In this document: positions 1 to 57,384 of the stretch, piece after piece
Layout of the letters: every line of letters begins with the position of its first letter
Numbering within the stretch: position 1 is the stretch's first letter
Origin: a virus
Taxonomy: Duplodnaviria; Caudoviricetes
Length of the DNA stretch: 57,384 nucleotides
Virus record (IMG/VR): IMGVR_UViG_3300049596_000539
Span: 1-57,384 of that record
Direction: 5' to 3' (one strand)
Made by a program: the position numbers and the translations under genes
The notes under the pieces: model-generated
The model's input: only the letters and a program-made list of their open reading frames with translations
Database searches by the model: none
What the model was told of the DNA's origin: nothing

Positions 1-127
1 TTGATTTTGTGCGAGATGACTTCACGAATCAGGTGTTCGGAAACATCAACGGTGCTCGAATTTACGATAAGAAATCCAGGCGTTGGTACCGGGTGCGCTC
101 GGGTACGGCAACGGCAGATCGCATTTC
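1..127. repeat. 127-bp terminal direct repeat (copy 1), circular assembly overlap
   Basis: 1..127 is identical to 57258..57384; it falls inside a CDS and 127 is a common assembler k-mer length. Confidence 0.95.
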
Positions 128-263
128 TTTCTCGGCAGATGATGACCTGACACACGGCGACGTGGACGCTTTCCATTCCTCCCGCACATACGGTGATGTG
201 CAACTAATCCTTGGTTCTTTGACGTACAAGCAAGCGGAGTTGGTGGGTCTTTATGCAGGTTGA
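1..263 (+). CDS. 3' end of the origin-spanning minor tail protein
   Basis: ORF 9..263 is the in-frame continuation of the CDS starting at 55829. Confidence 0.8.
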   Translation, partial: DFVRDDFTNQVFGNINGARIYDKKSRRWYRVRSGTATADRISFSADDDLTHGDVDAFHSSRTYGDVQLILGSLTYKQAELVGLYAG

Positions 264-918
264 TGATGTTTTCCCGCGCCGGAATCTTCCCGGTGAGGCG
301 GAGGTTTGGGGGCGAGACATAGAGGTCGCGACGAAGGATAATGCCCGGGGGGTCGCGATTGTCTCCCAGGAACTTGCGGGTCTTAACCGCTCCACGGCGT
401 CTTCTCTGGAGAGTCTTGCCCGGCAACTAGACCTCATCGCGGAACAGCAGGCGGGTATTGCCGCAGCCCAAGCAACCGCAGCGACCGCCCTTGCCGCAGT
501 ACCCATCGCTTCTCTTAACACCGCGAGTGCCTCCGGATTCACCCCCACGACTAGCTGGCAAACCATCGCCACAACTTCCGTTTCTTTTCCCGCCGATAAG
601 TCAACAGCTTCAGCACAGGCGGTGTCTACGGTGTCGATTATCTGGGACACCTCGGGTTCTGGATACCCCATACTTGCTACCCGCACTTTGATTTCTGGGG
701 CCGCAGGTGTCGAGATGGGGGTTGCGGGTCTTATCACGAGCGCAGAAACGACTACGGGGCGGCAAGCTGGTACATCCCAGGCGGGACGGATTTATAGTGG
801 GTCGGGTAGTGTAACCGCGGAAACACAGGTTCTCATCTCCGGCTACATCGGGAGTCCAGGATCTTTCAGTTGGACAACCAATGCGCAAGTCGTTCTGAAC
901 GCGACATTCACAACCTGA
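253..918 (+). CDS. Minor tail protein
   Basis: N-terminal coiled coil followed by a Ser/Thr/Gly-rich beta region; located in the tail module. Confidence 0.65.
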   Translation: MQVDDVFPRRNLPGEAEVWGRDIEVATKDNARGVAIVSQELAGLNRSTASSLESLARQLDLIAEQQAGIAAAQATAATALAAVPIASLNTASASGFTPTTSWQTIATTSVSFPADKSTASAQAVSTVSIIWDTSGSGYPILATRTLISGAAGVEMGVAGLITSAETTTGRQAGTSQAGRIYSGSGSVTAETQVLISGYIGSPGSFSWTTNAQVVLNATFTT

Positions 919-942
919 TAAACTGGATAATGGAGGCTCCCC

Positions 943-1629
943 ATGATAACCAGCCCAGACAATCTCTATTCGCCCGATTCCGCAGACGGTTATGATCTTA
1001 TTGCCGACTGGGCGACGAGCATGGATTCCGTACAGGATGCTCTTAATTCCCGGAATGCTCTTTCGGGAATTGCTTCGGCACGTCCCACCGCGGGAGTAGC
1101 CGGGCGGCGCTGGTATTCGACGGACACGGATGTTTCGTGGATTGACGACGGGACAGACTGGCTCCCGACTTCGTGGACCACGTACACTCCCACTTGGGCG
1201 GCAGCTACAACCGCACCCGCTCTGAACAACGGCACGCTCCTTGGCCGGTACCGCTACACGGATATCCACACCGTAGAACTCCGTGTGATGCTTACGTTCG
1301 GCTCCTCCACCACGGGCGGGGCGGGGGCATACACCTTCACGCTTCCATCAGGTGTTTCGGGTCAGACGGCGGGTGAGCAAATTGTCAGCGCGAAGACGTA
1401 CCAGGCAACGATCAACCGCAACTACTGGGGTTACGCTCAGGTTGCTACGGGATCCCCGACGCTCCTTCGCCCTCACTTCCCGGTAGGTCCCGAGGTTTCC
1501 GATTATGCGGCCATGCAGAACGCGAACTCTGGCGGCGGCAGTAGCACAGGTGTCCCGGTGGTTACAGGAAACTACTCGTACCTTTCCGGGTCAACCCTCG
1601 TCATTCAGGGCTTCATCGAGGTTTCGTAA
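943..1629 (+). CDS. Minor tail / tail fibre (receptor-binding-like) protein
   Basis: GGAGG RBS; RP..G..GRRWYSTDT...WIDDGTDW fibre motif, then a WTTYTPTW...GRY...GAYTFTLP beta domain typical of actinophage tail tips. Confidence 0.7.
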   Translation: MITSPDNLYSPDSADGYDLIADWATSMDSVQDALNSRNALSGIASARPTAGVAGRRWYSTDTDVSWIDDGTDWLPTSWTTYTPTWAAATTAPALNNGTLLGRYRYTDIHTVELRVMLTFGSSTTGGAGAYTFTLPSGVSGQTAGEQIVSAKTYQATINRNYWGYAQVATGSPTLLRPHFPVGPEVSDYAAMQNANSGGGSSTGVPVVTGNYSYLSGSTLVIQGFIEVS

Positions 1630-2540
1630 TGGCTTTCGCGGATCTCGTTGAGTTCTGGCGGGAAGTAAACTGGCGGCGTCCCTACGGGTTTCGATCTGCG
1701 GAGTACGGTACCGGGTACCACCGCGGTAAGGATCTCGCAGGGGGATACGCCAAGCCTGTTTACGCTCTGACTTCCGGAACTATTGTCAAGACCGGGTTTA
1801 GTTCCAGCATCGGTCACTACATTGTGGTTGATACGGGGCGGACAGGTGTTGAGCGGTACGAAATCTACTGTCATATGTTCGACGGGGAAGGCCCTAAGTC
1901 AGGACGAATTAACGCGGGGGACTGGATCGGTCGGCTTGCCGTTAAAGGGGAACGCACCGGAAGTTCTTGGATCGGAGCCCACCTTCACTTTGTTGTCACC
2001 GGCTTCATTGACGGAGCGTACAACACGAACCGGACCACAATTAATCCGGACCCTTACATCATTAGCGCTCTTACCGGAACGTCCGGTGGGGGCTCGGTAC
2101 CATTTGAACCGGAAGGATTTCTCATGGCTCTTGCACCCGCCCAGCAGGGACAGGTCTACGACGCCCTCATTAAGCACGGCCCCACGGGGGATTATTTCTC
2201 CACGGACGCCCTTATCGACATTGAGCGGAAAGAGAATCAGCCGCGCCTTGACGGGATTGTTGCGCGAACGGATGCAGCAAACACTCGCCTTGACGCGATT
2301 ATCGAAATGCTGAAGGTTCTGGACCCTGCGAAGGCAACCGATATCGAGGCGTTTGACGCGAAGCTCCGGGAGTCGGAGGCTCGGACAATCGCCGCAACTC
2401 AGAAGGCGGTAGAGGACTCCTCGAAAGCCCTCCGGACGGAACTGATTACTGCGCTCTCGAATGACCTGGAACTGGACACTGAGGCTATCACCGCCGCGGT
2501 GGACGACGCCTTCAGCAAGGTCTTCGTTCAGCCCACCTGA
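1629..2540 (+). CDS. Endolysin, N-terminal M23 peptidase
   Basis: HxxxD (HRGKD), YCH and HxH (HLHF) M23 motifs and INP; helical C-terminus; followed by holin. Confidence 0.85.
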   Translation: MAFADLVEFWREVNWRRPYGFRSAEYGTGYHRGKDLAGGYAKPVYALTSGTIVKTGFSSSIGHYIVVDTGRTGVERYEIYCHMFDGEGPKSGRINAGDWIGRLAVKGERTGSSWIGAHLHFVVTGFIDGAYNTNRTTINPDPYIISALTGTSGGGSVPFEPEGFLMALAPAQQGQVYDALIKHGPTGDYFSTDALIDIERKENQPRLDGIVARTDAANTRLDAIIEMLKVLDPAKATDIEAFDAKLRESEARTIAATQKAVEDSSKALRTELITALSNDLELDTEAITAAVDDAFSKVFVQPT

Positions 2541-2585
2541 AGAGCACTTTCCGGTGATAAACTAGTAGAGACAGAAGGAGAAACT

Positions 2586-2855
2586 ATGGCACAGGCCCCC
2601 GAAATTTGGTTCAAGACACAGCGCGTGCTCCGAACCGCTTTCACGACCGTACTCACCGCACTTCCGCTTATCCCCCAGATCATTCAGATTATCCAGGGCC
2701 AGTGGGATGCGGAGTGGCTGACGGCTATCGGTGTTCAGGCTATCGCAATCAACTCGGCCCTTACGGCGATTATCGCGATTCCGACCGTGAACACTTGGCT
2801 GACATACATCGGTCTTGGCTCGGTTCCGAAGAGTTACATCGAGCCGGTCGAATAA
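2586..2855 (+). CDS. Holin
   Basis: 89 aa with hydrophobic segments; RxxRT motif; immediately after the lysin; AAGGAG RBS. Confidence 0.75.
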   Translation: MAQAPEIWFKTQRVLRTAFTTVLTALPLIPQIIQIIQGQWDAEWLTAIGVQAIAINSALTAIIAIPTVNTWLTYIGLGSVPKSYIEPVE

Positions 2856-2970
2856 ACTTCCGACAAGGAAGAGAGGGCCTCGCTACCCCTCTAGGATGGT
2901 TCACAAAACGAACACGAAAGGAGATCATCATTACGTTCCCACAAAAGTGAGCGGAGGTGGCTGATCTCGA

Positions 2971-3004
2971 AAGGCCCCTAACCTGATTATTGGTTAGGGG
3001 CCTT
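2971..3004. terminator. Hairpin terminator between the convergent arms
   Basis: AAGGCCCCTAACC-N8-GGTTAGGGGCCTT inverted repeat. Confidence 0.75.
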
Positions 3005-3021
3005 CTCGTGCGCGAGGGGGT

Positions 3022-3756
3022 TTAGTTCGCGATCTTCACGTCACCGACCGCAGTCCGTGTGCGTCCATCATTCCACGTACCGCAGGTCTGACACTGGTAG
3101 CGGGGGTATTCGCCGTTGAGAGTCTTTGCGGTTCCCCGACTCTGCATATGAGTTCCGCCACAGTTACGACAAACGATCCCCGGCTTGTTAGTTACCGGAT
3201 GAGGCATCTTAATCCACGGCTTCAGAACCTCAAACAGTTTCTCCAGAAGATCAACGTCCCCCTTCTGGTATCGCCGCATCTTGTTCCAGGACTTCTCATC
3301 ACCGGCCATAACACCACGCCAAAGATCAAAGCCCCCGGTATCGACCTTCCGGCCCACTCCAAGCTCCTGTGCAACTGAATCCAATTTGTTCGAGGCAAAG
3401 GCAAATCGCTGCTTAACTACGCGCATGAGATCCACCTCTTTGTAAGGTGCGGGTGGCGTCAAGCCCTCCCGGATAAACTCCCGGTTTGCCATGCGGGTGT
3501 CGTACTTCGCACCATTCCATGAAACCACCATATCGGCTTCCAGGAGTGTGTCCCGGAGCGTGGCGAGCATTTCCTTCCGGCCCGCACGTTCATCTACGAC
3601 AACCGTCTTCTTTCCGTACCACTTAGTTCCAAAACAAAGCATTCGCTGAGTCTCATCTACAAACGTGTACGGGATGTTCTGATCCCACAGGCCCCAGAAG
3701 TAGCCCCGGTTGGGTGTAAACTCGGTATCCCAAAATAGAATCTTGGCGTCAGTCAT
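3022..3756 (-). CDS. DnaQ/RNase H-like 3'-5' exonuclease with C-terminal Zn ribbon
   Basis: ExoI (FWDTE), ExoII (SWNGAKYD), DL and ExoIII (YQKGDV) motifs; CxxC...CxxC; start overlaps the upstream stop (ATGA). Confidence 0.8.
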   Translation of the reverse strand: MTDAKILFWDTEFTPNRGYFWGLWDQNIPYTFVDETQRMLCFGTKWYGKKTVVVDERAGRKEMLATLRDTLLEADMVVSWNGAKYDTRMANREFIREGLTPPAPYKEVDLMRVVKQRFAFASNKLDSVAQELGVGRKVDTGGFDLWRGVMAGDEKSWNKMRRYQKGDVDLLEKLFEVLKPWIKMPHPVTNKPGIVCRNCGGTHMQSRGTAKTLNGEYPRYQCQTCGTWNDGRTRTAVGDVKIAN

Positions 3757-3986
3757 TCGGTTTCCTCCGAGACGTTCAGGACCGTACTTGTCCACCGGCC
3801 TAGGGCACCGTTGGGGAATTCTTCAAAATGGGCATATGCGGGCCTGCCCACACTGTCTAGCGTAAACCCGCCTCTAACCCACTCGTTATCAAAATCGTGA
3901 GGGTGGGACTCTGAAATACGTTTCCAACGATGCAGTTCGCGGTCCACGAGATAGACGGCGTTTTTAGTCTCGACTCTTAACGTCAT
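3753..3986 (-). CDS. Hypothetical protein
   Basis: GGAGG RBS, own extended -10 at 4005-4013, coupled to the downstream gene. Confidence 0.6.
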   Translation of the reverse strand: MTLRVETKNAVYLVDRELHRWKRISESHPHDFDNEWVRGGFTLDSVGRPAYAHFEEFPNGALGRWTSTVLNVSEETE

Positions 3987-4071
3987 GTAGTTCCTCCAGT
4001 TTTAAGCCTATCAGAAGGTTCCGCTGGTAGACTGGTATGTGCTGTCTTCAATCTCATAAGGAGTCTTTTCG

Positions 4072-4290
4072 TTGGTCACAATTTACACGAATCCCCAGTG
4101 CCAGCCTTGCCGGTTTACGAAAAAGCGACTGGATGACAGGGGGATTGAGTACCGGGTAGTTGATTTGTCGGAAGATCCCGAAGCACTGAAATACGTTACC
4201 GAGGAGTTGGGGCACCGGGAAGCACCTGTTGTCGTGGCGAACGGACTTCACTGGTCGGGACTTCGCGTAGACCTTATTGACGCGATCTAA
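4072..4290 (+). CDS. nrdH: NrdH-like glutaredoxin
   Basis: VTIYT..CQPC..TKK, APVVV and HWSGLR motifs; AGGAG RBS; TTG start. Confidence 0.9.
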   Translation: MVTIYTNPQCQPCRFTKKRLDDRGIEYRVVDLSEDPEALKYVTEELGHREAPVVVANGLHWSGLRVDLIDAI

Positions 4291-4469
4291 ATGTCCTGCC
4301 AAATGACGGAGAACGAGTGCATCCCCTGTGAGTGCTCGATGATCCGGTAGGTTTCCATCTCCACCGCGTCCTTTGTCGTAGCTGTTACCGTAAGGTCCAG
4401 GAACGGGATGTAGCTCAACCACTCCCCTCGGGCTACGTTGCTGATGTCTACCCGCACGTACGTTGTCAT
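4287..4469 (-). CDS. Hypothetical protein
   Basis: ORF in a tightly packed operon, ATGA overlap. Confidence 0.5.
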   Translation of the reverse strand: MTTYVRVDISNVARGEWLSYIPFLDLTVTATTKDAVEMETYRIIEHSQGMHSFSVIWQDI

Positions 4470-4705
4470 TCGATTTCCCACCCTTCCGCTTGAATAACCT
4501 CGGTAAGCAACAGGAGCGCTTCTCCCGCGTGTTCTGCCGTTCGACTCATATTCACGTCCTCACCTGTTGATAGCGCTCCGTAGAGTTCCGCAGTCCACGA
4601 AGATGTTGTGTGGTCCGTTCTCATGCCGTCCAACTCCACGTCATAGAGTTCCCGGCGGCTCTCGGTAAGCGTGATGTCCTTACGACGGACTGTTGGCTTG
4701 CTCAC
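4466..4705 (-). CDS. Hypothetical protein
   Basis: AAGGAGG RBS, packed operon. Confidence 0.55.
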   Translation of the reverse strand: MSKPTVRRKDITLTESRRELYDVELDGMRTDHTTSSWTAELYGALSTGEDVNMSRTAEHAGEALLLLTEVIQAEGWEIE

Positions 4706-4844
4706 GAAGAGCCTCCTTGATCTTGATGTCTACGTGCTCTTGAACAATTCGGAGAATAACCCCCATATCAAGTCCAATCATGGAGGGACTTTCAAAGTAA
4801 TACTCCGGCATCCCGTTCTCGGCCCATTCTTCTAGGAGCGTCAT
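4680..4844 (-). CDS. Small hypothetical protein (54 aa)
   Basis: MTLLEEWAENG...; fills a gap, coupled start (below the ORF-track cutoff). Confidence 0.45.
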   Translation of the reverse strand: MTLLEEWAENGMPEYYFESPSMIGLDMGVILRIVQEHVDIKIKEALREQANSPS

Positions 4845-5005
4845 CCTAAACTCCACCTCTCTTGTCCCGCCAGTATCGCGGCTTCAATCGCCCGCTGTTC
4901 GCTAGTGTAGTTCTCGCCCGCGGAATAGGCAACCCCGTTGTACTCCACGGTGAAATCGTACAGCGCGTATTCGTTCTCGTCTACTGTGATCGTCAGCTTA
5001 GCCAT
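4841..5005 (-). CDS. Small hypothetical protein (54 aa)
   Basis: MAKLTITVDENE...; fills a gap, coupled. Confidence 0.45.
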   Translation of the reverse strand: MAKLTITVDENEYALYDFTVEYNGVAYSAGENYTSEQRAIEAAILAGQERWSLG

Positions 5006-5684
5006 TCGCTTCCGTCCAATCGGTAATGAGGTTCCAGGTAGGCTTGTGTTTCACTTCACGGGCCAAGTAGTTCAGACCGTGTGAGATCGCGGACCTTGCG
5101 TCATTTGCGTCCGGTGCTCCCAGTTCCTTAGGCGTCACGTAGAAACCGGACTCTTTCAAGAACCGATCCCGGCGCTTCTTCTTGTCCGCCAAGTCTTTGC
5201 CACCTACAAGGTACTGGAGATTGGGGTCACGATACCGCTTCTCTGAGGGGCTATAGTCCGGCATCAATCCCTCCCAGACAAGTCCGCCTTCTACCCGGAG
5301 AGCCTCAAGACTCGCCGTCGTGTAAGAAAAGCCTTTCGTGTTCCGAGCCGTGAACTTCTCTGCAATAACAATGACGTTTCCAGGGACCTCCGCCTCCCAG
5401 TCATCTTCATTGTCACTCTCGTAGTTGTGCTCGATGTGGCCGTCAAAATCCAAAGGTCCGTCAACGCCCATTTTCCAGGAATAGAACCCCCGGGTGTTGG
5501 GCTCATCGTTGTAGCTATCCCAAAACGATCCCGACCAATATTTACGAATCCACGCCTTCATGCCCGCTACGCCGGTGCCAAACTGCCACGCCTTCTCCAA
5601 CCACGGAGCCTTATCCGGCTCGTACCCGATGAGCGCCACGCCACTTGAAAGGCCGGGATCAATGCTGAGAATGTATTCAGTCAT
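4998..5684 (-). CDS. RuvC-like (RNase H fold) resolvase/nuclease
   Basis: N-terminal ILSIDPGLSSG, central VIVIAE and C-terminal DANDARSA acidic motifs. Confidence 0.65.
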   Translation of the reverse strand: MTEYILSIDPGLSSGVALIGYEPDKAPWLEKAWQFGTGVAGMKAWIRKYWSGSFWDSYNDEPNTRGFYSWKMGVDGPLDFDGHIEHNYESDNEDDWEAEVPGNVIVIAEKFTARNTKGFSYTTASLEALRVEGGLVWEGLMPDYSPSEKRYRDPNLQYLVGGKDLADKKKRRDRFLKESGFYVTPKELGAPDANDARSAISHGLNYLAREVKHKPTWNLITDWTEANG

Positions 5685-5907
5685 AAACTCTAACCTCCAC
5701 CTCTTGGTCCTCCCAAACAGATGTTCCACCGCCGTCGATAAGAATGTAGTAGCGGGGGTATCTGGGGTCTTCGGCGTATACCTGCGTCCCGCCAAATGTA
5801 CCGTTTACCCAGTAATCCTCCCACCCGTCTGACCAATTGAAAGAGATTTTCTTGCCGGTCAGGTCGTCCCAGTCAGCGTGCCCCCGTTTGATTACGGTCC
5901 TACTCAT
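5677..5907 (-). CDS. Hypothetical protein
   Basis: GGAGG RBS, MSRTVIKRG start. Confidence 0.55.
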   Translation of the reverse strand: MSRTVIKRGHADWDDLTGKKISFNWSDGWEDYWVNGTFGGTQVYAEDPRYPRYYILIDGGGTSVWEDQEVEVRVYD

Positions 5908-6065
5908 TAAGAGCCCTCCACTTGATATTCCAAAGGTTGAATAGATCCCAGCTGGTGAGTCCCCTGAAGTTTGCAATCGCTCCCAAGCGAACAGTCTCCT
6001 CCACGTCATCAGGTGTCAAACCCAACTGCATGCACAGTGTTCCCATCGCCACGATATCCGCTCGA

Positions 6066-6317
6066 CTAGTCAATGACTTTCCGCCCCTCGACAAATCGCT
6101 GAAGATCCCACGAATAGACAACGCCGCCATGCGGAACTCCCCCACAAGCCTCACGGTATCCCCCCGTCTCGTGATTGTAACGACGACCCTCGCAGATCAT
6201 CATGGTTTGCCCCGCCATGAATTTTTCCAAGCGCTTAACGGTATCTACGTCAAAGATAGCATCAATCTGACTCCACGGGTATCCGCCTTCACATTCGGGG
6301 TCGGGTAGCTTGTTCAC
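6066..6317 (-). CDS. Hypothetical protein
   Basis: GGAGG RBS, packed operon. Confidence 0.55.
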   Translation of the reverse strand: MNKLPDPECEGGYPWSQIDAIFDVDTVKRLEKFMAGQTMMICEGRRYNHETGGYREACGGVPHGGVVYSWDLQRFVEGRKVID

Positions 6318-6472
6318 AGTTGCCCTCCCAGTCGGACCTTAATCGCGTAGTCTCGGAACGCCGTCCACGCTTCGATAGCCTCATCCATAGCATTGATGTC
6401 GTGGATTTCATCCTCATCGAATGACCAGTTTCCAACCCAGTAAATCCCGTTGTCGTACCGTACTTCAGCCAT
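6314..6472 (-). CDS. Small hypothetical protein
   Basis: MAEVRYDNG start overlapping the polymerase stop. Confidence 0.45.
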   Translation of the reverse strand: MAEVRYDNGIYWVGNWSFDEDEIHDINAMDEAIEAWTAFRDYAIKVRLGGQL

Positions 6473-8303
6473 GCGAAGCTCCAAACCAGTCGGTTGCATC
6501 CAAAGGCCCCACCCCAAGAGTAAAGTCGATAGGCTGCGAAACGTTTGTCTTCGGGTCGAACGTCATCGTCATCTTCTCCAGAATGTACTTCACTTCCGCC
6601 TCCACAACGTCTTTCGGGATAGACCACACTAGGGCGTCGTGCACTGTAACTTTAAGCCACCGTAGCACAGAAGGCCGGTCCCCTGCAATCTTAATGAGGC
6701 CCTCGAACAGAATTTCTCTCGTAGTGGACTGGCCGTGCAACGCTGAACTCTGGGTAAAGGAGCGCTCCGGGTCAACAACCATGCGGCGTCCCCATGCGTT
6801 CGTAACGTAACCCCGGTCCCCCTCTTCTGTAACCCGGTTCTGCCAGCGGTGAAGCCACGGGTAAGCCTTTTGGTAGTTCTCAATGAACGTCTTAGCCTCT
6901 GCAACCGAGACATCCAGCGACGTAGCGAGTTTCTTAGCTCCGACGCGGTAGGCTAGCGCATGGCCCCCCTGTTTCGCCACCGGCCTAAGTCTCGTCCGGT
7001 CTGCGTGATAGTCCTCAGCGCCAAAGAAAATCTCACCCGTCACGTCATGGGCATCAACACCGGGAAGTAACCGCTTAGCGAATTCTTCATCCCCTGAAAG
7101 CGCGGCAACTGCCCGAGCATCCGCGGCGGAGAAATCCATCTCCACCATCACGCATCCCGGGTCTGCCACGAAGTACCGCTTCTCAACGGCTCCCGGCCCT
7201 CGCGCAGTCCACACAGTAAGCCCCGGGCGGGTAACAGAGAGACGCCCCGAGCGCTGGAGGGCGGTAATCTCCGGGTGGGCACGTCCGTCCTCGTAGCAGG
7301 AATCAAGGGCGAGTTGCGCCAAGGAGCGCTGTCCCTGAAGCTCGGCCAAAGCGGTACCGAGTTCCTCCGCTTCAGTACCCTCCGAGATCGTCTTCATTGT
7401 CTCGCCCGAAAATGAGGGGGCATCCCCGGCGGTTCGAGTCCAGGTCTTGTTCTTCTCAGGCACGATACCGAAAGATTCGAACGCCTTAATGATGGCACCC
7501 TTGCCCGCGTTGGTCTTCCAGGGTTGCTTAGATTCAGTCGGCATGTCGAACTGCTCAACCAGCCACGCCATAATTTCTTCGCGGCGCTTACCCAACTCAT
7601 CAACGCGGGCCTGCGCTTCCTCGCGGTTGACGACTATTCCATTCCGGGTAATCTGGGCGTTGATGGCCCATACAAGCTGTTCACGCCACAGGTAGTCCCC
7701 CGGGTACTTCTGCCACTTCTGCATCGAAAGAAGACTCTGGTAGAGATCCCGAACAACTTCTACGTCCTGGACCGCGTACGCCCGGAACTCTTCATCGTTT
7801 ATGTCGGTAGCGCCGTAGTCGAGTTTGCTCTTGGGGGTCTTCGGCGGGTTGTACCTTGCGGCAATTTCCGACAGGTCTCCGAGCTTACCCGAGAGCCCCA
7901 GGTTGAACGCTTGGTTATCGAGACTCAGCCACTTAAGCGCCTTTTCGGGCTTAGCGCCATCGAAGAACGTGTGTCCCGCCCGGGTTGTAAAAGAGTAAGG
8001 GGCCGGGTTTAGCAGTGCGGCCAAGCACATCGTGTCGATCACGCGGTTCTGGAGCGTCATTTCCAGCGGCTCCATCGAGTCCACTCCAAAGAGCACCGAC
8101 AAATCAAAACTATGGATATTATGCCCAATCACATAATCCGCAGATCGGAGCACAGAAATGATCTCATCGTAGTCTTCGGTGAGAATCACAGGACCCCCGT
8201 TGATCGCGTACTGGTAGAGCCTCCCGAACTCACGGGGGGACATGCTGTAGCGCTTCTCCACGCCGTGCGACTCGATGTCGAAGAATACGTGACGCTTACT
8301 CAC
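6465..8303 (-). CDS. DNA polymerase, family A, with 3'-5' exonuclease
   Basis: FFDIES, GHNIHSFD and YAVQD exo motifs; motif A DFSAADAR, motif B RxxAKxxxHxxxY, motif C VHD; SGRLS. Confidence 0.95.
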   Translation of the reverse strand: MSKRHVFFDIESHGVEKRYSMSPREFGRLYQYAINGGPVILTEDYDEIISVLRSADYVIGHNIHSFDLSVLFGVDSMEPLEMTLQNRVIDTMCLAALLNPAPYSFTTRAGHTFFDGAKPEKALKWLSLDNQAFNLGLSGKLGDLSEIAARYNPPKTPKSKLDYGATDINDEEFRAYAVQDVEVVRDLYQSLLSMQKWQKYPGDYLWREQLVWAINAQITRNGIVVNREEAQARVDELGKRREEIMAWLVEQFDMPTESKQPWKTNAGKGAIIKAFESFGIVPEKNKTWTRTAGDAPSFSGETMKTISEGTEAEELGTALAELQGQRSLAQLALDSCYEDGRAHPEITALQRSGRLSVTRPGLTVWTARGPGAVEKRYFVADPGCVMVEMDFSAADARAVAALSGDEEFAKRLLPGVDAHDVTGEIFFGAEDYHADRTRLRPVAKQGGHALAYRVGAKKLATSLDVSVAEAKTFIENYQKAYPWLHRWQNRVTEEGDRGYVTNAWGRRMVVDPERSFTQSSALHGQSTTREILFEGLIKIAGDRPSVLRWLKVTVHDALVWSIPKDVVEAEVKYILEKMTMTFDPKTNVSQPIDFTLGVGPLDATDWFGASHG

Positions 8304-8460
8304 TTGATAACCCCCAGCAAGCCTGAATCATAGTCGGCGGTCCAAATCCCCATGCAGGGGTGCGGGTACCTGCAATACGGGCTCACGCACTCTGCCCAGG
8401 AGGTGTTGACCATGAGGATTCCGGCCTTACAGTTGGGGCACACGCCATCATAGTTTTTCG

Positions 8461-8727
8461 TCACGTCTTCCCCCTCCTCGTGCTCATGTTACCGTGATTG
8501 TCGATCCGCCGCAAGTCCTGATTTACCTGCCGGATGATCTGGGCTTCTCCGCCCCCGCCTACTCTAAAAGGGCGATAGTCTGGAAAATGCCTGCGAACGC
8601 TACGGTAATCGATGCCTAAAGTCCGACGAATTTCAGTCAAACTGACACCGCTCGCCACCAGTTCTTGAAGCGCCTTCCACTTTTCAGGGTTGCGGCGGAT
8701 GTCCTGCGAATTGATCTTTTCACTCAT
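8461..8727 (-). CDS. Helix-turn-helix DNA-binding protein
   Basis: GVSLTEIRRTLGIDYRSVRRH HTH pattern. Confidence 0.7.
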   Translation of the reverse strand: MSEKINSQDIRRNPEKWKALQELVASGVSLTEIRRTLGIDYRSVRRHFPDYRPFRVGGGGEAQIIRQVNQDLRRIDNHGNMSTRRGKT

Positions 8728-9944
8728 CAGAACTCGTCGCCCCAGCCGTTACCCTGCCACCCACCGGCTACGTTTGCGTTCGGCCACTGAGCCTTAACCG
8801 CGGCGTGAACAGCCTCAACACAAGCCTTATCCGCTACGGGGGCGTTGTGCTTGCCCAAAAGCTGACGAATGTCGCCGTTCTTCGGGTTGATTTCCATGTT
8901 ACCGAGGAGAGTAGAGCCCTGGTAAACACCGTAGAGAAGTGAAGTTCCAGTGCTCGCAGCATACCCATACCCGCCGATGCAGTTATTCATGTCCTGGCCC
9001 CAGTCGATCAGGTCATACGTCGTACGCGGGGCAACAATTCGGTAGTCTCCGTACTCTCCAGCGAGTGCCTTCCCGCGCTTCCTGTAGGCCACGGGTACTT
9101 CGGGCTCTCGGAGCTTACGCTGATCCCGGCTAAGAGCGTCGTGGAGTTCCTTAAAGGAGGTGAACTGAATATCCTCCAAGGCATAATCCAGCTTCTGCGC
9201 GCGGATAAGTTGGAAAGACCGAATAGAGTCGTGAAGCCCATACAGGGTTCCATCCGTTGTTACAAGGCGGCGCAACTGCTTTGTGTTGGCAGTACGAAGC
9301 ATTCTGCGAAGCACGGGGTAACTTACTCCAGAATTATTACCTGGATTGAATTCCCGAGCAACGGACGGCAACCAGTCCACGAGCCAGTCTGTAGGTACGA
9401 GTCCGGAAAGAGAGCGGGCGGCACTAATTGCTGCGGCAGTAGAAACGTTAGGAGCGTATTCGAATACACCACCTACCGCCCGGACAAGATCCTTCCGAGT
9501 GTGGCGTACTCCGAAAAGACTCTTCGTGAACGTCGTGGCGTCTGAATGGCGAAGGTGTGCGGTGATCCCCGGTAGCGCATAGCAATTCACCGACAAGGGG
9601 TACTCGCGCCGAAAAACCGCATTAGGCTCCTCTCCGCGGGCGGAAAGAAATGCCTCCTTTATGCTTTTCGGAGTCCAAAAGGAGGGCTCAGTCAAAACCC
9701 CCGCGGTAACATCGTTGAAGTGACGCTGACCACGGATTCGGTATGCGTGGTAGACCCGGAGGCGGTCGTTACGCTTCCAAGAAAAGATCGTGGAGTCTAG
9801 GTTCTCAAAGCGGGAGTAGGTCTTGCCGCTGTGTCGGTTTACACCCTTCACTTGCTTTGACTGAGAACGCGCAATTACGTCGTCCTTGACGGTCAGGGTC
9901 TCCCATAGTCCCCCGCCTTTCTCAGTCACCGTTACGTTATTCAT
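8727..9944 (-). CDS. PcfJ-like domain protein
   Basis: ELHD..S and P.T..DL..WG..MNNCIGGY...EI...IRQ..G..N pattern typical of the PcfJ family. Confidence 0.7.
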   Translation of the reverse strand: MNNVTVTEKGGGLWETLTVKDDVIARSQSKQVKGVNRHSGKTYSRFENLDSTIFSWKRNDRLRVYHAYRIRGQRHFNDVTAGVLTEPSFWTPKSIKEAFLSARGEEPNAVFRREYPLSVNCYALPGITAHLRHSDATTFTKSLFGVRHTRKDLVRAVGGVFEYAPNVSTAAAISAARSLSGLVPTDWLVDWLPSVAREFNPGNNSGVSYPVLRRMLRTANTKQLRRLVTTDGTLYGLHDSIRSFQLIRAQKLDYALEDIQFTSFKELHDALSRDQRKLREPEVPVAYRKRGKALAGEYGDYRIVAPRTTYDLIDWGQDMNNCIGGYGYAASTGTSLLYGVYQGSTLLGNMEINPKNGDIRQLLGKHNAPVADKACVEAVHAAVKAQWPNANVAGGWQGNGWGDEF

Positions 9945-10254
9945 TGGTCTCCTCCGGTTCAATCACAGTGTACCCACGAGACCGAAGGATGTCAACTACC
10001 GAAGTCAAAAGGATCTTATCTTCAATAGCCCAAGCCTTCGAGGTTAGATCAGAAACCGTCTCTTGCATCTTTAGAGTGATGGCATCATTTTCCTTGTTTA
10101 CCAGCGTCTCAAAAGCCCACTCAGGCCGCTTGATGACATATTCCCAGCCCGTATCCGTCTTGAAGCATCCCCACTCGCCTGAGAACTTAGGCTCTTCCCG
10201 CCACATCTTGTGCGGTCCCTCGGAAATGAATCCGCCGTTGTGTCGCTCACTCAC
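9937..10254 (-). CDS. Hypothetical protein
   Basis: GGAGG RBS, packed operon. Confidence 0.55.
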   Translation of the reverse strand: MSERHNGGFISEGPHKMWREEPKFSGEWGCFKTDTGWEYVIKRPEWAFETLVNKENDAITLKMQETVSDLTSKAWAIEDKILLTSVVDILRSRGYTVIEPEETNE

Positions 10255-10400
10255 CCGAAACCTCCCGAATCGCCAAGCCTAGTTCCCGCGCTACTCGAAC
10301 GGGGATAACGATGCCGTCACGGGACTCGACACCGATGCGAATGTAAACGCCGCGATCATCCCTTGCGATATGCCAAAAACCGTCGTCGGCTCTCCGTACT

Positions 10401-10643
10401 TCAGTCATTGCCCGCCGACGTAATCATAACCGGATACGCGTTGCGGTGATAGGGCTCCATCACAAGGATATGGAAGTGTCGCAGATATCGGCCATCGCGG
10501 ACCAACATCTTCTCAACCGCCGTGTAAATGCTTAGCTCATCGTAAAAGTCCGACATGTCGTGAGCCTCAGTCATGTACCACTTACCAGACTCTTTGAAGT
10601 AGTCCACCCGAACCATGCCGGGGTTGTCGTTGTAGTGTGTCAT
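10401..10643 (-). CDS. Hypothetical protein (leaderless)
   Basis: ATG lies 6 nt after the -10 of the promoter at 10650-10678. Confidence 0.6.
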   Translation of the reverse strand: MTHYNDNPGMVRVDYFKESGKWYMTEAHDMSDFYDELSIYTAVEKMLVRDGRYLRHFHILVMEPYHRNAYPVMITSAGND

Positions 10644-10674
10644 AACTCGATCCTCTCATGCGCTTCAGAAAAAG

Positions 10675-13080
10675 TCAACTACCCGACCCGTTCAAACTAT
10701 ACGTCGTCGTCCCATCCTTGCGGTCTGGGTTAATGCGCCCGGAGTTTACCAGGAAGCTGATCCGGTCGTCAAGCTCTCTCGGGCTTCGCTGAATCATTGC
10801 CCGGAAGCGGTGGAGGAGCTTCGTGGCCGTTACCGAACCACCTTGAGTGCGGATATAAGCCTCAATCTCGTTGGCAGAACGGCTGAACTCAGACTCAGAG
10901 GTTTCTTCAACCACCCGGAGGAAGTTGTAGAACCAATCCGTCCCGTACCAAATCGCAATGAGTGCATCGGTTTCTGTGAACTGCGTGCGTCCATCGTAGA
11001 GAGCCGTGAGAGCCGCACACTTGACCAGGGTTTCCGTCAGGCGGGTAAGAGGGCCTTGCAGAACGTCGTATCGCTCATGGGACCGGCACATAGCATCGTA
11101 AGCCAGAGCCGCCTTACTGAGACGCGCCCAGCCCTCATCCGTTGCCCCCACAACCGTTTCGCCCGGGAACATGTACGCGGTGTACAACAGATCCGATGCC
11201 AGATCAAACACCGCGGGGTGCGTGCGGGTGCGTGCGTCCACCTCAGTAGGACCCAGGTTAAAGCGCTCTTCATCCCCTTCATCCCGATCCGGTGCCCACG
11301 TCCAGTTCACACGGCTCATGAAGCCTGATTCGAACATCCCTGTTGTGACAAGGCTCAGCAACTTATCCGGAGTAGCCGACATGTTCAGCCCGAAAGAGGT
11401 TGTCGCTCTCTTCCCTCGGATTTCTTTGGGCAACCGGACCTTGTTGGAGGGCTCCACATCGCCGTCGTAGAACCTAGAGAAGTGGTGCTCAAGGGTTTTC
11501 ATCCACTGACTGTCGTGAAGGTCGCTGAAGAAAGACGCCGCTTCGTCGTGGTGGATCATGCTCGCCAGGCCATCCCGCATCAGCAACTCTTCGTGAATCG
11601 CCGTGGGAGATGAGGAAGCACCCACGTTGTAATAGCCCTGCTCGTCGTACGCCACGATGTCTAGAAGTGAGCGGAGAAACTTCATCGAACTGGTTTTTCC
11701 CGTCCCCGTCCCGCCCATCTCAATGAACCACAAATTAATCCCCAGCCCGTTATAGGCCAGGACAACCTTCGTCCCAAATGCCATACTCAAAGCCGTCCAC
11801 GCAGCGGGAACATCGTACGCCGGAACAGAGAAGCCCTTCTTAAGTGATGCCTCAAGGTATTCGTCAATGAACGTGCGAGTCCTCTTGACGACAGTTACCT
11901 CTTCGTCGGTGAGGAAGGCGTGTGTTCCGTGTTCCACCGTATCCGGAATCTGTACTTTTGTGGAACGGTCGGGAAGCGAGGGGTTCTCCCGGATCGGTTC
12001 TGGCTTTGACCTAGCAGATAGCACCCGTTCATGAACGAACTCCAGGCTCCACTCGCGGGAAATATCCCTGGTCCTAGGTGAATTCCAAAGAACAGAGGTT
12101 ACGAAAAGGTCATCATCTGTAGCGCGCTGAAGCTCCCGCAGTAAGGCACTAAACTCCGCCTTGCCCCCGGGCGCTCCGGTAAGGAGGTTGTCGGGGACGG
12201 ATGCAGGGACTTTGTTGATGTCATAGGCGGGGAGGCTTTTTCGTAGCTCAATAGAGTCACCGTATCGCTCAATGCCCGATGACAGCGCTTCATGAAACTT
12301 CCACTCCCACCGATCTTCCGGCGTGGTGTGCCCTCCGGGGTCACGGGAAAGCCAAGCATCCTCAAGTGCCGACAGCAGTTCCGGCACGCCTGTTGCGGCC
12401 TCAGCACCCAGCCGGATAGCTTCGTAGGTGGCCGACACCATTTCCTGATGCGACATATCGTTATTGACGCGCTCTATTGCCCGGCGGACAGCGACGTTCG
12501 GGGGACCAACTTCAAGTGTGTCGTACCACTCTTTCAGCCCACCTGAAAATGACTCGGAGGACTTTACGGTTTTTTCATCCAGCATCCACTCAGGCGCCGG
12601 TGAGAACTCTTCACGACTCTTCGGAACATCGCCGTTCCATAGTACCCAAGAGGACCCGGCGCGGATGTCTACGCCCTGCATCCCCCGGTAGTTAGTCGCG
12701 GGAGCCAGGTTCTTTCCCTCGGGTGCTGTGTAGATGAGGTGCGTTCCGCCAGAGGGGGTCTCATAGCTGAACGTGCTCGGGATCTCGTACCAGGATTTCT
12801 CCAGAGAATCCCAACCCGACTTGCCGTTCTTCTCGTCTACGTCTAGCCCAATAAGCCCGGCGGCTCCCAGGTACGCACCGACTCGTGCGGACTTGTTCTC
12901 AGTGAACCAATCCTCGACAAGACCGGGGTCAAGGGATGCTTCGAGATGGCCGTTCTTGTGGCCCCACGGCTCCTTAACGCCTTCTGACGTAATGCGCGCT
13001 TTAAACACGGGAATGCCCAGTGCTACAAGCCCCCGGGCGATATCAACCGAACGGTGTTCCATAGGTAGTTCGGTCTTCAA
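10675..13080 (-). CDS. Bifunctional primase-polymerase fused to a helicase/ATPase domain
   Basis: Prim-Pol motifs LDVD, TPSGGTH, GVDIRA; Walker A GGTGTGKT; HHDE Walker B; DUF3987-like C-terminus. Confidence 0.9.
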   Translation of the reverse strand: MKTELPMEHRSVDIARGLVALGIPVFKARITSEGVKEPWGHKNGHLEASLDPGLVEDWFTENKSARVGAYLGAAGLIGLDVDEKNGKSGWDSLEKSWYEIPSTFSYETPSGGTHLIYTAPEGKNLAPATNYRGMQGVDIRAGSSWVLWNGDVPKSREEFSPAPEWMLDEKTVKSSESFSGGLKEWYDTLEVGPPNVAVRRAIERVNNDMSHQEMVSATYEAIRLGAEAATGVPELLSALEDAWLSRDPGGHTTPEDRWEWKFHEALSSGIERYGDSIELRKSLPAYDINKVPASVPDNLLTGAPGGKAEFSALLRELQRATDDDLFVTSVLWNSPRTRDISREWSLEFVHERVLSARSKPEPIRENPSLPDRSTKVQIPDTVEHGTHAFLTDEEVTVVKRTRTFIDEYLEASLKKGFSVPAYDVPAAWTALSMAFGTKVVLAYNGLGINLWFIEMGGTGTGKTSSMKFLRSLLDIVAYDEQGYYNVGASSSPTAIHEELLMRDGLASMIHHDEAASFFSDLHDSQWMKTLEHHFSRFYDGDVEPSNKVRLPKEIRGKRATTSFGLNMSATPDKLLSLVTTGMFESGFMSRVNWTWAPDRDEGDEERFNLGPTEVDARTRTHPAVFDLASDLLYTAYMFPGETVVGATDEGWARLSKAALAYDAMCRSHERYDVLQGPLTRLTETLVKCAALTALYDGRTQFTETDALIAIWYGTDWFYNFLRVVEETSESEFSRSANEIEAYIRTQGGSVTATKLLHRFRAMIQRSPRELDDRISFLVNSGRINPDRKDGTTTYSLNGSGS

Positions 13081-13160
13081 GCTGTGCTCCCTCGTCCTCG
13101 AATATCAGTCTATCGCGTCTCCCCGTACGCCTCAATAAATTTCACATCAGTTTCGTAAAC

Positions 13161-13240
13161 GCGCAACGGGGAGGATTCGAACCTCAAACCAAATTAACCA
13201 GTGCCACTGGCGTTGCCACCCCTCGATCATTCCCGCTTGC
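13161..13240 (-). ncRNA. Degenerate tRNA-like element
   Basis: T arm GAGG-UUCGAAU-CCUC; bulged acceptor GCAA(G)CGG/CCGUUGC; CCAGU-GGC-ACUGG hairpin; no canonical D stem. Confidence 0.45.
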
Positions 13241-13275
13241 ATACGGCTACGGCTTGGAGATGAGGATTCTCCGCG

Positions 13276-13355
13276 TGGAAGTGGGGCGGATCGAACGCCC
13301 GTCTTGCAGAGTCCAACTTGTGGTTTTGTTCTGCAATCGACACCATTTCACTCCC
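13276..13355 (-). ncRNA. Mini-tmRNA: tRNA-like domain only, no tag ORF
   Basis: Acceptor GGGAGUG/CACUUCC-A with G3-U70; stemless D loop AAAUGGUGUCGA; helix 2a UUGCAGA/UCUGCAA closed by a 19-nt loop; GAC linker; T arm GGGCG-UUCGAUC-CGCCC. Confidence 0.85.
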
Positions 13356-13358
13356 GTA

Positions 13359-13404
13359 CGTCAGATAGTTTTACAACCCGAGGGCCTTCGTCCTCCACCT
13401 GACG
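13359..13404 (-). ncRNA. Hairpin resembling 16S rRNA helix 16
   Basis: 10-bp closing stem CGUCAGGUGG/CUAUCUGACG carrying GAAGGCCCUCGGGUUGUAAA. Confidence 0.65.
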
Positions 13405-13411
13405 GGTGTTT

Positions 13412-13478
13412 CTTCTACACGCGACTCGGCAAGGTCGCAATATTCACCGATGTAGAAGCCGGGTTATCGCCTCCCGGG
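13412..13478 (-). ncRNA. Structured 5' segment of the ncRNA cluster
   Basis: Stems CCGGG/CCCGG, CUUCUACA/UGUAGAAG and GCGAC/GUCGC directly after the promoter. Confidence 0.45.
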
Positions 13479-13483
13479 TCTTT

Positions 13484-13493
13484 CAGTCTATCA
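13484..13493 (-). promoter_or_regulatory. Extended -10 promoter heading the ncRNA cluster
   Basis: TGA-TAGACT overlapping the ssb stop codon; same motif recurs genome-wide. Confidence 0.65.
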
Positions 13494-13790
13494 GAAAGGC
13501 TCCGATCCGTCATCCTCTGCGGTCTCGAACCGGGCGGAGTTCAGCACGATATCTGCCACCGCACGAGGCTCTCCGTCATCGGGCGTCCAGATGCGAGCCT
13601 TCACACCCGTAAGCCCGGATACGTTGCCCACAGCGCCCTCAGAGAGCCCGTGAGGCGCATCAAACCACGCCGTGTACTTGGCTGATCCTTCGCTACCGTC
13701 CTGTTTCTGGAACGTCTCCACGAACTCCGCTCCCTTGCCTTCGTAAAAGACTCGGGACACCTTTGCGTTTCGAATATAGGTCAATGCCAT
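13491..13790 (-). CDS. Single-stranded DNA-binding protein
   Basis: OB-fold-sized, acidic tail ending EPF, AAGGAGG RBS, located in the recombination module. Confidence 0.75.
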   Translation of the reverse strand: MALTYIRNAKVSRVFYEGKGAEFVETFQKQDGSEGSAKYTAWFDAPHGLSEGAVGNVSGLTGVKARIWTPDDGEPRAVADIVLNSARFETAEDDGSEPF

Positions 13791-13791
13791 T

Positions 13792-13977
13792 TTACTTCTC
13801 CTCCTTGTTGATGAGTTCACTAAGAATATACGCTACTGCGTCATTGAAGTCAAGTTGCTGATACGCCTTCATTGCGAAAGGCCGGTTATCAACGGCATCT
13901 GACAGCACACGAAGGGCCGCAGCCCGCTTGGCTTTCTTGCTCTTGTAGGCGTCCATGTAACTTACCATCAGTCCCAC
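13792..13977 (-). CDS. Small hypothetical protein
   Basis: AAGGAGA RBS, packed operon. Confidence 0.45.
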   Translation of the reverse strand: MGLMVSYMDAYKSKKAKRAAALRVLSDAVDNRPFAMKAYQQLDFNDAVAYILSELINKEEK

Positions 13978-14095
13978 GCCTCTCCTTCAATGCTAATCAG
14001 ATTCTCGACAGGCTCTCCCACGTCATCGTAAATGAAACGGCCAATCGCCGCAGGAAGGTCCCTTGCCTCCACGACAATGCTCACTCGGTACTTGC

Positions 14096-15016
14096 TCACG
14101 ATTCCTCCTTCTCAGCCATCTTCATAAGTCGCTGTCCCTTTCGAACCTGTAGCGCTCCTCGAAACATTTCCCAGCCCGCGTCAACCTTAGCAGAACTTAC
14201 CGGCTTCAGCGTGCAGAACGCATCTCGGCGTCCGGAAGGTAGCAGGTCCGTGGGCCGCAAGTGCAAGATCGCATACTCCGAGAATGCTGGAATAGGCTCC
14301 TCCCGCCAATACGACTTCCCGCCCTCCTTCGGCAATTCATACTCTACCGCACCTTCGGCCCCTTCCGCAACCTCTCGGATAATGGATTCTGCGGCTCCCA
14401 GGGCTGCAAGCTGTGCGTAGTGCTCCCCGCGCGTGTTCTTCGAGGTCTTAAGATCCACGAGAGTTGCAACGCCATCCACAATCCACAGGTGATCGAGAGT
14501 CCCAGCATACCCATCCCCGACAACCGTAACCTCTGTTTCCAGGACCGTTACTTCATGGCTGTTCCACCAATCCACGAACTCGGTAATCATCTCCTCTTGC
14601 TCAGGCCGGAAAATATCCTCCGGGAATAAATCATTGATGAAATCCGCTACCCAGTCGTGGGTCTTAGTCCCGAGGTTCGCCAGGTCATCGAGTACGCCTG
14701 CGGAATAGTCGTGCGGGTCGGTTTCCGGGTTATCGAAGTCGAACTTCCGCTTGTGATACCACCGCCCCATGTGGTAGGTCTGTTCAGCCGTCCGGTTCAG
14801 CACCGCATCAATGTTGGCTGCATAAAAAGCACAGGTATTATCGACAGCCCACTGAACCACCCCGCCCTTTTCAATGGCCCCCAAAACCGTTGTGACGCCT
14901 GGGACCAAGAGCGGCTTTCCGTCTTCTCCTAGCCGTGTCGGGATGCGGTAACCGCTACCAGAGTAACCAGAGGCGGCGACACGAAGTTTGGGAGCCCAGC
15001 GGTCGTGAGTATCCAC
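14096..15016 (-). CDS. PD-(D/E)XK exonuclease (Cas4/RecE-like)
   Basis: PGVTTVL, GTKTH, E, YAGTLD, LVDLKTS and QLAA motifs; adjacent to ERF. Confidence 0.85.
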   Translation of the reverse strand: MDTHDRWAPKLRVAASGYSGSGYRIPTRLGEDGKPLLVPGVTTVLGAIEKGGVVQWAVDNTCAFYAANIDAVLNRTAEQTYHMGRWYHKRKFDFDNPETDPHDYSAGVLDDLANLGTKTHDWVADFINDLFPEDIFRPEQEEMITEFVDWWNSHEVTVLETEVTVVGDGYAGTLDHLWIVDGVATLVDLKTSKNTRGEHYAQLAALGAAESIIREVAEGAEGAVEYELPKEGGKSYWREEPIPAFSEYAILHLRPTDLLPSGRRDAFCTLKPVSSAKVDAGWEMFRGALQVRKGQRLMKMAEKEES

Positions 15017-15663
15017 TAGACCTTCTTCAGTTCGGGGATCTTCTTCTCTGCGATAACCGTCTCCCGAGCCTTCAGAGCGCTAGAGCCCTCCTTCTTCAAC
15101 TCTTCGATCCGGTCATTCACTTCCTTCTTCCGAGTTGCGTCCCCATCAATCCACACCCGGATACGGTCATTAGCCTCCGCCAACTCTCCCCGACCCGACG
15201 CCGGTACGGACGCCTGGTTTGTCGGCTGTGGGGGCTTAGGAGCGGCGTTGGCAATGGCGCGTTCAGCAGCACTCGGCTGTGACGCTGCGTTTCCGTCATC
15301 GTCCCCATCCGCAACCACTCCGGTGAGAGACGCCAAAGCATACCGCCGGTAATAACTGATCGCTGAACCAACCTTTTGCGGGTTAGTCTCGGTGATCGGG
15401 AACTGCATGCTCCGAGAAGTGCCGGATTCGTGCATAAGGTGGGCGTCCAGAATCATTACGCCGTTTTCCACGAAGGCCCCGGTTGAGAATGCAAGTCCGT
15501 GTTCGCTCAGCTTCGGCAAAACAATCGTGCTCATGTTCGCCAGCGTTGCAAACTTGCTCTTGAAATGCGGATTAATCGCATCCATGTCTACCCGGGGGGC
15601 ATCCGCCTGAAACGCTGCCAGTGCCTCAGTCAGAGAGCCGTACTTTTTCGTTGCGTTAACCAT
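15016..15663 (-). CDS. ERF family ssDNA-annealing protein
   Basis: NPHFKSKFATL, L.H.SG and Q..GSAISYYRRYAL...DDDGN motifs; AAGGAG RBS before ATG at 15663. Confidence 0.9.
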   Translation of the reverse strand: MVNATKKYGSLTEALAAFQADAPRVDMDAINPHFKSKFATLANMSTIVLPKLSEHGLAFSTGAFVENGVMILDAHLMHESGTSRSMQFPITETNPQKVGSAISYYRRYALASLTGVVADGDDDGNAASQPSAAERAIANAAPKPPQPTNQASVPASGRGELAEANDRIRVWIDGDATRKKEVNDRIEELKKEGSSALKARETVIAEKKIPELKKV

Positions 15664-16183
15664 TCGTTTTCTCCTTCTTAGATTTGTGATAGAAAAGTCG
15701 TTTGCATTCCCTGCATCCTCTGTAGCCGTTAGGGTAGAGGTACAGATTATCACCTGAGTAGGGGTGACCATGCGCGCAATGTGTCTTATGAGATTGTCGG
15801 TTGTAATCCTGCCCATTTCTAAGGGCGTCCTGAATGTTATCCTGTTGCGTGCCCCAAAGCAAGTTCTGCACTGAATTATTGTCTTTGTCGTCATCCCAAT
15901 GCCGAACAACGGGATAACCATTTGGATTCGGGATAAATGCTCTGGCCACTAGGCGGTGAATCTCTCGGGACATCTGATTCCCGTCCTTGTGCAAACTCAC
16001 GCGGTAATGCCCTTTAGAGCCCTTGTTCGGCTTCAGAACTCGGCCCCTCCAAAGAACCTTTTGCCCCGACCGCCGCAAGACATAGTGATCGTAACTCCGA
16101 ACACGACCCAAATTGGAGACTTCATAGAGGCCCTCATAACCCACAACCGGTAGCCATTCCTCTAGATCATTCACGCTACCCAT
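15656..16183 (-). CDS. NUMOD4-HNH homing endonuclease
   Basis: EEWLPVVGYEGLYEVSNLGRVRS (NUMOD4); HRLVA.AF...H.D.DK.NN...NL.W; C-terminal KTHC..GH...C.EC. Confidence 0.92.
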   Translation of the reverse strand: MGSVNDLEEWLPVVGYEGLYEVSNLGRVRSYDHYVLRRSGQKVLWRGRVLKPNKGSKGHYRVSLHKDGNQMSREIHRLVARAFIPNPNGYPVVRHWDDDKDNNSVQNLLWGTQQDNIQDALRNGQDYNRQSHKTHCAHGHPYSGDNLYLYPNGYRGCRECKRLFYHKSKKEKTNG

Positions 16184-16250
16184 CAAGCGTTACCGCCGGA
16201 AGGTCTGCCTGAAAGGCGGCGAGTGCCTTGGTGAGTGCGTTTTCTGTCAT
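16176..16250 (-). pseudogene. Orphaned 5' fragment of the ERF gene (24 aa)
   Basis: MTENALTKALAAFQADLPAVTLDG* aligns with the ERF N-terminus LTEALAAFQADAPRVDMD; GGGAG RBS. Confidence 0.8.
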
Positions 16251-16462
16251 TATTTCTCTCCCTGTGAGTCGATCCAACGCTGCAAAAGCGTGTCTAGTTC
16301 TTCGTTGGCAAGTTTGTATACGTCGTCTAGGAAATCTGCGTTCCCTTCAATCTCCGCGCTTACCTCGCTGTGAGATATCCCCTCAGAGAAAAAGTCTAGC
16401 ACGACAATACGAACCGCCTCTGCTAGGGCTTCGTCATAAATTTCCTCTGCCGTCTTAGTCAT
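16250..16462 (-). CDS. Hypothetical acidic protein
   Basis: Packed operon. Confidence 0.55.
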   Translation of the reverse strand: MTKTAEEIYDEALAEAVRIVVLDFFSEGISHSEVSAEIEGNADFLDDVYKLANEELDTLLQRWIDSQGEK

Positions 16463-16803
16463 CAGTCAATCCCCTGCCCTTCGGGCGATTCGCCCATCTC
16501 CGCGATAAAGTCCGCAATCTCTTCCTCCGTGATCGGATCATCCGCGTCATAGTCTACCGCGTCGTGATCGTGGCTCGGGTCGGTGCAATCCAGATCGGTC
16601 GTCGGGATGTAGAAACCGGCGAGTGCGTACTGCCCCAGCATATCCAGGGCTGTTGCAATCGTAGGCTCCTCCGCGTTATCCGGGTAAGCAATCATAGCCC
16701 CGATCCCTGAAACAACCTGATCATGTGGTGCGTGGTGGAGTGCGTGAATGAACAACCAATTATGGCTATAGATCCCGTAGTGGTCCGGGTCAAGACTTTC
16801 CAT
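16462..16803 (-). CDS. Hypothetical acidic protein
   Basis: GAGGGAG RBS, MESLDPDH start. Confidence 0.55.
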   Translation of the reverse strand: MESLDPDHYGIYSHNWLFIHALHHAPHDQVVSGIGAMIAYPDNAEEPTIATALDMLGQYALAGFYIPTTDLDCTDPSHDHDAVDYDADDPITEEEIADFIAEMGESPEGQGID

Positions 16804-17140
16804 CCTGCTCTCCCTCAATCTCAAAGTTCTTCGAAACCCCAGCATACACCCCATGCGCGGGCCTTGCAACCAGCCGGTAGATATCGCAGGCGGTCCAGGA
16901 TTTGCAGGACGCACAAGCTAGTTCCGCATCCTCGCCGGTCAATAGCGTGTCGCTGTCACCGCTGAACTCATCCGCCCGTCCCACACAGTTCGCCCCGTTC
17001 TCTTTCACGGACTTCCGGAGTTTATCGAGTGCATGAGCGGCTTCTGTTTTCAGTTCTAAATAGGCGTACGACAACTCCCTCGCAGGCTTAGGTCGATCTC
17101 CAACGATGCGGAATCCTGGAACGCTCGGATAATCAGGCAT
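16790..17140 (-). CDS. WhiB-family transcription factor
   Basis: C-x23-CxxC-x4-C followed by GVYAG (variant of G[VI]WGG). Confidence 0.7.
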   Translation of the reverse strand: MPDYPSVPGFRIVGDRPKPARELSYAYLELKTEAAHALDKLRKSVKENGANCVGRADEFSGDSDTLLTGEDAELACASCKSWTACDIYRLVARPAHGVYAGVSKNFEIEGEQDGKS

Positions 17141-17327
17141 TAATCTCTTCCGGAAAGTGAATGGCGAGGTAGTCTTCGATCTCGGACAGATCCTTATACG
17201 AAACGACCGGAGTTCCCGAAATCAGAAGAAGGTAATCATCGGGAGATTCGATAAGTCCGCGCGGGATAATCTCGACTTCTTCCCCAATTCGGGCGGCCCA
17301 AAAGCTCTCGACATCGTTAGTTTTCAT
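17133..17327 (-). CDS. Hypothetical protein
   Basis: AAGGAGG RBS, coupled. Confidence 0.55.
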   Translation of the reverse strand: MKTNDVESFWAARIGEEVEIIPRGLIESPDDYLLLISGTPVVSYKDLSEIEDYLAIHFPEEINA

Positions 17328-18277
17328 CAGTCCTCCTTACGCATTCCCAGGTTGACCGCGACGATCCCGGCCCCCATCAAAAGGATACCGCCGATCATCC
17401 ACCATGTCCAATCGAACTCTCCACCTGTTTCGGGCAAGCGCTCAACGGTCACCTTCGAGACCGGCTGGGTTGCCACGGGTTCCTCTGCCGGGATAGGCAC
17501 AAGAGGCGTCTCAACGGTAACAGGCGGTTCCGTAACCACGGGCGGCACAACTACCGGGGGCTCAACGGGCGGGGTAACCACGGGAGGCTCCTCAACAGGG
17601 GGTTCGACCGGGGGAACCGTGCAATCCTTGGCGGGGACTGTGATAACCTCGTAGTCATGAGGCTCCAGCGTTGCGTCATCCGCGCCAGAGTTCAGCACGG
17701 TAAGAGCCAGCCAATAAGCCTCATCCGTTTCGTCTCGCACCCAATACTTATCCGTTTGCACACGAATATCTACGCACTCAGGCACCGGGAGGAAACCGCA
17801 CTCACGAGAAAGCAACGTCTGATTCGGCCAGATTTCCGGGGCGGGAGCGTTAATCAACCACGTCGCACACACCTCGTACGCTTCAAACGGGGGATCTACG
17901 ACGACGGGAGGTTCTTCCGGTGCGCAAACAGGTTCCTGTCCGCCTTCCCCGAAATGCTCGTTGAACTGGGAAATTTGTACCCACGTAATACATTCCCCCG
18001 GCGAAAGTTCAATCGGGAAGAAGGATGCTCCAATGAACGCCCCTCCCGGCTGATTATTGTTCGGGTCAAAGTGCGTCCCGCCGTTTCGCAAAGTTGTTCG
18101 GAAATTGACGTGGCCGTTCGCCTCGAAGGTTGCGCCGTTCAGCAGCGTTACGCCCGTCACATCAACCGAGTACGGAAGTTCGCCGTCTGACCCGTTCGCG
18201 AGTGCTGCCGAAGGACTGAACATAATCGTCAGCGCGGACAGGGCTACCACAAGCAACCCGATAATCATTTTCTTCAT
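17327..18277 (-). CDS. Secreted LPXTG cell-wall-anchored protein
   Basis: Signal peptide MKKMIIGLL...ALA; Pro/Val/Glu-rich stalk; LPETG + TM helix + RK tail. Confidence 0.85.
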   Translation of the reverse strand: MKKMIIGLLVVALSALTIMFSPSAALANGSDGELPYSVDVTGVTLLNGATFEANGHVNFRTTLRNGGTHFDPNNNQPGGAFIGASFFPIELSPGECITWVQISQFNEHFGEGGQEPVCAPEEPPVVVDPPFEAYEVCATWLINAPAPEIWPNQTLLSRECGFLPVPECVDIRVQTDKYWVRDETDEAYWLALTVLNSGADDATLEPHDYEVITVPAKDCTVPPVEPPVEEPPVVTPPVEPPVVVPPVVTEPPVTVETPLVPIPAEEPVATQPVSKVTVERLPETGGEFDWTWWMIGGILLMGAGIVAVNLGMRKED

Positions 18278-18419
18278 CGTTCTTCTCCCTCAATCCATGT
18301 TCGAAATTTCGGTTGTCCTACTGTGAGCGTACCATCCCCGCGGGAGAAAAGATAGCCTACGATGCGAGGAATATTTACGTGTGCGAGGGCAAGTCCTACG
18401 AGAAGGCCGATTGTGAATT

Positions 18420-18569
18420 TCACCACTGAATCCTCAGATCCCGCACTTCGTCACTTATTGCGTCCTCGATAGGATAGCCGCTGTACAGCGCGTTTACAAT
18501 CTTCTCCAGGGCAGCCGCAAGTTTTGACTCAACGATTTGCTCGACCGTTTCGTAGTCATCTGAGTTCAT
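18420..18569 (-). CDS. Small hypothetical protein
   Basis: AGGAGG RBS before MNSDD. Confidence 0.5.
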   Translation of the reverse strand: MNSDDYETVEQIVESKLAAALEKIVNALYSGYPIEDAISDEVRDLRIQW

Positions 18570-18579
18570 ATTCTTCCTC

Positions 18580-19170
18580 CTAAAATTTAGTCTTAACCCA
18601 CTGAGCAATGTCTCCCAGGTTCACAAGCCTACGCCAAGCGTCCCACGAAACGCACATCTCCCGGCCCGTGTAAGAGCCCTCGAATGCGTCTGTGTGGTGC
18701 GTGTGGGCATGAACAAGTAGCCCGCCGTAGTCAGGCAATCGGTACTGCTCGTAGCGGCTTCCGTAGCGTCCTGGTCCGTCTCCCGAGCTTGCGTAAGGGT
18801 AGTGGGAGAGCAACACATCCCTGCCCTCAATGCGAATGCGTGCGAAATCCTGGATACGCTCGAACACATTACGGAACTGCTCAAGGTGAGGTGAGGGCTT
18901 GCGGTGAATGCTGGAAACGCTGTCGTGGTTCCCGGAAATCAGAACTTTACGCCCGGGTAGGTTAGCAAGAATCTCTAGGGCGTGCGCCTCTCCAGTACGC
19001 GAGCCCCCGGATATGTCACCTAAGATATAAACAAGGTCGTCGGCTTTTACCTGCCTGTTCCACGCTCGCTGAATGGCAAGGTCGTGAAAATCTATGTCGG
19101 CAAATCCTCGAATCTCCGAAACCTTCGCGTGACCAAAATGGGTGTCACCGATAAACCAAATCGCGGGCAT
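18580..19170 (-). CDS. Calcineurin-like metallophosphoesterase
   Basis: GDTHFGH, LGD, GNHD, SHYP and HAHTH motifs. Confidence 0.9.
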   Translation of the reverse strand: MPAIWFIGDTHFGHAKVSEIRGFADIDFHDLAIQRAWNRQVKADDLVYILGDISGGSRTGEAHALEILANLPGRKVLISGNHDSVSSIHRKPSPHLEQFRNVFERIQDFARIRIEGRDVLLSHYPYASSGDGPGRYGSRYEQYRLPDYGGLLVHAHTHHTDAFEGSYTGREMCVSWDAWRRLVNLGDIAQWVKTKF

Positions 19171-19203
19171 GTTCTCTCCTCCTGTAAGTAACGTATCAGA
19201 CTT

Positions 19204-20655
19204 TTACGCGGCGCGCAAGCTGCGGTTCAAAAGAAGGCGACGCTCAACCGCCTCCGAAAAACGACCCTCACTGAGCCCTAAATCGTCGTGCAGGTATACC
19301 CTAAGAATTTGCTTGGTCTGTCCGCTGCGGTCTGTTCTCCCGGCGGCTTGCTCGTTGATTGTTTCATCTGTTGACCGGCTGAGCCAAATCTCATTATTGG
19401 CTACATGCTGAATTCCGTCAACGCCCTCGGCAATGGCGGCAAGGACCCCGACGACAACTCGGTACTTAGTGCCAAGCTGGGAAAGCATTACATCCCGTTC
19501 TCCGCGGGTCTGCCCCGAGAATTCAAAGGCGGAGATGCCCACCTCATTCAGCCGGGCCGTTACAACCGCGGCGAACTTCTGAGAATCTGTGAACACAACT
19601 ACGCATTCATTTTCCATCTCATCCGTCAGCAAATCAATCGCGCGATCAAGGGCCGGGGAAGCGCAATCTTCCGCGAACGTCACGACTGGGTTGTCCTCAA
19701 CGTATTCAATCGAAGGAACCGCGAGAGCGATTTGACGGATGCGCTGGGCCTGAGTCAAAGGGATGTCCGCTACCATCGGGTTATCCTCAAGGTAAGTCAT
19801 CATGTGAGACTCCATCTCCTTGATAGCCTTCTTCTGAGCGGGCAAGAGTGGAATAGTCTCATGGCGCACCGTGGGCTCATCTACCGGCATAAATCCGTTG
19901 GGGTGGAATTCGCAGCACTTCTCACGCTTAAAGTGAGTGATAATTAGGGGTGACTCTTTCAGCCACTTACCCGGGATTGTCTCACCGTAATACTGCTTGA
20001 CCTTCTTCGGCTGGCCCTGAGCGTCCTTCTGAGCGGTGTATACCTCTTTGTAATCCATCCACTGAGAAAGCCACCCCCAGTAGTTGTCGTATGCTACCTG
20101 ACCGGAGAGGTTTAGTTCGGGCCACAGGAACCTGGAGATCGACCAAGCCAACTCGAACTTGTTACGGAGCGACGTTCCAGAGAGCATCATCCGGCCATCA
20201 AAGCGCTTAGACAAAGGCTCGCCGTCCTTTATGGAAAAACCTCCGAGCTTACGCTGTCCCTTAGATCCCGGCGCGGAAACTTTGTGGCTCTCATCCACCA
20301 GAATCAGATCCCCACTCCAGTCCGACACGTCCGCACGGGTTAGGAACTGAGGGGTAGCCAAGTAGACTCCCGGGTATCCGAGGGTCATGTCCGCAAGGGC
20401 TTGCTTCTTCGCCTTGCCCGTGTTACCGATAACCCGGCCCTCAAGTCCCACCTTCTCAAGCGTCGGCAACCAGGCGGTGCCGTGGGTCTGATCGGGTGCG
20501 ATAACGAGAGTGACGTTAGAACCAGATTCAATATGCGAGAACACGCCGGTCGCAGTCTTGCCAGACCCTGTTTCCTGGTTGAGTAGACCGCGGTAGTTGT
20601 GCGTCTTCAACAGGTCAAGGTCATGGCGCTGGAAGGGGCGGGGTGTGAAGCTCAT
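19204..20655 (-). CDS. SF2 (SNF2-like) DNA helicase
   Basis: Q motif PFQ, TGSGKT, DESH, LSGT, EGVD and QA.GR.DR.GQ motifs. Confidence 0.9.
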   Translation of the reverse strand: MSFTPRPFQRHDLDLLKTHNYRGLLNQETGSGKTATGVFSHIESGSNVTLVIAPDQTHGTAWLPTLEKVGLEGRVIGNTGKAKKQALADMTLGYPGVYLATPQFLTRADVSDWSGDLILVDESHKVSAPGSKGQRKLGGFSIKDGEPLSKRFDGRMMLSGTSLRNKFELAWSISRFLWPELNLSGQVAYDNYWGWLSQWMDYKEVYTAQKDAQGQPKKVKQYYGETIPGKWLKESPLIITHFKREKCCEFHPNGFMPVDEPTVRHETIPLLPAQKKAIKEMESHMMTYLEDNPMVADIPLTQAQRIRQIALAVPSIEYVEDNPVVTFAEDCASPALDRAIDLLTDEMENECVVVFTDSQKFAAVVTARLNEVGISAFEFSGQTRGERDVMLSQLGTKYRVVVGVLAAIAEGVDGIQHVANNEIWLSRSTDETINEQAAGRTDRSGQTKQILRVYLHDDLGLSEGRFSEAVERRLLLNRSLRAA

Positions 20656-20661
20656 GCTTAA

Positions 20662-20690
20662 ATCCTAGCGGTGACCTGCGGAAAAGTCAA
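20662..20690 (-). promoter_or_regulatory. SigA-like promoter, leaderless helicase mRNA
   Basis: TTGACT-N17-TAGGAT-N6-ATG. Confidence 0.75.
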
Positions 20691-20981
20691 CCTCAGAAGT
20701 CCCAAGGATCAACAACTCCAAGAGTTTCCTGAACTAACTCGAACGTAATCTCGGGAGACTCCTCTTCCACGGAACGCAGGAAATTTACAGCGTCATGTTC
20801 GATCATAAACCAGGCAAACGCAAAGCCGGAATCTTTGTCGTAGATGGACCATCGAGACTTGTTCACAATTCTTCACCCTCTTCCAAAGGAGCAATCCCCG
20901 AGCCCTTCAAAATAGATTCCGCCTCCGTAAAAGATAGGTCGGCAAAGTAATGCAAGTTCGTGCGGGCGGTTTCGAACGGGG

Positions 20982-21965
20982 TCATGATTCCTTACCAAAC
21001 TCTCGCATCGTACGGTTATAAGAACGCCCGGCTACAGTCCAGAGCGGCGGAGCTTTGAAACCCAGCCACGTTGCGTAAAGCATCTCCTTAAACCGCCACC
21101 AAGGCGACCGGAGTTCATCATCAGTTGCACGCTCAGCACGGATAATAAGCCCGTCCATATCCAGAATTGCTAGCCACGCACCCAGATTTTCTTTTTGAAC
21201 CTTAGTCTTTTTCACGGCGTCCACGTTCCTTTCGCGTAATGGTGGATCAAATAGCGTACTTGGGCTACGTGATCTTGTGTGTCGGACAGCGCCACCGAAA
21301 TAGCGTGCCCCCGTGCTTTTACAGCGTAGCCTAGATCGTGCAAGTATACAAGGACCCCCGGTTGGAAACCTACAGGCACGTATGCTCCGAACACCGTTAC
21401 GTACGGGGAATTGAAGGAGCCGTAATCTTTCTTAAGCGGAGCCGTTGCACCGATTGCTTTTGTGTTCACGCGACCCACCCCTTCTCATCATAAATAGCGT
21501 CGTTGTTCCTGCAAATTACGTCCGCGATCCCCTCTCCGGGATTTGTATAACCTTCCGCCTTCGTCACGAACCAACCCTCTGCGTTATACAGAGAGGTGTG
21601 AACGTAACCGTCCGGCCAGAACGTGTGAGTCAGCGTGTGGTTATACAGCGCCTTTTGACTGCTTGATTCGTAGCTCATGACTCCACCCTAACAACTTCTG
21701 TCGAGATCCGCCAGCCCGAATCGCCGTACGTTTGAATGTAAAGATGTTCGCCCACCACCGGTAAGTCCGCGATGGAGAGACTCCTTAGCCACTCCCAGCC
21801 GTCTTCATCCAAATATTTCGGGGCCTCCTCCATGAGGAAGGAACGGAGAACGGGATTGTGGTAATAGTCGCGTCCTATCCTGGGGCTCTCCACAAGGATT
21901 CCGGAACTTTCCTCCTTACGGGTGTACTTGGCCCCTGATGCGGTGTACGCAACAAACGGTTTCAT
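20982..21965 (-). other. Run of four small hypothetical CDSs (20982-21224, 21212-21478, 21466-21678, 21675-21965)
   Basis: Overlapping start/stop coupling, same strand. Confidence 0.55.
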
Positions 21966-22059
21966 CTTCGTCCCAGTCCGTCGAGTTTGTCAAGCCTACT
22001 ATACTCCGGGTTCGGATCATCCGCAATAAACCACGCGATGAATTTTCGAATTGTGTTTC

Positions 22060-22536
22060 TCATCGTGAAGCCTCCCGCGTAGCTTCTACCGCTTCAAGAG
22101 CAGCGCGCATACGGGCCTTGCGGTAGTCGTAGAAGCTGACGTACTCGACAGAATCCGCGAACTCCCGAGTCGTCTTCTCTGCCAGTTCGACATCGGCGTC
22201 GGTGATGGGTTGGGGTTCTGTGGTCGCTTCACGAGAACGACGGAAACCCGCAGCGAGGACCGTTGCTGTCAACCTCGGGATCAGATCCCCCGAGTTGAAC
22301 GCCACCCCAGCGTCGTACAGGGTGCGGAACAACGCTTGTGCGAGATCCGTCTCGTCGGGTGCGGTCGGGCTAACACCACCAGCCGCCAGCGCCGTGACTA
22401 CCGCCTCGGTTAGCTTCTTCCGCAGCGGCCCCATATCCTGCCCGAGCAGCCGGGCTTGCACCTTCTCGGGGAAGTTGATGACGTTGCGTACGACCTCCCC
22501 GATTGCCAGGTCGATTAGTTCCTCCCGCGTCTTCAT
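22060..22536 (-). CDS. Hypothetical protein
   Basis: GGAGA RBS, ATGA coupling. Confidence 0.55.
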   Translation of the reverse strand: MKTREELIDLAIGEVVRNVINFPEKVQARLLGQDMGPLRKKLTEAVVTALAAGGVSPTAPDETDLAQALFRTLYDAGVAFNSGDLIPRLTATVLAAGFRRSREATTEPQPITDADVELAEKTTREFADSVEYVSFYDYRKARMRAALEAVEATREASR

Positions 22537-22793
22537 GGTTTCTCTCCGTTCTTCGGTCGGACATCAGGGGACGGAATGGACGGATGGACCGGTTTCACCA
22601 CGCCGATGTTCTGGGCGAGTGTGCTCGCCGGGATTCCATCGCCGTCGAACGCTCGATACCAGAAGTCCAGATAGCGCGACTTCTGCCACGCGTCGCCGTA
22701 TGCATCGATGACGACAGCTCGGTCCGGCAGGGCATCGAGCTTCTCCCGAGCACGAGCGATGTCCGGACGCCACGAACTCAACTTCCCGCTCAT
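22533..22793 (-). CDS. Hypothetical protein
   Basis: LDALP...VVID..G.AWQK...W pattern common in actinophage small proteins. Confidence 0.55.
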   Translation of the reverse strand: MSGKLSSWRPDIARAREKLDALPDRAVVIDAYGDAWQKSRYLDFWYRAFDGDGIPASTLAQNIGVVKPVHPSIPSPDVRPKNGEKP

Positions 22794-23164
22794 TATTCAG
22801 ACTCCGATCCGGTCGGCATCGGTTCGATCGCCCAGAACTGGCGCGCCTCTAGCCCATCTTGAGAAGGGTGCGGATCGTGGATCAGCCCCTCGGGACCCCA
22901 CACAACGACATGCTCGACGTTCCGAGGGGACATCCCGATCGCCAAGCATTCGCGGTCGATGTTGCCAGCGGCCATCGGGTGCATCGTGAGTCCGCGCGAC
23001 CGCAGCCACATCGTGAATGCTGTGAACCAGTCGCGGTCGTAGAGAACGAAGTGCGGGACAGCCTCAGTAGGCAGGTCAAGCAGTGACGCAACGGCGGTGC
23101 GCATGCAGTCGCCGGGTATGCCGCGCGGGTCGTTGACGAAGATCGTCTGTGTGTGCCGAATCAC
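22793..23164 (-). CDS. Papain-fold (C39-like) domain protein, putative
   Basis: Q...GDC...AVASLL, H.VV and HDP pattern. Confidence 0.45.
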   Translation of the reverse strand: MIRHTQTIFVNDPRGIPGDCMRTAVASLLDLPTEAVPHFVLYDRDWFTAFTMWLRSRGLTMHPMAAGNIDRECLAIGMSPRNVEHVVVWGPEGLIHDPHPSQDGLEARQFWAIEPMPTGSESE

Positions 23165-23598
23165 TGCTCAACCCCGTTCGTCTCCTGTTTGGCTTCGGGG
23201 TTGTCCTGCGGGACAGGAACAGCAGGAGCGGAGAGGATGAGACGCATCCATTCACGAGCGAACCCGTCTGTTACTTCCTGCCTCTCGGCATCAAGAGCAT
23301 CCGCGATCCGTGCGTCCCGGTCAGCGACCTCGGCTCGGAGTGTGGTGATCTCGTCCAACAGGGCAAGCACCACGTCAGGCGAGGCGGCGGCGATGAACTC
23401 GGCATCCGGGTCCGTGTAGACGTGAGCGACCGGATTGCAGTCCTCCGCCTCACCGTCCGCGAGCAACTGCCGGTACGACTCGGCATCCCCCACCGTCTTG
23501 AATCCCTGGTAATCCAGGTCGTGCCAGATCGCCCAAGGCCCTTCGACCGCGACCGCCTCGGCTAGTGCCCGCAACCCCACAACATCGGAATCGGTCAT
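23161..23598 (-). CDS. Ead/Ea22-like protein
   Basis: LRALAEA...GPW...DAEFIAAASPDVVLALLDEI. Confidence 0.7.
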   Translation of the reverse strand: MTDSDVVGLRALAEAVAVEGPWAIWHDLDYQGFKTVGDAESYRQLLADGEAEDCNPVAHVYTDPDAEFIAAASPDVVLALLDEITTLRAEVADRDARIADALDAERQEVTDGFAREWMRLILSAPAVPVPQDNPEAKQETNGVEQ

Positions 23599-24205
23599 GC
23601 GTCCGTGCTCCTAATCTCGTGATCCCGCTTACGTTGTGCCGCAGCACCGGCCGCGAACACTGCTCGCAGTCCGGCATCGTGGTCCTGGATCGTCCAGACG
23701 TTGCGGTCCCGGAAGGCGGCGAGGTAGATGTCGTGAAGCTCAGGCATCTTGTGCACCCATATCGACATTCACGGTGACCGAAGTCGGCCGTCCGTCATCG
23801 CGCCAGACCGACGTCGGGAGGTCGACGCGGACCACGCCTTCGTTCGTGAAGGTGGCGCGCTCCTTATCGAGCGCGCTCAGGGTAAGTGCATACCTACGCA
23901 TCGTGTCTCCTAATCTCGTGGTTTGTGGTCATGTCCCAGCGCCGGTCACCTGGCCGGACCACCTCGTATTCGGTCACTTCGATGGGCTCCATGCCGGTCA
24001 TTCTCCCACCGCTTTGGGTTCGTCGATCTGCCATCTGAGGGACCGGAGTTCGTGTCCTCCACGCCAGACCATTTCGCATGCCCGGCACATTCCGCGTGCG
24101 TGGCGCAGGACGTCGTCTTCGGGCCCTTCCCGGTATTCGACGCGGACGGGGTGGCGGTACACGATCCCGTCGATGTCGGCTCGGAGTGTGGTGATCTCGT
24201 CCAAC
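23330..24205. repeat. 30-bp direct repeat (23330-23359, 24176-24205) and 14-bp direct repeat (23608-23621, 23907-23920)
   Basis: TCGGCTCGGAGTGTGGTGATCTCGTCCAAC x2; CTCCTAATCTCGTG x2. Confidence 0.85.
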
Positions 24206-24309
24206 GTCTCCTCCAAAGCGAATGCTAGGCGGTCGGCATCTACTATAGTGACATAGGTCGCTGAAAGGTTGTTGTACTCGTCCAGAACCTTACGGGCATC
24301 AGAACTCAC
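23998..24309 (-). CDS. Hypothetical protein sharing LDEITTLRA with the Ead-like gene
   Basis: GGAGG RBS; contains the 30-bp repeat. Confidence 0.5.
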   Translation of the reverse strand: MSSDARKVLDEYNNLSATYVTIVDADRLAFALEETLDEITTLRADIDGIVYRHPVRVEYREGPEDDVLRHARGMCRACEMVWRGGHELRSLRWQIDEPKAVGE

Positions 24310-24556
24310 GGTAACCCTCCATCGGTTCGCCCTGTGCGTAATCAGGATCGTAGTTGAAAGAATCCATCACCATGTCCTCTACTTCGGACTCTACAGGCGC
24401 ATAGTCCAGGTTCGTCGGGTAACCGCGCTGAACGTGAAGAGTCTCCGAATGGGACTGGATAAGCGCGTCGATGTCGAGAATGTCGGGCGTCTTGCCGTAA
24501 CTAACCAGTCGGTCGTGAATCCGGTTTGAAAGCTCGGGGTGTAGCAGATCAAGCAT
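24299..24556 (-). CDS. Hypothetical protein
   Basis: GAGG RBS; promoter TTGACA-N17-TAGTCT at 24585-24613. Confidence 0.55.
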   Translation of the reverse strand: MLDLLHPELSNRIHDRLVSYGKTPDILDIDALIQSHSETLHVQRGYPTNLDYAPVESEVEDMVMDSFNYDPDYAQGEPMEGYREF

Positions 24557-24785
24557 GATGTTTCCTCTCGTTGCTGATAGGACAAGACTACGGGGTTAGG
24601 GCTCGGGTGTCAATACTCGGAAAGACAATTCTCAATCCAACTCAAAGCCTCAGGTTTGTTAGCCTCAAGCCAGAAAAACAATTCCTCGGGCATCGTAATC
24701 CACGGGTGCCAGTGAGAAGAACACACGCCCTCGTCGTCCCAGTGCCCAGCCGATTTAGTACACCAATGAATTACATTCTCAGTCA

Positions 24786-25064
24786 TCAGATCGGCCTCAC
24801 AGACCAGCAGATTTCCATGTCGCGGTCACAATGGGCGCATTCGTAGTCGCCGTCAGCAATGTATACATTAGCCAACTCCCCGACGTTCGTGCAAACTCGC
24901 AAGTCCTGCCGCGTACAATCAACCGAGAGCAAGTAAGCAACATCATGTGAACAAGTCGTGTCCCCGCCGATGTGCGTTTCCGATTCGCATTTCAGCGGCT
25001 CGGCGTTCATGATGAGGGTGAGCGTGTCCAAATCAACATCGGTACGGGTTAGCGTTTGGTTCAT
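24786..25064 (-). CDS. Small Cys/His-rich (Zn-binding) protein
   Basis: Multiple Cys including CxxC. Confidence 0.5.
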   Translation of the reverse strand: MNQTLTRTDVDLDTLTLIMNAEPLKCESETHIGGDTTCSHDVAYLLSVDCTRQDLRVCTNVGELANVYIADGDYECAHCDRDMEICWSVRPI

Positions 25065-25233
25065 TGGATCAATCCGCCTTCAGTCTGAATTTGCTTTACA
25101 TACTCCAGAAAACCCTCTAAGGTGTTTCGAGTTACCCGGCCCATGTAAGGATAGCCCTGGTCATTTGCAAGTTTCTGGCATTCTTCGATAAAGATTTCCG
25201 CCAGTCGTTGCAGTTCTTCGTGTGAGTAGGTCA

Positions 25234-25572
25234 TCACGCCTCCAATGCGGCAAGGCGGGTAAGGACTCGACGGGCGTGGTCTACCTGAGAATCGTCAATC
25301 TGAGTCTGATACGCATAACCTGTTTCCGCGATGAAAGATTCGTCATCCAGTGCCTTAACCCACATCTCCGCAATCCCACTAAATTCTCGGAACTCAAGGA
25401 TCAGCGGGTTAGCGCCTTCCGTAGCGACGGGGACGTGATCGAACTCGGGGCGTTCATCGCGAGCCAGATCGACAATCGGACGACTGCTAAACGGATAGGC
25501 GTAGCGCGTGCCATAGAAGTCGGTCCACGGCATCGGGTCGGTGTTCGGAACACGGCTAGAGTAAAGTTTCAT
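25234..25572 (-). CDS. Hypothetical protein
   Basis: GAGGAGG RBS; promoter TTGACT-N17-CATACT at 25617-25645. Confidence 0.6.
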   Translation of the reverse strand: MKLYSSRVPNTDPMPWTDFYGTRYAYPFSSRPIVDLARDERPEFDHVPVATEGANPLILEFREFSGIAEMWVKALDDESFIAETGYAYQTQIDDSQVDHARRVLTRLAALEA

Positions 25573-25641
25573 GATTCCTCCTCACAAGTAGATTCGCCAG
25601 GATAGGCGTTAGAACTAGTATGACCTAGCGGGGAGCGGAAG

Positions 25642-25908
25642 TCAAGCCACGAACAAAAAGAAAACCAAGACCCCCCACAAACCGAACGCAACGCCCACAC
25701 CGATAGCAAAAACAGGAGGCGGGCCTAACGCTGTATACTCGGTATCTAGCGCCCAGTTCCAAAAGCGCGCCAGCTTAGAACGCCCTGGCGCATGAAAGCG
25801 GGATTGAGTACCGGCCCATACCCGCAAAGCGTCTAGCTCGTCCTCAGTGGCACCCTCTGCGAGCTTTACAGCGGCATTTAGGCGTTCATCCCGTGCTGTG
25901 TCGTCCAT
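25642..25908 (-). CDS. Small membrane protein (C-terminal TM)
   Basis: Hydrophobic C-terminus, AAGGAG RBS. Confidence 0.55.
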   Translation of the reverse strand: MDDTARDERLNAAVKLAEGATEDELDALRVWAGTQSRFHAPGRSKLARFWNWALDTEYTALGPPPVFAIGVGVAFGLWGVLVFFLFVA

Positions 25909-26183
25909 CAGTTCTTCTCCTTAAAAGGGACATAAACGCCTCGGGAAGCTCCGGCTTCGGGAAAGGCACGGGAAGGGGTAAAGCGGAAAGAAACCACGCC
26001 GTGACCGGTTACATGGATATCTACGGGGGTTCCTGAGTCGATGACCTTCTTATTCAGCACGTAAGCAACCACCTTGATTTGGTGCTCTTTCGGCATCATC
26101 TCCAGCGGGAACATGCTCAGCGCATCGCCGTGCATCTCACGGGCGGACGGCATGTGCATCGGGATCTTCTTGACTTCTTGCAT
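25908..26183 (-). CDS. Hypothetical protein
   Basis: AAGGAG RBS. Confidence 0.55.
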   Translation of the reverse strand: MQEVKKIPMHMPSAREMHGDALSMFPLEMMPKEHQIKVVAYVLNKKVIDSGTPVDIHVTGHGVVSFRFTPSRAFPEAGASRGVYVPFKEKN

Positions 26184-26184
26184 G

Positions 26185-26778
26185 TTAGTTCTCCTTGCTC
26201 GGGGCGGTGAAAGTACCTGCCGTAATTGCTCGTTCGATCTCGTCGGAAATGAAACGGATCAGGCCGTCCCTCTCCCGCAAAAGGATGTCGAATGCTCGCT
26301 CCCCTTCGGCAGTCGTGGCGTCGATAACCCACACGTTCCGGCCATAGCGTACCGTGGATAGGTCAAGCTCCACAATAGGATCGAACGCATTACCCGCCCC
26401 GTCCTTCTTAAGGTAAAGGATTCCGGCGTCAAGATCCCAAACGAACGCGGCCTTTTCGTCTGCCTCGGCCTTTCGGGCGTTCTCGATAGTAACGCGCTCA
26501 GGCTCAATTTCCGCGAGATCACGCCACTTCGTCCAGCGCTCCCAATCATTTGTCTTGAGAACGTTCTTTCGGATTACCCCGCCGGGAACCCCCGCCGCAG
26601 AGGCCATCTTCAACCGGAGGGCAAAATCTGCCTCAATGCTCGCAGTACGCTCCGAAATCTCACGCAGAATCCGTCCTTCGTACTCCGCCCGAACCTGTTC
26701 AGCAATCACTTTCTTAGCGATCCGCATACGGGATTTGGCCTCGACCAGTTCGATAACGTACTGCGTGAAGTCAGGCAC
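26185..26778 (-). CDS. Hypothetical protein
   Basis: Long ORF; likely GTG start after GAGG. Confidence 0.6.
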   Translation of the reverse strand: MPDFTQYVIELVEAKSRMRIAKKVIAEQVRAEYEGRILREISERTASIEADFALRLKMASAAGVPGGVIRKNVLKTNDWERWTKWRDLAEIEPERVTIENARKAEADEKAAFVWDLDAGILYLKKDGAGNAFDPIVELDLSTVRYGRNVWVIDATTAEGERAFDILLRERDGLIRFISDEIERAITAGTFTAPSKEN

Positions 26779-27025
26779 GAAAACCTCGCAGGGTTGCGGT
26801 CGAAACCTCAATGAACTCCGCCAGGTCTGAGAGGGCTCCCATAAGCTCGTCTATAAGTTTCGGGTCAGACTCATCGGAGAGGACATCCATAACTCGCTGC
26901 ATCTCGCTCACAGCCACCTCCAGGGCGTCAGCATCTCCCGGGTCGGATCCGGTAACGGACGTGTCCAGGATAGTGATTCCCGGAGAGGATGTGACCTCTT
27001 CTTTCGCGAACAATACATAAGCCAT
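26771..27025 (-). CDS. Hypothetical acidic protein
   Basis: AAGGGA RBS; promoter TGA-TAGGCT at 27064-27072. Confidence 0.55.
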   Translation of the reverse strand: MAYVLFAKEEVTSSPGITILDTSVTGSDPGDADALEVAVSEMQRVMDVLSDESDPKLIDELMGALSDLAEFIEVSTATLRGFRA

Positions 27026-27414
27026 TGCGTGTTTCCCTTCTCGTAGTTTTCGGTCTTACCCTCAGCCTATCACTACTTTTCACGAGATCCTTGGTTGTTA
27101 CCTAATCGTTATAAAGGGAAACTAACCCAAAAAAGTGTGGCCCAGTAGGCTAAAAAACTAACTATTTTGGCGTCGGTTTAGTGGGTAAATCGGGGTGTCC
27201 GGAGGTCCTCGACGTACTTTTAGGGTCTTTGGGACGGTTTTGAATGAGTGTGAAACCCTGATTTTATGCGGAATACGACGGAGAGTTGTGGCCCTAAACA
27301 TGATACATCTATAACTCACTCATCTATATTACTAGGGTTAGGGATTTACGGTTGTTACTGCTCTGCACTGGGAGACTTCATCGGTAGGCTCTAGTTATGT
27401 GGTAGGTTTATTTT

Positions 27415-27915
27415 ATGGATACCTTCAATCATGGCACATATGCCACCTACACAAACCGGAATTGTCGGTGCGATCTTTGCAAGAAAGCGGCCTCTGAATA
27501 TGCCAAGGCTAAGAAACTAAAAGGCTTACCAGAGGGGGATAAGAGGCACGGCACTCGGAACGGATATTTCAACTGGGGTTGTCGGTGTGATGACTGCAAA
27601 CTGATCGGCAAGGAATATGCCTCATCCCGTCCAGATGGAGCACGATCAGCTAGCTTGAAACGTAACTACGGACTGACATCGGAAGACTGGGATGAACTGT
27701 TTGAGTCCCAGGAGGGCCTCTGTGCGTCTTGTGGGGAGCCCCCTGCAAAAGATGCCAAGCGCCGGTTTCATCTGGATCACAACCACATTACCGGACAAAA
27801 CAGGGGCATCCTGTGCCATGGCTGTAACGTCGCTCTTGGTTTGTTGAAAGAGGACCGCACTAAGATTCGGGCGTTGATTGATTACCTGAACAAGTGGGAT
27901 GACGATTACTTCTAG
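27415..27915 (+). CDS. Endonuclease VII-family homing endonuclease
   Basis: LKRNYGL...Q.G.CASC...HLDHNH.TG..RGILC..CN.ALG; two N-terminal HGT..Y...CRC..C repeats. Confidence 0.88.
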   Translation: MDTFNHGTYATYTNRNCRCDLCKKAASEYAKAKKLKGLPEGDKRHGTRNGYFNWGCRCDDCKLIGKEYASSRPDGARSASLKRNYGLTSEDWDELFESQEGLCASCGEPPAKDAKRRFHLDHNHITGQNRGILCHGCNVALGLLKEDRTKIRALIDYLNKWDDDYF

Positions 27916-28032
27916 AGCGCTCTATACTTCGGAGCATTCTCTCCTCCCTTTGGCGTAGCCGAACCCAGTTCAGGGGGTAAGATATTCCTTCGGACTCGTT
28001 GATAGCGGTGCTATCAGGCCGGGTGTTCATCG

Positions 28033-30627
28033 TCAGTAGTAAAGCGTTGTGCGACCGTTGACGGTGGGCTCTAGTACCGGGTCACCTGAATCGTCTTGCA
28101 CGGCGTAACCTTCGTAGGCCGTGGCGTGGTGCATGCTGTAGGAAACGTTCCGGTGGAACCAGGCCAGGACTTCGGACTCGGTAGTAGCGGTGGCGATGGG
28201 CTGTCCGTCGCGAGTGATGGTGAACATTGGGTGCCTCCCGGCGTCTCGGTGAAAGCTGCTTTGCAGCGGGTCTTAGGTCAAGTATGCCGGTTGCGAGGGA
28301 GGAAGTCAAGCGTTTTATCAAAAGACTTTGCAAGCGCTAGAAGGCGTTTTAAGACGACGAAACCCCCGCCTAGGCTACCGACACCTAGAACAGGGGTTAA
28401 GTGGCTGAGAATTGATCCTGTGCGTTCTCAGAGGGCTTTAGCGAGCATAAGGGACAGGCCCGTAGGCTCAGTACCCTTGCGATAGGTGCCGGTAGTCCAG
28501 CCGTGATCCTTGCGGGACTTCTCTTCTCGGGTACAGTCGCGGATAGAGCCGATAGCGAGCTTGATGAGGTAAGGCTTATCGTCCTGCCCTACATAGCTCG
28601 GGTGAAAGCCCCACAGGATGTACTCTGTCTTTGTCATGGGATAAGTCTCTCAGTTCGTCTAGCAAAAGTCAAGCAGAAAAACCGAAAGGCCCTTAAGAGA
28701 ATCCCCATCCCCTAAGAGCCCCGCTTCCCTGCCCCGGATTCATTCGGTAAGGGGCGTTTTTGGTTGTTCAGTTATTCGGATTCAAGCGGCTCGATTCGGA
28801 GCAATACCCTGTCATACGCATCACAGTTTCGGATGAACTCGGTAAGCTCGTTGAGTCCCTGTTTGAAAGTGGTTCGCACATACCCGTCTCGCGAGTAGGT
28901 GATAACGAATTTGTTGTTCATGTCCCAATCCTCTCACTCTCTACGCGAAAAGTCAAGTGAGCAAAGCGAACGTGTGAGGCGTTAGCCGATCAAGCCCTAC
29001 GCGAAAGATGTTCTAAGTGTTCTTGAAATCGTTTGGCCGCGTCAATCTGTGCCTGTTTTACAGCTAACAGGTAAATTGTCGCACCTGAATTCGTGCGGGT
29101 TAGCGTGAGCATTAGACCAACACGTCTCGTCCGGCGTCGTCCTTGACGGAGTAGCCCTCATACGGCGGTTGAGGTACGCATCAGTCAAACCCGATACAGA
29201 TTGCCAGTATGTGTCATGGATTCAGGGTACGACCAGGAATGCTGCATCGCGGAACACGGCTCACCTTGCGGGTCTAGATCACCCTCGCATCGCATCCATG
29301 TATATTCGATGACTTTGCCCGCAAGCCCCGGATTCAGAAAGCCGTTGAAATGCGCGGTTTCTGACTCTGAGTAGTGGTGGGACACTAAGTGTCCGCAAGT
29401 GCATCGAGCGTAGGACCCATCACTTGCATCAGTCATACGCCCGCCCTCGCAAACTCAACTTCCCGGACGTATTCGATATGCGTGCATCGCGGCCCGCAAT
29501 AGATGCCGTAGGCGTCACTGTGCGCCCCGCCAACGCCCGCGAGCGCGTGTGTAGCGCAATCCGGCGCGTCCATGCGAACGAAAGTGGCAGGTGACCCACA
29601 GACGTCACAGGGATAGGTGCTGAAGGCCCCCTCGCGAGCGGTCCAGCCCAACTCGATTAGATTGCTAAGAGTGCTCATGATGGCCTCCCGACCTACCGGT
29701 GCGGGTTAGGGTTCTCATGCGAACGGCTCCCCCCTCTTCCAGATAACGCGCATCCCCTGGGGGTAGACGATAAGCCCGGCCTCTGCCGCATTCTCTAGGG
29801 CAATGGGTCGATAAGTCTTTTGCCAGTCTCGGCTAAGTTCCGCCCACTCCACTACAGTAGGTCCCTGTACCACGATGCGGTCGCCATCAGAGTTAATAAC
29901 GGTAGCGAATGTTTCGGTGTATTCGTTCATGTCTCTATTCTCCTACGCGATGGTGTGTAAGTCAAGCGGCGAGCGCTAATTGATAATGATTCTCAAGTAA
30001 AGACAAACGCAGATTCAGTCATTAACCTCAGCATGCACCATCCACGCACCCAGCCCGGCAAGCGCCAGCACGAACGCGGTGCCCACAACGTGGACGTTGG
30101 TGGATGAGATAGCGGCGAGGTCCAGCACGACGTAGAGCGCAATGAGCCCTGCGAGCGTGAGAGCGGCGAACGCGATGGCCCCGGCGTACTGTACGGCGAG
30201 TCGCTGTACGCGGGTGAGGATGGCGGCGGTGTTCATTAGATGCTCCAGTGAATAGCGGTGTGGATGAATGCGATGAGCAATGCCGATGCGAGAAGGGCAC
30301 ATGCGGTGTCGATCACGGGGCGACGGCGGGTCATCATGCACCCATCCGCATAGCGCGTGCAATGACGGTACGGATAACGGACACCGAGTCAGCACCGCGG
30401 AACATAGCACCTGCCTGCCCCCGCTTGCGCGTGTCGCCTACGGCTGTGGTGCCTAGGTAGTTGGGGAAGATGCTACGCGCGGTGTCCGTCAGGGGATTGA
30501 TGGTAACGGTGGCCCACGGCGTGCCGTTCTCGGTAGCGGTGAACGTGGTGCGAGTCTCGTGCGGCAATGCGGCCAACATCGTGGCGAATGCGGCGACTGA
30601 CTTAGCTTCAACCGTTTGCGTGTTCAT
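28033..30627 (-). other. Early region of small hypothetical CDSs (28033-28227, 28428-28637, 28772-28921, 29185-29436, 29433-29678, 29715-29930, 30015-30236 membrane, 30334-30627)
   Basis: Most are headed by TTGAC-N17-(-10) promoters; same strand. Confidence 0.55.
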
Positions 30628-30662
30628 GTCTCTAGTATGGCGCAGCTAGGGGGTAGGGTCAA
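28281..30662 (-). promoter_or_regulatory. Cluster of SigA-like early promoters (28281-28309, 28644-28672, 28928-28956, 29937-29965, 30634-30662)
   Basis: TTGAC(T/C)-N17-(CATACT/GAGACT/GAGGAT/GAGAAT); four have ATG exactly 6 nt downstream. Confidence 0.75.
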
Positions 30663-30881
30663 CCCTTTATTTCGTTTGTTACATGATCGTAACATAAGCA
30701 TGGGCCTAGCACACGCGGGGTGGGGTGTCAAGGGGGTTGCGCGGTGGATGTTTGTTGGGTAGGGCAACGAAAGGTCTCAGTTTCTCCCGAAGGGATACCC
30801 GTCTCCTGGGTCGCGGTCCCACCGTAGGCGCATCGAATCAACAAAGGTCCCACAGGTTGAAAACTCTGATAAACTTGTAGT

Positions 30882-31721
30882 ATGAACCAAATTTTTTGTA
30901 ATTCACCCGAATGCCCCAACCCCGCCCGCGCTGGAGGTCTTTGCTCAAAGCACTACGAACAGGGTAGAAAGGGCTCGAAAGACCAAACCCGTAACGACAA
31001 CCCCTACCCGACCTGCGCCGTAAGTCACTGTGACGTTCTCGCTATAAGCCGGAAAGAAGGTGCTTTATGCGCCCCACATTTCCAAAAGAAGTACCGCGGA
31101 ATAGATCCCGAGACCTACTTACTCCCCGTGGATCACCCAGCCCGGTTTGCTAAGACTTGTGCGGAACCGGGGTGCCAGCGTAACGCGGTGACGAAAGGGG
31201 TTTGTGGGTACCATAGGAAACGTGCTCAGATGGGGAAGACCACCGTTGCCCATCCTGTCAAGGTTCGACCGCCGTGTTCCTTCGAGGGGTGCAATTCCCT
31301 CACCGAGACCGCGGGCTTGTGCCACAGTCATTACGAGCAACTTAGAACCCAGGGAGAACTTAAACCGCTCCGAGACTACGGTAAATACGTGGACGGTAAA
31401 CTCAGGTGCCCCGTACCGGGATGCCGCAAGCCACAGATGACCCGCGGGGTTTGTGACAGGCACTTTATAGCGATGTCAAAGTACGGCGTTACTCTTGAGG
31501 ACCTTATCCGAATTTGGGACGATCCGAAATGCAGTAACCCCGGCTGCACAAACACGACGAGACTTCATATGGACCATGACCACGAAACCGGAAAGTTTAG
31601 GGCTCTCCTGTGTTCGGGCTGCAATACGGGCCTCGGACATCTGAAGGAAGATCGCCAGCGCATTCTAGGGCTTGTTGCTTACTTGGATCTTTTCACGGAT
31701 AAAGAGGGGCTGATAAACTAG
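30882..31721 (+). CDS. Endonuclease VII-family homing endonuclease with tandem Zn-finger repeats
   Basis: Five C-x4-C...(G)xC-x2-H repeats; C-terminal HMDHDHETGKFRALLCSGCNTGLG. Confidence 0.85.
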   Translation: MNQIFCNSPECPNPARAGGLCSKHYEQGRKGSKDQTRNDNPYPTCAVSHCDVLAISRKEGALCAPHFQKKYRGIDPETYLLPVDHPARFAKTCAEPGCQRNAVTKGVCGYHRKRAQMGKTTVAHPVKVRPPCSFEGCNSLTETAGLCHSHYEQLRTQGELKPLRDYGKYVDGKLRCPVPGCRKPQMTRGVCDRHFIAMSKYGVTLEDLIRIWDDPKCSNPGCTNTTRLHMDHDHETGKFRALLCSGCNTGLGHLKEDRQRILGLVAYLDLFTDKEGLIN

Positions 31722-31728
31722 AAAGGCA

Positions 31729-32166
31729 ATGAGGAAAAGACAGAAACGCGAGCCGACCCGGGATAACCCCCCGATCATTGTGCCGCGGTTTTTGCTGACT
31801 GCCAAGTACCTGTTGCTTGCCGTCCTCGGTCTTTCCGTCTTTATCGCTACGTCCCCTTCGCTGAACCTGACCGGCGGGGATTACCTCTCCCCTATTTGGG
31901 GCGCGTTGATGGTGATTGCGTCTTTGGTCGCGGCTGTTGGGTCGGTGTCGATTGAGACGGAGGCGCTGGAGCGGTGGAGTAGTTCAGCGGTTGTTATCCT
32001 GTTGATCGTTTATGCGTTCTCCCCCGTTGCTATTATCCTCACGACGGGCGATGCTGACCGGTTGGCGTATTCTGTTACGGCGCTGGCGTTAACGGGGGTT
32101 CCGAGTGCTCGGGCGTGGTATTTGCTGCGTCGTACGGGTTTGAAAATGTCTAGCGAGGTCAAGTGA
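31729..32166 (+). CDS. Membrane protein (about 4 TM)
   Basis: Four hydrophobic helices; own promoter at 31711. Confidence 0.7.
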   Translation: MRKRQKREPTRDNPPIIVPRFLLTAKYLLLAVLGLSVFIATSPSLNLTGGDYLSPIWGALMVIASLVAAVGSVSIETEALERWSSSAVVILLIVYAFSPVAIILTTGDADRLAYSVTALALTGVPSARAWYLLRRTGLKMSSEVK

Positions 32167-32595
32167 ATGACGGGCGAGGAAATCCGCGGGTGGGCGGCGA
32201 TTGTACTGGGAGCGATTGCCACTCTAGGTGTTGCGTGGATTGCGGCTCGTGCTGCGTGGAAGAACTCAAGGAAATCCACTGAAGAACAAGCGGCCATGCG
32301 CCGGGAGCCGTCCTGGACTGAGTTGGTAGGGGAGAACCGCTCGCTGAGGAAAGACTTGACGGATCTGTCGAAAGAGTTTGATAGTTATAAGAAGCACACC
32401 GACGAGGCTATTGACAAGCTGGAAGACAACAACCGCGTCACCGCCCGCCGGGAAGTGCTTTTGTATTGGTATACCCGCACGCTTCGCGATCACGTCACCG
32501 GAGGGTTCCCACCCCCGCCTCCTGAGCCTCCCGTGGAACTTTCTGACTGGTTTGACCGGTTTGAAGAGACCGCGCCTTCGGGACTGTTTCGTTAG
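32167..32595 (+). CDS. Membrane-anchored coiled-coil protein
   Basis: N-terminal TM, coiled coil, PPPPPEPP tail. Confidence 0.65.
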   Translation: MTGEEIRGWAAIVLGAIATLGVAWIAARAAWKNSRKSTEEQAAMRREPSWTELVGENRSLRKDLTDLSKEFDSYKKHTDEAIDKLEDNNRVTARREVLLYWYTRTLRDHVTGGFPPPPPEPPVELSDWFDRFEETAPSGLFR

Positions 32596-32702
32596 CCCTC
32601 TTTCACTTTGACTCCCAGTCAATTCACAGCATAATTTCCCGCCTCACAGGCTAATTCGCTCTTTTCCCGTGATAGATTGTAAGGGAGGAGAGGGGATTTA
32701 TC

Positions 32703-33119
32703 GTGGAAGATCGCAAGTTTCAGGTCGGGGATATTGTTCAGAGAACGTCGCAGTTTTCCCCCAGTTATCGAGTTGGAACTAAGCCTTTCGAGGTTCGAGA
32801 GATACGGGTTCCCGCCGGCGTAAACGAGGATTACATCATTGATGTCTACGGTCAGGAGCATTGGCCTGGGATGCTTACCTTAGTTAAAACCGCTGAGCCC
32901 GACACTAACGCAGTATCACCCGCCCACTACAGGTTCGGAGACGCCCAGGTCATTGATATCACCCGCCACCTGGACTTCCTTTCTGGATCGGCAATCAAGT
33001 ACATTGCGCGGGCAGGTCGCAAGGGAGACCGTTTGACCGATTTGAAAAAGGCTCGTCAGTTCGTTGATTGGTTGATCGAGGATGCAGAGAAGGCGAACCG
33101 AAATGGTAGCGATGCCTGA
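32703..33119 (+). CDS. DUF3310-domain protein
   Basis: AVSPAHY...IDI...F..G.AIKYI.RAGRKG...DLKKA. Confidence 0.8.
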   Translation: MEDRKFQVGDIVQRTSQFSPSYRVGTKPFEVREIRVPAGVNEDYIIDVYGQEHWPGMLTLVKTAEPDTNAVSPAHYRFGDAQVIDITRHLDFLSGSAIKYIARAGRKGDRLTDLKKARQFVDWLIEDAEKANRNGSDA

Positions 33120-34112
33120 CCGACACATTACGATCAAGGTTGACGAAGAGGCTCTTAAGGCGCAGATTGACGCGGTTATTGAAGAGGCGCTGAAGGAGGC
33201 GAGTCTGAAGTTGCGGTGGGCTGCTGATGCTCTTGATACTAAGTTCTATGATGAGCAGGTCAAGGCTCATGACGAGTGGATAAAGTCTGAGGTGGAGCGA
33301 CGGCTGAAGGAGCGCGAATGACGCAGACAACCTTCGTTACATGGCACGATGATCGCCCGTTCATTCATTTCGGCTCTCCCGCGGACGCAACGTATTGGGT
33401 GAAACCTGAAGAGAAGCCTAAGAAAAAGTCTAAGAAGCGAAAGAAGAAAAAGCGATGACGCTCGAACAGGTAGAAAAAGCGATCTACGATTACTACCAGG
33501 GCATGACGAAGCAGATCAACCGCTTGTACCCCGATGATCCGGTCAGGGCACAGAGCATTCGGGTTAGGGAAGAGGGGCGGCTGGCTCAGTTGTGGAGCCT
33601 TTTCGATAGGATGATTTGGGAGAAGACGGCGTGAACAGCAACAGCTATATCGAGGTTTACCCCGTAGGTGTTCTTATGGACCTCAAGCACCGTAAGATCC
33701 AGAGATCCATCCGTTATCTCCATTACCAGTTCAAGGCTCGGAACTGGCGGGCGATTAAAAGTTCGTTTAACGGGTATCTTGCGGAGTGGCATTATCCGCC
33801 CGAGATGCGCCATTCCCGGTGCGGTCACGGATGGACCAAGCGACGCGCACTAAGGGACCTGGGGCGGCATATCGTGGAGAGTAATGTTGGAGGGGGTAAC
33901 CGATGAAAGAAGTAATTCAGCGTCTTCAAGAGGATCAGATTAAGCAATACCTGCTTTCCGAGATGGCGGCGGAGCAACTTGTTTCTCGGGAGCCTGGCGG
34001 GTTTGTTTACGTGGGAGAAAAGAACTCCTACTGGGTTGAACTGAAGTTGTTTAAGCGGGAGAGCGAGAAGGTTCGTTTGATGGAGCGAGACGAGGGGTTG
34101 GGGTACGACTGA
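33112..34112 (+). other. Five small hypothetical CDSs (33112-33321, 33318-33458, 33455-33634, 33631-33906, 33903-34112)
   Basis: ATGA/GTGA coupled chain. Confidence 0.55.
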
Positions 34113-34150
34113 GAAATAAGCCCTACCCTGATAACCCGCAAAATATCAGT

Positions 34151-34190
34151 CCGAGCCCTCGTTCCTCCCCCCCGGAGCGGGGGTTTTCGG
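34151..34190 (+). terminator. Intrinsic terminator
   Basis: GC hairpin (AGCCCTCGTTCC/GGAGCGGGGGTT) followed by a T run. Confidence 0.6.
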
Positions 34191-34223
34191 TTTCCCCCTG
34201 TAAACTAGAGAGCGGAGGTAATT

Positions 34224-34736
34224 GTGGCTGACGAGGTAGAAGTTGTAGAGGATGCTCGCGTTCAGCGTTACGTCCTGCGGTACATCGGCAAGAAGAGTGC
34301 GCGAGAGATGGCGTCCGAGCTTGGCGTTACCCCAGAGGAGATTCTGCGGGCGAAGCGAGAACTTATCGAGTTTGTAGATCCGCTAACCCTTCAACTCCAG
34401 AGACTACAACTCCTTACGAAACTCCAAGAGCTTGCGGATATGGCCTACGAAAAGGCCGCACAGATTAGTGATGAAAGAAATTTCTCAGGTGCAATAAATT
34501 CGAGCGTAGGTGCTATTAAGACGCTCCTGATCGAATACAACCGGGCCTCTGCGAAGGACGACGTTGCGGTCTCATCCCTGAATCAGTTGCGCGTTCGAGA
34601 GCTATTCAGCCTGATGGTCGAAGTTATCGAGGCCGGTGTTCGGGAAATATCTGACGAGCACGGACTGGACGAACAGGAACTCTACGGGGTGTTCAACCGG
34701 AACCTATCCGAAGCGGCGGCAAAGCGGGAGTCATAA
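34224..34736 (+). CDS. Terminase small subunit (putative)
   Basis: N-terminal HTH, helical; position upstream of TerL; GGAGGT RBS. Confidence 0.6.
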   Translation: MADEVEVVEDARVQRYVLRYIGKKSAREMASELGVTPEEILRAKRELIEFVDPLTLQLQRLQLLTKLQELADMAYEKAAQISDERNFSGAINSSVGAIKTLLIEYNRASAKDDVAVSSLNQLRVRELFSLMVEVIEAGVREISDEHGLDEQELYGVFNRNLSEAAAKRES

Positions 34737-34774
34737 CCTCCAGTACGAGCATGTACGTATGATAAGCTTGGATT

Positions 34775-35713
34775 ATGGAGCGACGAAACCTCATCTACGG
34801 AATCTTGGACATCCGAGATCCGGAACGAATCCGATATGTAGGTAAGACAGTAACGAACCTGTCTAATAGGATGCGCAACCACTGGACTTACGCCCGAAAC
34901 TCCGCACGCCCCACAAGGATTCAGGGTTGGCTACGGTCAAGGATAGATAATCCTGAGGTCGTGGAGATTCGCGAACTCTGTGAAGCCGATGATGAGAACG
35001 AACTGAATGAATTGGAAGTTTTCTGGATTTCCAATTTACGTAGTGCGGGGCAAGCTGACCTGAACCTTACGGACGGCGGCGACGGAGGTAGGGGTTCGGT
35101 CCATTCACCGGAGTCCAGGACAGCGCTATCGGAGAAGTACCGTGCATCGGGTGGGCCATCTGCTAAGTTGAACTGGGCCACGGTGCATGAAATCAGGGCA
35201 CGGAGGCAAGCCCTGTACCAAGAGGCAACTGTTTTAGCCGCAGACTATGGAGTAACCCGAACAGCTATCGACCGAATACTTAAAAATCAACTTTGGTTCG
35301 ATCCGACGTTTAACCCCGAAAGCATAGCCTCCCGCCCAGCAGGCAGCCATCATCGCACTAAGCTGACGATGGATGAGGTACGTGAACTTCGAAATCTTAG
35401 ACTGTCTGAGTGGGTGTCGAGTCGTTCACTGGCTGATAAATTCCGGATGTCCGAATCCGCGATTCAACACCTTCTTGAGAATAAAACGTACCGAGATCCC
35501 GAGTATGATCCCGCAAGGCTTGCAAAGAGGGGGCAAACGGATTTTACAGCCCCTAACAAAGGTCGAAGGCAACTTAGTGCTTTAGAGGCGAGGGATATTA
35601 AAGCGAGGGCTCTAAAAGGTGAGCCAGTATCCCAGATAGCTGAGGAGTACGGCCTTACCCACAGTCATGTTTATGCTATACGCCGGGGCGATGTTTGGAA
35701 GGACCTCCCATGA
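34775..35713 (+). CDS. GIY-YIG homing endonuclease with repeated HTH modules
   Basis: LIYG...RYVGKT...R...H, E..WI, LNLTDGGDG; three KL....V.EIR HTH repeats. Confidence 0.88.
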   Translation: MERRNLIYGILDIRDPERIRYVGKTVTNLSNRMRNHWTYARNSARPTRIQGWLRSRIDNPEVVEIRELCEADDENELNELEVFWISNLRSAGQADLNLTDGGDGGRGSVHSPESRTALSEKYRASGGPSAKLNWATVHEIRARRQALYQEATVLAADYGVTRTAIDRILKNQLWFDPTFNPESIASRPAGSHHRTKLTMDEVRELRNLRLSEWVSSRSLADKFRMSESAIQHLLENKTYRDPEYDPARLAKRGQTDFTAPNKGRRQLSALEARDIKARALKGEPVSQIAEEYGLTHSHVYAIRRGDVWKDLP

Positions 35714-37308
35714 GCCTAATCGAAGTCGCTAATGAAGTGCTTGCAGAGATTCGTCTAAAGAGCCAGAGAGACCTCTACCGGAATGATTATCATGCCTGGC
35801 GCAGCGATATTCTTGGGTACAATTCTTACGCCCGGATGAACCAGATCACCTGGGAGGCGTTGCACGGACCCTTGACGAAGACGGCAGTCGCCTCCGCTAA
35901 TGGCGTGTCAAAGTCCTGGGAGATGTCGTGCATGATTGCGTGGGCGTCCTCTGTGTTCGAGCCGGGAGATGTGACATCCATCGTTACCGCCCCCTCCATC
36001 CAGCAGGTCGAAAAGGTTATCTGGGCGTACCTGAAGAATCATTTCGGTCAAGCGTCGGCGCGACAAAACAGTCTCCCCGGGCGGCTCTCCGAGAAACTGG
36101 AATGGATTTACGACGGCGAGAATGGCAAGACCTTCCTGGCGTACGGACGTGTGCCCTCCAAGGGTAAAGAGATGGCTGTCTTCCAGGGTGTTCGAGGTGT
36201 TAAGGGTCGAGTCTACGTCTTCTCCGACGAGGGCGGCGCAATCGAGCGGGACATGTTCACGGCGATGGAGGCCGTGACGACGGGTTCCGGGTCACGAGCG
36301 GCAGTGTTCGGGAACCCTGACTATCCCCAGGCGTACTGGCGGCGATTCTGGGATAAGACAAAGCCCGAGGGCCGAACCTGGAATACGTTCAATATAAGTG
36401 CGTTCGAGTTGCCGACGATGACCGGAGAAGTTGTCTACCCGAACGATCCCGAAATGGAGGCTCGTTTCCGGTCAGCCATTACCTCTCGCGAGTGGATTGA
36501 GAATAAGAAAGAGATTTGGTCTGAGACTGAGGCCCGCTACCTCTCGAAGGTCATGGGGCAGTTCCCCGAAGATGACGATTTCGCTTTCTTTCCTCAGGCG
36601 GCGATCAACACAGCTTACGACGCAAGCATTGAAGATGACGGTGCCGCACCCCTGATTCTTGGAGTAGATATTGCTCGGTATGGTCAGGATGAATCAGTTA
36701 TTGCGGCTAACCGCGGCGGAAGAATTCGCGTCATAGATCACTGGGGCAAAACGGACACCGTAGAGACCTCCCGGCGCATTCATAAGTTCGCTCAAGAATC
36801 CGGAGCGGTGGAGGTTCGGATTGACTCTGGTGGAGTCGGCGGCGGTGTGTATGACATGTTGGATGAGTTGGATGAGTTCTTCCCGAAGAGTTATGTTCTG
36901 ATCGGCTGGGATAACGGCTCTGCCTCTCCCGACCTAACTCAGTGGGGTCGAAAACGAGCGTATGCCCATGACAGTCTCCGTAAGCAGATGACGAATGGTG
37001 AAATCGACCTGGATTACGACGATGAGGGCTTGCGCGAGGAATTGCAGGCTATTACGTACAAGTTCAACAGCCGTGGAGCCATCGAGATTACCGCGAAGGA
37101 CGAAATCAAGAAGGGCCTTTCCGGACAATCTCCCGACCGCCTAGATGCCGTGATTATGGCCGCGTGCGACATGAGCCCCTGGACCGGAAACCCGTGGAAT
37201 CAACTCCCGGTGGGAGCGGTAGTGTCCGAAGACAGGTCCGAAATCCCCGACTACGGCCTCTCCGAGTACCTCTCAGGTGCGGGAATGCCGATGAAGTGGC
37301 GCGGCTAA
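35710..37308 (+). CDS. Terminase large subunit
   Basis: Walker A SANGVSKS, TAPS, Walker B FSDE, GNP, nuclease LGVDIARYGQD and SPDRLDA. Confidence 0.93.
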   Translation: MSLIEVANEVLAEIRLKSQRDLYRNDYHAWRSDILGYNSYARMNQITWEALHGPLTKTAVASANGVSKSWEMSCMIAWASSVFEPGDVTSIVTAPSIQQVEKVIWAYLKNHFGQASARQNSLPGRLSEKLEWIYDGENGKTFLAYGRVPSKGKEMAVFQGVRGVKGRVYVFSDEGGAIERDMFTAMEAVTTGSGSRAAVFGNPDYPQAYWRRFWDKTKPEGRTWNTFNISAFELPTMTGEVVYPNDPEMEARFRSAITSREWIENKKEIWSETEARYLSKVMGQFPEDDDFAFFPQAAINTAYDASIEDDGAAPLILGVDIARYGQDESVIAANRGGRIRVIDHWGKTDTVETSRRIHKFAQESGAVEVRIDSGGVGGGVYDMLDELDEFFPKSYVLIGWDNGSASPDLTQWGRKRAYAHDSLRKQMTNGEIDLDYDDEGLREELQAITYKFNSRGAIEITAKDEIKKGLSGQSPDRLDAVIMAACDMSPWTGNPWNQLPVGAVVSEDRSEIPDYGLSEYLSGAGMPMKWRG

Positions 37309-37364
37309 GAATAACGGGCTGATAAACTAGGATTAAGCACCTATTAGCGCGAATTGAGGACTTA

Positions 37365-38939
37365 ATGCCCGCTGTGGACTGGGACAAGGCTACATACGAG
37401 GCCCTGCAAGAGGACACGCCCCGTTCTGTGGCTATTCTCAGCGACCAGCACATTGCTCGTTTGGAGACGCTGGAGAGTGAAAACTTCTCTTTGCGTGAGA
37501 GCCTTGACGAAGTTCGGATGCAATTCGCCCTGGAGGACAACGGCTGGCAGTTGATTTCGGCATTTGCCCAAGGCGAGCACCTTGAGGGACTTGACCTTGA
37601 CGAACTGAAAGAGATTTCTGAGAAGATCCGGCCGCATGTCGTAGGCGATGCTCTTCCCGCTCGCGGAGCCTCCCTCCACGCTGGATATGTCTGGAGCAAG
37701 GGCCTAAACATTGAGGGTGTGAAGGATTCGGGGGGAGCGGGGCGTAAGTCGGAACTAATCCGGTTCTATCAGAACGTCGTGAACCAGGAAAACCTTTTCT
37801 CGGCACTTGCTCACGAAGAGTTGCAGAGGGGTCGCTTCGCAGACGGCAATATCTTCATTGCGTGCGATAAGAGTACAAAGACCGCCCGCGTCATTCCGCT
37901 GAATCAGATCACGGCTCTTCGCGTTAACCCGGACCACCCCTCCGAAGTTTGGATGTATCAGCGCACCTGGGACCCGAAGGTTGATGAGAAGGGGCCGCGT
38001 GTTGTCTGGTATTACACGAATAGGTTCTCGGGCACAAAACGTAAGTCAGTTACGGTAAACGGCAAAACGCAGCCGATTGACCAGGATGTAACGCTTATCG
38101 ACCGGAAGTTTAACCGAGTACCCGGCTTCGTTCTCGGCCTCCCGGATGCAACAGCGGGCATGATTTGGGCGAGTGCTTACACCGAGATCCTTCAGTACGG
38201 CAAGGTCGTTAACGAATCCCTCGCGAAGATTCTGTTCAAGGTGGTTTCTAAGAAACCGGCGGGTGCGGCGTCAGCGGGCGTTAAGATCGCGGGTATGTCC
38301 GGCCACGGGAATGCGGCTACGATGACCGAAGGACAAGACCTTCAAGCGGTTTCTACGGCGGGTCGCGGTTACGACTTTGTTTCACCCCGACCAGTCGCAG
38401 CAATGGCGGCGGCGGCGTGGAACGTGTCCAACATGGACCTTCTCAACGACTCCTCCGCGGCTGGAAGTTCGTACGGAAGCGCTAATGCCCTGGCCCCCGC
38501 GAACAAGAACGCCATGCGCCTTATGCAGCGTGAATGGATTTCGCTCTTCGAAGAGATTTTCGATTTCTTCTCTCTTGGGCGACCCCGCATTTGGTTCGAG
38601 GAACTGGATGAGGTTGACCAGTATCGGGCCGCTCAGGGTCTTACGCTCCTCTCTCCCACGCTTTCGGACGAAGAGTACCGCTCGAAGGCTCTGGATCTTC
38701 TGGATATCCCGGGCGACCCGGGTAAGACACCCCCGACTCTCGTAGCACGCACTCAAGGAGCACAGCAAGCCGCATCGCCAGATCAGGGTCAGTCAAATGG
38801 CACGGGGGGTTCTGATTCGGGATCTCGGAATGATCTTCGTACCGACAATATCGAATCTGTCCGTGTTGCGATGGAGAATGAGAATTTCTTGGCTCGGTAC
38901 GAAGAATTAGTGATCCGGGCGGAAAACGCGAGTCGGTAA
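37365..38939 (+). CDS. Portal protein
   Basis: 524 aa directly after TerL; ED.GW and DGN.F features; synteny. Confidence 0.8.
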   Translation: MPAVDWDKATYEALQEDTPRSVAILSDQHIARLETLESENFSLRESLDEVRMQFALEDNGWQLISAFAQGEHLEGLDLDELKEISEKIRPHVVGDALPARGASLHAGYVWSKGLNIEGVKDSGGAGRKSELIRFYQNVVNQENLFSALAHEELQRGRFADGNIFIACDKSTKTARVIPLNQITALRVNPDHPSEVWMYQRTWDPKVDEKGPRVVWYYTNRFSGTKRKSVTVNGKTQPIDQDVTLIDRKFNRVPGFVLGLPDATAGMIWASAYTEILQYGKVVNESLAKILFKVVSKKPAGAASAGVKIAGMSGHGNAATMTEGQDLQAVSTAGRGYDFVSPRPVAAMAAAAWNVSNMDLLNDSSAAGSSYGSANALAPANKNAMRLMQREWISLFEEIFDFFSLGRPRIWFEELDEVDQYRAAQGLTLLSPTLSDEEYRSKALDLLDIPGDPGKTPPTLVARTQGAQQAASPDQGQSNGTGGSDSGSRNDLRTDNIESVRVAMENENFLARYEELVIRAENASR

Positions 38940-38981
38940 TTTAGAACGTTTATTCTTCCCCGTGATAAACTGGATATCAGG

Positions 38982-39872
38982 ATGACCACTAAACTTCTCA
39001 CTGAATCCACGGCGGTTCCCACTAAGGCGGGTAATGGCCGGTGGAAGAGCGTTCTTATCACCCCTGGAGTCGGTTCCAGCGGTACTTATTCGGAGTCGGT
39101 TCTTAAGGAATACGGCCCGGTTGCCCTTCGTAAGGGTGCGAAGTCTTTTGTGACGCATAACCGCACGGAGAACGGCGAGCCCGATCCTTTCGCTATGTGG
39201 GGATTTCTCGCAGAGGATTCCTACTACGAAGAGGGCGTGGGTCTCGTTGGACTTATTGAAGTCCTCCCGTCTTGGCGCGAAAAGGTTGAGGAAGTTGCAC
39301 CTCACGTAGCTCTATCTGTTTATGTGGCCGGTGAACTCGATGAAGAGGGAAACGTCACCAAGTTTGTAGAAGATGTTCAGAACGGGGTCGATATGGTTTC
39401 GTACCCCGGAAGGCCAGGAAGTTCTCTCGTAGAGCAGATGGTTGAAAGCGCAGCCCAGATGGCGCGTGAATCTGGAGAGCCAACAGTCACCTCGGCTGTG
39501 GAGAAAGAAACGGAAATCAAAATGGAAAAGGACGTTGAGGAGCGGTTTGCCGCTCTTGAGGCGCTTCTGACCCGTTTGGTAACCAAGGAGAACGCCGCTC
39601 AGGCAGAGGCCATGCAGGCCGAGGCTGATGAAAAGGTTGTCGAGGCGCGAGTCAGTGCCTACGATGCCGCGGTGGACGCGATTGAGGCAGCAGAGCTTCC
39701 GGTTGACGCCGCGAAGACCCTGCGGGCCGAGGCGCGTAAGGGTGTCGATGTGACGCCTCTCATTGAGTTTGCCAAGACGGTTAAGACTGCCGCTCTTACC
39801 GAATCCTCGAACGGACGCCTCTTCGGCGCTTCGGGAGACGAGGACTGGACTGTTACGGGGGTGCGTGTCTGA
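38982..39872 (+). CDS. Capsid maturation protease/scaffold
   Basis: G.GSSG.Y, H, LSV, VDMV..PG.PG motifs; helical acidic C-terminus. Confidence 0.75.
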   Translation: MTTKLLTESTAVPTKAGNGRWKSVLITPGVGSSGTYSESVLKEYGPVALRKGAKSFVTHNRTENGEPDPFAMWGFLAEDSYYEEGVGLVGLIEVLPSWREKVEEVAPHVALSVYVAGELDEEGNVTKFVEDVQNGVDMVSYPGRPGSSLVEQMVESAAQMARESGEPTVTSAVEKETEIKMEKDVEERFAALEALLTRLVTKENAAQAEAMQAEADEKVVEARVSAYDAAVDAIEAAELPVDAAKTLRAEARKGVDVTPLIEFAKTVKTAALTESSNGRLFGASGDEDWTVTGVRV

Positions 39873-40312
39873 TGGCCGAGAACATGGTGCTCAAATATTC
39901 CCGTACCGAGGTGTGGCCGGTTGTTGACGGTACGCTCAGCGGCGCAGCAGTTGTTTCTACGGCGGCTTCAGGGCATCAGCCGGGCGTTGCCCTCGTCTCT
40001 GAAGGCGGCGCAACGAAGTCGGAGACTGTCGGACCCTACACGATCAGCGGAATTCCCGCTGGCGGCGTTGGCCTCCCCGACAACTACGCGACGGTTGCTA
40101 TCGACGGAGCCTTCCGGTTCCCCGTCACAGGCGCTTCGTCTTCGACCGCTGTCAACACCCCGGTTTACGCAGTGCTCTCCTCGGACACTGTTGCAAGCCT
40201 CACCCTCACCGCTAGCACGAACCCTCCGTTCGGAAAGATCCACCGTCACATCGGTGAGACCTCTTCGACTGAGTGCTCCGTGATTATCGGTGACTTCGTG
40301 GATGCGACCTGA
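39872..40312 (+). CDS. Capsid decoration/cement protein (putative)
   Basis: Small Gly/Ala/Val beta protein between scaffold and capsid. Confidence 0.55.
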   Translation: MAENMVLKYSRTEVWPVVDGTLSGAAVVSTAASGHQPGVALVSEGGATKSETVGPYTISGIPAGGVGLPDNYATVAIDGAFRFPVTGASSSTAVNTPVYAVLSSDTVASLTLTASTNPPFGKIHRHIGETSSTECSVIIGDFVDAT

Positions 40313-41463
40313 TGATGGACGACAAGATGATTGAATACAAGGACCCGTTCACCGCGGACAACCGCCTGAAGCCGGGTGCTCATGTCACCAAGGCTAAGGT
40401 TGCCAAGGTCAAGTCGCTCATGGAAGCCGCACTGCGCGGTGACCGTGTTGCGAACGCTACGCTCGCTGAGACCATCTCCACCTCGGATGCGGTCTGGAAT
40501 GCGGCGTACCTCACGAACCTCCAGGTTCTGCCCCAGTTCGACCGTCTGCCCCGTACGTGGAGCCAGATTGCCGGGGTTCGGACCCTTCCCGACTTCCGCC
40601 CCGCGGTCCTTACCGGCCTGTTTGGCGAGTTCGAGGGTCTTGAGCGTCAGGGCATCGCGGGTCTGAACAACCCCGAGGGCATCGCGCCGATTGTTCCGGA
40701 ACTCTCGGAGTACCCCTACGCGACGGTTGGCTCGGTTGAGTCGGCTTACGGTCGTCTGGCTAAGCGAGGGTTCGGCGTGGCGTGGTCATGGGAAGCGCAG
40801 GTCAACGACAATGCCGCTGACTTCTTCTCGCAGATCCCGGGCGAAATGATCCAGACGATGCTCGACACGGAAGAGTGGGAAGTCTACTCGGCTCTCATCA
40901 ACGGTGTCGGTGCTGGTCAGCAGCTTGACGGCGGCACGACCTATACGGGTGCCACTGTTCCCGCTAACGCTCCGATCAGCAAGGACGCCATTGTTCAGGC
41001 GATCTTCGAGCTTTCGCAGCGTACGGTCAACGGTCGCCTCGTGGGTCGTTCGTCCAACGGCGTGAACATCATCGTCCCGGTTGGTACCGGACCCGCGGTG
41101 GAGTTCCTGCTTAGCCAGGCCATCATCGAGATCCAGGACGGCTCGTTCGTTCTCTCGGCGCAGGAGCTTGGTCTGGGCACGGTTACTGTTATCGAGTCGG
41201 AGTACGTTACCGGCACGAACTGGTACCTCCTCCCGAAGCCCGGTGGAGTTCGTCGCCCGGTGCTTGAGCTTGGTCGTCTGCGCGGTCACGAGGCTCCCCA
41301 GCTTCGGGTCAAGGCAAACGCCCAGCCGGTCAACGGTTCGAGCGTCCTCCACCCGTTCGCCTCCTATGAGGTTGACGACATTTCGATGGAAATTCGCTAT
41401 CCTCTCGCGGGTTTGCTCTGGTTTGCAAACTTCGTCGTCTGGAGTACTGGAGCGGGCGCTTAA
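40312..41463 (+). CDS. Major capsid protein
   Basis: 383 aa; V.EL.EYP, KRG...SWE..VND and IIVP HK97-type pattern; strong codon bias; terminator follows. Confidence 0.85.
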   Translation: MMDDKMIEYKDPFTADNRLKPGAHVTKAKVAKVKSLMEAALRGDRVANATLAETISTSDAVWNAAYLTNLQVLPQFDRLPRTWSQIAGVRTLPDFRPAVLTGLFGEFEGLERQGIAGLNNPEGIAPIVPELSEYPYATVGSVESAYGRLAKRGFGVAWSWEAQVNDNAADFFSQIPGEMIQTMLDTEEWEVYSALINGVGAGQQLDGGTTYTGATVPANAPISKDAIVQAIFELSQRTVNGRLVGRSSNGVNIIVPVGTGPAVEFLLSQAIIEIQDGSFVLSAQELGLGTVTVIESEYVTGTNWYLLPKPGGVRRPVLELGRLRGHEAPQLRVKANAQPVNGSSVLHPFASYEVDDISMEIRYPLAGLLWFANFVVWSTGAGA

Positions 41464-41482
41464 CTCTAAGCCCCTTTTCCAA

Positions 41483-41516
41483 CAGAAGCCCTCGCTCACA
41501 AGGCGGGGGTTTTCTG
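41483..41516 (+). terminator. Intrinsic terminator after capsid
   Basis: AGAAGCCCTCGCT/GGCGGGGGTTTTCT hairpin. Confidence 0.65.
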
Positions 41517-41575
41517 CGTCTAAGGTGTGATAGGCTTAGGTGAATTGAAGTTTCGGTTGAATCGAGGGGTTCCGC

Positions 41576-42250
41576 ATGGCGATTGTTTACGGGCTGAGTT
41601 GCATCTGCCACCCCGAGGCCGGTGTGCGCTATGTTGGGCAGACGGCACAGGAGTTGAATGTCCGGTTGACAAACCATAGGTGCCACGCTCGATTCGGAAC
41701 TAAAACCCCGGTCTACCATTGGATTCGAAAGCACGCCCCGAACAATATCAAGGCGGAGGTGCTGGAGGAAGCGGCTCTTGAAGACTTGGATGAGGCAGAG
41801 CGGAGGGTGATTGCCCGATACGGGCTCGACAGCCTCTTGAACATCTCCGTGGGCGGAGTGGACGGAACTACGCTTGGAAGAAAGCGACCTGAGTTTTCGG
41901 AACAGATTAGGGGTGATGGACACCCGTCAAAAGTTCTGAGCGGAGAAGTTGTTGCGGAACTTCGTAAGATCTACACGGGGGCTCGCGGGGAAATCTCGGA
42001 ACTAGCTGAAAAGTATGGAACCTCGTTAACAACAATCTCGGATGCTATATCAGGTAAAACGTGGTCTCACCTTCCACTCGGGGTAGAACGGCCCAAGAAA
42101 CGTGTGCGTCTGGTTGCCGAGGACGTTCGTAATATCCGGGAGCGTCACACCGCCGGAGAAAGACTCCCGGACCTGGCGATTGAGTATTCTCTTACCCTAA
42201 CCAATATGTACTTCATTGTTAACCGGAAAACCTGGAAGAACGTCGAGTAA
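41576..42250 (+). CDS. GIY-YIG homing endonuclease
   Basis: IVYGL...VRYVGQT...RL..H, E...I, LLN...GG.G; C-terminal HTH repeats. Confidence 0.85.
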   Translation: MAIVYGLSCICHPEAGVRYVGQTAQELNVRLTNHRCHARFGTKTPVYHWIRKHAPNNIKAEVLEEAALEDLDEAERRVIARYGLDSLLNISVGGVDGTTLGRKRPEFSEQIRGDGHPSKVLSGEVVAELRKIYTGARGEISELAEKYGTSLTTISDAISGKTWSHLPLGVERPKKRVRLVAEDVRNIRERHTAGERLPDLAIEYSLTLTNMYFIVNRKTWKNVE

Positions 42251-42295
42251 CTGATAAGATTGATAGTAAGCATGCTCACCTAGATCGGAGCCCCA

Positions 42296-42511
42296 ATGGT
42301 TTCCCCCAAGCCCATCACCCTCGTTAGCGGAGACGCAGCAGACTTCCAGGCCGACGCACAACCCTTCGCAGTAATCGGGTCCGTCCCAGTCGCAGCAGGA
42401 GACGTTACAGCCCTCACCGCAGTCCCTGCCTCTTTCGCGGACCTTGCAGCCGTTCGCACGTACCTGAACACGTTGGTCACCGAGCTTAAGTCCTCCGACT
42501 ACTTCTCGTAA
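42296..42511 (+). CDS. Small structural (head fibre-like) protein
   Basis: Ala-rich, ending in LN.L..ELK helix; promoter at 42252. Confidence 0.5.
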   Translation: MVSPKPITLVSGDAADFQADAQPFAVIGSVPVAAGDVTALTAVPASFADLAAVRTYLNTLVTELKSSDYFS

Positions 42512-42560
42512 GCCGTAAGTTACGGGGCTCATCCGCATGCATAGTCAAAGGATCTTCTGA

Positions 42561-44021
42561 GTGGTTTCCATCACAGTCCCCACGCGAGGCCAAGAGCCTT
42601 ATGACGTGACGTTGAATACCGCTCTGAACACGTTGGCTGCGGCAATTCCAGCGGACATCGTAACGGACGCCGCCCTTGACACCTCGGTTACGTCGCTGAT
42701 TGAGGATCCCGCGTCTGATGCGGCTGTGGCCCTTAATGCCACTATTGGTGTGGCTGTCGAGCCCCTCGCCCCCCGCGTGACCGACGCGGCTGTGAACCCT
42801 TTCGCCGTGACGCTCTGGACGAGTACCAGCGTTCAGTGCATCGGGTACTCGCCCGAGGACGGGCGGATGTTCTACGTCGGTTCTGATCTCTATGCGTCGG
42901 ATGATTTCGGGGCCACGTTTAGCCCAGCTAAGGGCCTTCCGGCCTCCGGTGGAACCGTCCTGAAAATCGTCCGGTTCAACGGGTACAACTTCGCAATCAC
43001 GGCTCAGGGGAAGGTGTGGCGATCGCCTCTCACCACGCGCGACGCGGCATTCACGTGGACCGACACGGGCCTGACGATGACGAGCGGATCGGCGGGATTC
43101 CCGACCGCGTTTTTCGCCGACACGGTTGGCGGCTATCTCTACGCGGGCGAGTACGCCGACCCCACGGGACAGCGGCCCAAGCTGTGGCGAGTGAGTGCCG
43201 CGTCCGCGGTCAGCGGCGGTCCGACATGGGAAGTCTCCTGGCAGCCGGGATTCAACACCCGCCACCATCACTCAGTCGCGCGCGATCCGTTCGCTGAGGA
43301 CACCCTGTATCTCTGTGGTGGGGACGGCCAGGGGTACGCGATCATGCGCTCTGTCGATAACGGGGCAACGTGGTCGGAAGTGCAAGCATCGGCCAACTAT
43401 CAGGCCGTGCAGATCAGCTTCGATGAGAAATGGGTGTACTTCGCATGTGACGGGCCATTCGCAACCGTGCTCGTTATGGACCGCGAGACCCTCGCATTCC
43501 AGTCTATGTCTTCCGACTGGCACGCCCTCACTCCGGTCCCGTTCCCGACGCGCACACCGCGTGTCGTGACCGACGCTGTATTCACAGGCGGGCAGACGAC
43601 CTTCACGTCTGCCACGGCGGCATTTACTGCTGACGACGTGGGTCGGCAGATCGGCGGACTTCCGACCAGTCAAGCCGTTCAGCCGAACGCCTACATCCAG
43701 TCGGTAACGAACGGGACGACGGCAGTCATGAGCGCCTTCCCCCGATACTCCGCGTCCGGTCAGACGGTGGGCATCCGCGGCGACGCCTTTTATCGGAGGG
43801 CCCTCTACGGGGCTGTGGACCCTGCCACGGGTGTCTATTACTGCGTGGCGAACGACACGACGGGCGGCGGAACGACGTACGGGCTATTCGCCATCCCGTA
43901 CGTCGGCGGGCCGTGCATCCTGCTCGACGCGATGGCAATTCGCGGTCCGGGCCAGATGTACATCGCGGGCGGTTATCTGCACTTCCATCAGCACCGACGC
44001 CCGCTCATGGCCCCCGCCTGA
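42561..44021 (+). CDS. Asp-box/BNR beta-propeller protein (sialidase-like fold)
   Basis: SDDFGATF and SVDNGATW Asp boxes, YAGEY, HHHSV..DP. Confidence 0.65.
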   Translation: MVSITVPTRGQEPYDVTLNTALNTLAAAIPADIVTDAALDTSVTSLIEDPASDAAVALNATIGVAVEPLAPRVTDAAVNPFAVTLWTSTSVQCIGYSPEDGRMFYVGSDLYASDDFGATFSPAKGLPASGGTVLKIVRFNGYNFAITAQGKVWRSPLTTRDAAFTWTDTGLTMTSGSAGFPTAFFADTVGGYLYAGEYADPTGQRPKLWRVSAASAVSGGPTWEVSWQPGFNTRHHHSVARDPFAEDTLYLCGGDGQGYAIMRSVDNGATWSEVQASANYQAVQISFDEKWVYFACDGPFATVLVMDRETLAFQSMSSDWHALTPVPFPTRTPRVVTDAVFTGGQTTFTSATAAFTADDVGRQIGGLPTSQAVQPNAYIQSVTNGTTAVMSAFPRYSASGQTVGIRGDAFYRRALYGAVDPATGVYYCVANDTTGGGTTYGLFAIPYVGGPCILLDAMAIRGPGQMYIAGGYLHFHQHRRPLMAPA

Positions 44022-44069
44022 CCCACCGCTTTAGAACACACTTTGGGCCTGTTGCGCTAAACTGGAGTA

Positions 44070-45737
44070 ATGGGAATCCACGAGGACGCAGAAGCCGCAC
44101 GACGTAAAATCTATGACGATGCTTTTGCCGAGGAGACGCGCCGGGCGGACGAAGCGGAAGTAGTTGCGGATACTCGTCAGGCGGAGATTTCACGTCTGAC
44201 CGCAGAGCGAAACGCCCTTACCGCATCCCTTGCGAGTCAAGGCGTAGAACTCAGTACAGCCCGCACGAAGATCGCGGAGCTTGAAGAGCGCATTGCAGAA
44301 CTAAAAGCAAACCCCGTCCCCGCCGCAGAGCCAAGCGCAGGGCTCCCCTTCTTTGCCGATCCCGGAGAACTAACAACGTCGGAACGTAAGTGGCTGGATC
44401 ACTATTTCCCGCTCTTCCCTCCCAGCATTGAAAATGGCAACCCCGCAACCGACTACTACGCTCGGAATTGGTTGACCCGAGATGGGGAGGGCGGTATTCA
44501 CGCTTCTACCGGCGGACGTTTGCGGGATCGACCCCTAACGAACGCACCATATGCGGGAGACTGGAGACGTGCCGCTGCGGCAGAGGAAATCCGGAGTGCT
44601 CAGAAGTATCTCCGCGACGGGTTCTTCGTAAACCTCATGTCCACGGCAACGAGTCATTCGAACTTCTATAACGCGCTCCGGGACGGAGCCAACGCGAACT
44701 TCCCCGGCTTTCTCGTTGTGCCGATGATTGATACGAACGGTTCTATTGCAAACGTCTCTAACCCGACCGCGATGCCTACGACGACTCTTGTCAACACCGT
44801 AGCCTCATTTCTTCGAACACGGAACACCTGGGATCTCCCGGACGGCTCGGTTGTCGTAGGGTCCTATAAGGCGAACGGTCGTACGGGTGCGTGGTGGGCG
44901 GACCTGGCCGGAAAACTTAAGACGGCGACGGGCAAGACCGTAACCTTCATCCACGTCTACAACAACTCTCCTTCAGTTTCCGACATTCAGTCCCGCCCCG
45001 CGTACGCATCCGGAGCCTGGAGCGTTGGTACCGACCCCGCCGTTATCAAAGCGTCAGGCAGCGCATCTACCTACAAGGCGGCAGGGCGTTTCCTGTTCGG
45101 TGTCCAACCTCAGAACATCCGCCCCGGCACAGGGTACGGCCCGTGGTTTGATGAAGCCAACAATACCGAGGCGCTCCGAGCAGGACTTGCGAAAGCCATT
45201 AGCGACGGTGCGGACGTAGTGCAGGGCGTGACGTGGAATGACCTGACTGAAGGTGGGCATTTCGTGCCGTCCGTTATGCGGGGAACCGCCGCGTTGGAAA
45301 TCAGCGCCGCGGGAATCTACGAGTGGAAGACGGGGCAAAAGCCTGAAATCCTCCGGGACCACCTCATTGTTTCTTACCGCAACCAACTCTTGAACGCAAG
45401 CATCAACCCCGATCAACAGATTCTCATGAATCAGAACACGTCCCGCGGTAACCGCTCACCTGTCCGTGAGAAGGTGGAGATCCTCACTTACCTGACGAAG
45501 CCCGATACGGTAACCGTCACAGTAGGCGGAATTGTCACCACGTACGATGCGCCTGCCGGGGAATTCCAGAAACTTGTGGATGTCCGCCCGGGTAAGGTTA
45601 CTGTCCGCACAGGACGCGGTGAGAGCGTCGATTCTCCTATTCAGATTAGATCCGTTTCCGGTAATCAGGACCGACAGTATGTGATGCTTTCGAACATAGG
45701 ACCCACGGACAAGCAATACGACCCCACACCGACTTGA
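44070..45737 (+). CDS. Glycoside hydrolase, GH71-like (alpha-glucanase)
   Basis: HYFP, EI..AQ...DGF.VN and VQ.VTWND..EG motifs; N-terminal coiled coil. Confidence 0.7.
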   Translation: MGIHEDAEAARRKIYDDAFAEETRRADEAEVVADTRQAEISRLTAERNALTASLASQGVELSTARTKIAELEERIAELKANPVPAAEPSAGLPFFADPGELTTSERKWLDHYFPLFPPSIENGNPATDYYARNWLTRDGEGGIHASTGGRLRDRPLTNAPYAGDWRRAAAAEEIRSAQKYLRDGFFVNLMSTATSHSNFYNALRDGANANFPGFLVVPMIDTNGSIANVSNPTAMPTTTLVNTVASFLRTRNTWDLPDGSVVVGSYKANGRTGAWWADLAGKLKTATGKTVTFIHVYNNSPSVSDIQSRPAYASGAWSVGTDPAVIKASGSASTYKAAGRFLFGVQPQNIRPGTGYGPWFDEANNTEALRAGLAKAISDGADVVQGVTWNDLTEGGHFVPSVMRGTAALEISAAGIYEWKTGQKPEILRDHLIVSYRNQLLNASINPDQQILMNQNTSRGNRSPVREKVEILTYLTKPDTVTVTVGGIVTTYDAPAGEFQKLVDVRPGKVTVRTGRGESVDSPIQIRSVSGNQDRQYVMLSNIGPTDKQYDPTPT

Positions 45738-45746
45738 AGGAGTGAT

Positions 45747-47117
45747 ATGACCTACCTTGAAGATATTCAAGCCATCGTAGAAAACTACGTCTCATCCCAG
45801 ACCGACCCGCTTAACGATGAGATCGAAACGCTGAAGGCCCGTATCGCGGAGCTTGAATCTACCCCCGAGCCGGAACCCGATCCTGAGCCCGTCCTTACTA
45901 ACCCCCAGGCACGGGTTATTTCAGATGCCGCAGTAGAGGTAAGTTGGACGGCGGTTCCAGGTGCTACCGGATACCTTGTGGGCCGGGATGCGGCAGGCGG
46001 CGAGTCTTCCGAATGGTCTACTACCGACCCGGCAGGCACTTCATCTCGCCAGTTCCGTTATCTGAAGCCCAACACGACCTACACATTCTCCGTACAGGCG
46101 CTTCCGAATGGTTCCGTTGAGACGGTTCAGGCGAAAACACAAACCGCTACTACACCCCCCGCCGATCCCGACCCTGATCCTCAGCCCGAACAGCCCCAGG
46201 ATGAAGTTCCCGGCTTGCCGATCCTGGGCATTGGAATCAACGGCGATGCAGGCCCCCAGGACGATGCTCACCTTCGAAACCTCCGTGCCCTTACGCCCGG
46301 TTCTATGTGGTACCGACAGGGTATCGGCTACACAAGCGGTAACGCATACCAAGGTGCCCGCGATCTTCTGCGGCGTCTACGGTCCTTCGACTTCAAGATT
46401 CTTCTGCGAATTTCTCTGGGCTCGAACCCCGGCAGTGTGACCGCATCCCAGTACGCCCAGCACACCCGGAACCTTGTGCAGGCGGCAAAGGATGAAGGTC
46501 TTACCCCTGAGGAAGTTGTGTTCGAGTATCACAACGAGTACAACGGTAACGATGCATCCGCAGTCCACTACGTCAACATGGCAAAGGCGGCGTACCCCGT
46601 CATTAAGTCCATCGACCCGAACTACAAGGTCATTGGCGGCTCGGAGAACGTCTACAAGTCTGGATGGCAGGCGTGGCTTGACCGCATCTACGCGCTCGGG
46701 TTCGGAGATGTCACGGACGGTCTGTCGTGGCATGACTACGCACCGCAGAGCGCCTACAGCCGAACGAACGATATGTACGCGATCCTGAAAAAGTATGGTC
46801 AGCAGAATAAGATGATCTGGATGACCGAGACAGGCGCAAGCACTCGTACAAGCGGTGGTAGCGATGGAGGCCCTAACAGCGGCGAGGGCGGCGTTTCCTA
46901 TCAGGGTCAGGCTACTCGAATCACGGGACTCCTCCGGGATCTGGGTAAGGATTGGCCGCAGATCACGCATGTAATCCTGTACGTGGATCTTGACCGCCCG
47001 AACATCGGAGCCTCCAACCCGCACGAGGCGTACTTCGGTCTCTGGGAGAACACCTCCAACTGGGTCCGGACCCCTAAGCCTGCGGTGGAAGCCATCAAGA
47101 ATCTGTACCGGGCATAG
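45747..47117 (+). CDS. FN3 domain plus clan GH-A glycoside hydrolase
   Basis: FN3 (VSWTAV.GATGY...LKPNTTYTFSVQA); EYHNEYN acid/base, SWH.Y, IWMTETG nucleophile, FGL. Confidence 0.75.
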   Translation: MTYLEDIQAIVENYVSSQTDPLNDEIETLKARIAELESTPEPEPDPEPVLTNPQARVISDAAVEVSWTAVPGATGYLVGRDAAGGESSEWSTTDPAGTSSRQFRYLKPNTTYTFSVQALPNGSVETVQAKTQTATTPPADPDPDPQPEQPQDEVPGLPILGIGINGDAGPQDDAHLRNLRALTPGSMWYRQGIGYTSGNAYQGARDLLRRLRSFDFKILLRISLGSNPGSVTASQYAQHTRNLVQAAKDEGLTPEEVVFEYHNEYNGNDASAVHYVNMAKAAYPVIKSIDPNYKVIGGSENVYKSGWQAWLDRIYALGFGDVTDGLSWHDYAPQSAYSRTNDMYAILKKYGQQNKMIWMTETGASTRTSGGSDGGPNSGEGGVSYQGQATRITGLLRDLGKDWPQITHVILYVDLDRPNIGASNPHEAYFGLWENTSNWVRTPKPAVEAIKNLYRA

Positions 47118-47131
47118 GATAAACTGGAGTT

Positions 47132-47230
47132 AAGGGCTTTCGAGCCCGCAAACGTAGCCGGGAACTCCTCCCTCTCGACTCGGCTACGGCCCCCTAGTTG
47201 TAGGCTTATGTCTCCTAGGGGGCTTTCCCT
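47132..47230 (+). ncRNA. Candidate small RNA (three hairpins)
   Basis: -10 TAAACT at 47120-47125; GGGCT-TTCG-AGCCC; GTAGCCGGG/CTCGGCTAC with CU-rich loop; terminator-like GCCCCCTAG/CTAGGGGGC-TTT. Confidence 0.45.
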
Positions 47231-47274
47231 TTGACTTCGGCTGATAAACTAGAATAGAAGACTTTAGGAGAGCA

Positions 47275-47724
47275 ATGGTTAATCGCGGGGTCACCCCTCC
47301 CGACTTCTCTACGAAGATCGGCATGTTCCGTGCGGCCTACCCGGACCTAGAGTACGTGGATCTTGACCCGGTAGAGGCAGGGTACGGTGACTACACGGAA
47401 CTTTCGGATATCGAGGTCGAGGGATTCCTGGCCCTTGGAGGAGACTCAGTAAACCGCGCCATTGGCTACTACTACATGCAGCTTTCAGGTGCTGCGGCTA
47501 AACTCTCGAAGAGTACAAAAGACTTCGATTTGGCGACCGACCTCACAAAAAGGGCGGCGGATCTCCGCGCAACGGCGCAGTTCTATTTCGACCGGGCGGA
47601 TGCTGATGACGCGGCAGACGCGGATTACTTCGACATTGTTTCGATGGGTAATACGTGCGATGTGACCCCCGAGCTTACGATGCCTGAGTGGGGCCGCTAC
47701 TACACCGGGGGACGGGTGTGCTGA
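47275..47724 (+). CDS. Head-to-tail adaptor
   Basis: G..R...D, SD.EV..FL pattern; synteny. Confidence 0.65.
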   Translation: MVNRGVTPPDFSTKIGMFRAAYPDLEYVDLDPVEAGYGDYTELSDIEVEGFLALGGDSVNRAIGYYYMQLSGAAAKLSKSTKDFDLATDLTKRAADLRATAQFYFDRADADDAADADYFDIVSMGNTCDVTPELTMPEWGRYYTGGRVC

Positions 47725-48222
47725 GTGGCGTATCAATTCCCTGAGACTTTTGCTGATGAGATCGCAGAGGTTTCCACACTTCCCGAATACCAGACCGCAC
47801 GAGTTCGCATCGAAGACCCCTCGCAGGTCACGAAAACCTATGACGTGGATACCGCGACGTGGATCATCACGGGAGAGCCGGTCATTTACCCGGTGGGCGA
47901 TGAGGACGGTCGGGCAAGGCTGATCGGTGTGCGCTGGGGCGTATTTTCCGGCGGCGAGTCTCAGGCTAACTCCGCAACGATTTCCGCGGTTCGCCTTCAG
48001 ATCCCCCAGCACGCTTTGGGTCGTGTAAAGAAAGGCTGCAAAGTCTTTGTGGAGTCTGCCCCGAACGTAGCGCTTGAGAGCTTGATATTTACGGTAACGA
48101 GTGACTTGCAAGGGGCCTCTGCCGCTTCTCGCACGTTTGAACTGGCGCTTGACGGTGACGTTGCGTTTGATTCAGACGGATACGGACTCTCTCCCTTCGG
48201 ACTGGAGGAGTACGGTGAGTGA
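47725..48222 (+). CDS. Head-to-tail stopper (putative)
   Basis: Beta-rich; YD..T and RLQIP pattern; synteny. Confidence 0.55.
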   Translation: MAYQFPETFADEIAEVSTLPEYQTARVRIEDPSQVTKTYDVDTATWIITGEPVIYPVGDEDGRARLIGVRWGVFSGGESQANSATISAVRLQIPQHALGRVKKGCKVFVESAPNVALESLIFTVTSDLQGASAASRTFELALDGDVAFDSDGYGLSPFGLEEYGE

Positions 48223-48604
48223 GAACATGCGGGGGGCGATACTAGCTTGGTTCAACGCCAAGGTGGACAAACTCGAAGGCGGGGTACGAGAAGCCGGGAT
48301 TGAAGCTCTTGAAGACGGGGAGCGCATTACCAAGAACTACATTGAAACTCGCGGAACGGCTAAGAGCGGCAAGCGCGGTCGTATTGAAACCGGAGCGATG
48401 CTGGATTCCGTAAATCACTCGATTCTGGAGAACAGCAAGGACGAATTCGTGGGCCGGTTCGGTTACGATGACGGGCCTTTCTACACGGTTTTCCAGGAAC
48501 TCGGGACCTCTCGAATCGAAGCTATGTACGCACTTACCGATGCCGCAGAGGAAGTCTTCGATGACCTGCGGAAAGAAATCGACAAGGCGGTAAGGAATGC
48601 CTAG
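48215..48604 (+). CDS. Neck protein (HK97 gp10-like)
   Basis: GRIETGAM..S and Y..FQE.GT motifs. Confidence 0.65.
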   Translation: MSENMRGAILAWFNAKVDKLEGGVREAGIEALEDGERITKNYIETRGTAKSGKRGRIETGAMLDSVNHSILENSKDEFVGRFGYDDGPFYTVFQELGTSRIEAMYALTDAAEEVFDDLRKEIDKAVRNA

Positions 48605-49040
48605 TTCCGAAGAGACTATTCAAGAGGATATCCTCGCCTTCCTGAACGACGCAATTGCCCAGCCGGTCATCGAGCAATCTATCCCGGACTCCCAAACAGT
48701 TCTTCGGAACAGCGCCGGGGACATTCAGCCTTACGTGGCGGTCCAGTTTGGTGACTCCCAGCAACAGGGAAGCCGTGCTATGGCAGGACCTTTGGGGGAT
48801 GATTACGTTATCCCTATCTACACGCAGGCTATTGGTCCGACACCTAAGATTGCACGCCAAATTGCTAACCGGGTACGCGCGGCCCTGCTGGGGGCGGCGT
48901 TTGAGTGGTCAGGGACTTTGCGTAAGCGTCCTGGGGGCGGGATGTTCCCGATTACAAGTAGCAATGGCGCAACCGAGTGTTACCAGACGCCCGCCTCCTT
49001 TGGGCTGATGTATCAGTTTAAAGTAGATGCGAGTTCTTGA
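48597..49040 (+). CDS. Tail terminator (putative)
   Basis: PYV.V and A..IA..VR..L pattern; synteny. Confidence 0.6.
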   Translation: MPSSEETIQEDILAFLNDAIAQPVIEQSIPDSQTVLRNSAGDIQPYVAVQFGDSQQQGSRAMAGPLGDDYVIPIYTQAIGPTPKIARQIANRVRAALLGAAFEWSGTLRKRPGGGMFPITSSNGATECYQTPASFGLMYQFKVDASS

Positions 49041-49062
49041 ATACTGATAGAATGGTATTAGG

Positions 49063-49269
49063 ATGACTGAGAAAATTGCTGTACGAAACATCGAAACCGG
49101 CGAGGTCGGATTGATCCGCCGTAAGCTCTTCGATAACCCGCGAATCAACAACGGAATTCTCGTTGAAGTTGAACGGGACGCAAAGCCGTATGTTTCGGAA
49201 CTGTGGAAGTCCAAGATTGTAGAAGACGACGAGACCACTGAGGACTCCGAGACGGTAGAGGAAGATTAA
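49063..49269 (+). CDS. Small hypothetical protein
   Basis: Promoter TGA-TAGAAT at 49045; acidic tail. Confidence 0.55.
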   Translation: MTEKIAVRNIETGEVGLIRRKLFDNPRINNGILVEVERDAKPYVSELWKSKIVEDDETTEDSETVEED

Positions 49270-49270
49270 T

Positions 49271-49837
49271 TTGGCTCTCCAGAGATTGTCCCGCGATCAG
49301 GTATATCGTTTCTACCTGGCTCACCCCCTTGCTTTTGCGGACTGGGAGAACCCCACCGCCGCGGAGATGAACGCTAACTCCTCGAACGACCCGAGTGGTT
49401 TGATCTTCAACCTGACCTGTGCTCTTAACCAGGACGGGACGACCTTCTCCCTCGGTGACCCGGAGCTTGACGAATCGCTCTCCTTCTGCCAGTCAGCGGG
49501 CAACCAGGAGCGTATGTCGGAAAACCCGGACATCGTTTTCGAGTTCTTCCGCTCACTGCTCCCGTGGGATGATGCAGACTCCGTTCTCGCCGCAGACGGC
49601 TTCAACTCCGCGAACCTCGCTTTCTCGCTTCTGGCCTGGCGGGGCATCGACTACTTCGCGATCCTTTCCGTTGGCGAGGACGAGGATGAGCCCTTCGACG
49701 CGGGAGATCGAATCAAGATGGCGGAAGTTTCTACCGACTGGGGCATGGACGTTCTCGGGACTGGCGAGAATATTAGGATGAACCAGACCTTCGCCAACCG
49801 CAGCCGGGTCAACTGGAACTACGAGATTGCGGCCTAG
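49271..49837 (+). CDS. Tail tube-like protein (paralog 1)
   Basis: PTAAEMN, LTCA, SFC pattern of actinophage major tail proteins. Confidence 0.6.
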   Translation: MALQRLSRDQVYRFYLAHPLAFADWENPTAAEMNANSSNDPSGLIFNLTCALNQDGTTFSLGDPELDESLSFCQSAGNQERMSENPDIVFEFFRSLLPWDDADSVLAADGFNSANLAFSLLAWRGIDYFAILSVGEDEDEPFDAGDRIKMAEVSTDWGMDVLGTGENIRMNQTFANRSRVNWNYEIAA

Positions 49838-49847
49838 GGGATAAATT

Positions 49848-50657
49848 ATGCCTATTGACTACACGAAGCTTCCGTCCAATAGAAACGCCTCTAACGTCAC
49901 GGTTTATGTTGGACCCTCCGGTGGCTCTACTCTCGGTATTACAAATATCGCTGTCCCCCTTGCGGTGGAGCTGAACAACACGGGCGGCACCTCCGGAGTT
50001 CAGCCCGCTTCACAGAGCATTAGCTGGAATGATTGGGACTTTAACACTCAGGCTTCCGAGACGCTCAACGAGCCAAGCCTTGCAGATTCCGCATCCTACG
50101 AGGAGTTCGGACAGAACAACTTCGGCGGGTCGATCTCATTCTACTACCCGCTTGAGTACGATGACAACTCGAACATGCATAGTGTCATCTATGACCTCAC
50201 CGACACCCCTGGTGAGCTTAACGACATTGCCACCCGAATCGACGGCGACAAGCCTACGACTCAGGCCGCAGCGGATGGCGACTTCGTTAGCGCTTACCGC
50301 GTTGAAGTTGGTGGCGAGGACAACCCGTTTACTCCGGGCGAGTCCAAGCGCCGTACGGTTTCGTACCTCCAAAAGGGTGAGTTCGCTCACTACACGATTG
50401 TCGGCGCTCACACGATCACCGCGATTGTCCCGGCCACTACTCCTTGGGTTGCGGGAAATAAGGCACGTCTTCGCGCATCCGTCCAGAGCCGTGACTACAC
50501 GAACGCCCTCCGGTTCACGACTTCCGACCCCGATGTTGTTCAGATTTACCCGGGTGGCTTCTATGAGGTTACCGGCGTAGCCCTGGACACCGCAACGATC
50601 ACCATTTACGATGACGCTGCGGGCACTTCCGCTACGGTCTCGGTGACGGTCACGTAA
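49848..50657 (+). CDS. Major tail protein with C-terminal Ig-like domain (paralog 2)
   Basis: PLAVELN motif; TSDPDVV...G....TATIT...VSVTVT Ig-like tail. Confidence 0.7.
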   Translation: MPIDYTKLPSNRNASNVTVYVGPSGGSTLGITNIAVPLAVELNNTGGTSGVQPASQSISWNDWDFNTQASETLNEPSLADSASYEEFGQNNFGGSISFYYPLEYDDNSNMHSVIYDLTDTPGELNDIATRIDGDKPTTQAAADGDFVSAYRVEVGGEDNPFTPGESKRRTVSYLQKGEFAHYTIVGAHTITAIVPATTPWVAGNKARLRASVQSRDYTNALRFTTSDPDVVQIYPGGFYEVTGVALDTATITIYDDAAGTSATVSVTVT

Positions 50658-50741
50658 TCCTGATAGACTAGAGATTGAGGTGAAGACCTCCAGTTCCTGA
50701 ATTTACGGGGCTGGGGGTTTTCCAAATTGGAGGAGAGAAAT

Positions 50742-51281
50742 ATGGCTGAAGAAATCGACGTTAAGACTTTCAACTTGGCTGATGTATTGGCTGGGCGCAC
50801 CTTTCCGACGACAACCGTTAAGGTGTCGTTCGATGAGGAGCGGATGTTCCAACTCTCGAAGCTGGAGAGGGGGCTTGCCGCAGACCCTAGTAACGAAGAA
50901 CTGGAAGCGCTCCGTGAGAAGTTCATGGAGGAGTTCAAGCCCCTTTTCTACACAGTTCACCTCAAGGGTGTTGACCGTGACACGCGCCGTGACGTTCTGA
51001 ATGCGGTACTGGCTGACTTCCCGGAGGAGACGGACTTCCTGGGTCGCCCCAAGCCTAACCCCGAGGGCGACGAGGCATACGCCAACAAGTCGTGGGCACT
51101 GTTCATCGAGAAACTGGAGCGTCCGGACGGTGCGGTTACAACCTTCACCGAAGTAGAGGCGAAGCTGTTCCGCGGTCGTGCTCCCGATGTTGCGATCAAC
51201 GCGGTTGAAGCCGCTATCCGAGAACTCTCAGAGGGTGCTAAGTCCGGGTTTGAGTCGGCGGTTCAAGACCTCGATTTTTGA
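50742..51281 (+). CDS. Tail assembly chaperone
   Basis: Between tail tube and tape measure; GGAGGAG RBS. Confidence 0.75.
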   Translation: MAEEIDVKTFNLADVLAGRTFPTTTVKVSFDEERMFQLSKLERGLAADPSNEELEALREKFMEEFKPLFYTVHLKGVDRDTRRDVLNAVLADFPEETDFLGRPKPNPEGDEAYANKSWALFIEKLERPDGAVTTFTEVEAKLFRGRAPDVAINAVEAAIRELSEGAKSGFESAVQDLDF

Positions 51282-51727
51282 TTGAGGCTCTGACCGCGGG
51301 AATTAGCAAAGGCTACGTTCCGGCAATCAGGGCCAGTAAAGAGTGGCATAAGCGTCCTACGTCCGTAATCATGCGGGACGACTGGTTCGGGCACCGAGAC
51401 CCGTTTACAGGAATGCCTACAGGAGACCGAGATGAGTGGACTTCGTGGGATCATTTGCTTGCGGATGCGCTTCAAACAATCGAGGACTACTCCGACCAGC
51501 ATGGTATCTTGCGCTGGATTCATGATGACGATTACGTTGAGATAAATGCCAACAAAAAGATCGACAAGTTTGAAGCTGCAAAAGCCATTGCCACCTCCGG
51601 GAATAAGTACAAGCCGACGCCGGGAGAATACTTTGTGCCCGATATCTTTACGCGGCGGAAGGTGGACGGAGTGGAGCAGTACCAAAGCTATAGGGAGTGG
51701 CTGAATTCCATTGTGGAGAAGGCTTAG
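51278..51727 (+). CDS. Tail assembly chaperone, -1 frameshift extension
   Basis: No clear RBS; -1 frame opens at GATTTTT (51273-51279) just before the chaperone stop. Confidence 0.65.
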   Translation: MIEALTAGISKGYVPAIRASKEWHKRPTSVIMRDDWFGHRDPFTGMPTGDRDEWTSWDHLLADALQTIEDYSDQHGILRWIHDDDYVEINANKKIDKFEAAKAIATSGNKYKPTPGEYFVPDIFTRRKVDGVEQYQSYREWLNSIVEKA

Positions 51728-51771
51728 CCTGATAAACTAGAATGAGGATACTGTAGACTTTAGGCGGGGCT

Positions 51772-54700
51772 TTGGCGGATAATTTCAACTGGGACGTTGT
51801 AATCCAACTCGCCACAAAAGGCGCTAAGGGTTCTATTGACGATCTCAACCGGGTATCCGACGCTCAGGACCGGCTTAACCGTGAAGGTAAAATCACGGAG
51901 AAGGGCCTTCAGCAGAATACCCAGGCGATAAACCGGTATTCCCAGGCCACCGCACAAGGTGCTAAAACCAATCAGGGATATGCTCAGTCCCTAAACTCCG
52001 TCCGGTACGCGAACTACGATGTCGCGCAGACGATGTTTACCCTGGCTGCGGGAATCACGGCGGTCGGTGTTGCAACTGCGGCTGCGTTCGGTTCCCAAGA
52101 AGCGGCGTTCACTGAAGTTGAGCGTATCGTTGAAGGCTCCTCGAATCAAATCGGGGCGTTGCGGGCTGAACTTACCGCACTATCCACTGAGATTCCCCGT
52201 ACGTTCCAAGACCTCTCGGGCATCGCATCGCTCGGTGCCGCGCTAAACATCCCCGCAGAGTCGCTTGCGTCGTTCTCAGAGGTTGTGGCAAAGTTTGCCT
52301 CCACCACGGGCGTATCGCTGGATGCTGCGGCTACGGGCTTTGGTCGGCTCGCACAGTACCTTAAGATTCCGCAGGAAGAGTACGAGAACCTCGGCTCCGC
52401 GATCCTCCGGGCAGGTAACATCTCTGTTGCGACCGAAGAGCAAGTTCTTAAGTTCTCGCAAGCTCTTGCACTTCCTGCCGCCCGTGCGGGCCTTGCCACC
52501 GATCAGGTTGTGGCTTTGGGTGCGGCGATTGCATCGTTCGGTAACATCAACGTTGAAGGTGCCGGTTCTGCCCTTAACCGCATCTTCACGAACATTGACC
52601 GCTCCGTTCAAGAGGGCGGAAAGTCCCTTGAGAACTTCGCTACCGTGTCGAACAAGACGGCGGCTGAGTTCGGGCTCACCTGGAAGAGTGATGCAGGTGG
52701 AACATTCAACGATGTTCTTAAGGGTCTGGCCGGGGATGTCTCTAACCTTTCCCTGAACCTGGATGCCCTGGGCGTTCGTAACGTTCGTGACCGCCGTGTT
52801 ATCGAAGCCCTGGTCATCAACTACCAGGCGTACAGGAACATCCTCGGGGACACGTCCGCTGCATGGCGCGAGGGTACGTACATGAGCGAGGCTTACGGTC
52901 TTGTTCTGGATGACCTCAATACCAAGTGGGGCACGTTCATCAATGCGATCACTAATGCCGCCGCCGCGGTGGGCTCACAGATTGCCCCGGCCCTTAAGTC
53001 CCTGCTTGATATCTCCACGACCCTCCTTGTTCAGTTTGCAGGCTTTGTATCCTCCCCGCTTGGGCAGTATTTTGTAACTCTTGCCGGGGTTGTGGCGGGG
53101 CTGGTTGCAACCTTCGCGGCTCTTCGCGGTGGTCTGGCCCTCACTACAGCGGCGTGGTTGGCCTTGAACGCGGCGGGTGTTGGAGGCATCGGGCTCCGGG
53201 CGGGTGTTATGGGCCTCGCTTCCGCTATGGGAATCTACACCGCCGCCACGGTAGGAGGCGCTGCGGCTACATGGAACCTGTCCGCTGCAATGAAAGCGTT
53301 CGGTAGGGCGACGGTTATTCTCGCCGTACTCGGTGCCGTTGTTGCAGCGCTTATGGATGTTGGCTCCACGGCGATGTGGGCTGGAGATGTTCTTGCAGGT
53401 CTTGGGTCCTTCCTTGAAGGTGCGTCGGTTCTCCCTGCGTTCAAGAACGGTGCCAAGCAAATTCGCGAGGCTGGAGAGGCTCTTAACGGCTGGGGCAAGC
53501 AGAACCGGAACGCAACGGAAGAAACGTACGGTCTGAATAACGCGGTCTACGAGGGCACTGAAGTCTTCGGGGATCTCGATGAGGAACTTGACCAGTCCGC
53601 CCTTTCGATGGGGAACGTCGGAGGTGCGGCTGCGGGTGCTGCGGCGGAGGTTCGTACCCTTACGGATTATGCAACGGACCTGGCAAGTATCTGGAGCCGC
53701 GCGTTTGAGATTCGGTTCTCCGGGCAATCCACCCTGGACACGATCACATCATCGTTTATCTCAATGCAGGAAGCCGCTGAGGAGTCCGCCCGAACCATTC
53801 GGAGTCTCAAGGCGGATATCGCAGGGCTTAACTCGGATCTGAACATCCAGAAATACTTCCTCAGCATCGCCGTCGAATACGGGGACACCGCACGGGCGGA
53901 AGCTATCCAGGCGAATATCGCTAAACTCCAGGAAGAGTTGGCGGATAAGACTGCACAGGTAACCGAAGAGCAAAGCAAGAACAGCAAAACCCTTACGGGG
54001 AACTCGAAGGCCGCTATTGCCAACCGGACGACAATCACGGGACTTGTTCAGCAGTACCAGGCCCATGTTCAAGCCCTTGCCGCATCGGGGCTTTCTTCGG
54101 ATGAATTGGCCCGGCGGACAGAGGAACTTCGACAGGACTTTATCAATCAGGCAACTACCCTTGGATTTACTCGTGCGGAAGTTGAAAAGTACGCCGTCGC
54201 ATTTGATGACGTGAAGGTAGCCATCCAGGGCATCCCGCGAAACATCACCGTCACCGCGGATGCTAATCCCGCTCTCCAGGCCCTTAACGAATTCCGCGCC
54301 CGCGCACAGAACGCAATCGGCGGGGGCATCAACGTACCTATCACTTCCAACGCGGATGTCTCAGGTGTTATCAAGCAGTTGGAAGCCGAGATTGCGCTCC
54401 GGGAAGGACGTGCCGCCGCAGCCCGAGCCGAACGCTTGTTTGCTGCCGCCGCCGAACAGGACGCCGCTATCTCCGCCCTCCGCGGAAAGCTCTCCCAGGT
54501 GCGCGGATATGCGACAGGTGGCTTCACGGGTCAAGGTCCCAAGTACGCCCCTGCCGGTATCGTCCACAGGGGCGAGTACGTTGTGCCGAAGGAACAGGTC
54601 AACCAGCGAACGGGTCTTCCGTATGCGGACTCCCTGGGACGCCTCCAGAAGGGCTCTCCGGGGCGGTCCGGGTATGCCGGTGGGGGATTCGTTCAGGGTC

Positions 54701-54852
54701 GCGGGTTGGGTCGTCAGACGGTGGATCTGAGCGCTATGAGCATTCAGCAGATCGGTCAAGTAATGGAGAAGTTCATCGTGGTTGACGGAAAGATTGTAGC
54801 GCAAACCGCGTCCTCCCAGTACGCCACTCAGACCGCTCAGGGAGCCTTCTAA
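51772..54852 (+). CDS. Tape measure protein
   Basis: 1026 aa, Ala/Gly-rich helical; TP901-like core; C-terminal YATGG.TG.G...PAGIVHRGEYV. Confidence 0.93.
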   Translation: MADNFNWDVVIQLATKGAKGSIDDLNRVSDAQDRLNREGKITEKGLQQNTQAINRYSQATAQGAKTNQGYAQSLNSVRYANYDVAQTMFTLAAGITAVGVATAAAFGSQEAAFTEVERIVEGSSNQIGALRAELTALSTEIPRTFQDLSGIASLGAALNIPAESLASFSEVVAKFASTTGVSLDAAATGFGRLAQYLKIPQEEYENLGSAILRAGNISVATEEQVLKFSQALALPAARAGLATDQVVALGAAIASFGNINVEGAGSALNRIFTNIDRSVQEGGKSLENFATVSNKTAAEFGLTWKSDAGGTFNDVLKGLAGDVSNLSLNLDALGVRNVRDRRVIEALVINYQAYRNILGDTSAAWREGTYMSEAYGLVLDDLNTKWGTFINAITNAAAAVGSQIAPALKSLLDISTTLLVQFAGFVSSPLGQYFVTLAGVVAGLVATFAALRGGLALTTAAWLALNAAGVGGIGLRAGVMGLASAMGIYTAATVGGAAATWNLSAAMKAFGRATVILAVLGAVVAALMDVGSTAMWAGDVLAGLGSFLEGASVLPAFKNGAKQIREAGEALNGWGKQNRNATEETYGLNNAVYEGTEVFGDLDEELDQSALSMGNVGGAAAGAAAEVRTLTDYATDLASIWSRAFEIRFSGQSTLDTITSSFISMQEAAEESARTIRSLKADIAGLNSDLNIQKYFLSIAVEYGDTARAEAIQANIAKLQEELADKTAQVTEEQSKNSKTLTGNSKAAIANRTTITGLVQQYQAHVQALAASGLSSDELARRTEELRQDFINQATTLGFTRAEVEKYAVAFDDVKVAIQGIPRNITVTADANPALQALNEFRARAQNAIGGGINVPITSNADVSGVIKQLEAEIALREGRAAAARAERLFAAAAEQDAAISALRGKLSQVRGYATGGFTGQGPKYAPAGIVHRGEYVVPKEQVNQRTGLPYADSLGRLQKGSPGRSGYAGGGFVQGRGLGRQTVDLSAMSIQQIGQVMEKFIVVDGKIVAQTASSQYATQTAQGAF

Positions 54853-55829
54853 TGGCCTATAACCCGCGGCGGTGCCTGTGGATCGGGACCCTGGAATATT
54901 CGAACTGGTTCCCCACGCCCCTTCGTGGAGCCGACATGTCCCCGCAAGCCTGGAGCGCTGGCGGGACGCTTCTTAACGGTGGCGGATATGAAGTAAGTTC
55001 TTGGGGCTCTCACAAGGTCTATTCGTTCGAATGGCCGGAGTCGTCGTCTCGCGAAGTGGCTCAGCTTCTCAAATCCTACGCTGACGGTACCTACGGGCGT
55101 GGTCTGATTTACCTGTTGGATCCATTGTCCTACAATCAGAACGTGCTCCCCGCGCGAATCGCGGACCCTAGCATGGCAGTTGACGACGAAGGCGCGTCGA
55201 TGGTCTACGGGCTGGACCCGACAGGGGTATCCACGTCCGGGTGGCAGACGAACAGGTTGCCGATCACGAGCGCTTACTACAACCTCGTGGACACAGACTC
55301 GGGATTCCGCGGTGTTGAAGACGCGACGTTCATCCCCATCCCCACCGGCTACACGCTGTTTCTCGGGGCGTTCTACTCTGCCACGGGTTCGGGCGGCATC
55401 TTCGTTTCTCCACAAGAGAGCGCAAGCGTTGTCGGTACGGCAGTCGCGCTGACCCCCAAGGGTGTTGCTGATACGTCGATTCTGGCCGATCAGTTCACGG
55501 GAATTCCCGGCGTCTGGATTTGGCTAGGTAAGACTTCCAGCGGCGCAGCAACGGTTACGGCTACGGCTCTTATCGGGCGCTTGATTGCCAACGAAGATAT
55601 CAACACGACAGGGCTCGGATACGGCCTTGAGCCTTACGGCGAGACCCCTTACGGCGGTTACTCTTCGGCCAAGATGGCGGCTCTCCTTCAAGGTCCCTGG
55701 ATCGGCGGCATGGGTAACAGCGGCGTTCGCTTTTCCGGGAAGCCGACGTGGATTGCAAACACGGGTGTTAACGGCGGGCAGATTGGGTTCGCGGCTTCGT
55801 TCCGCGAGGTTGGGTCGTATTTGTCATAA
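54852..55829 (+). CDS. Minor tail protein (distal tail position)
   Basis: Directly after tape measure, TAATG coupling. Confidence 0.7.
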   Translation: MAYNPRRCLWIGTLEYSNWFPTPLRGADMSPQAWSAGGTLLNGGGYEVSSWGSHKVYSFEWPESSSREVAQLLKSYADGTYGRGLIYLLDPLSYNQNVLPARIADPSMAVDDEGASMVYGLDPTGVSTSGWQTNRLPITSAYYNLVDTDSGFRGVEDATFIPIPTGYTLFLGAFYSATGSGGIFVSPQESASVVGTAVALTPKGVADTSILADQFTGIPGVWIWLGKTSSGAATVTATALIGRLIANEDINTTGLGYGLEPYGETPYGGYSSAKMAALLQGPWIGGMGNSGVRFSGKPTWIANTGVNGGQIGFAASFREVGSYLS

Positions 55830-57384
55830 TGGGCATCCGCATCCAGCTAGGCACTTACGTCTTTGAAGCCACGGATTATTCAGTGGACGAACAGGCGACC
55901 CCGTTGGCGGCAGGAGATTCTTCGGGTAGCGTCGGCTCGATCACATTTACGATTCCCTCGCCTGACCCCTACGCACCCGGGGGCACGGCTAACACCGGCA
56001 ATAACGCCATTCGTGAGTTTGGCCCAGATATCCTGCTTGACCTGCCGGTTACGTTGACGGATTCTCGCAAAGGCTTCACTGTCGGAACGGTGACGGGGGT
56101 CAACCGGACGGATGATTCGGGAACTCTGGCCGTAACCTGCAACTCCCGGCTGGCGGCTCTCAACGTCTACGGGATTCAGGCTCAGCCCTTCGTCGGTACG
56201 TTGGCCGGTGCGTTCGAATACTACCTGGGCCTTGCGAACATTACAACCGATCTGTTCATTGATGACACAATTGCGTCAAGATCCGTAGTATTCCCCGGCT
56301 GGAATGGGGAGCTTTGGTTTTACCTGAAGCAAATGGCGGCGGCACAAGACTGTGATATCTCCCTGGTCTCGGGGATCATCCTCCTCCGCCCTATTCGGGT
56401 TCGCATCGCTTCTCGCGGTCGTGACATTTCTCGGGGTCGGGACATCTCTGCACAAACCCTTGCTCAGGCGGTGGAAGTCTACGAGTACAACAACCGGGCT
56501 ATTACGGGGGAACTTGTGTACCCGCCGGGGGGCTGGAACCCGGAAGTTCAGGTCATGAACGTGAACGCGGGGGAGACGGCAGAGTACACACTGGAATTGT
56601 CGGCGTCGGTGTCCTCCATTGAAGAGCCTGTCATGCAGACGTTCGTGGCTGAAGATTACTCGGCTTCCTCGGTTTACACGGTGGTTGCCAATGATGGGTT
56701 GCCGATTAGCTCCGCGGCCTGGATCAATCACGGGGGCTCTCTCACGGTTACCGTAAATCCGGACACGACCGGCTTGAATGTTGTGCTTCGGGGTGCGGTC
56801 GGTCTCCCCTTGACTACCGGGTCGGAGCCCGCGTCCAATTTCTCAATTGCTTTGGGCTCTGACACTACAGGTAACCGCTACTCCACGTTCCGGATTGTGG
56901 GGGACGGTGTTGCATTCACAAAGACGAAGAAGCGTATTCGGACGGGGGTTCCCGCGAGCAAAACGGCAACGGAAATCGGTGTCACAATCGATAACCCCTT
57001 TATCTCCTCCCGGGATGAACTCTACCGGGCCGGTATCCGAGCCGCCCGTAAGTTCTCAGGCCAAGTTCCCTCTCTCACTGGAACACTTTCGGCTATCAAC
57101 CGACGAGGTGATTCGGGTGTTGCAACCTACCCGACCTATGAGGAGGTGGCAACGGCTCTCGATACGGCACTTGGCGCTCCGACGTATGCGGATGTTAAGA
57201 CTCATTACGTAACCACCCTGGCATTGCCGACGTATGCGGATGTTCGATCCTACTGGGTTGATTTTGTGCGAGATGACTTCACGAATCAGGTGTTCGGAAA
57301 CATCAACGGTGCTCGAATTTACGATAAGAAATCCAGGCGTTGGTACCGGGTGCGCTCGGGTACGGCAACGGCAGATCGCATTTC
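55829..57384 (+). CDS. Minor tail protein (about 563 aa), 5' part; continues across the origin to 263
   Basis: ATG at 55829 overlaps the upstream stop (TAATG); MGIRIQLGTYVFEAT...; in frame with ORF 9..263 through the terminal overlap; second gene after tape measure. Confidence 0.8.
   Translation, partial: MGIRIQLGTYVFEATDYSVDEQATPLAAGDSSGSVGSITFTIPSPDPYAPGGTANTGNNAIREFGPDILLDLPVTLTDSRKGFTVGTVTGVNRTDDSGTLAVTCNSRLAALNVYGIQAQPFVGTLAGAFEYYLGLANITTDLFIDDTIASRSVVFPGWNGELWFYLKQMAAAQDCDISLVSGIILLRPIRVRIASRGRDISRGRDISAQTLAQAVEVYEYNNRAITGELVYPPGGWNPEVQVMNVNAGETAEYTLELSASVSSIEEPVMQTFVAEDYSASSVYTVVANDGLPISSAAWINHGGSLTVTVNPDTTGLNVVLRGAVGLPLTTGSEPASNFSIALGSDTTGNRYSTFRIVGDGVAFTKTKKRIRTGVPASKTATEIGVTIDNPFISSRDELYRAGIRAARKFSGQVPSLTGTLSAINRRGDSGVATYPTYEEVATALDTALGAPTYADVKTHYVTTLALPTYADVRSYWVDFVRDDFTNQVFGNINGARIYDKKSRRWYRVRSGTATADRI
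57258..57384. repeat. 127-bp terminal direct repeat (copy 2)
   Basis: Identical to 1..127. Confidence 0.95.

What the first reader, a model, noticed from the sequence alone, without database searches (positions are those of the whole stretch)
13161..13493. Promoter-headed cluster of translation-machinery mimic RNAs: candidate new system
Seen: about 330 bp between ssb and primase with no credible - strand ORF, its own TGA-TAGACT promoter, and in transcript order a multi-stem leader, a 16S helix-16-like hairpin, a tag-less tmRNA domain and a degenerate tRNA-like element. Known: tRNA-like folds are cut out by RNase P and 3' nucleases, which would release the parts as separate RNAs. Inference: a polycistronic RNA decoy cassette that imitates rRNA, tmRNA and tRNA. 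It could titrate host factors (SmpB, uS4, AlaRS, EF-Tu) or absorb defence or toxin nucleases that attack these RNAs. I know of no described system with this combination but could not search.
Basis: partly seen in the sequence, partly recalled or inferred. Interest (0 to 1): 0.9.

Follow-up and report, generated by a model that had tools for sequence, protein, structure and literature searches.

The report
Phage tag-less mini-tmRNA with structured leader
The gap between the phage's ssb-like and primase genes encodes an 80-base RNA that copies only the tRNA-like end of bacterial tmRNA, a rarely reported phage RNA type that probably interferes with or replaces the host's rescue of stalled ribosomes.

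Summary
The core observation holds, but the "new three-mimic system" reading does not.

**The tmRNA-like element is real.** Window 13355..13276 (- strand) is a complete tmRNA tRNA-like domain (TLD) with no tag-coding part.
- It has a 7-bp acceptor stem starting GGG with G3·U70, discriminator A, an unpaired D-region, a closed 7-bp helix and a canonical T arm.
- A covariance model built from 29 other viral sequences, without the window, scores it 89.2 bits (E 4.7e-25).
- At least 51 IMG/VR loci carry the same ~80-nt RNA, with strong covariation.
- In print I found only one phage case, mycobacteriophage DS6A ("TLD only").

**The leader is real and unmatched.** It matches no Rfam family. It is a hairpin plus an H-type pseudoknot, shared with five Microbacterium phages, with 9 pairs changed on both sides.

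**The other parts are weaker.**
- The "16S helix-16" hairpin is a leader hairpin typical of the family. Its likeness to 16S is not significant (E=9).
- The "degenerate tRNA" is sub-threshold.
- The promoter is only a consensus match.

Transcription, alanine charging and SmpB binding are untested. I file it as a new member of a known but little-described kind.

The parts
13491..13820 (-). Upstream gene: SSB-like protein. The likely true start is the ATG at 13790.
   Evidence: 60% identity to WaterT gp72, annotated ssDNA binding protein. No Pfam family.
13485..13493 (-). TGATAGACT: extended -10-like match. It overlaps the stop codon of the SSB-like ORF. Candidate promoter for the RNA cassette, unproven.
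   Evidence: Read. The pattern TGNTANNNT is not enriched (52 found, 52.7 expected). GATAGACT occurs 3 times in the window, which 11 of 100 shuffles reach. The same 8-mer lies before the primase gene. The sigma-70 scan finds no site here.
13406..13480 (-). Conserved structured 5' leader. Hairpin H1: 13473-13477 with 13459-13463, 9-nt loop. P1: 13451-13458 with 13412-13419. P1b: 13447-13450 with 13426-13429. Pseudoknot: 13434-13438 with 13421-13425.
   Evidence: Conserved with 5 Microbacterium phages (A1). Pairing in the window: P1 8/8, P1b 4/4, PK 5/5. In relatives: 7/7 (6/7 in LeeroyJenkins), 4/4, 4/5. Nine pairs differ on both sides between the two clades. No Rfam family at E<=10 beyond a 12.9-bit tmRNA_permuted match.
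13359..13404 (-). Leader hairpin ending 3 nt before the TLD.
   Evidence: Minimum free energy -18.3 kcal/mol, 4th percentile of windows in the same genome. An equivalent hairpin lies upstream in 13 of 30 family loci. Relatives keep a hairpin with other stem sequences. The 16S likeness is 29 nt, 86%, E=9.
13276..13355 (-). TLD-only (tag-less) mini-tmRNA, 80 nt. Acceptor 13349-13355 with 13277-13283 (G3·U70). Discriminator A at 13276. Central helix closed by a 21-nt loop holding a 3-bp inner hairpin. T arm 13284-13300. CCA is not encoded.
   Evidence: R1 89.2 bits, E 4.7e-25, model positions 1-80 of 80. Same architecture as the DS6A TLD. Fold z=-3.17.
13256..13272 (-). Small 5-bp hairpin just after the TLD 3' end.
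   Evidence: Predicted in the fold of the whole interval. Not tested further.
13162..13240 (-). Element 2: a canonical-looking T arm closed by an imperfect acceptor-like stem. Probably a decayed tRNA-shaped gene, possibly a decayed TLD duplicate.
   Evidence: R1 13.7 bits, E 0.0012 in a 601-nt search with filters off, with a partial match to the TLD D-region. Rfam tRNA-Sec 15 bits, E 1.2. ARAGORN only at the 80% threshold. Not present in relatives.
13107..13153 (-). Conserved block upstream of the primase gene, including GATAGACT at 13107-13114. Likely the primase promoter/leader.
   Evidence: Conserved in all 5 Microbacterium phages. A related motif lies before the primase of L007.
10675..13080 (-). 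Downstream gene: DNA primase/polymerase with a DUF3987 helicase-like domain.
   Evidence: Pfam Prim-Pol 1.7e-17 and DUF3987 6.4e-09. 44.6-44.8% identity to the primases of 5 Microbacterium phages.

Best explanation
The ssb-primase gap is a small-RNA slot on the - strand. Its functional core is an 80-nt RNA (13355..13276) that reproduces only the tRNA-like domain of tmRNA. It is a member of a recurrent phage family of tag-less mini-tmRNAs, of which mycobacteriophage DS6A is the one published case.

**Inferred mechanism.**
1. The RNA is transcribed with the early/replication genes, either from the TGATAGACT site or by read-through.
2. RNase P trims it at G1, releasing the structured leader.
3. 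It is trimmed at A73 and receives CCA from the host enzyme.
4. Host AlaRS charges it with alanine through G3·U70 and A73.
5. It is then bound by host SmpB and EF-Tu.
6. Because it has no resume codon or tag frame, it competes with host tmRNA at SmpB and at stalled ribosomes. Ribosome rescue is blocked or happens without the degradation tag.

**The other parts.**
- The upstream 75-nt pseudoknotted module and the leader hairpin are a conserved, lineage-specific leader of unknown role.
- Element 2 is most likely a decayed tRNA-shaped gene.

**Shown:** sequence, fold, family membership, covariation, synteny.
**Inferred:** transcription, processing, charging, SmpB binding and the effect on trans-translation.
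For: **Membership.**
- R1 was built from 29 distinct IMG/VR sequences without the window. It scores the window 89.2 bits, E 4.7e-25, full length. Its own training members score 67-97 bits.

**Family is real.**
- 35 of 43 pattern hits had a 7/7 acceptor stem, a 5/5 T stem and discriminator A.
- On A3, 96.3% of cells pair, 17 of 22 pairs change on both sides, and the covariation score is 0.662 against 0.196 in shuffles (0 of 500 reach it). Sliding the partners drops pairing to 34-49%.
- U70 is invariant in 29 of 29, although C70 would also have passed my selection.
- In all, 51 of 162 pattern-fetched IMG/VR loci match R1 at E<=1e-8. Locus GC in the first 29 ranges 0.29-0.69.

**Precedent.**
- The DS6A TLD (JN698994 28478-28560) has the same layout.
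- PMC11915505 says it inhibits endogenous tmRNA in E. coli.

**tRNA-type processing context.**
- 12 of 29 loci hold tRNA genes, and 7 of those abut the TLD within 5 nt.
- Several members have a TTGACA-type promoter followed by a hairpin directly upstream.

**Synteny.**
- Four Microbacterium phages carry a 99-nt TLD-like RNA (GGG start, G3·U70, A73; fold z=-3.5 to -3.7) behind the same leader.

**Dependence on the host, and not an att site.**
- The phage has no SmpB and no tyrosine integrase.
Against: - There is no expression evidence.
- ARAGORN at default, Rfam at gathering scores and RF00023 at E<=10 do not call the window's element.
- The promoter is only a non-specific consensus match and is not conserved in relatives.
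- CCA is not encoded.
- The inhibition experiment is known to me only through two citing passages. The primary paper (Mao et al. 2009) is not in the library.
[quoted passage not shown] The strict conservation of the alanine identity elements argues that charging matters. That fits tag-free rescue at least as well as pure titration.
- The relatives' TLD-like RNAs score only 23.5-23.7 bits, a range that ordinary tRNAs also reach with R1.
- GGG start and full acceptor pairing were my own selection criteria for A3.
- One close relative (L007) lacks both the leader and the TLD.
Confidence: 0.6

Rival explanations
1. Tag-free rescue helper. The same Ala-charged mini-tmRNA enters stalled ribosomes with SmpB and accepts the nascent chain. 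It frees ribosomes without adding a degradation tag. The phage keeps translation capacity, and truncated phage proteins escape proteolysis, rather than trans-translation being poisoned.
For: G3·U70 and A73 are invariant in 29 of 29 and 35 of 35 members, although C70 would also pair. This implies selection for alanylation and therefore for ribosome entry. Members sit in tRNA arrays, a translation-support context. CDS-less tmRNAs in plastids are noted in PMC11915505.
Against: No release mechanism after transpeptidation is evident in the RNA. The only experiment known to me reports inhibition of tmRNA. Nothing here tests it.
Confidence: 0.25
2. One reading: a promoter-headed polycistronic decoy cassette. 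Its separate parts imitate 16S helix 16, tmRNA and tRNA, to soak up uS4, SmpB, AlaRS, EF-Tu or defence nucleases.
For: The tmRNA-like part is real. The hairpin shares 29 nt at 86% with 16S around helix 16. Element 2 has a T arm. A decoy role for phage tRNA-shaped RNAs against nucleases is conceivable.
Against: The 16S match has E=9, and no SSU rRNA hit appeared at E<=10. Relatives and 12 other family members have a hairpin there with unrelated sequences. Element 2 is sub-threshold and not conserved. The TLD-only RNA occurs alone in most other phages, so the combination is not a unit.
Confidence: 0.07
3. Non-functional debris. The slot is a graveyard of decaying tRNA/tmRNA genes acquired from hosts or other phages, with no current function.
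For: Element 2 looks decayed. The slot's content varies among relatives, with different tRNA-Leu genes and the TLD present or absent.
Against: The TLD is structurally perfect and scores in the middle of the range of its family. The family shows compensatory changes in all four helices. The leader keeps its pseudoknot through 9 double changes. A lake-water variant contig carries 4 SNPs in 739 nt, none in the TLD.
Confidence: 0.05
4. DNA-level element. The conserved stems mark a replication origin, a single-strand initiation site for the adjacent Prim-Pol, or an attP core derived from host ssrA.
For: It lies directly upstream of the primase/polymerase gene. A distant primase locus (L009) also has a T-arm-like motif upstream.
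Against: There is no integrase in the genome. An attP would carry only the 3' part of ssrA, whereas both acceptor strands are present in RNA order. In other phages the same RNA sits in tRNA arrays, unrelated to primases. G·U pairs (G3·U70 invariant) work only on the - strand RNA.
Confidence: 0.03

Closest known systems
Mycobacteriophage DS6A 'TLD only' / CDS-less tmRNA (tmRNA Website entry; Hudson, Lau & Williams 2014; 2025 tmRNA database paper)
   Same: Same layout element by element: GGG acceptor with G3·U70, discriminator A, unpaired D-region with the shared AAUGGUG motif, a central helix (6 bp in DS6A, 7 bp in the window) closed by a ~20-nt loop, canonical T arm, no tag frame, CCA not encoded.
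   Different: The host lineage differs: a Microbacterium-phage-like genome from lake water, not a Mycobacterium phage. The genome position differs. A pseudoknotted leader precedes the TLD here and is absent in DS6A. RF00023 gives DS6A 43.2 bits and the window nothing at E<=10.
Canonical one-piece tmRNA (Rfam RF00023)
   Same: The tRNA-like domain: acceptor with alanine identity elements, D-region, T arm and the start of helix P2.
   Different: It lacks the whole mRNA-like domain: no resume codon, no tag ORF, no pseudoknots inside P2. It is 80 nt, whereas the RF00023 model has 374 positions. It does not reach the Rfam threshold.
Two-piece (permuted) tmRNA, as in phage Melnitz and Alphaproteobacteria (Rfam RF04321, RF01850)
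   Same: Sub-threshold matches to these models (12.9 and 14.1 bits). ARAGORN at an 80% threshold proposes a permuted gene. There is a precedent for a structured regulatory RNA (a glutamine riboswitch) attached to a phage tmRNA gene (PMC9004378 passages).
   Different: The two acceptor strands are in standard order and close a complete domain. The proposed tag runs into the primase start and ARAGORN itself reports 'Tag not identified'. The gathering scores are 47 and 84 bits.
Phage tRNA gene clusters
   Same: The slot holds tRNA-Leu(CAA) in all 6 relatives. Family members abut tRNAs and presumably share RNase P/CCA processing.
   Different: There is no anticodon arm, and ARAGORN and RF00005 do not call it. 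The identity elements are those of tmRNA/tRNA-Ala only.

Membership tests
TLD-only (CDS-less) phage mini-tmRNA, DS6A type | 7-bp acceptor stem beginning GGG with a G3·U70 wobble and discriminator A73 (alanine identity) | tested here: met
   Window 13349-13355 pairs 7/7 with 13277-13283. G3·U70 and A at 13276 are present. The same holds in 35 of 35 family loci.
TLD-only (CDS-less) phage mini-tmRNA, DS6A type | Unpaired D-region, T arm with a 5-bp stem and 7-nt UUCGAUY loop, and a central helix closed by a short loop instead of an mRNA-like domain | tested here: met
   Full-length alignment to R1 with no non-standard pair flagged. The minimum-energy fold equals the consensus.
TLD-only (CDS-less) phage mini-tmRNA, DS6A type | Scores as a member with a model that did not include it | tested here: met
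   89.2 bits, E 4.7e-25. Training members score 67.2-96.6 bits.
TLD-only (CDS-less) phage mini-tmRNA, DS6A type | Alanylation, SmpB binding, inhibition of host trans-translation | not testable with these tools
   Known only from passages citing Mao et al. 2009.
Canonical tmRNA (RF00023) | mRNA-like domain with a resume codon and a tag reading frame | tested here: not met
   Only 21 nt lie between the two strands of the central helix. ARAGORN at default finds no tmRNA.
Canonical tmRNA (RF00023) | Reaches the Rfam gathering score (47 bits) | tested here: not met
   No RF00023 match at E<=10 in the window. Other family members reach 65.4 (L045), 53.6 (L024) and 43.2 (DS6A) bits.
Two-piece / permuted tmRNA | T arm and 3' acceptor strand lie upstream of the 5' acceptor strand, with a coding piece bearing a plausible tag | tested here: not met
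   RF04321 12.9 bits against 47, and RF01850 14.1 against 84. ARAGORN calls it only at the 80% threshold, with 'Tag not identified' and a tag overlapping the primase start.
tRNA (RF00005), for element 2 at 13162-13240 | Cloverleaf with an anticodon arm, called by a tRNA model | tested here: not met
   No RF00005 hit at E<=10. The best hit is tRNA-Sec, 15 bits, E 1.2. ARAGORN calls it only at 80%.
16S rRNA helix 16 mimic | Significant, conserved similarity to the 16S helix-16 region | tested here: not met
   29 nt, 86%, E=9. No SSU rRNA hit at E<=10. The sequence is not conserved in relatives.
Known riboswitch or ribozyme classes (for the pseudoknotted leader) | Match to any Rfam model | tested here: not met
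   cmscan of 12900-13700 at E<=10 lists only 3 weak matches, none a riboswitch or ribozyme.

The most novel reading that the evidence does not exclude
Tag-less mini-tmRNAs are not a DS6A oddity. They form a conserved, alanine-identity-bearing RNA family spread through phages of very different hosts: at least 51 IMG/VR contigs, with locus GC of 0.29-0.69 among the first 29. They act as a dedicated phage tool to take over or silence ribosome rescue. In this lineage the RNA is additionally coupled to a previously undescribed pseudoknotted leader. That leader could be a sensor or processing/antitermination element controlling when the mini-tmRNA is made. A glutamine riboswitch on another phage's tmRNA gene is a precedent.
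Probability: 0.35. Interest if true: 0.7.

Novelty: new member of a known kind. Interest (0 to 1): 0.5.

Why it matters
Trans-translation is essential or near-essential in many bacteria and is a drug target. A natural, compact, phage-evolved RNA that engages SmpB, AlaRS and EF-Tu without tagging would be useful in two ways:
- It would be a ready-made probe or inhibitor scaffold.
- It would show that phages manipulate ribosome rescue.

The literature I could search treats this form as a single curiosity (DS6A). Here it recurs in dozens of uncultivated phages with clear covariation, and standard annotators miss it. So it is probably under-counted in phage genomes.

The conserved pseudoknotted leader is a separate, testable new RNA motif. 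Cultured relatives (WaterT, Cassita, BarnCat, LeeroyJenkins, Lifes on Microbacterium paraoxydans) make it tractable.

Tried and rejected
**Close relatives of the window**
- blastn of the interval against 50,697 phage records found no match.
- The primase peptide scan of IMG/VR with the single protein found none.
- Two DNA patterns for the leader in IMG/VR found none.
- The primase-alignment scans gave only L007 and distant L008 in IMG/VR, and distant L009 in metagenomes.

**Whole-interval folding**
- The z-scores are insignificant on both strands: -0.69 and -0.18. The signal lies in the parts, not the whole.

**Tag peptide in the leader**
- Two frames are open in both clades, but the products differ. 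The variation follows stems, not codons. Rejected.

**Permuted tmRNA reading**
- Rejected.

**Leader loop motif in other TLD loci**
- RGNGATAACC gave 17 hits against about 24 expected. The L045 resemblance is therefore taken as chance.

**Covariance model of the leader**
- Not built. MAFFT misaligns the 3' half relative to the structure, and I did not hand-edit alignments. Pairing was counted by motif-anchored script instead. The first version of that script had a register error for the relatives and was corrected.

**BLAST for named phages with the family**
- Searches with the window TLD and with the L017 TLD gave only T-arm-sized hits.

**A mis-specified pattern**
- One search used wrong spacer lengths and wasted one viral scan. 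It was corrected.

**Sequencing runs**
- No RNA holder is listed.
- Laid DNA contigs gave one 1,056-nt variant contig with 4 differences, none in the TLD, so there is no covariation information.
- Parts without cover say nothing.

**Tools and sources I could not use**
- Supplements were closed. The supplementary tables or website of the tmRNA database papers may list further viral TLD-only entries that I could not see.
- The primary report of the DS6A experiment (Mao et al. 2009) is not in the library.

**A correction to my notes**
- Note 4 says tRNAs are adjacent in 15 of 29 loci. Recounting one search gives 12 of 29 with tRNA genes, 7 of them abutting the TLD.
Full report
**Setting**

The window is a complete 57,384-bp viral genome with direct terminal repeats and about 55% GC. 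It recurs in lake-water DNA metagenomes of several studies.

The interval in question lies on the - strand.
- Upstream is a 109-aa ORF (13491..13820). It is 60% identical to the annotated ssDNA-binding protein gp72 of Microbacterium phage WaterT, though it matches no Pfam family.
- Downstream is an 801-aa Prim-Pol/DUF3987 protein (10675..13080).
- The gap is 13081..13490, about 410 nt. Its longest - strand ORF is 39 aa.

The nearest named relatives are five Microbacterium paraoxydans phages: Cassita, BarnCat, WaterT, Lifes and LeeroyJenkins. Their primases are 44.6-44.8% identical to the window's. One IMG/VR contig, L007, is 46% identical.

In all six relatives the same ssb-to-primase slot holds a tRNA-Leu(CAA) gene. 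The slot is therefore a small-RNA gene site across the lineage.

**What the standard tools say**

- ARAGORN at default settings finds no tRNA or tmRNA anywhere in the window.
- Rfam at gathering thresholds finds nothing.
- With permissive thresholds only weak partial hits appear: beta_tmRNA 14.1 bits and tmRNA_permuted 12.9 bits.
- RF00023 gives no hit at E<=10.
- Taken alone, these results would have dismissed the finding.

**The tag-less tmRNA domain is real**

Read directly, 13355..13276 (-) has every feature of a tmRNA tRNA-like domain:
- a 7-bp acceptor stem beginning GGG, whose third pair is G·U;
- an unpaired D-region;
- a 7-bp helix closed by a 21-nt loop that contains a 3-bp inner hairpin;
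- a 5-bp T stem with a 7-nt T loop;
- discriminator A.

CCA is not encoded.

Hudson, Lau and Williams (PMC4131195, passages read) list mycobacteriophage DS6A as "TLD only". I located that element at JN698994 28478-28560 (RF00023 43.2 bits, below the 47-bit cut-off). It has the same layout, element by element, as the window's RNA.

**It belongs to a family**

A pattern drawn from the two sequences hit 43 IMG/VR loci.
- 35 of the 43 have a perfect 7-bp acceptor stem starting GGG, a perfect 5-bp T stem and discriminator A. They are 77-81 nt long and give 29 distinct sequences.
- The other 8 of the 43 are clearly unrelated.
- CCA is encoded in 1 of the 35.

On the alignment of the 29 distinct sequences, which excludes the window (A3), the structure is strongly supported:
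- 96.3% of cells form standard pairs.
- 17 of 22 pairs show changes on both sides.
- The covariation score is 0.662 against 0.196 in shuffles (0 of 500 reach it).
- Sliding the 3' partners drops pairing to 34-49%.

One caveat applies. GGG start and full acceptor pairing were my own selection criteria. The central helix, the inner hairpin and the T stem were not. Nor was U rather than C at position 70, which is invariant in 29 of 29.

The covariance model R1, built from A3, scores the window's element 89.2 bits, E 4.7e-25, over all 80 model positions. That sits inside the 67-97-bit range of the training members.

R1 found 7 more members at E<=1e-8 among 79 of those loci and 8 more among the remaining 37. 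Together with 36 of the first 46 loci, that makes 51 of 162 fetched IMG/VR loci. One of them is DS6A itself. Locus GC among the first 29 ranges from 0.29 to 0.69.

Rfam's tmRNA model recognises some members and not others:
- L045: 65.4 bits.
- L024: 53.6 bits.
- DS6A: 43.2 bits.
- L017: nothing at E<=0.1.

This explains why annotation pipelines miss the family.

**Context of the family**

- 12 of 29 loci contain tRNA genes, and in 7 of those a tRNA abuts the TLD within 5 nt on the same strand. This argues for co-transcription and tRNA-type end processing.
- Several members show a TTGACA-type promoter, then a strong hairpin, then the TLD.
- An unusually stable hairpin (at or below the 5th percentile of same-locus windows) lies in the 50 nt upstream in 13 of 30 loci, including the window. 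About 1.5 would be expected by chance. Most of the others are preceded by a tRNA instead.

**The "16S helix-16-like" hairpin**

The window's hairpin (13359-13404) ends 3 nt before the TLD. It is one of these leader hairpins.
- Its likeness to 16S is 29 nt at 86%, E=9.
- No SSU rRNA hit appears at E<=10.
- The Microbacterium phages have a hairpin at the same place with unrelated stems.

I read the resemblance as chance.

**The multi-stem leader**

13480..13406 is conserved between the window and the five Microbacterium phages (A1). It is absent from L007 and from the other TLD loci.

A motif-anchored count gives these results:

| Element | Window | Relatives |
|---|---|---|
| P1 | 8 of 8 pairs | 7 of 7 (6 of 7 in LeeroyJenkins) |
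| P1b | 4 of 4 | 4 of 4 |
| Loop-to-bulge pairing | 5 of 5 | 4 of 5 |

The loop-to-bulge pairing makes the fold an H-type pseudoknot. Between the two clades, 9 of these pairs differ on both sides while pairing is kept: 3 in P1, 2 in P1b and 4 in the pseudoknot. A GC-rich hairpin with a conserved 9-10-nt loop precedes them.

Only two independent lineages are available, so this is good but not statistical evidence. No Rfam family matches. The role of the leader is unknown. Possibilities are a processing or stability element, an antitermination element, a sensor, or a separate stable RNA released by RNase P.

**Relatives' TLD-like RNA**

Behind the same leader and hairpin, WaterT, Cassita, BarnCat and LeeroyJenkins carry a 99-nt RNA with a GGG start, G3·U70, discriminator A, a canonical T arm and a long central helix. 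Its fold z-score is -3.5 to -3.7.

R1 gives it only 23.5-23.7 bits, and ordinary tRNAs reach similar scores. I therefore call it a probable divergent homologue, on the strength of synteny and identity elements.

Lifes has tRNA-Leu directly after the hairpin, plus a 66-nt tRNA-shaped element without G3·U70.

**Element 2**

13162-13240 has a canonical-looking T arm and an imperfect closing stem. All scores are sub-threshold:
- tRNA-Sec 15 bits, E 1.2.
- R1 13.7 bits, E 0.0012 in a 601-nt search with filters off, with a partial match to the TLD D-region.
- ARAGORN only at the 80% threshold.

It is not conserved in relatives. It is most likely a decayed tRNA-shaped gene, possibly a TLD duplicate.

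**Promoter**

- TGATAGACT (13493-13485) fits TGnTAnnnT, and the conserved leader starts 5-6 nt downstream of it.
- That pattern is at chance frequency in the window: 52 found, 52.7 expected.
- The sigma-70 scan finds only a site upstream of the SSB-like gene, at 13853-13825.
- The site is not conserved in relatives.
- The same 8-mer lies in a block before the primase gene that is conserved in all relatives. So it may be a genuine phage promoter type.
- No RNA data exist.

**Mechanism**

Shown: sequence, fold, membership, covariation, synteny, and the absence of a phage SmpB or tyrosine integrase.

Inferred from established knowledge of tmRNA and tRNA-Ala (recalled, not tested):
1. RNase P cuts at G1.
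2. CCA is added to the 3' end.
3. AlaRS charges the RNA with alanine through G3·U70 and A73.
4. SmpB and EF-Tu bind it.

With no resume codon, the RNA can only compete with host tmRNA. Two citing passages report that a DS6A-like molecule inhibits endogenous tmRNA in E. coli, perhaps by titrating SmpB.

The strict conservation of the alanine identity elements suggests that charging matters. That keeps tag-free rescue alive as a rival.

**Literature**

Six searches found only DS6A as a phage TLD-only form, together with the passages read. Supplements and the primary 2009 paper could not be seen.

**Verdict**

- The "three-mimic new system" interpretation is not supported.
- The element is a new member of a known, barely described kind.
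- Two side results are worth follow-up: the family is much larger than reported, and a new pseudoknotted leader motif accompanies it in this lineage.

Noticed in passing
window 15016-16277 (-): A NUMOD4/HNH_3 homing-endonuclease ORF (15656..16186) sits at the head of the ERF recombinase gene. A 33-aa ORF upstream of it (16176..16277) repeats 13 of 19 residues of ERF residues 96-114. This suggests an endonuclease insertion that duplicated or split the ERF 5' end.
   Followed up: partly
window + strand: 916, 2555, 30867, 31711, 37320, 38963, 47242, 51730: The 9-mer TGATAAACT occurs 8 times, all on the + strand. It may be a phage-specific extended -10 promoter motif for + strand genes.
   Followed up: no
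L009 1925-2015 (+): A distant primase relative from a metagenome contig also has a T-arm-like motif, with a possible 5-bp closing stem, just upstream of its primase gene. ARAGORN calls nothing there.
   Followed up: no
L045 10470-10656 (-): This family member is the only one with encoded CCA. It reaches 65.4 bits on RF00023 and is followed by a 37.1-bit tmRNA_permuted match. ARAGORN calls a tmRNA* with a tag there. It may be a two-piece or otherwise different form.
   Followed up: partly
L018 7425-7495 (+): Directly after this TLD-only RNA come two more T-arm-like motifs that ARAGORN does not call. They may be further non-canonical tRNA-shaped RNAs.
   Followed up: no
window 13301-13350, run X15: A 232-nt lake-water contig matches only the TLD core, with 5 differences in 50 nt and unrelated flanks. 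It is probably another phage in the same habitat carrying a family member.
   Followed up: no
L002 2709-2894 and the other Microbacterium phage records: WaterT gp69 is annotated as a hypothetical protein on the strand opposite to, and overlapping, tRNA-Leu. The conserved leader and TLD-like RNA are unannotated in all five records.
   Followed up: no

What the first reader, a model, noticed from the sequence alone, without database searches (positions are those of the whole stretch)
13276..13355. 80-nt mini-tmRNA: complete tRNA-like domain with the mRNA domain deleted
Seen: 7-bp acceptor with G3-U70 and A73 (AlaRS identity), stemless D loop with GG and UCGA, 7-bp helix 2a, GAC linker and perfect T arm. 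A 19-nt loop replaces the pseudoknots and tag ORF, and CCA is not encoded. The usual first C-G pair of helix 2a is a compensated U-A, which argues for selection. Known: the TLD is the SmpB, AlaRS and EF-Tu binding part, and tag-less tmRNAs occur in some protist mitochondria. Inference: it may sequester SmpB to block trans-translation and proteolytic tagging of phage proteins, or add Ala without a degradation tag. TLD-only phage RNAs may already be catalogued; this needs checking.
Basis: partly seen in the sequence, partly recalled or inferred. Interest (0 to 1): 0.85.

Follow-up and report, generated by a model that had tools for sequence, protein, structure and literature searches.

The report
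Phage tag-less mini-tmRNA gene
This phage carries a real 80-base gene that copies only the alanine-accepting, tRNA-like head of the bacterial ribosome-rescue RNA (tmRNA); the type is already known from mycobacteriophage DS6A, belongs to a conserved phage family, and probably lets the phage interfere with the host's rescue-and-tag system.

Summary
On the minus strand, 13355..13276 folds into a 7-bp acceptor stem with G3.U70 and A73, a stemless D loop, a 7-bp helix 2a, a GAC linker and a canonical T arm. There is no tag ORF and no encoded CCA.

The kind is already catalogued. Mycobacteriophage DS6A is listed as 'TLD only' tmRNA (PMC4131195, PMC11915505). I located that gene. It is also 80 nt and aligns with the window element arm for arm (53 of 81 columns identical).

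Two pattern scans of IMG/VR plus a covariance model gave 30 distinct relatives. Across them 98.5% of 646 pair cells are paired, 18 of 22 pairs change on both sides, and G3.U70 holds in 29 of 29. The '19-nt loop' is a conserved capped mini-helix.

A model built only from 12 members that Rfam's tmRNA model itself recognises scores the held-out window at 87.8 bits.

The phage has no SmpB, no CCA-adding enzyme, no integrase and no tRNA gene. ARAGORN and Rfam at gathering miss the element.

Function (competition with host tmRNA for SmpB and stalled ribosomes, probably as a charged RNA) is inferred, not shown.

Verdict: real, a new member of a known kind, of moderate interest.

The parts
13276..13355 (-). 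Whole 80-nt tag-less mini-tmRNA gene (tRNA-like domain plus capped helix 2)
   Evidence: Read. Fold. Scores 95.7 bits with R1 and 87.8 bits with the leave-out model R2. Aligns with the DS6A TLD-only gene.
13349..13355 (-). Acceptor stem, 5' strand (RNA positions 1-7; G3 of the G3.U70 pair)
   Evidence: Pairs with 13277-13283 at 7 of 7 positions. G3.U70 holds in 29 of 29 family members with both sides present.
13337..13348 (-). Stemless D-loop equivalent (12 nt, with GG and TCGA), the expected SmpB-contact elbow
   Evidence: Matches the 5' consensus of Rfam tmRNA_permuted in the alignment. Same signature as 6 full-length tmRNAs. G of TCGA corresponds to E. coli G19, and the T before C corresponds to U17 (passages, numbering checked on L145).
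13330..13336 (-). Helix 2a, 5' strand (7 nt)
   Evidence: Seven perfect pairs with 13304-13310. All 7 pairs of this helix change on both sides across the family.
13311..13329 (-). Cap of helix 2: A-rich stretch, 3-bp stem (13321-13323 with 13313-13315), pentaloop (13316-13320), then GGA-type 3' side. It takes the place of the pseudoknots and tag ORF.
   Evidence: Conserved in a scan that did not specify it. The 3 stem pairs are 100% paired and all change on both sides. No TAA, TAG or TGA occurs within these 19 nt (read).
13304..13310 (-). Helix 2a, 3' strand
13301..13303 (-). GAC linker; its A corresponds to E. coli A334 of the SmpB Trp122 pocket
   Evidence: PMC8363625 passages.
13284..13300 (-). 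T arm (5-bp stem, 7-nt TTCGATC loop)
   Evidence: T stem is 100% paired in the family, and 4 of 5 pairs change on both sides.
13276..13283 (-). Acceptor 3' strand (13277-13283, holds U70) and discriminator A73 (13276). No CCA follows.
   Evidence: A73 is present in 30 of 30 distinct members, and CCA is encoded in 1 of 30.
13825..13853 (-). Promoter-like site upstream of the SSB gene. It could drive an SSB-RNA transcript from which the tRNA-like RNA is cut out.
   Evidence: 10 of 12 consensus positions. This is a consensus match only.
13197..13211 (-). Terminator-like hairpin with a T-rich tail, about 65 nt downstream of the element
   Evidence: This is a consensus match only.
13491..13820 (-). 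Upstream flanking gene, ssDNA-binding protein (context)
   Evidence: ORF listed. DNA similarity to annotated SSB genes of three Microbacterium phages.
10675..13080 (-). Downstream flanking gene, DNA primase/polymerase (context)
   Evidence: ORF listed. tblastn gives 45% identity over 98% of the query to the primase/polymerase of five Microbacterium phages.

Best explanation
The element is a gene for a tag-less, TLD-only tmRNA. It is a member of a phage-borne family whose one published example is in mycobacteriophage DS6A.

Shown here:
- It has every sequence and structure feature of the tmRNA tRNA-like domain plus a short capped helix 2.
- It has no resume codon, no tag ORF and no pseudoknots.
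- It is conserved with heavy covariation across diverse phages.
- Neither this phage nor 28 other carrier records encode SmpB.

Inferred mechanism:
1. The RNA is transcribed with or after the SSB message and cut out by host tRNA-processing enzymes.
2. The host enzyme adds CCA, and host AlaRS charges the RNA with alanine through G3.U70 and A73.
3. Host SmpB binds at the D-loop/linker elbow.
4. The RNA therefore competes with host tmRNA for SmpB and, as Ala-RNA.SmpB.EF-Tu, for the empty A site of stalled ribosomes.
5. Because no message follows, the proteolysis tag cannot be added.

The net effect would be inhibition or short-circuiting of host trans-translation during infection. The invariance of the alanine identity elements suggests that charging matters, which would make it more than a passive SmpB sponge.
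For: Structure: read; fold at z = -3.17.

[quoted passage not shown] PMC11915505 repeats this (passages).

Homology to DS6A: the DS6A gene lies at L006 28478-28557. It is 80 nt, and 53 of 81 alignment columns are identical to the window. The acceptor, helix 2a, cap and T stems differ by paired changes.

Family:
- First scan: 8 of 52 hits are members.
- Second scan, with the loop unspecified: 35 of 40 hits are members, 28 of them new.
- 30 distinct sequences show 98.5% of 646 cells paired and 18 of 22 pairs changed on both sides. No shuffle of 500 reached this, and slid controls gave 35-54% paired.
- G3.U70 holds in 29 of 29 and A73 in 30 of 30.

Independent tmRNA label: Rfam RF00023 hits 12 of 28 member records at 36.9-64.2 bits, 6 of them above the 47-bit gathering score, and hits DS6A at 43.2 bits.

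Non-circular membership: model R2, built from those 12 only, scores the window at 87.8 bits (E = 2e-20). That is the best of 18 held-out members. The next class of hits is the 3' ends of real tmRNA genes at 33.4 bits or less.

TLD signature: shared with 6 full-length tmRNAs. The acceptor stem is identical to that of Streptomyces phage Daubenski's tmRNA.

SmpB contacts: equivalents of U17, G19 and A334 are retained (passages).

Host dependence: no SmpB in the window or in any of 28 member records. No CCA-adding enzyme in the window.
Against: - No expression, processing, charging or binding data exist for this RNA. Every functional step is inference.
- Rfam RF00023 does not reach E <= 0.001 on the window itself, and only weak partial hits appear. 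It also misses 16 of 28 member records.
- ARAGORN of 31 distinct members.
- The fold z-score is moderate. DS6A's own fold is not better than shuffles (z = -0.72).
- Members were partly selected by pairing: my filter and the CM threshold. Helices 1 and 4 are therefore biased. Helix 2a and the cap were not selected.
- I could not read Mao et al. 2009. The two citing papers differ on whether the DS6A RNA itself or 'a similar molecule' was tested. PMC4131195 says inhibition occurred 'whether or not chargeable', which does not require charging.
- The nearest cultured relatives carry a different element in this slot.
Confidence: 0.8

Rival explanations
1. Tag-free ribosome rescuer that helps the phage. 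The charged RNA with host SmpB enters stalled ribosomes and accepts the nascent chain on alanine. The peptidyl-RNA is then released by host hydrolases or drop-off. Ribosomes are recycled quickly, and truncated phage proteins escape the degradation tag. This overlaps with the best explanation and differs only in the net effect (more rescue rather than blocked rescue).
For: G3.U70 (29 of 29) and A73 (30 of 30) never vary while neighbouring pairs covary, which argues for selection on charging. CDS-less organellar tmRNAs that co-occur with SmpB are thought to still help with incomplete mRNAs (PMC11915505 passage). Reviews describe Ala-TLD/SmpB as the unit accommodated in the A site (PMC3022190 passages).
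Against: The only experimental statement I could see is inhibition of endogenous tmRNA. No release factor or hydrolase gene was looked for next to the members. Nothing in these data shows how the peptidyl-RNA would be resolved.
Confidence: 0.3
2. Pure SmpB sponge. The RNA acts only by binding and titrating host SmpB, and charging is irrelevant.
For: PMC4131195 states that a similar molecule inhibits tmRNA 'whether or not chargeable', 'perhaps acting by titrating SmpB'. The SmpB-contact equivalents are retained.
Against: A sponge would not need G3.U70, A73 and a perfect 7-bp acceptor, yet these are invariant or fully paired in the family.
Confidence: 0.25
3. Degenerate tRNA, tRNA pseudogene or tRNA-like processing signal with no link to trans-translation.
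For: 11 of 31 distinct members lie within 500 nt of tRNA genes. The relatives carry tRNA-Leu in the same slot. Bare T-arm hairpins occur nearby.
Against: There is no D stem and no anticodon loop. The D-loop and linker signature is that of tmRNA. RF00023 labels 12 relatives as tmRNA. Ordinary tRNAs score 29.9 bits or less against 76-96 for members. Strong purifying selection with covariation excludes a pseudogene.
Confidence: 0.03
4. Integration-site (attP) remnant, or a captured and internally deleted piece of a host ssrA gene without function.
For: tmRNA genes are common phage integration sites (PMC10865867 passages).
Against: Both the 5' and 3' halves are present. No tyrosine or serine recombinase is found in this complete genome. 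The same build is conserved in phages whose locus GC ranges from 0.29 to 0.68. Only 1 of 52 pattern hits in 185,579 bacterial species genomes is a member, and it lies on a 7.3-kb contig.
Confidence: 0.01

Closest known systems
'TLD only' (CDS-less) tmRNA of Mycobacterium phage DS6A (tmRNA Website tmID 11587 / Phage__Mycobacterium.9; PMC4131195, PMC11915505)
   Same: Both are 80 nt with the same order of arms. Both have G3.U70, A73, a stemless D loop with the same core, a 6-7-bp helix 2a, an A-rich stretch with a 3-bp stem as cap, a canonical T arm, no encoded CCA and no tag ORF. 53 of 81 columns are identical, and both are hit by models R1 and R2.
   Different: The first helix-2a pair is U-A here and C-G in DS6A. 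The linker is GAC here and CAC there. DS6A is temperate (integrase gp56); this phage has no recombinase. RF00023 sees DS6A at 43.2 bits but not the window. The genomic contexts differ (between gp33 and DNA pol III in DS6A; between SSB and primase here).
Full-length phage tmRNAs (for example Streptomyces phage Daubenski gene 170, 281 nt; the mycobacteriophages listed in PMC4131195)
   Same: Same TLD signature. Daubenski's 7-bp acceptor stem and discriminator are identical to the window's, and it also lacks an encoded CCA.
   Different: These keep the mRNA-like domain with a tag ORF. Related phages are annotated with a tag peptide. The window element has 19 nt in its place.
CDS-less organellar tmRNAs (mitochondrial tmRNA, Rfam RF02544; ~65-bp plastid forms of Mallomonadaceae; PMC11915505 passage)
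   Same: Reduced to the tRNA-like domain with no tag reading frame, and dependent on an SmpB encoded elsewhere.
   Different: Organellar, and derived from the organelle's own bacterial ancestor. RF02544 gave no hit on the window at E <= 10. No sequence comparison was made here.
Bacterial tmRNA (ssrA; Rfam RF00023)
   Same: Acceptor with G3.U70 and A73, a D loop with GG and (T)TCGA, GAC before the T arm, and a T loop of the TTCGAnn type.
   Different: 345-398 nt with pseudoknots and a tag ORF in the five genomes sampled. Chromosomal.
tRNA-Ala
   Same: G3.U70 and A73 identity set, a 7-bp acceptor and a T arm.
   Different: The window element has no D stem and no anticodon arm. Neither ARAGORN nor the Rfam tRNA model at gathering calls it.

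Membership tests
tmRNA tRNA-like domain (TLD) | 7-bp acceptor stem with a G3.U70 wobble pair (AlaRS identity) | tested here: met
   GU in 29 of 29 family rows. The role of G.U is stated in PMC8363625.
tmRNA tRNA-like domain (TLD) | Discriminator A73 followed by CCA (encoded or added) | tested here: inconclusive
   A73 is present. CCA is not encoded. That is also the case in 4 of 6 genuine tmRNA genes sampled and in 29 of 30 family members. Post-transcriptional addition cannot be tested here.
tmRNA tRNA-like domain (TLD) | No D stem; D-loop equivalent with GG and TCGA(C) forming the SmpB-binding elbow with the linker A | tested here: met
   Alignment to the RF04321 consensus. Comparison with 6 tmRNAs. 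Contact residues from PMC8363625.
tmRNA tRNA-like domain (TLD) | Helix 2a in place of the anticodon arm | tested here: met
   7 bp. 7 of 7 pairs covary.
tmRNA tRNA-like domain (TLD) | Canonical 5-bp T arm with a 7-nt TTCRAnn loop | tested here: met
tmRNA (Rfam RF00023 and permuted models) | Score at or above the curated gathering threshold | tested here: not met
   0 hits at gathering. RF00023 gives no hit at E <= 0.001. The best partial hits are 14.1 and 12.9 bits. These models expect the mRNA-like domain. Relatives reach 36.9-64.2 bits.
TLD-only (CDS-less) phage tmRNA, DS6A type | mRNA-like domain absent: no pseudoknots, no resume codon followed by an ORF with a stop | tested here: met
   Only 19 nt lie between the helix-2a strands, with no stop codon in them.
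TLD-only (CDS-less) phage tmRNA, DS6A type | Homology in sequence and structure to the catalogued member | tested here: met
   53 of 81 columns identical with compensatory changes. Leave-out model R2 gives 87.8 bits, E = 2e-20.
TLD-only (CDS-less) phage tmRNA, DS6A type | Carried by a phage that lacks its own SmpB | tested here: met
   (window). 0 of 28 member records including DS6A.
TLD-only (CDS-less) phage tmRNA, DS6A type | Expression, alanylation, SmpB binding, inhibition of host trans-translation | not testable with these tools
   Needs experiments. The only experimental claim was seen second-hand. Mao et al. 2009 is not held.

The most novel reading that the evidence does not exclude
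The mini-tmRNAs are a dedicated, virus-specific family of charged A-site substrates rather than accidental deletion products. The never-varying alanine identity set would mean the RNA must be aminoacylated and enter stalled ribosomes. The conserved cap (A-rich stretch, covarying 3-bp stem, pentaloop close to YNAGU, then GGA) would be a second functional module. It could set the fate of the ribosome after alanine transfer, for example by blocking translocation or a second round of rescue, or by recruiting a release activity. Phages would thereby reprogram ribosome rescue rather than merely soak up SmpB.
Probability: 0.3. Interest if true: 0.7.

Novelty: new member of a known kind. Interest (0 to 1): 0.4.

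Why it matters
It adds a clear case, in an actinophage-like lytic genome with no tRNA genes, to a class of phage RNA known in print from a single example.

It also shows that the class is a conserved family that is almost exclusively virus-borne. The alanine identity elements never vary, and the helix-2 cap is conserved.

Standard annotation misses these genes. ARAGORN of 31, and Rfam's tmRNA model reaches gathering in 6 of 28 carrier records. A small dedicated covariance model would recover them.

The family gives a compact natural tool, and a testable hypothesis, for how phages interfere with bacterial trans-translation, which is also an antibiotic target.

Tried and rejected
- ARAGORN and Rfam at gathering on the window: nothing.
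- blastn of the element against 50,697 phage records: only short T-arm/acceptor matches, the best to annotated Streptomyces phage tmRNAs at E = 0.09. It did not find DS6A.
- Close relatives of the phage in IMG/VR through the primase protein: none. Through the conserved upstream element: none.
- Permuted (two-piece) tmRNA reading, suggested by weak Rfam hits: rejected. The upstream T-arm-like hairpin has a 9-10-nt loop, and its following strand does not pair with the element's 5' strand, whereas the standard-order element closes perfectly.
- The 99-nt G3.U70/A73 RNA of four Microbacterium phages as a family member: rejected by score (22.3-22.5 bits with R1, 21.5 with R2, both in the tRNA range). 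A scan for its relatives gave 18 unrelated hits.
- The cap as an anticodon loop: rejected. Read as 7 nt, it lacks U33 and a purine at position 37, and the implied anticodons differ between members.
- Second T-arm region 13150-13235: its fold is not better than shuffles (z = +0.27).
- Bacterial genomes: 51 of 52 pattern hits are not members.
- Mao et al. 2009 could not be opened.
- The metagenome scan was not used because the viral scans sufficed.
- No protein-complex or structure job was relevant.

Full report
**1. What is there**

The window is a complete 57,384-bp virus record with direct terminal repeats. Genes around the finding run on the minus strand. An ssDNA-binding protein gene lies at 13491-13820 and a primase/polymerase gene at 10675-13080, with about 410 nt of non-coding DNA between them.

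- a 7-bp acceptor stem whose third pair is G.U;
- a 12-nt D region without a stem that holds GG and TCGA;
- a perfect 7-bp helix around 19 nt;
- a GAC linker;
- a 5-bp T stem with a TTCGATC loop;
- the acceptor 3' strand and a discriminator A, followed by CGC rather than CCA.

The minimum-energy fold gives this structure at -29.1 kcal/mol, with z = -3.17 and 1 of 200 shuffles as good. A scanner of my own (T arm plus a closing 7-bp acceptor within 260 nt) finds no other fully paired candidate in the window.

ARAGORN reports no tRNA or tmRNA in the window, and Rfam reports nothing at gathering. In permissive mode there are only weak partial hits. The T arm and acceptor 3' strand hit beta_tmRNA (14.1 bits, E = 0.039). 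The 5' strand and D loop hit the tmRNA_permuted consensus (12.9 bits, E = 3.1).

**2. It is a known kind**

Hudson, Lau and Williams 2014 (PMC4131195; passages seen) list 'Mycobacterium phage DS6A (TLD only)' among phages with ssrA. [quoted passage not shown] The 2025 tmRNA database paper (PMC11915505; passages seen) repeats this for DS6A. It also describes ~65-bp CDS-less plastid forms and tag-less mitochondrial tmRNAs. Mao et al. 2009 is not held, so I saw the experiment only second-hand.

My searches found no paper in the held library that describes more than the DS6A case in phages. The supplementary tables of the database paper, which I could not see, may hold more.

**3. Direct comparison with DS6A**

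The GenBank record of DS6A annotates no RNA there, and ARAGORN misses it too. My scanner finds it at 28478-28557 (L006), between gp33 and the DNA polymerase III gene.

It is also 80 nt. Aligned with the window element, 53 of 81 columns are identical. Both share G3.U70, A73, the D-loop core, the T loop and a loop motif, and neither encodes CCA. The acceptor, helix 2a, the small stem inside the loop and the T stem differ by changes on both sides of the pairs.

**4. A family**

A pattern taken from the two sequences (AATGGTGN{12,17}AAAACCN{20,30}GTTCGA) hit 52 IMG/VR loci. Eight of these have the complete build: seven new contigs and DS6A's own copy. The rest are ordinary tRNAs or chance.

A covariance model from nine sequences (R1) separates members at 76.6-96.1 bits from the best non-member, a tRNA at 29.9 bits.

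A second pattern that leaves the loop unspecified (ATGGTGTYGAN{30,45}ACNNNNGTTCGATNC) hit 40 loci. Seven were already known. Of the 33 new ones, 28 hold a member at 58.7-94.6 bits. The other five (L070, L071, L083, L086, L092) do not.

That gives 37 rows and 30 distinct sequences. On them:
- 98.5% of 646 cells form standard pairs, against 35-54% when partners are slid and 70% in shuffles. None of 500 shuffles reached the observed value.
- 18 of 22 pairs change on both sides. These include all 7 pairs of helix 2a and all 3 of the small cap stem.
- G3.U70 is GU in 29 of 29 rows (one row is cut by a contig end).
- A73 is present in 30 of 30, and CCA is encoded in 1 of 30.

One caveat on bias. My filter and the model threshold select for pairing, and both patterns fix part of the D loop and T loop. 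Helix 2a and the cap were not selected, and the cap sequence was not specified.

The '19-nt loop' is therefore a conserved module: an A-rich stretch, a 3-bp covarying stem, a pentaloop close to YNAGU, then GGA.

**5. Independent and non-circular membership**

Rfam's curated tmRNA model RF00023 hits DS6A's gene at 43.2 bits. It gives an ~80-nt match in 12 of 28 member records at 36.9-64.2 bits, 6 of them above the 47-bit gathering score. For six of these (L075, L021, L068, L080, L059, DS6A) the coordinates are plainly those of the mini-tmRNA. The other six are in contig numbering that I did not map back.

RF00023 misses 16 records, and it misses the window.

I then built a model from those 12 Rfam-recognised members only (A7, R2). 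It scores the held-out window at 87.8 bits (E = 2e-20). That is the highest of 18 held-out members, which range from 80.0 to 87.8 bits. The next hits are the 3' ends of genuine full-length tmRNA genes at 22.0-33.4 bits.

Five bacterial tmRNAs and the full-length tmRNA of Streptomyces phage Daubenski show the same TLD signature. Four of those six do not encode CCA. Daubenski's acceptor stem is identical to the window's.

**6. Distribution and context**

Locus GC of members runs from 0.29 to 0.68, so the hosts are diverse.

In one genome for each of 185,579 bacterial and archaeal species, the second pattern hit 52 places. Only one is a member (82.7 bits), on a 7.3-kb contig binned into a Saccharibacteria MAG. 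The family is thus essentially virus-borne.

Eleven of 31 distinct members lie within 500 nt of a tRNA gene. The window's copy does not, and the window has no tRNA gene at all.

The window encodes no SmpB, no CCA-adding enzyme, and no tyrosine or serine recombinase. None of 28 member records encodes SmpB, including the 7 that are at least 90% complete and DS6A.

A promoter-like site precedes the SSB gene, and a terminator-like hairpin follows the element by about 65 nt. Both are consensus matches only.

**7. How it most likely works**

Shown: the RNA has the parts that in tmRNA engage AlaRS (G3.U70, A73), EF-Tu (acceptor and T arm) and SmpB (the D-loop/linker elbow). It lacks everything needed to resume translation.

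In E. coli numbering, SmpB's Trp122 sits in a pocket formed by A15, U17 and A334. The conserved G19 lies on SmpB (PMC8363625, passages). The window keeps the equivalents of U17, G19 and A334. I checked the numbering against L145.

Reviews describe the TLD as the SmpB-binding region, and Ala-TLD/SmpB as the unit accommodated in the A site (PMC3022190, passages).

Inferred: the RNA is matured by host tRNA enzymes, receives CCA, is charged with alanine and binds host SmpB. It then competes with host tmRNA for SmpB and for stalled ribosomes, so tagging is reduced. Because the alanine identity set never varies while its neighbours covary, I think charging is part of the function. This favours an A-site competitor or tag-free rescuer over a passive sponge, but PMC4131195 reports inhibition 'whether or not chargeable'.

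None of these steps was tested for this RNA.

**8. Relatives of the phage**

The nearest cultured relatives are five Microbacterium phages, at 45% amino-acid identity in the primase. In the same SSB-primase slot they have a tRNA-Leu(CAA). Four of them also have an unannotated 99-nt RNA with a 7-bp acceptor, G3.U70, A73, no D stem, a long irregular helix and a canonical T arm. Its fold gives z = -3.5 to -3.7.

That RNA scores only 21.5-22.5 bits with R1 and R2, in the range of tRNAs. I found no relatives of it, so I do not file it in the family.

**9. Earlier notes of this scan**

After reaching the above, I found eight AI notes on other phages that describe the same class and the same DS6A comparison. 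They agree with my reading but are not independent evidence.

**10. Verdict**

The feature is real and under selection. It is a new member of a known kind (TLD-only phage tmRNA). The family-level picture is useful: alanine identity elements that never vary, a conserved cap, a virus-only distribution and invisibility to annotation tools. It is not a surprise to a specialist, so interest is moderate (0.4).

Noticed in passing
window 13398-13482 (minus strand): Directly after the SSB stop codon lies a conserved element: a 5-bp hairpin with a 9-10-nt loop, followed by a longer stem enclosing a possible pseudoknot. It is shared with five Microbacterium phages. In an alignment of the window with four of them (BarnCat left out), 3 of 20 predicted pairs keep pairing through changes on both sides. 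Its function is unknown, and the weak tmRNA_permuted hit partly rests on it.
   Followed up: partly
window 13161-13216 (minus strand): A T-arm-like hairpin with a canonical TTCGAAT loop is enclosed by a 6-bp stem and sits next to the terminator-like hairpin at 13211-13197. The region does not fold better than shuffles (z = +0.27).
   Followed up: partly
L001 2953-3051 (-), L002 2569-2667 (-), L004 and L005 1047-1145 (+): An unannotated 99-nt tRNA-like RNA with G3.U70 and A73, no D stem and a long irregular helix in place of the anticodon arm. It occurs in Microbacterium phages WaterT, LeeroyJenkins, Cassita and BarnCat, in the slot syntenic to the window element. It is not a member of the mini-tmRNA family by score, and no relatives were found.
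   Followed up: partly
L003 about 2458-2523 (minus strand), Microbacterium phage Lifes: An uncalled tRNA-like gene with a normal D arm, an encoded A-CCA end and an undersized (about 5-nt) loop where the anticodon loop should be. It lies downstream of the annotated tRNA-Leu.
   Followed up: no
L014 7320-7500: Three bare T-arm hairpins, each followed by a few bases, flank that contig's mini-tmRNA. ARAGORN calls no tRNA there. The window shows something similar.
   Followed up: no
L001 2680-2865 (+), WaterT gene 69: An annotated 'hypothetical protein' CDS overlaps the tRNA-Leu gene on the opposite strand inside the RNA-rich gap. It is probably a spurious call.
   Followed up: no
L006 13981-14071 (DS6A): ARAGORN's only call in DS6A, a 91-nt 'tRNA-Lys', lies inside the tape-measure gene gp19 (12375-16001). 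It is probably a false positive.
   Followed up: no
window 22001-24000: GC content rises to 0.618 against 0.52-0.60 elsewhere in the window.
   Followed up: no

Follow-up and report, generated by a model that had tools for sequence, protein, structure and literature searches.

A hairpin copying the apical part of 16S rRNA helix 16 in the non-coding DNA of a phage, and its recurrence in other phage lineages

The current analysis confirmed, in the non-coding DNA of a phage, a hairpin in which the apical two-thirds of bacterial 16S rRNA helix 16 are truly copied and set on a new closing stem. It is located in a complete virus record of 57,384 nt with direct terminal repeats, which was analyzed at its full length and is referred to here as the window. 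A copy of the same helix was found in seven other phage lineages, i.e., the Curtobacterium phages Yappy and Mantle/Thatch and the viral contigs L143, L144, L184, L190, and L193. We give about even credence to the reading that the hairpin is a selected helix-16 mimic that would be freed by tRNA-processing enzymes and would bind a host factor recognizing this helix.

The window sequence is present in lake-water and groundwater metagenomes, and no RNA datasets were found among the sequencing runs that contain it. Contigs from four sequencing runs differed from the window at four positions, all in one run and none within the hairpin or the adjacent tRNA-like domain, which is too few to interpret. 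The hairpin occupies a 410-nt gap inside the replication module, which also encodes Erf, an exonuclease, and DNA polymerase A. Upstream, the gap borders on a 109-aa ORF, the DNA of which is similar to the region around the ssDNA-binding protein gene in Microbacterium phages; downstream, it borders on an 801-aa primase/polymerase gene (10675-13080, minus strand). The module furthermore contains a gene for a homing-type endonuclease with NUMOD4 and HNH_3 domains (15656-16186, minus strand), a 37%-identical homologue of which is present in L193. No Rfam family, be it rRNA, tRNA, or any other, was matched at its gathering score in the window record. The gap and its borders harbor the following features:

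13485..13493, minus strand: putative extended -10 promoter TGATAGACT, overlapping the stop codon of the upstream ORF
13405..13480, minus strand: conserved 5' leader module of 76 nt, shared, with compensatory stem changes, by the WaterT group of phages
13359..13404, minus strand: helix-16 mimic hairpin, based on fold, RF00177 match, identity to natural 16S rRNA, and covariation across phage copies
13276..13355, minus strand: tmRNA-like element consisting of the tRNA-like domain only, based on alignments with RF00023 and with real tmRNAs and on blastn
13163..13240, minus strand: weak second tRNA-like element, based on weak Rfam matches and called by ARAGORN at the 80% threshold only
13107..13116, minus strand: putative second promoter-like site GCGATAGACT, preceding the primase/polymerase gene

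Read along the minus strand, the putative untranslated unit comprises a 76-nt leader, the hairpin, the trinucleotide UAC, the 80-nt tmRNA-like element, and the weaker tRNA-like element (13240-13163). The putative promoter at 13485..13493 would place its start at about 13479-13477. The sequence GATAGNNT with TG before it is located 25 to 65 nt ahead of the listed starts of the window ORFs 32703, 41576, and 50727; further copies (49046, 27071, and 4012) are more distant from listed starts, and several GATAGNNT matches lie within long ORFs. The motif TGATAGNNT is repeated in the window, e.g., at 32671, 41529, and 50662 on the plus strand and at 27071, 13493, and 4012 on the minus strand, and is probably an extended -10 promoter element of this phage. 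A homologue of the second promoter-like site, GCGATAGGATAGA, precedes the primase gene in the phages of the WaterT group and in the related contig L016. Neither putative promoter was called in a sigma-70 promoter scan. On the plus strand, a terminator scan called two sites with a hairpin and a T run at 13387-13408, where they run antisense to the 5' side of the helix-16 copy; there is no evident plus-strand gene in the vicinity.

An earlier note on this DNA, made from its letters alone, had described the hairpin and its fold, and both were reproduced: the minus strand from 13404 to 13359 reads CGUCAGGUGGAGGACGAAGGCCCUCGGGUUGUAAAACUAUCUGACG, exactly as given there, and RNAfold pairs positions 13404-13395 with 13368-13359, which is the new 10-bp stem that had been proposed, followed by an internal loop, a GCC/GGG apical stem, and a CUCG loop. 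The predicted energy is -17.3 kcal/mol (z = -2.71; 2 of 200 shuffles were equally stable). The helix-16 core GACGAAGGCCCUCGGGUUGUAAA corresponds to positions 13392-13370 (minus strand, 23 nt). Within it, the apical stem and tetraloop GGCC CUCG GGUU (13386-13375) both also occur in natural 16S rRNA, and the internal-loop strands GACGAA (5') and GUAAA (3') fit the natural GAYGAM and GUAAA, so that all parts described as retained, namely the GGCC/GGUU stem, the tetraloop, and the internal-loop strands, are indeed present. The 4-bp basal stem, which was fully paired in all 103 natural 16S copies examined, is not kept: GGAG stands opposite ACUA in the natural register, with one of four pairs formed (three of four if an extra A is bulged). 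Its substitute is the 10-bp stem, which is shifted by 2 nt on the 5' side and 1 nt on the 3' side. An intrinsic terminator was considered and rejected, because the hairpin is followed by UACGGGAG and no U run, and a scan gave no minus-strand terminator there. A covariance model of the phage copies, R1, scored 39.2 bits at 13366-13396, a value obtained by construction since the window copy is one of its training rows; it detected no further copies in the window or in the corresponding loci of the relatives.

A search of the whole record with the bacterial small-subunit family RF00177 returned a sole match, i.e., 13370-13392 on the minus strand against model positions 407-429 (9.6 bits, E = 0.05), and therefore the placement around E. 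coli positions 410-432 given in the earlier note was right. With respect to significance at the genome scale, the window match taken alone is marginal, and it is the recurrence in other phages that raises the element above chance. The reported agreement at 19 of 20 nt was an understatement, as at least 120 genome stretches contain an exact match to the 20-mer that has C in the tetraloop; in all 25 of the commonest flank classes, which account for 82 of the 120 matches listed, this sequence is preceded by the conserved 16S flank ...GCGTG. Among 401 sampled Actinomycetota genomes, exact GAYGAMGGCCYTCGGGTTGTAAA is present in 111, with copy numbers consistent with rRNA operon counts, and this statement also stands without the four genomes flagged as unpublished that are included in the count (G125, G179, G231, and G153). 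The complete window 23-mer GACGAAGGCCCUCGGGUUGUAAA is found exactly in five of the 401 (G197, G004, G395, G298, and G019), and the natural 16S gene L054 shares a run of 29 identical nt with the window (13398-13370), including three letters upstream of the helix.

The phage hairpin agrees with natural helix 16 at each of the conserved positions. Natural helix 16 has the same GGCC/GGUU apical stem, the same class of tetraloop (CUCG, UUCG, UUAG, and CUAG all occur), and the same GAYGAM and GUAAA strands as the phage copies, which share identical stretches of 23 to 31 nt with natural genes. Natural helix 16 is embedded in 16S rRNA, whereas the phage copies stand alone in non-coding DNA with no other part of 16S rRNA, as established with RF00177 for the window, Yappy, and the L144 record. 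A 16S rRNA gene in the window was rejected, as no small-subunit match reached the gathering score and only 23 of the 1533 model positions were matched. The description of the hairpin as free-standing accordingly holds in the sense that the record contains no other 16S part, but the hairpin would belong to a small untranslated transcription unit, 3 nt upstream of the tRNA-like domain of a tmRNA-like element.

Each of the other lineages has a single copy, which lies in non-coding DNA and reads in the sense direction. With the 46-nt hairpin as the blastn query, 20 of 50,697 phage records were matched, comprising three in non-coding phage DNA (Yappy, Mantle, and Thatch), 13 16S or short unannotated records matching on the same 16S stretch, and four short matches in coding DNA. 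The Yappy copy, GCGG GAUGAA GGCC UUCG GGUU GUAAA CCGC, is identical over 31 nt to the 16S rRNA of genome G251 and is located after the first tRNA of an array, where it takes up the spacer separating tRNA-Asn from tRNA-Trp. The copy of L144 is located between tRNA-Asp and tRNA-Glu of a Yappy-like array, after six tRNAs and about 1 kb into it; within a 37-nt spacer, both copies are separated by 2 nt from the preceding tRNA and by 4 nt from the following one, and they occupy different slots of homologous arrays. RF00177 matched positions 403-433 only, both in Yappy (21.9 bits, E = 6e-6) and in the L144 record (18.1 bits); profile searches of the genomes G001, G406, and Mantle with this family did not report the copies. 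Mantle and Thatch are phi29-like 18-kb phages, in which the copy, carried by a closing stem of 12 bp, closely follows a TTGACA-17-TACAGT promoter and precedes the late genes. The hairpin itself was called as a tRNA neither by ARAGORN nor with the Rfam tRNA model.

An exact 17-mer scan of viral contigs yielded six loci, two of them non-coding copies (L143 and L144) and four chance-like matches in coding DNA. The degenerate pattern GAHGAMGGNCNTNGGNNTGTAAA, in which the stem letters are free, yielded 12 loci. In L144, L184, L190, and L193, all four apical and all four basal pairs are formed and the copy lies outside any long ORF, with variants in the form of a UUAG loop (L184), a CUAG loop (L190), and a GGUC/GACU apical stem (L193). 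L143 has three of four basal pairs in register plus an extra 7-bp outer stem. The remaining loci were L185, which is ambiguous and lies within a 365-aa ORF (23.8 bits with model R1), and six chance-like ones. A reversed-pattern control in viral contigs gave two loci, neither with both stems paired, and exact viral-contig scans for the window 20-mer and for the 5' end of the window tRNA-like domain gave none. In each of the five phage records searched, one copy was present, and always on the strand of the neighboring genes.

The hairpin is all that L143, L184, and L190 have in common in sequence. Its placement varies from the start of the late mRNA in Mantle and long leaders in L143 and L190 to the tRNA arrays of Yappy and L144; in three lineages (the window, Yappy, and L144), the copy directly adjoins tRNA-type processing sites. 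A DUF3310 protein shared by the window, Yappy, and L144 was rejected as a meaningful link, since the family is too common in phages. The copy of L143 lies in a long ORF-poor region of an actinobacterial provirus (L143:1394-3155), which spans about 1.7 kb, is highly structured, and is flanked by a repressor-like gene and by early genes (anti-restriction-like and Lsr2-like); this region is possibly a long non-coding RNA.

Both stems show covariation. Across all eight copies, 93.8% of pair cells are paired, compared with 80.8% in shuffles, four of the eight pairs change on both sides, and the covariation score is reached by none of 500 shuffles. A basal stem of the natural 4-bp type is present in six of the eight copies (4/4 pairs in Yappy, L144, L184, L190, and L193, and 3/4 in L143), and this stem lies outside all search patterns. 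The unpaired strands GAYGAM and GUAAA are intact in all eight, and their variation matches natural 16S variants. That unrelated phages carry the copy with covarying stems speaks for sequence-specific selection and is in keeping with a mimic, although repeated capture from rRNA genes, with no long selection, could also account for the identity to natural variants. The idea of an antisense RNA directed against 16S rRNA was rejected, as each of the eight copies reads in the sense direction of its neighbors. The earlier expectation that the core would be conserved with a covarying closing stem in related phages is borne out for unrelated phages, in which the core does recur with covarying stems, but not for near relatives, i.e., the WaterT group and L016, which lack the full hairpin.

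The nearest known phages are the Microbacterium phages WaterT, LeeroyJenkins, Cassita, BarnCat, and Lifes, with a primase identity of about 45%. They share the 5' leader of the window, which is composed of a hairpin CCCGG/CCGGG with the loop GAGGCGAUAA, a long helix CUUCUACA/UGUAGAAG around UCGG/CCGA, and a terminal AAACAC; a pseudoknot GCGAC/GUCGC is possible. The module is present at the same place in all five phages (L002:1911-1985, and likewise in L003, L004, L005, and L006), with compensatory stem changes in this group (CUCCGCA/UGCGGAG and ACUG/CAGU) and a leader hairpin loop that reads GA(A/G)GCGAUAA across the window and the five phages. The leader had no Rfam match at E<=10, a degenerate pattern of its hairpin gave eight loci with no homologue among them, and blastn with the WaterT leader returned only the five known phages. 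A single-protein scan with the primase found no close relatives; a primase alignment scan of viral contigs led to L016 and L017 and a metagenome scan to L147. The helix-16 hairpin is absent from L016, L017, and L147, and the full hairpin is absent from the WaterT group. In every relative found (L002-L006 and L016), the gap that separates the genes for the ssDNA-binding protein and the primase holds a tRNA-Leu(CAA).

The slot of the hairpin is not empty in the WaterT group. Lifes carries a small hairpin GGACA-CGAUGAUAAAC-UGUCC (L006:2160-2185) 4 nt before the tRNA, and the other four phages carry AGCCA-UGUCCGUGAUAAAC-UGGCU (L002:1990-2015). The loops CGAUGAUAAAC and UGUCCGUGAUAAAC resemble the internal-loop strands of helix 16, with the two connected directly and no apical stem between them, and, as a post-hoc lead drawn from this likeness, they may represent a reduced form of the same element. 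Lifes has an extra tRNA-like sequence that ends in an encoded ACCA, has an "anticodon" loop of 5 nt, and was not called by ARAGORN. A 150-nt element with acceptor-like pairing GGACCU/AGGUCC and the T arm CUCCG-UUCGAUU-CGGAG is present in WaterT, LeeroyJenkins, Cassita, and BarnCat.

The tmRNA-like element of the window (13276..13355) starts 3 nt (UAC) downstream of the hairpin. It exhibits an acceptor stem GGGAGUG/CACUUCC with G3:U70, discriminator A and no encoded CCA, a D-loop analogue AAAUGGUGUCGA without a D stem, a P2-like stem UUGCAGA/UCUGCAA with a 19-nt loop, and a T arm GGGCG-UUCGAUC-CGCCC with a T loop of the GUUCGAUC type. RF00023 spans it end to end with 32.2 bits, and 15 nt take the place of 306 model positions, so there is neither a tag frame nor pseudoknots; this score lies below the gathering score of 47, and ordinary tRNA-size loci of 76 nt score 30 to 42 bits with the same family. 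In clan competition, the tmRNA model outscored the tRNA model at this locus. The element aligns with the ends of four real tmRNAs, and when its 3' half was used as a blastn query, the best matches were tmRNA genes annotated in Streptomyces phages. ARAGORN called no tRNA here, and RF00023 gave no match in the window when whole genomes were searched by profile, compared with the match obtained when the short stretch was scanned. A second, diverged element with only the tRNA-like domain is present on a lake-water contig (record 10 of run X14), in which the acceptor and T stems differ and G3:U70 is kept.

Judged by its sequence, the element would thus belong to an already known kind, the tmRNA with only a tRNA-like domain. 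A tmRNA reduced in this way is known from mycobacteriophage DS6A, according to the tmRNA Website entry cited in PMC4131195. By its description there, the DS6A molecule shares with the window element an acceptor stem, a D-loop analogue, a short P2, a T arm, and the lack of a tag frame; it stems from a different phage group, and the window element scores below the Rfam gathering score. A similar molecule with only the tRNA-like domain is reported in PMC4131195 and PMC11915505 to inhibit tmRNA, perhaps via SmpB titration. A permuted two-piece tmRNA, called by ARAGORN at the 90% threshold, was rejected because its "tag" falls inside the primase gene and the unpermuted tRNA-like domain suffices to explain the data. 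The weaker element (13163..13240) shows a T arm GAGG-UUCGAAU-CCUC and acceptor-like pairing, either GCAACG/CGUUGC or GCAA(G)CGGG/CCCGUUGC, with no canonical anticodon arm; it matched tRNA-Sec with 15 bits and mascRNA with 11.3 bits in Rfam and could be a decayed tRNA or another decoy.

Under the mimic reading, the hairpin would be transcribed within a short untranslated unit together with the tRNA-like-domain-only tmRNA and the tRNA-like element. RNase P acting at the downstream 5' end and a 3' trimming enzyme acting at the upstream tRNA would then free it as a small stable RNA; such a release by tRNA-processing enzymes is suggested because only 3 nt separate the end of the hairpin from the tRNA-like domain in the window, and because the copy lies between two tRNAs in two other phages. 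Once freed, it would occupy a host factor that normally reads helix 16. The reported inhibition of tmRNA by molecules of the neighboring kind (PMC4131195, PMC11915505) fits a decoy cassette.

The foremost candidate for this factor is uS4, a protein that nucleates 30S assembly and represses its own operon, and whose titration would disturb host ribosome biogenesis. That helix 16 is part of the uS4 site, as the earlier note had stated, is in line with the contacts at G410, A411, A412, and the backbone of 425-430 given in PMC2665224, and the GAYGAM and GUAAA strands kept in the phage copies are the nucleotides of these published contacts. Deletion of 410-432 lowered uS4 binding more than 380-fold according to the same source, which describes the site as a five-way junction of helices 3, 4, 16, 17, and 18 and names helices 3, 4, and 16 and junction residues as necessary. 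Of this junction, the window has only helix 16; a complete uS4 site was therefore rejected, and isolated helix 16 should bind uS4 weakly at best, because binding also depends on helices 3 and 4 and on the junction (PMC2665224). No factor other than uS4 is documented to touch the kept nucleotides. We regard uS4 as a plausible candidate partner, with clearly less credence than the mimic reading as a whole. A phage-encoded partner of the S4 type is not indicated, since none of the five phage records searched encodes an S4 domain (PF01479). A literature search found no published nuclease targeting helix 16. A bolder version is that exact, portable helix-16 copies in phages of Actinobacteria, cut from tRNA-type transcripts, titrate free uS4 or another reader of helix 16, such that host 30S assembly is shut down or redirected; we consider this version rather doubtful. 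The UUAG-loop and lower-GC copies perhaps extend the element to phages of other phyla.

Among the competing explanations, the one that survives best takes the hairpin as a module for stability or processing, i.e., an unusually stable, ready-made hairpin captured from abundant rRNA or an rRNA gene that spaces tRNA-type substrates for RNase P and the 3' trimming enzymes, or protects a transcript from decay by capping its 5' end, with no specific partner. YNMG tetraloops are very stable, in Yappy and L144 the copy occupies the 37 nt between two tRNAs, the window hairpin stands immediately ahead of a tRNA-like domain, and the 12-bp stem of Mantle/Thatch stands just past the promoter at the start of the late operon. 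Plain stability, however, does not need GAYGAM and GUAAA, which are nonetheless kept in eight of eight copies and vary as natural 16S rRNA does. Moreover, other spacers of the same tRNA arrays lack the hairpin, and different phages picked the same helix from the whole of rRNA, with RF00177 finding nothing else in the window, Yappy, and the L144 record. We regard a mere stability module as unlikely.

Less probable again is an action in cis, by which the hairpin on a nascent transcript would recruit uS4 or another ribosome-assembly factor and thereby block Rho-dependent termination of long untranslated phage transcripts, e.g., tRNA arrays and leaders, or aid their folding. uS4 also acts in rRNA antitermination, all eight copies are located in untranslated RNA, and three are promoter-proximal, namely about 75 nt past the putative start in the window, at the start of the late transcript in Mantle, and after the first tRNA in Yappy. 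The copy of L144, in contrast, follows six tRNAs about 1 kb into its array, and uS4 is expected to bind isolated helix 16 weakly (PMC2665224), which makes such a recruiter quite improbable.

The distance of 3 nt between the hairpin and the tRNA-like domain, and a weak Rfam tmRNA_permuted alignment that covers both (12.9 bits, E = 3.1), would also be compatible with the hairpin being a working part of the neighboring mini-tmRNA, joined to or paired with its tRNA-like domain and acting on stalled ribosomes. No tmRNA-like element was detected next to the hairpin in the other seven lineages, however: RF00023 gave no match for G001, Yappy, and Mantle and only tRNA-size partial matches in G002, and ARAGORN found no tRNA or tmRNA in L143, L184, L190, and L193. 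RNase P would, furthermore, be expected to cut between the hairpin and the domain, and we see very little room for this explanation. A chance resemblance with no function linked to helix 16 is hardly credible, since the window match alone (9.6 bits, E = 0.05) and the emergence of such plain 17-mers in viral coding DNA (four of six loci) are outweighed by full flanks and covarying stems in seven more lineages versus none of the two reversed-control loci, by the Yappy match over the whole helix (E = 6e-6), and by three copies in isolate phage genomes, which make assembly artefacts unlikely.

Several known systems resemble the proposed mimic in part. RNA anti-CRISPRs, which copy CRISPR repeats as decoys, follow the same logic, in which the protein partner of a host RNA is occupied by a short phage-made copy of that RNA; the RNA copied is another one, and the partner is putative here. 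The leaders of ribosomal-protein operons, e.g., Alpha_RBS in Rfam and the rRNA-like mRNA site in the alpha-operon leader to which uS4 binds (PMC2665224), are likewise extraribosomal RNAs resembling the rRNA site of a ribosomal protein, but they are cellular, control their own operon, and show mostly a likeness of shape, whereas the hairpin is a literal copy. The hairpin region had no match to an Rfam ribosomal-protein leader at E<=10, and a simple motif search of the rpsM-rpsK-rpsD region of three Actinomycetota genomes found no helix-16-like hairpin. In phage tRNA arrays such as those of Yappy and L144, the hairpin takes a slot like a gene of its own, with spacers of 2 and 4 nt, and differs from the other members in having no tRNA features. 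A literature search, with supplements outside its scope, found no precedent for a phage-borne literal copy of a single rRNA helix, a phage rRNA mimic, or a uS4 decoy. The recurrence of the copy in several unrelated phages, often between tRNA genes, points to an RNA mimic not described before and directed at the ribosome machinery of the host.

With respect to phage biology, the spacers of phage tRNA arrays can carry non-tRNA cargo, and the helix-16 variant carried may hint at the host lineage of a phage. The stretch of 23 to 31 nt provides a search key for further cases, and three culturable phage-host pairs are available in Yappy, Mantle, and Thatch on Curtobacterium. If functional, the hairpin would be a compact, sequence-defined phage tool acting on ribosome assembly or on ribosome-linked control, and a natural probe for factors that read helix 16 outside the finished ribosome. 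If the decoy reading is true, a new class of "rRNA-helix decoys" would stand alongside decoys of the translation apparatus such as the tRNA-like-domain-only tmRNA.
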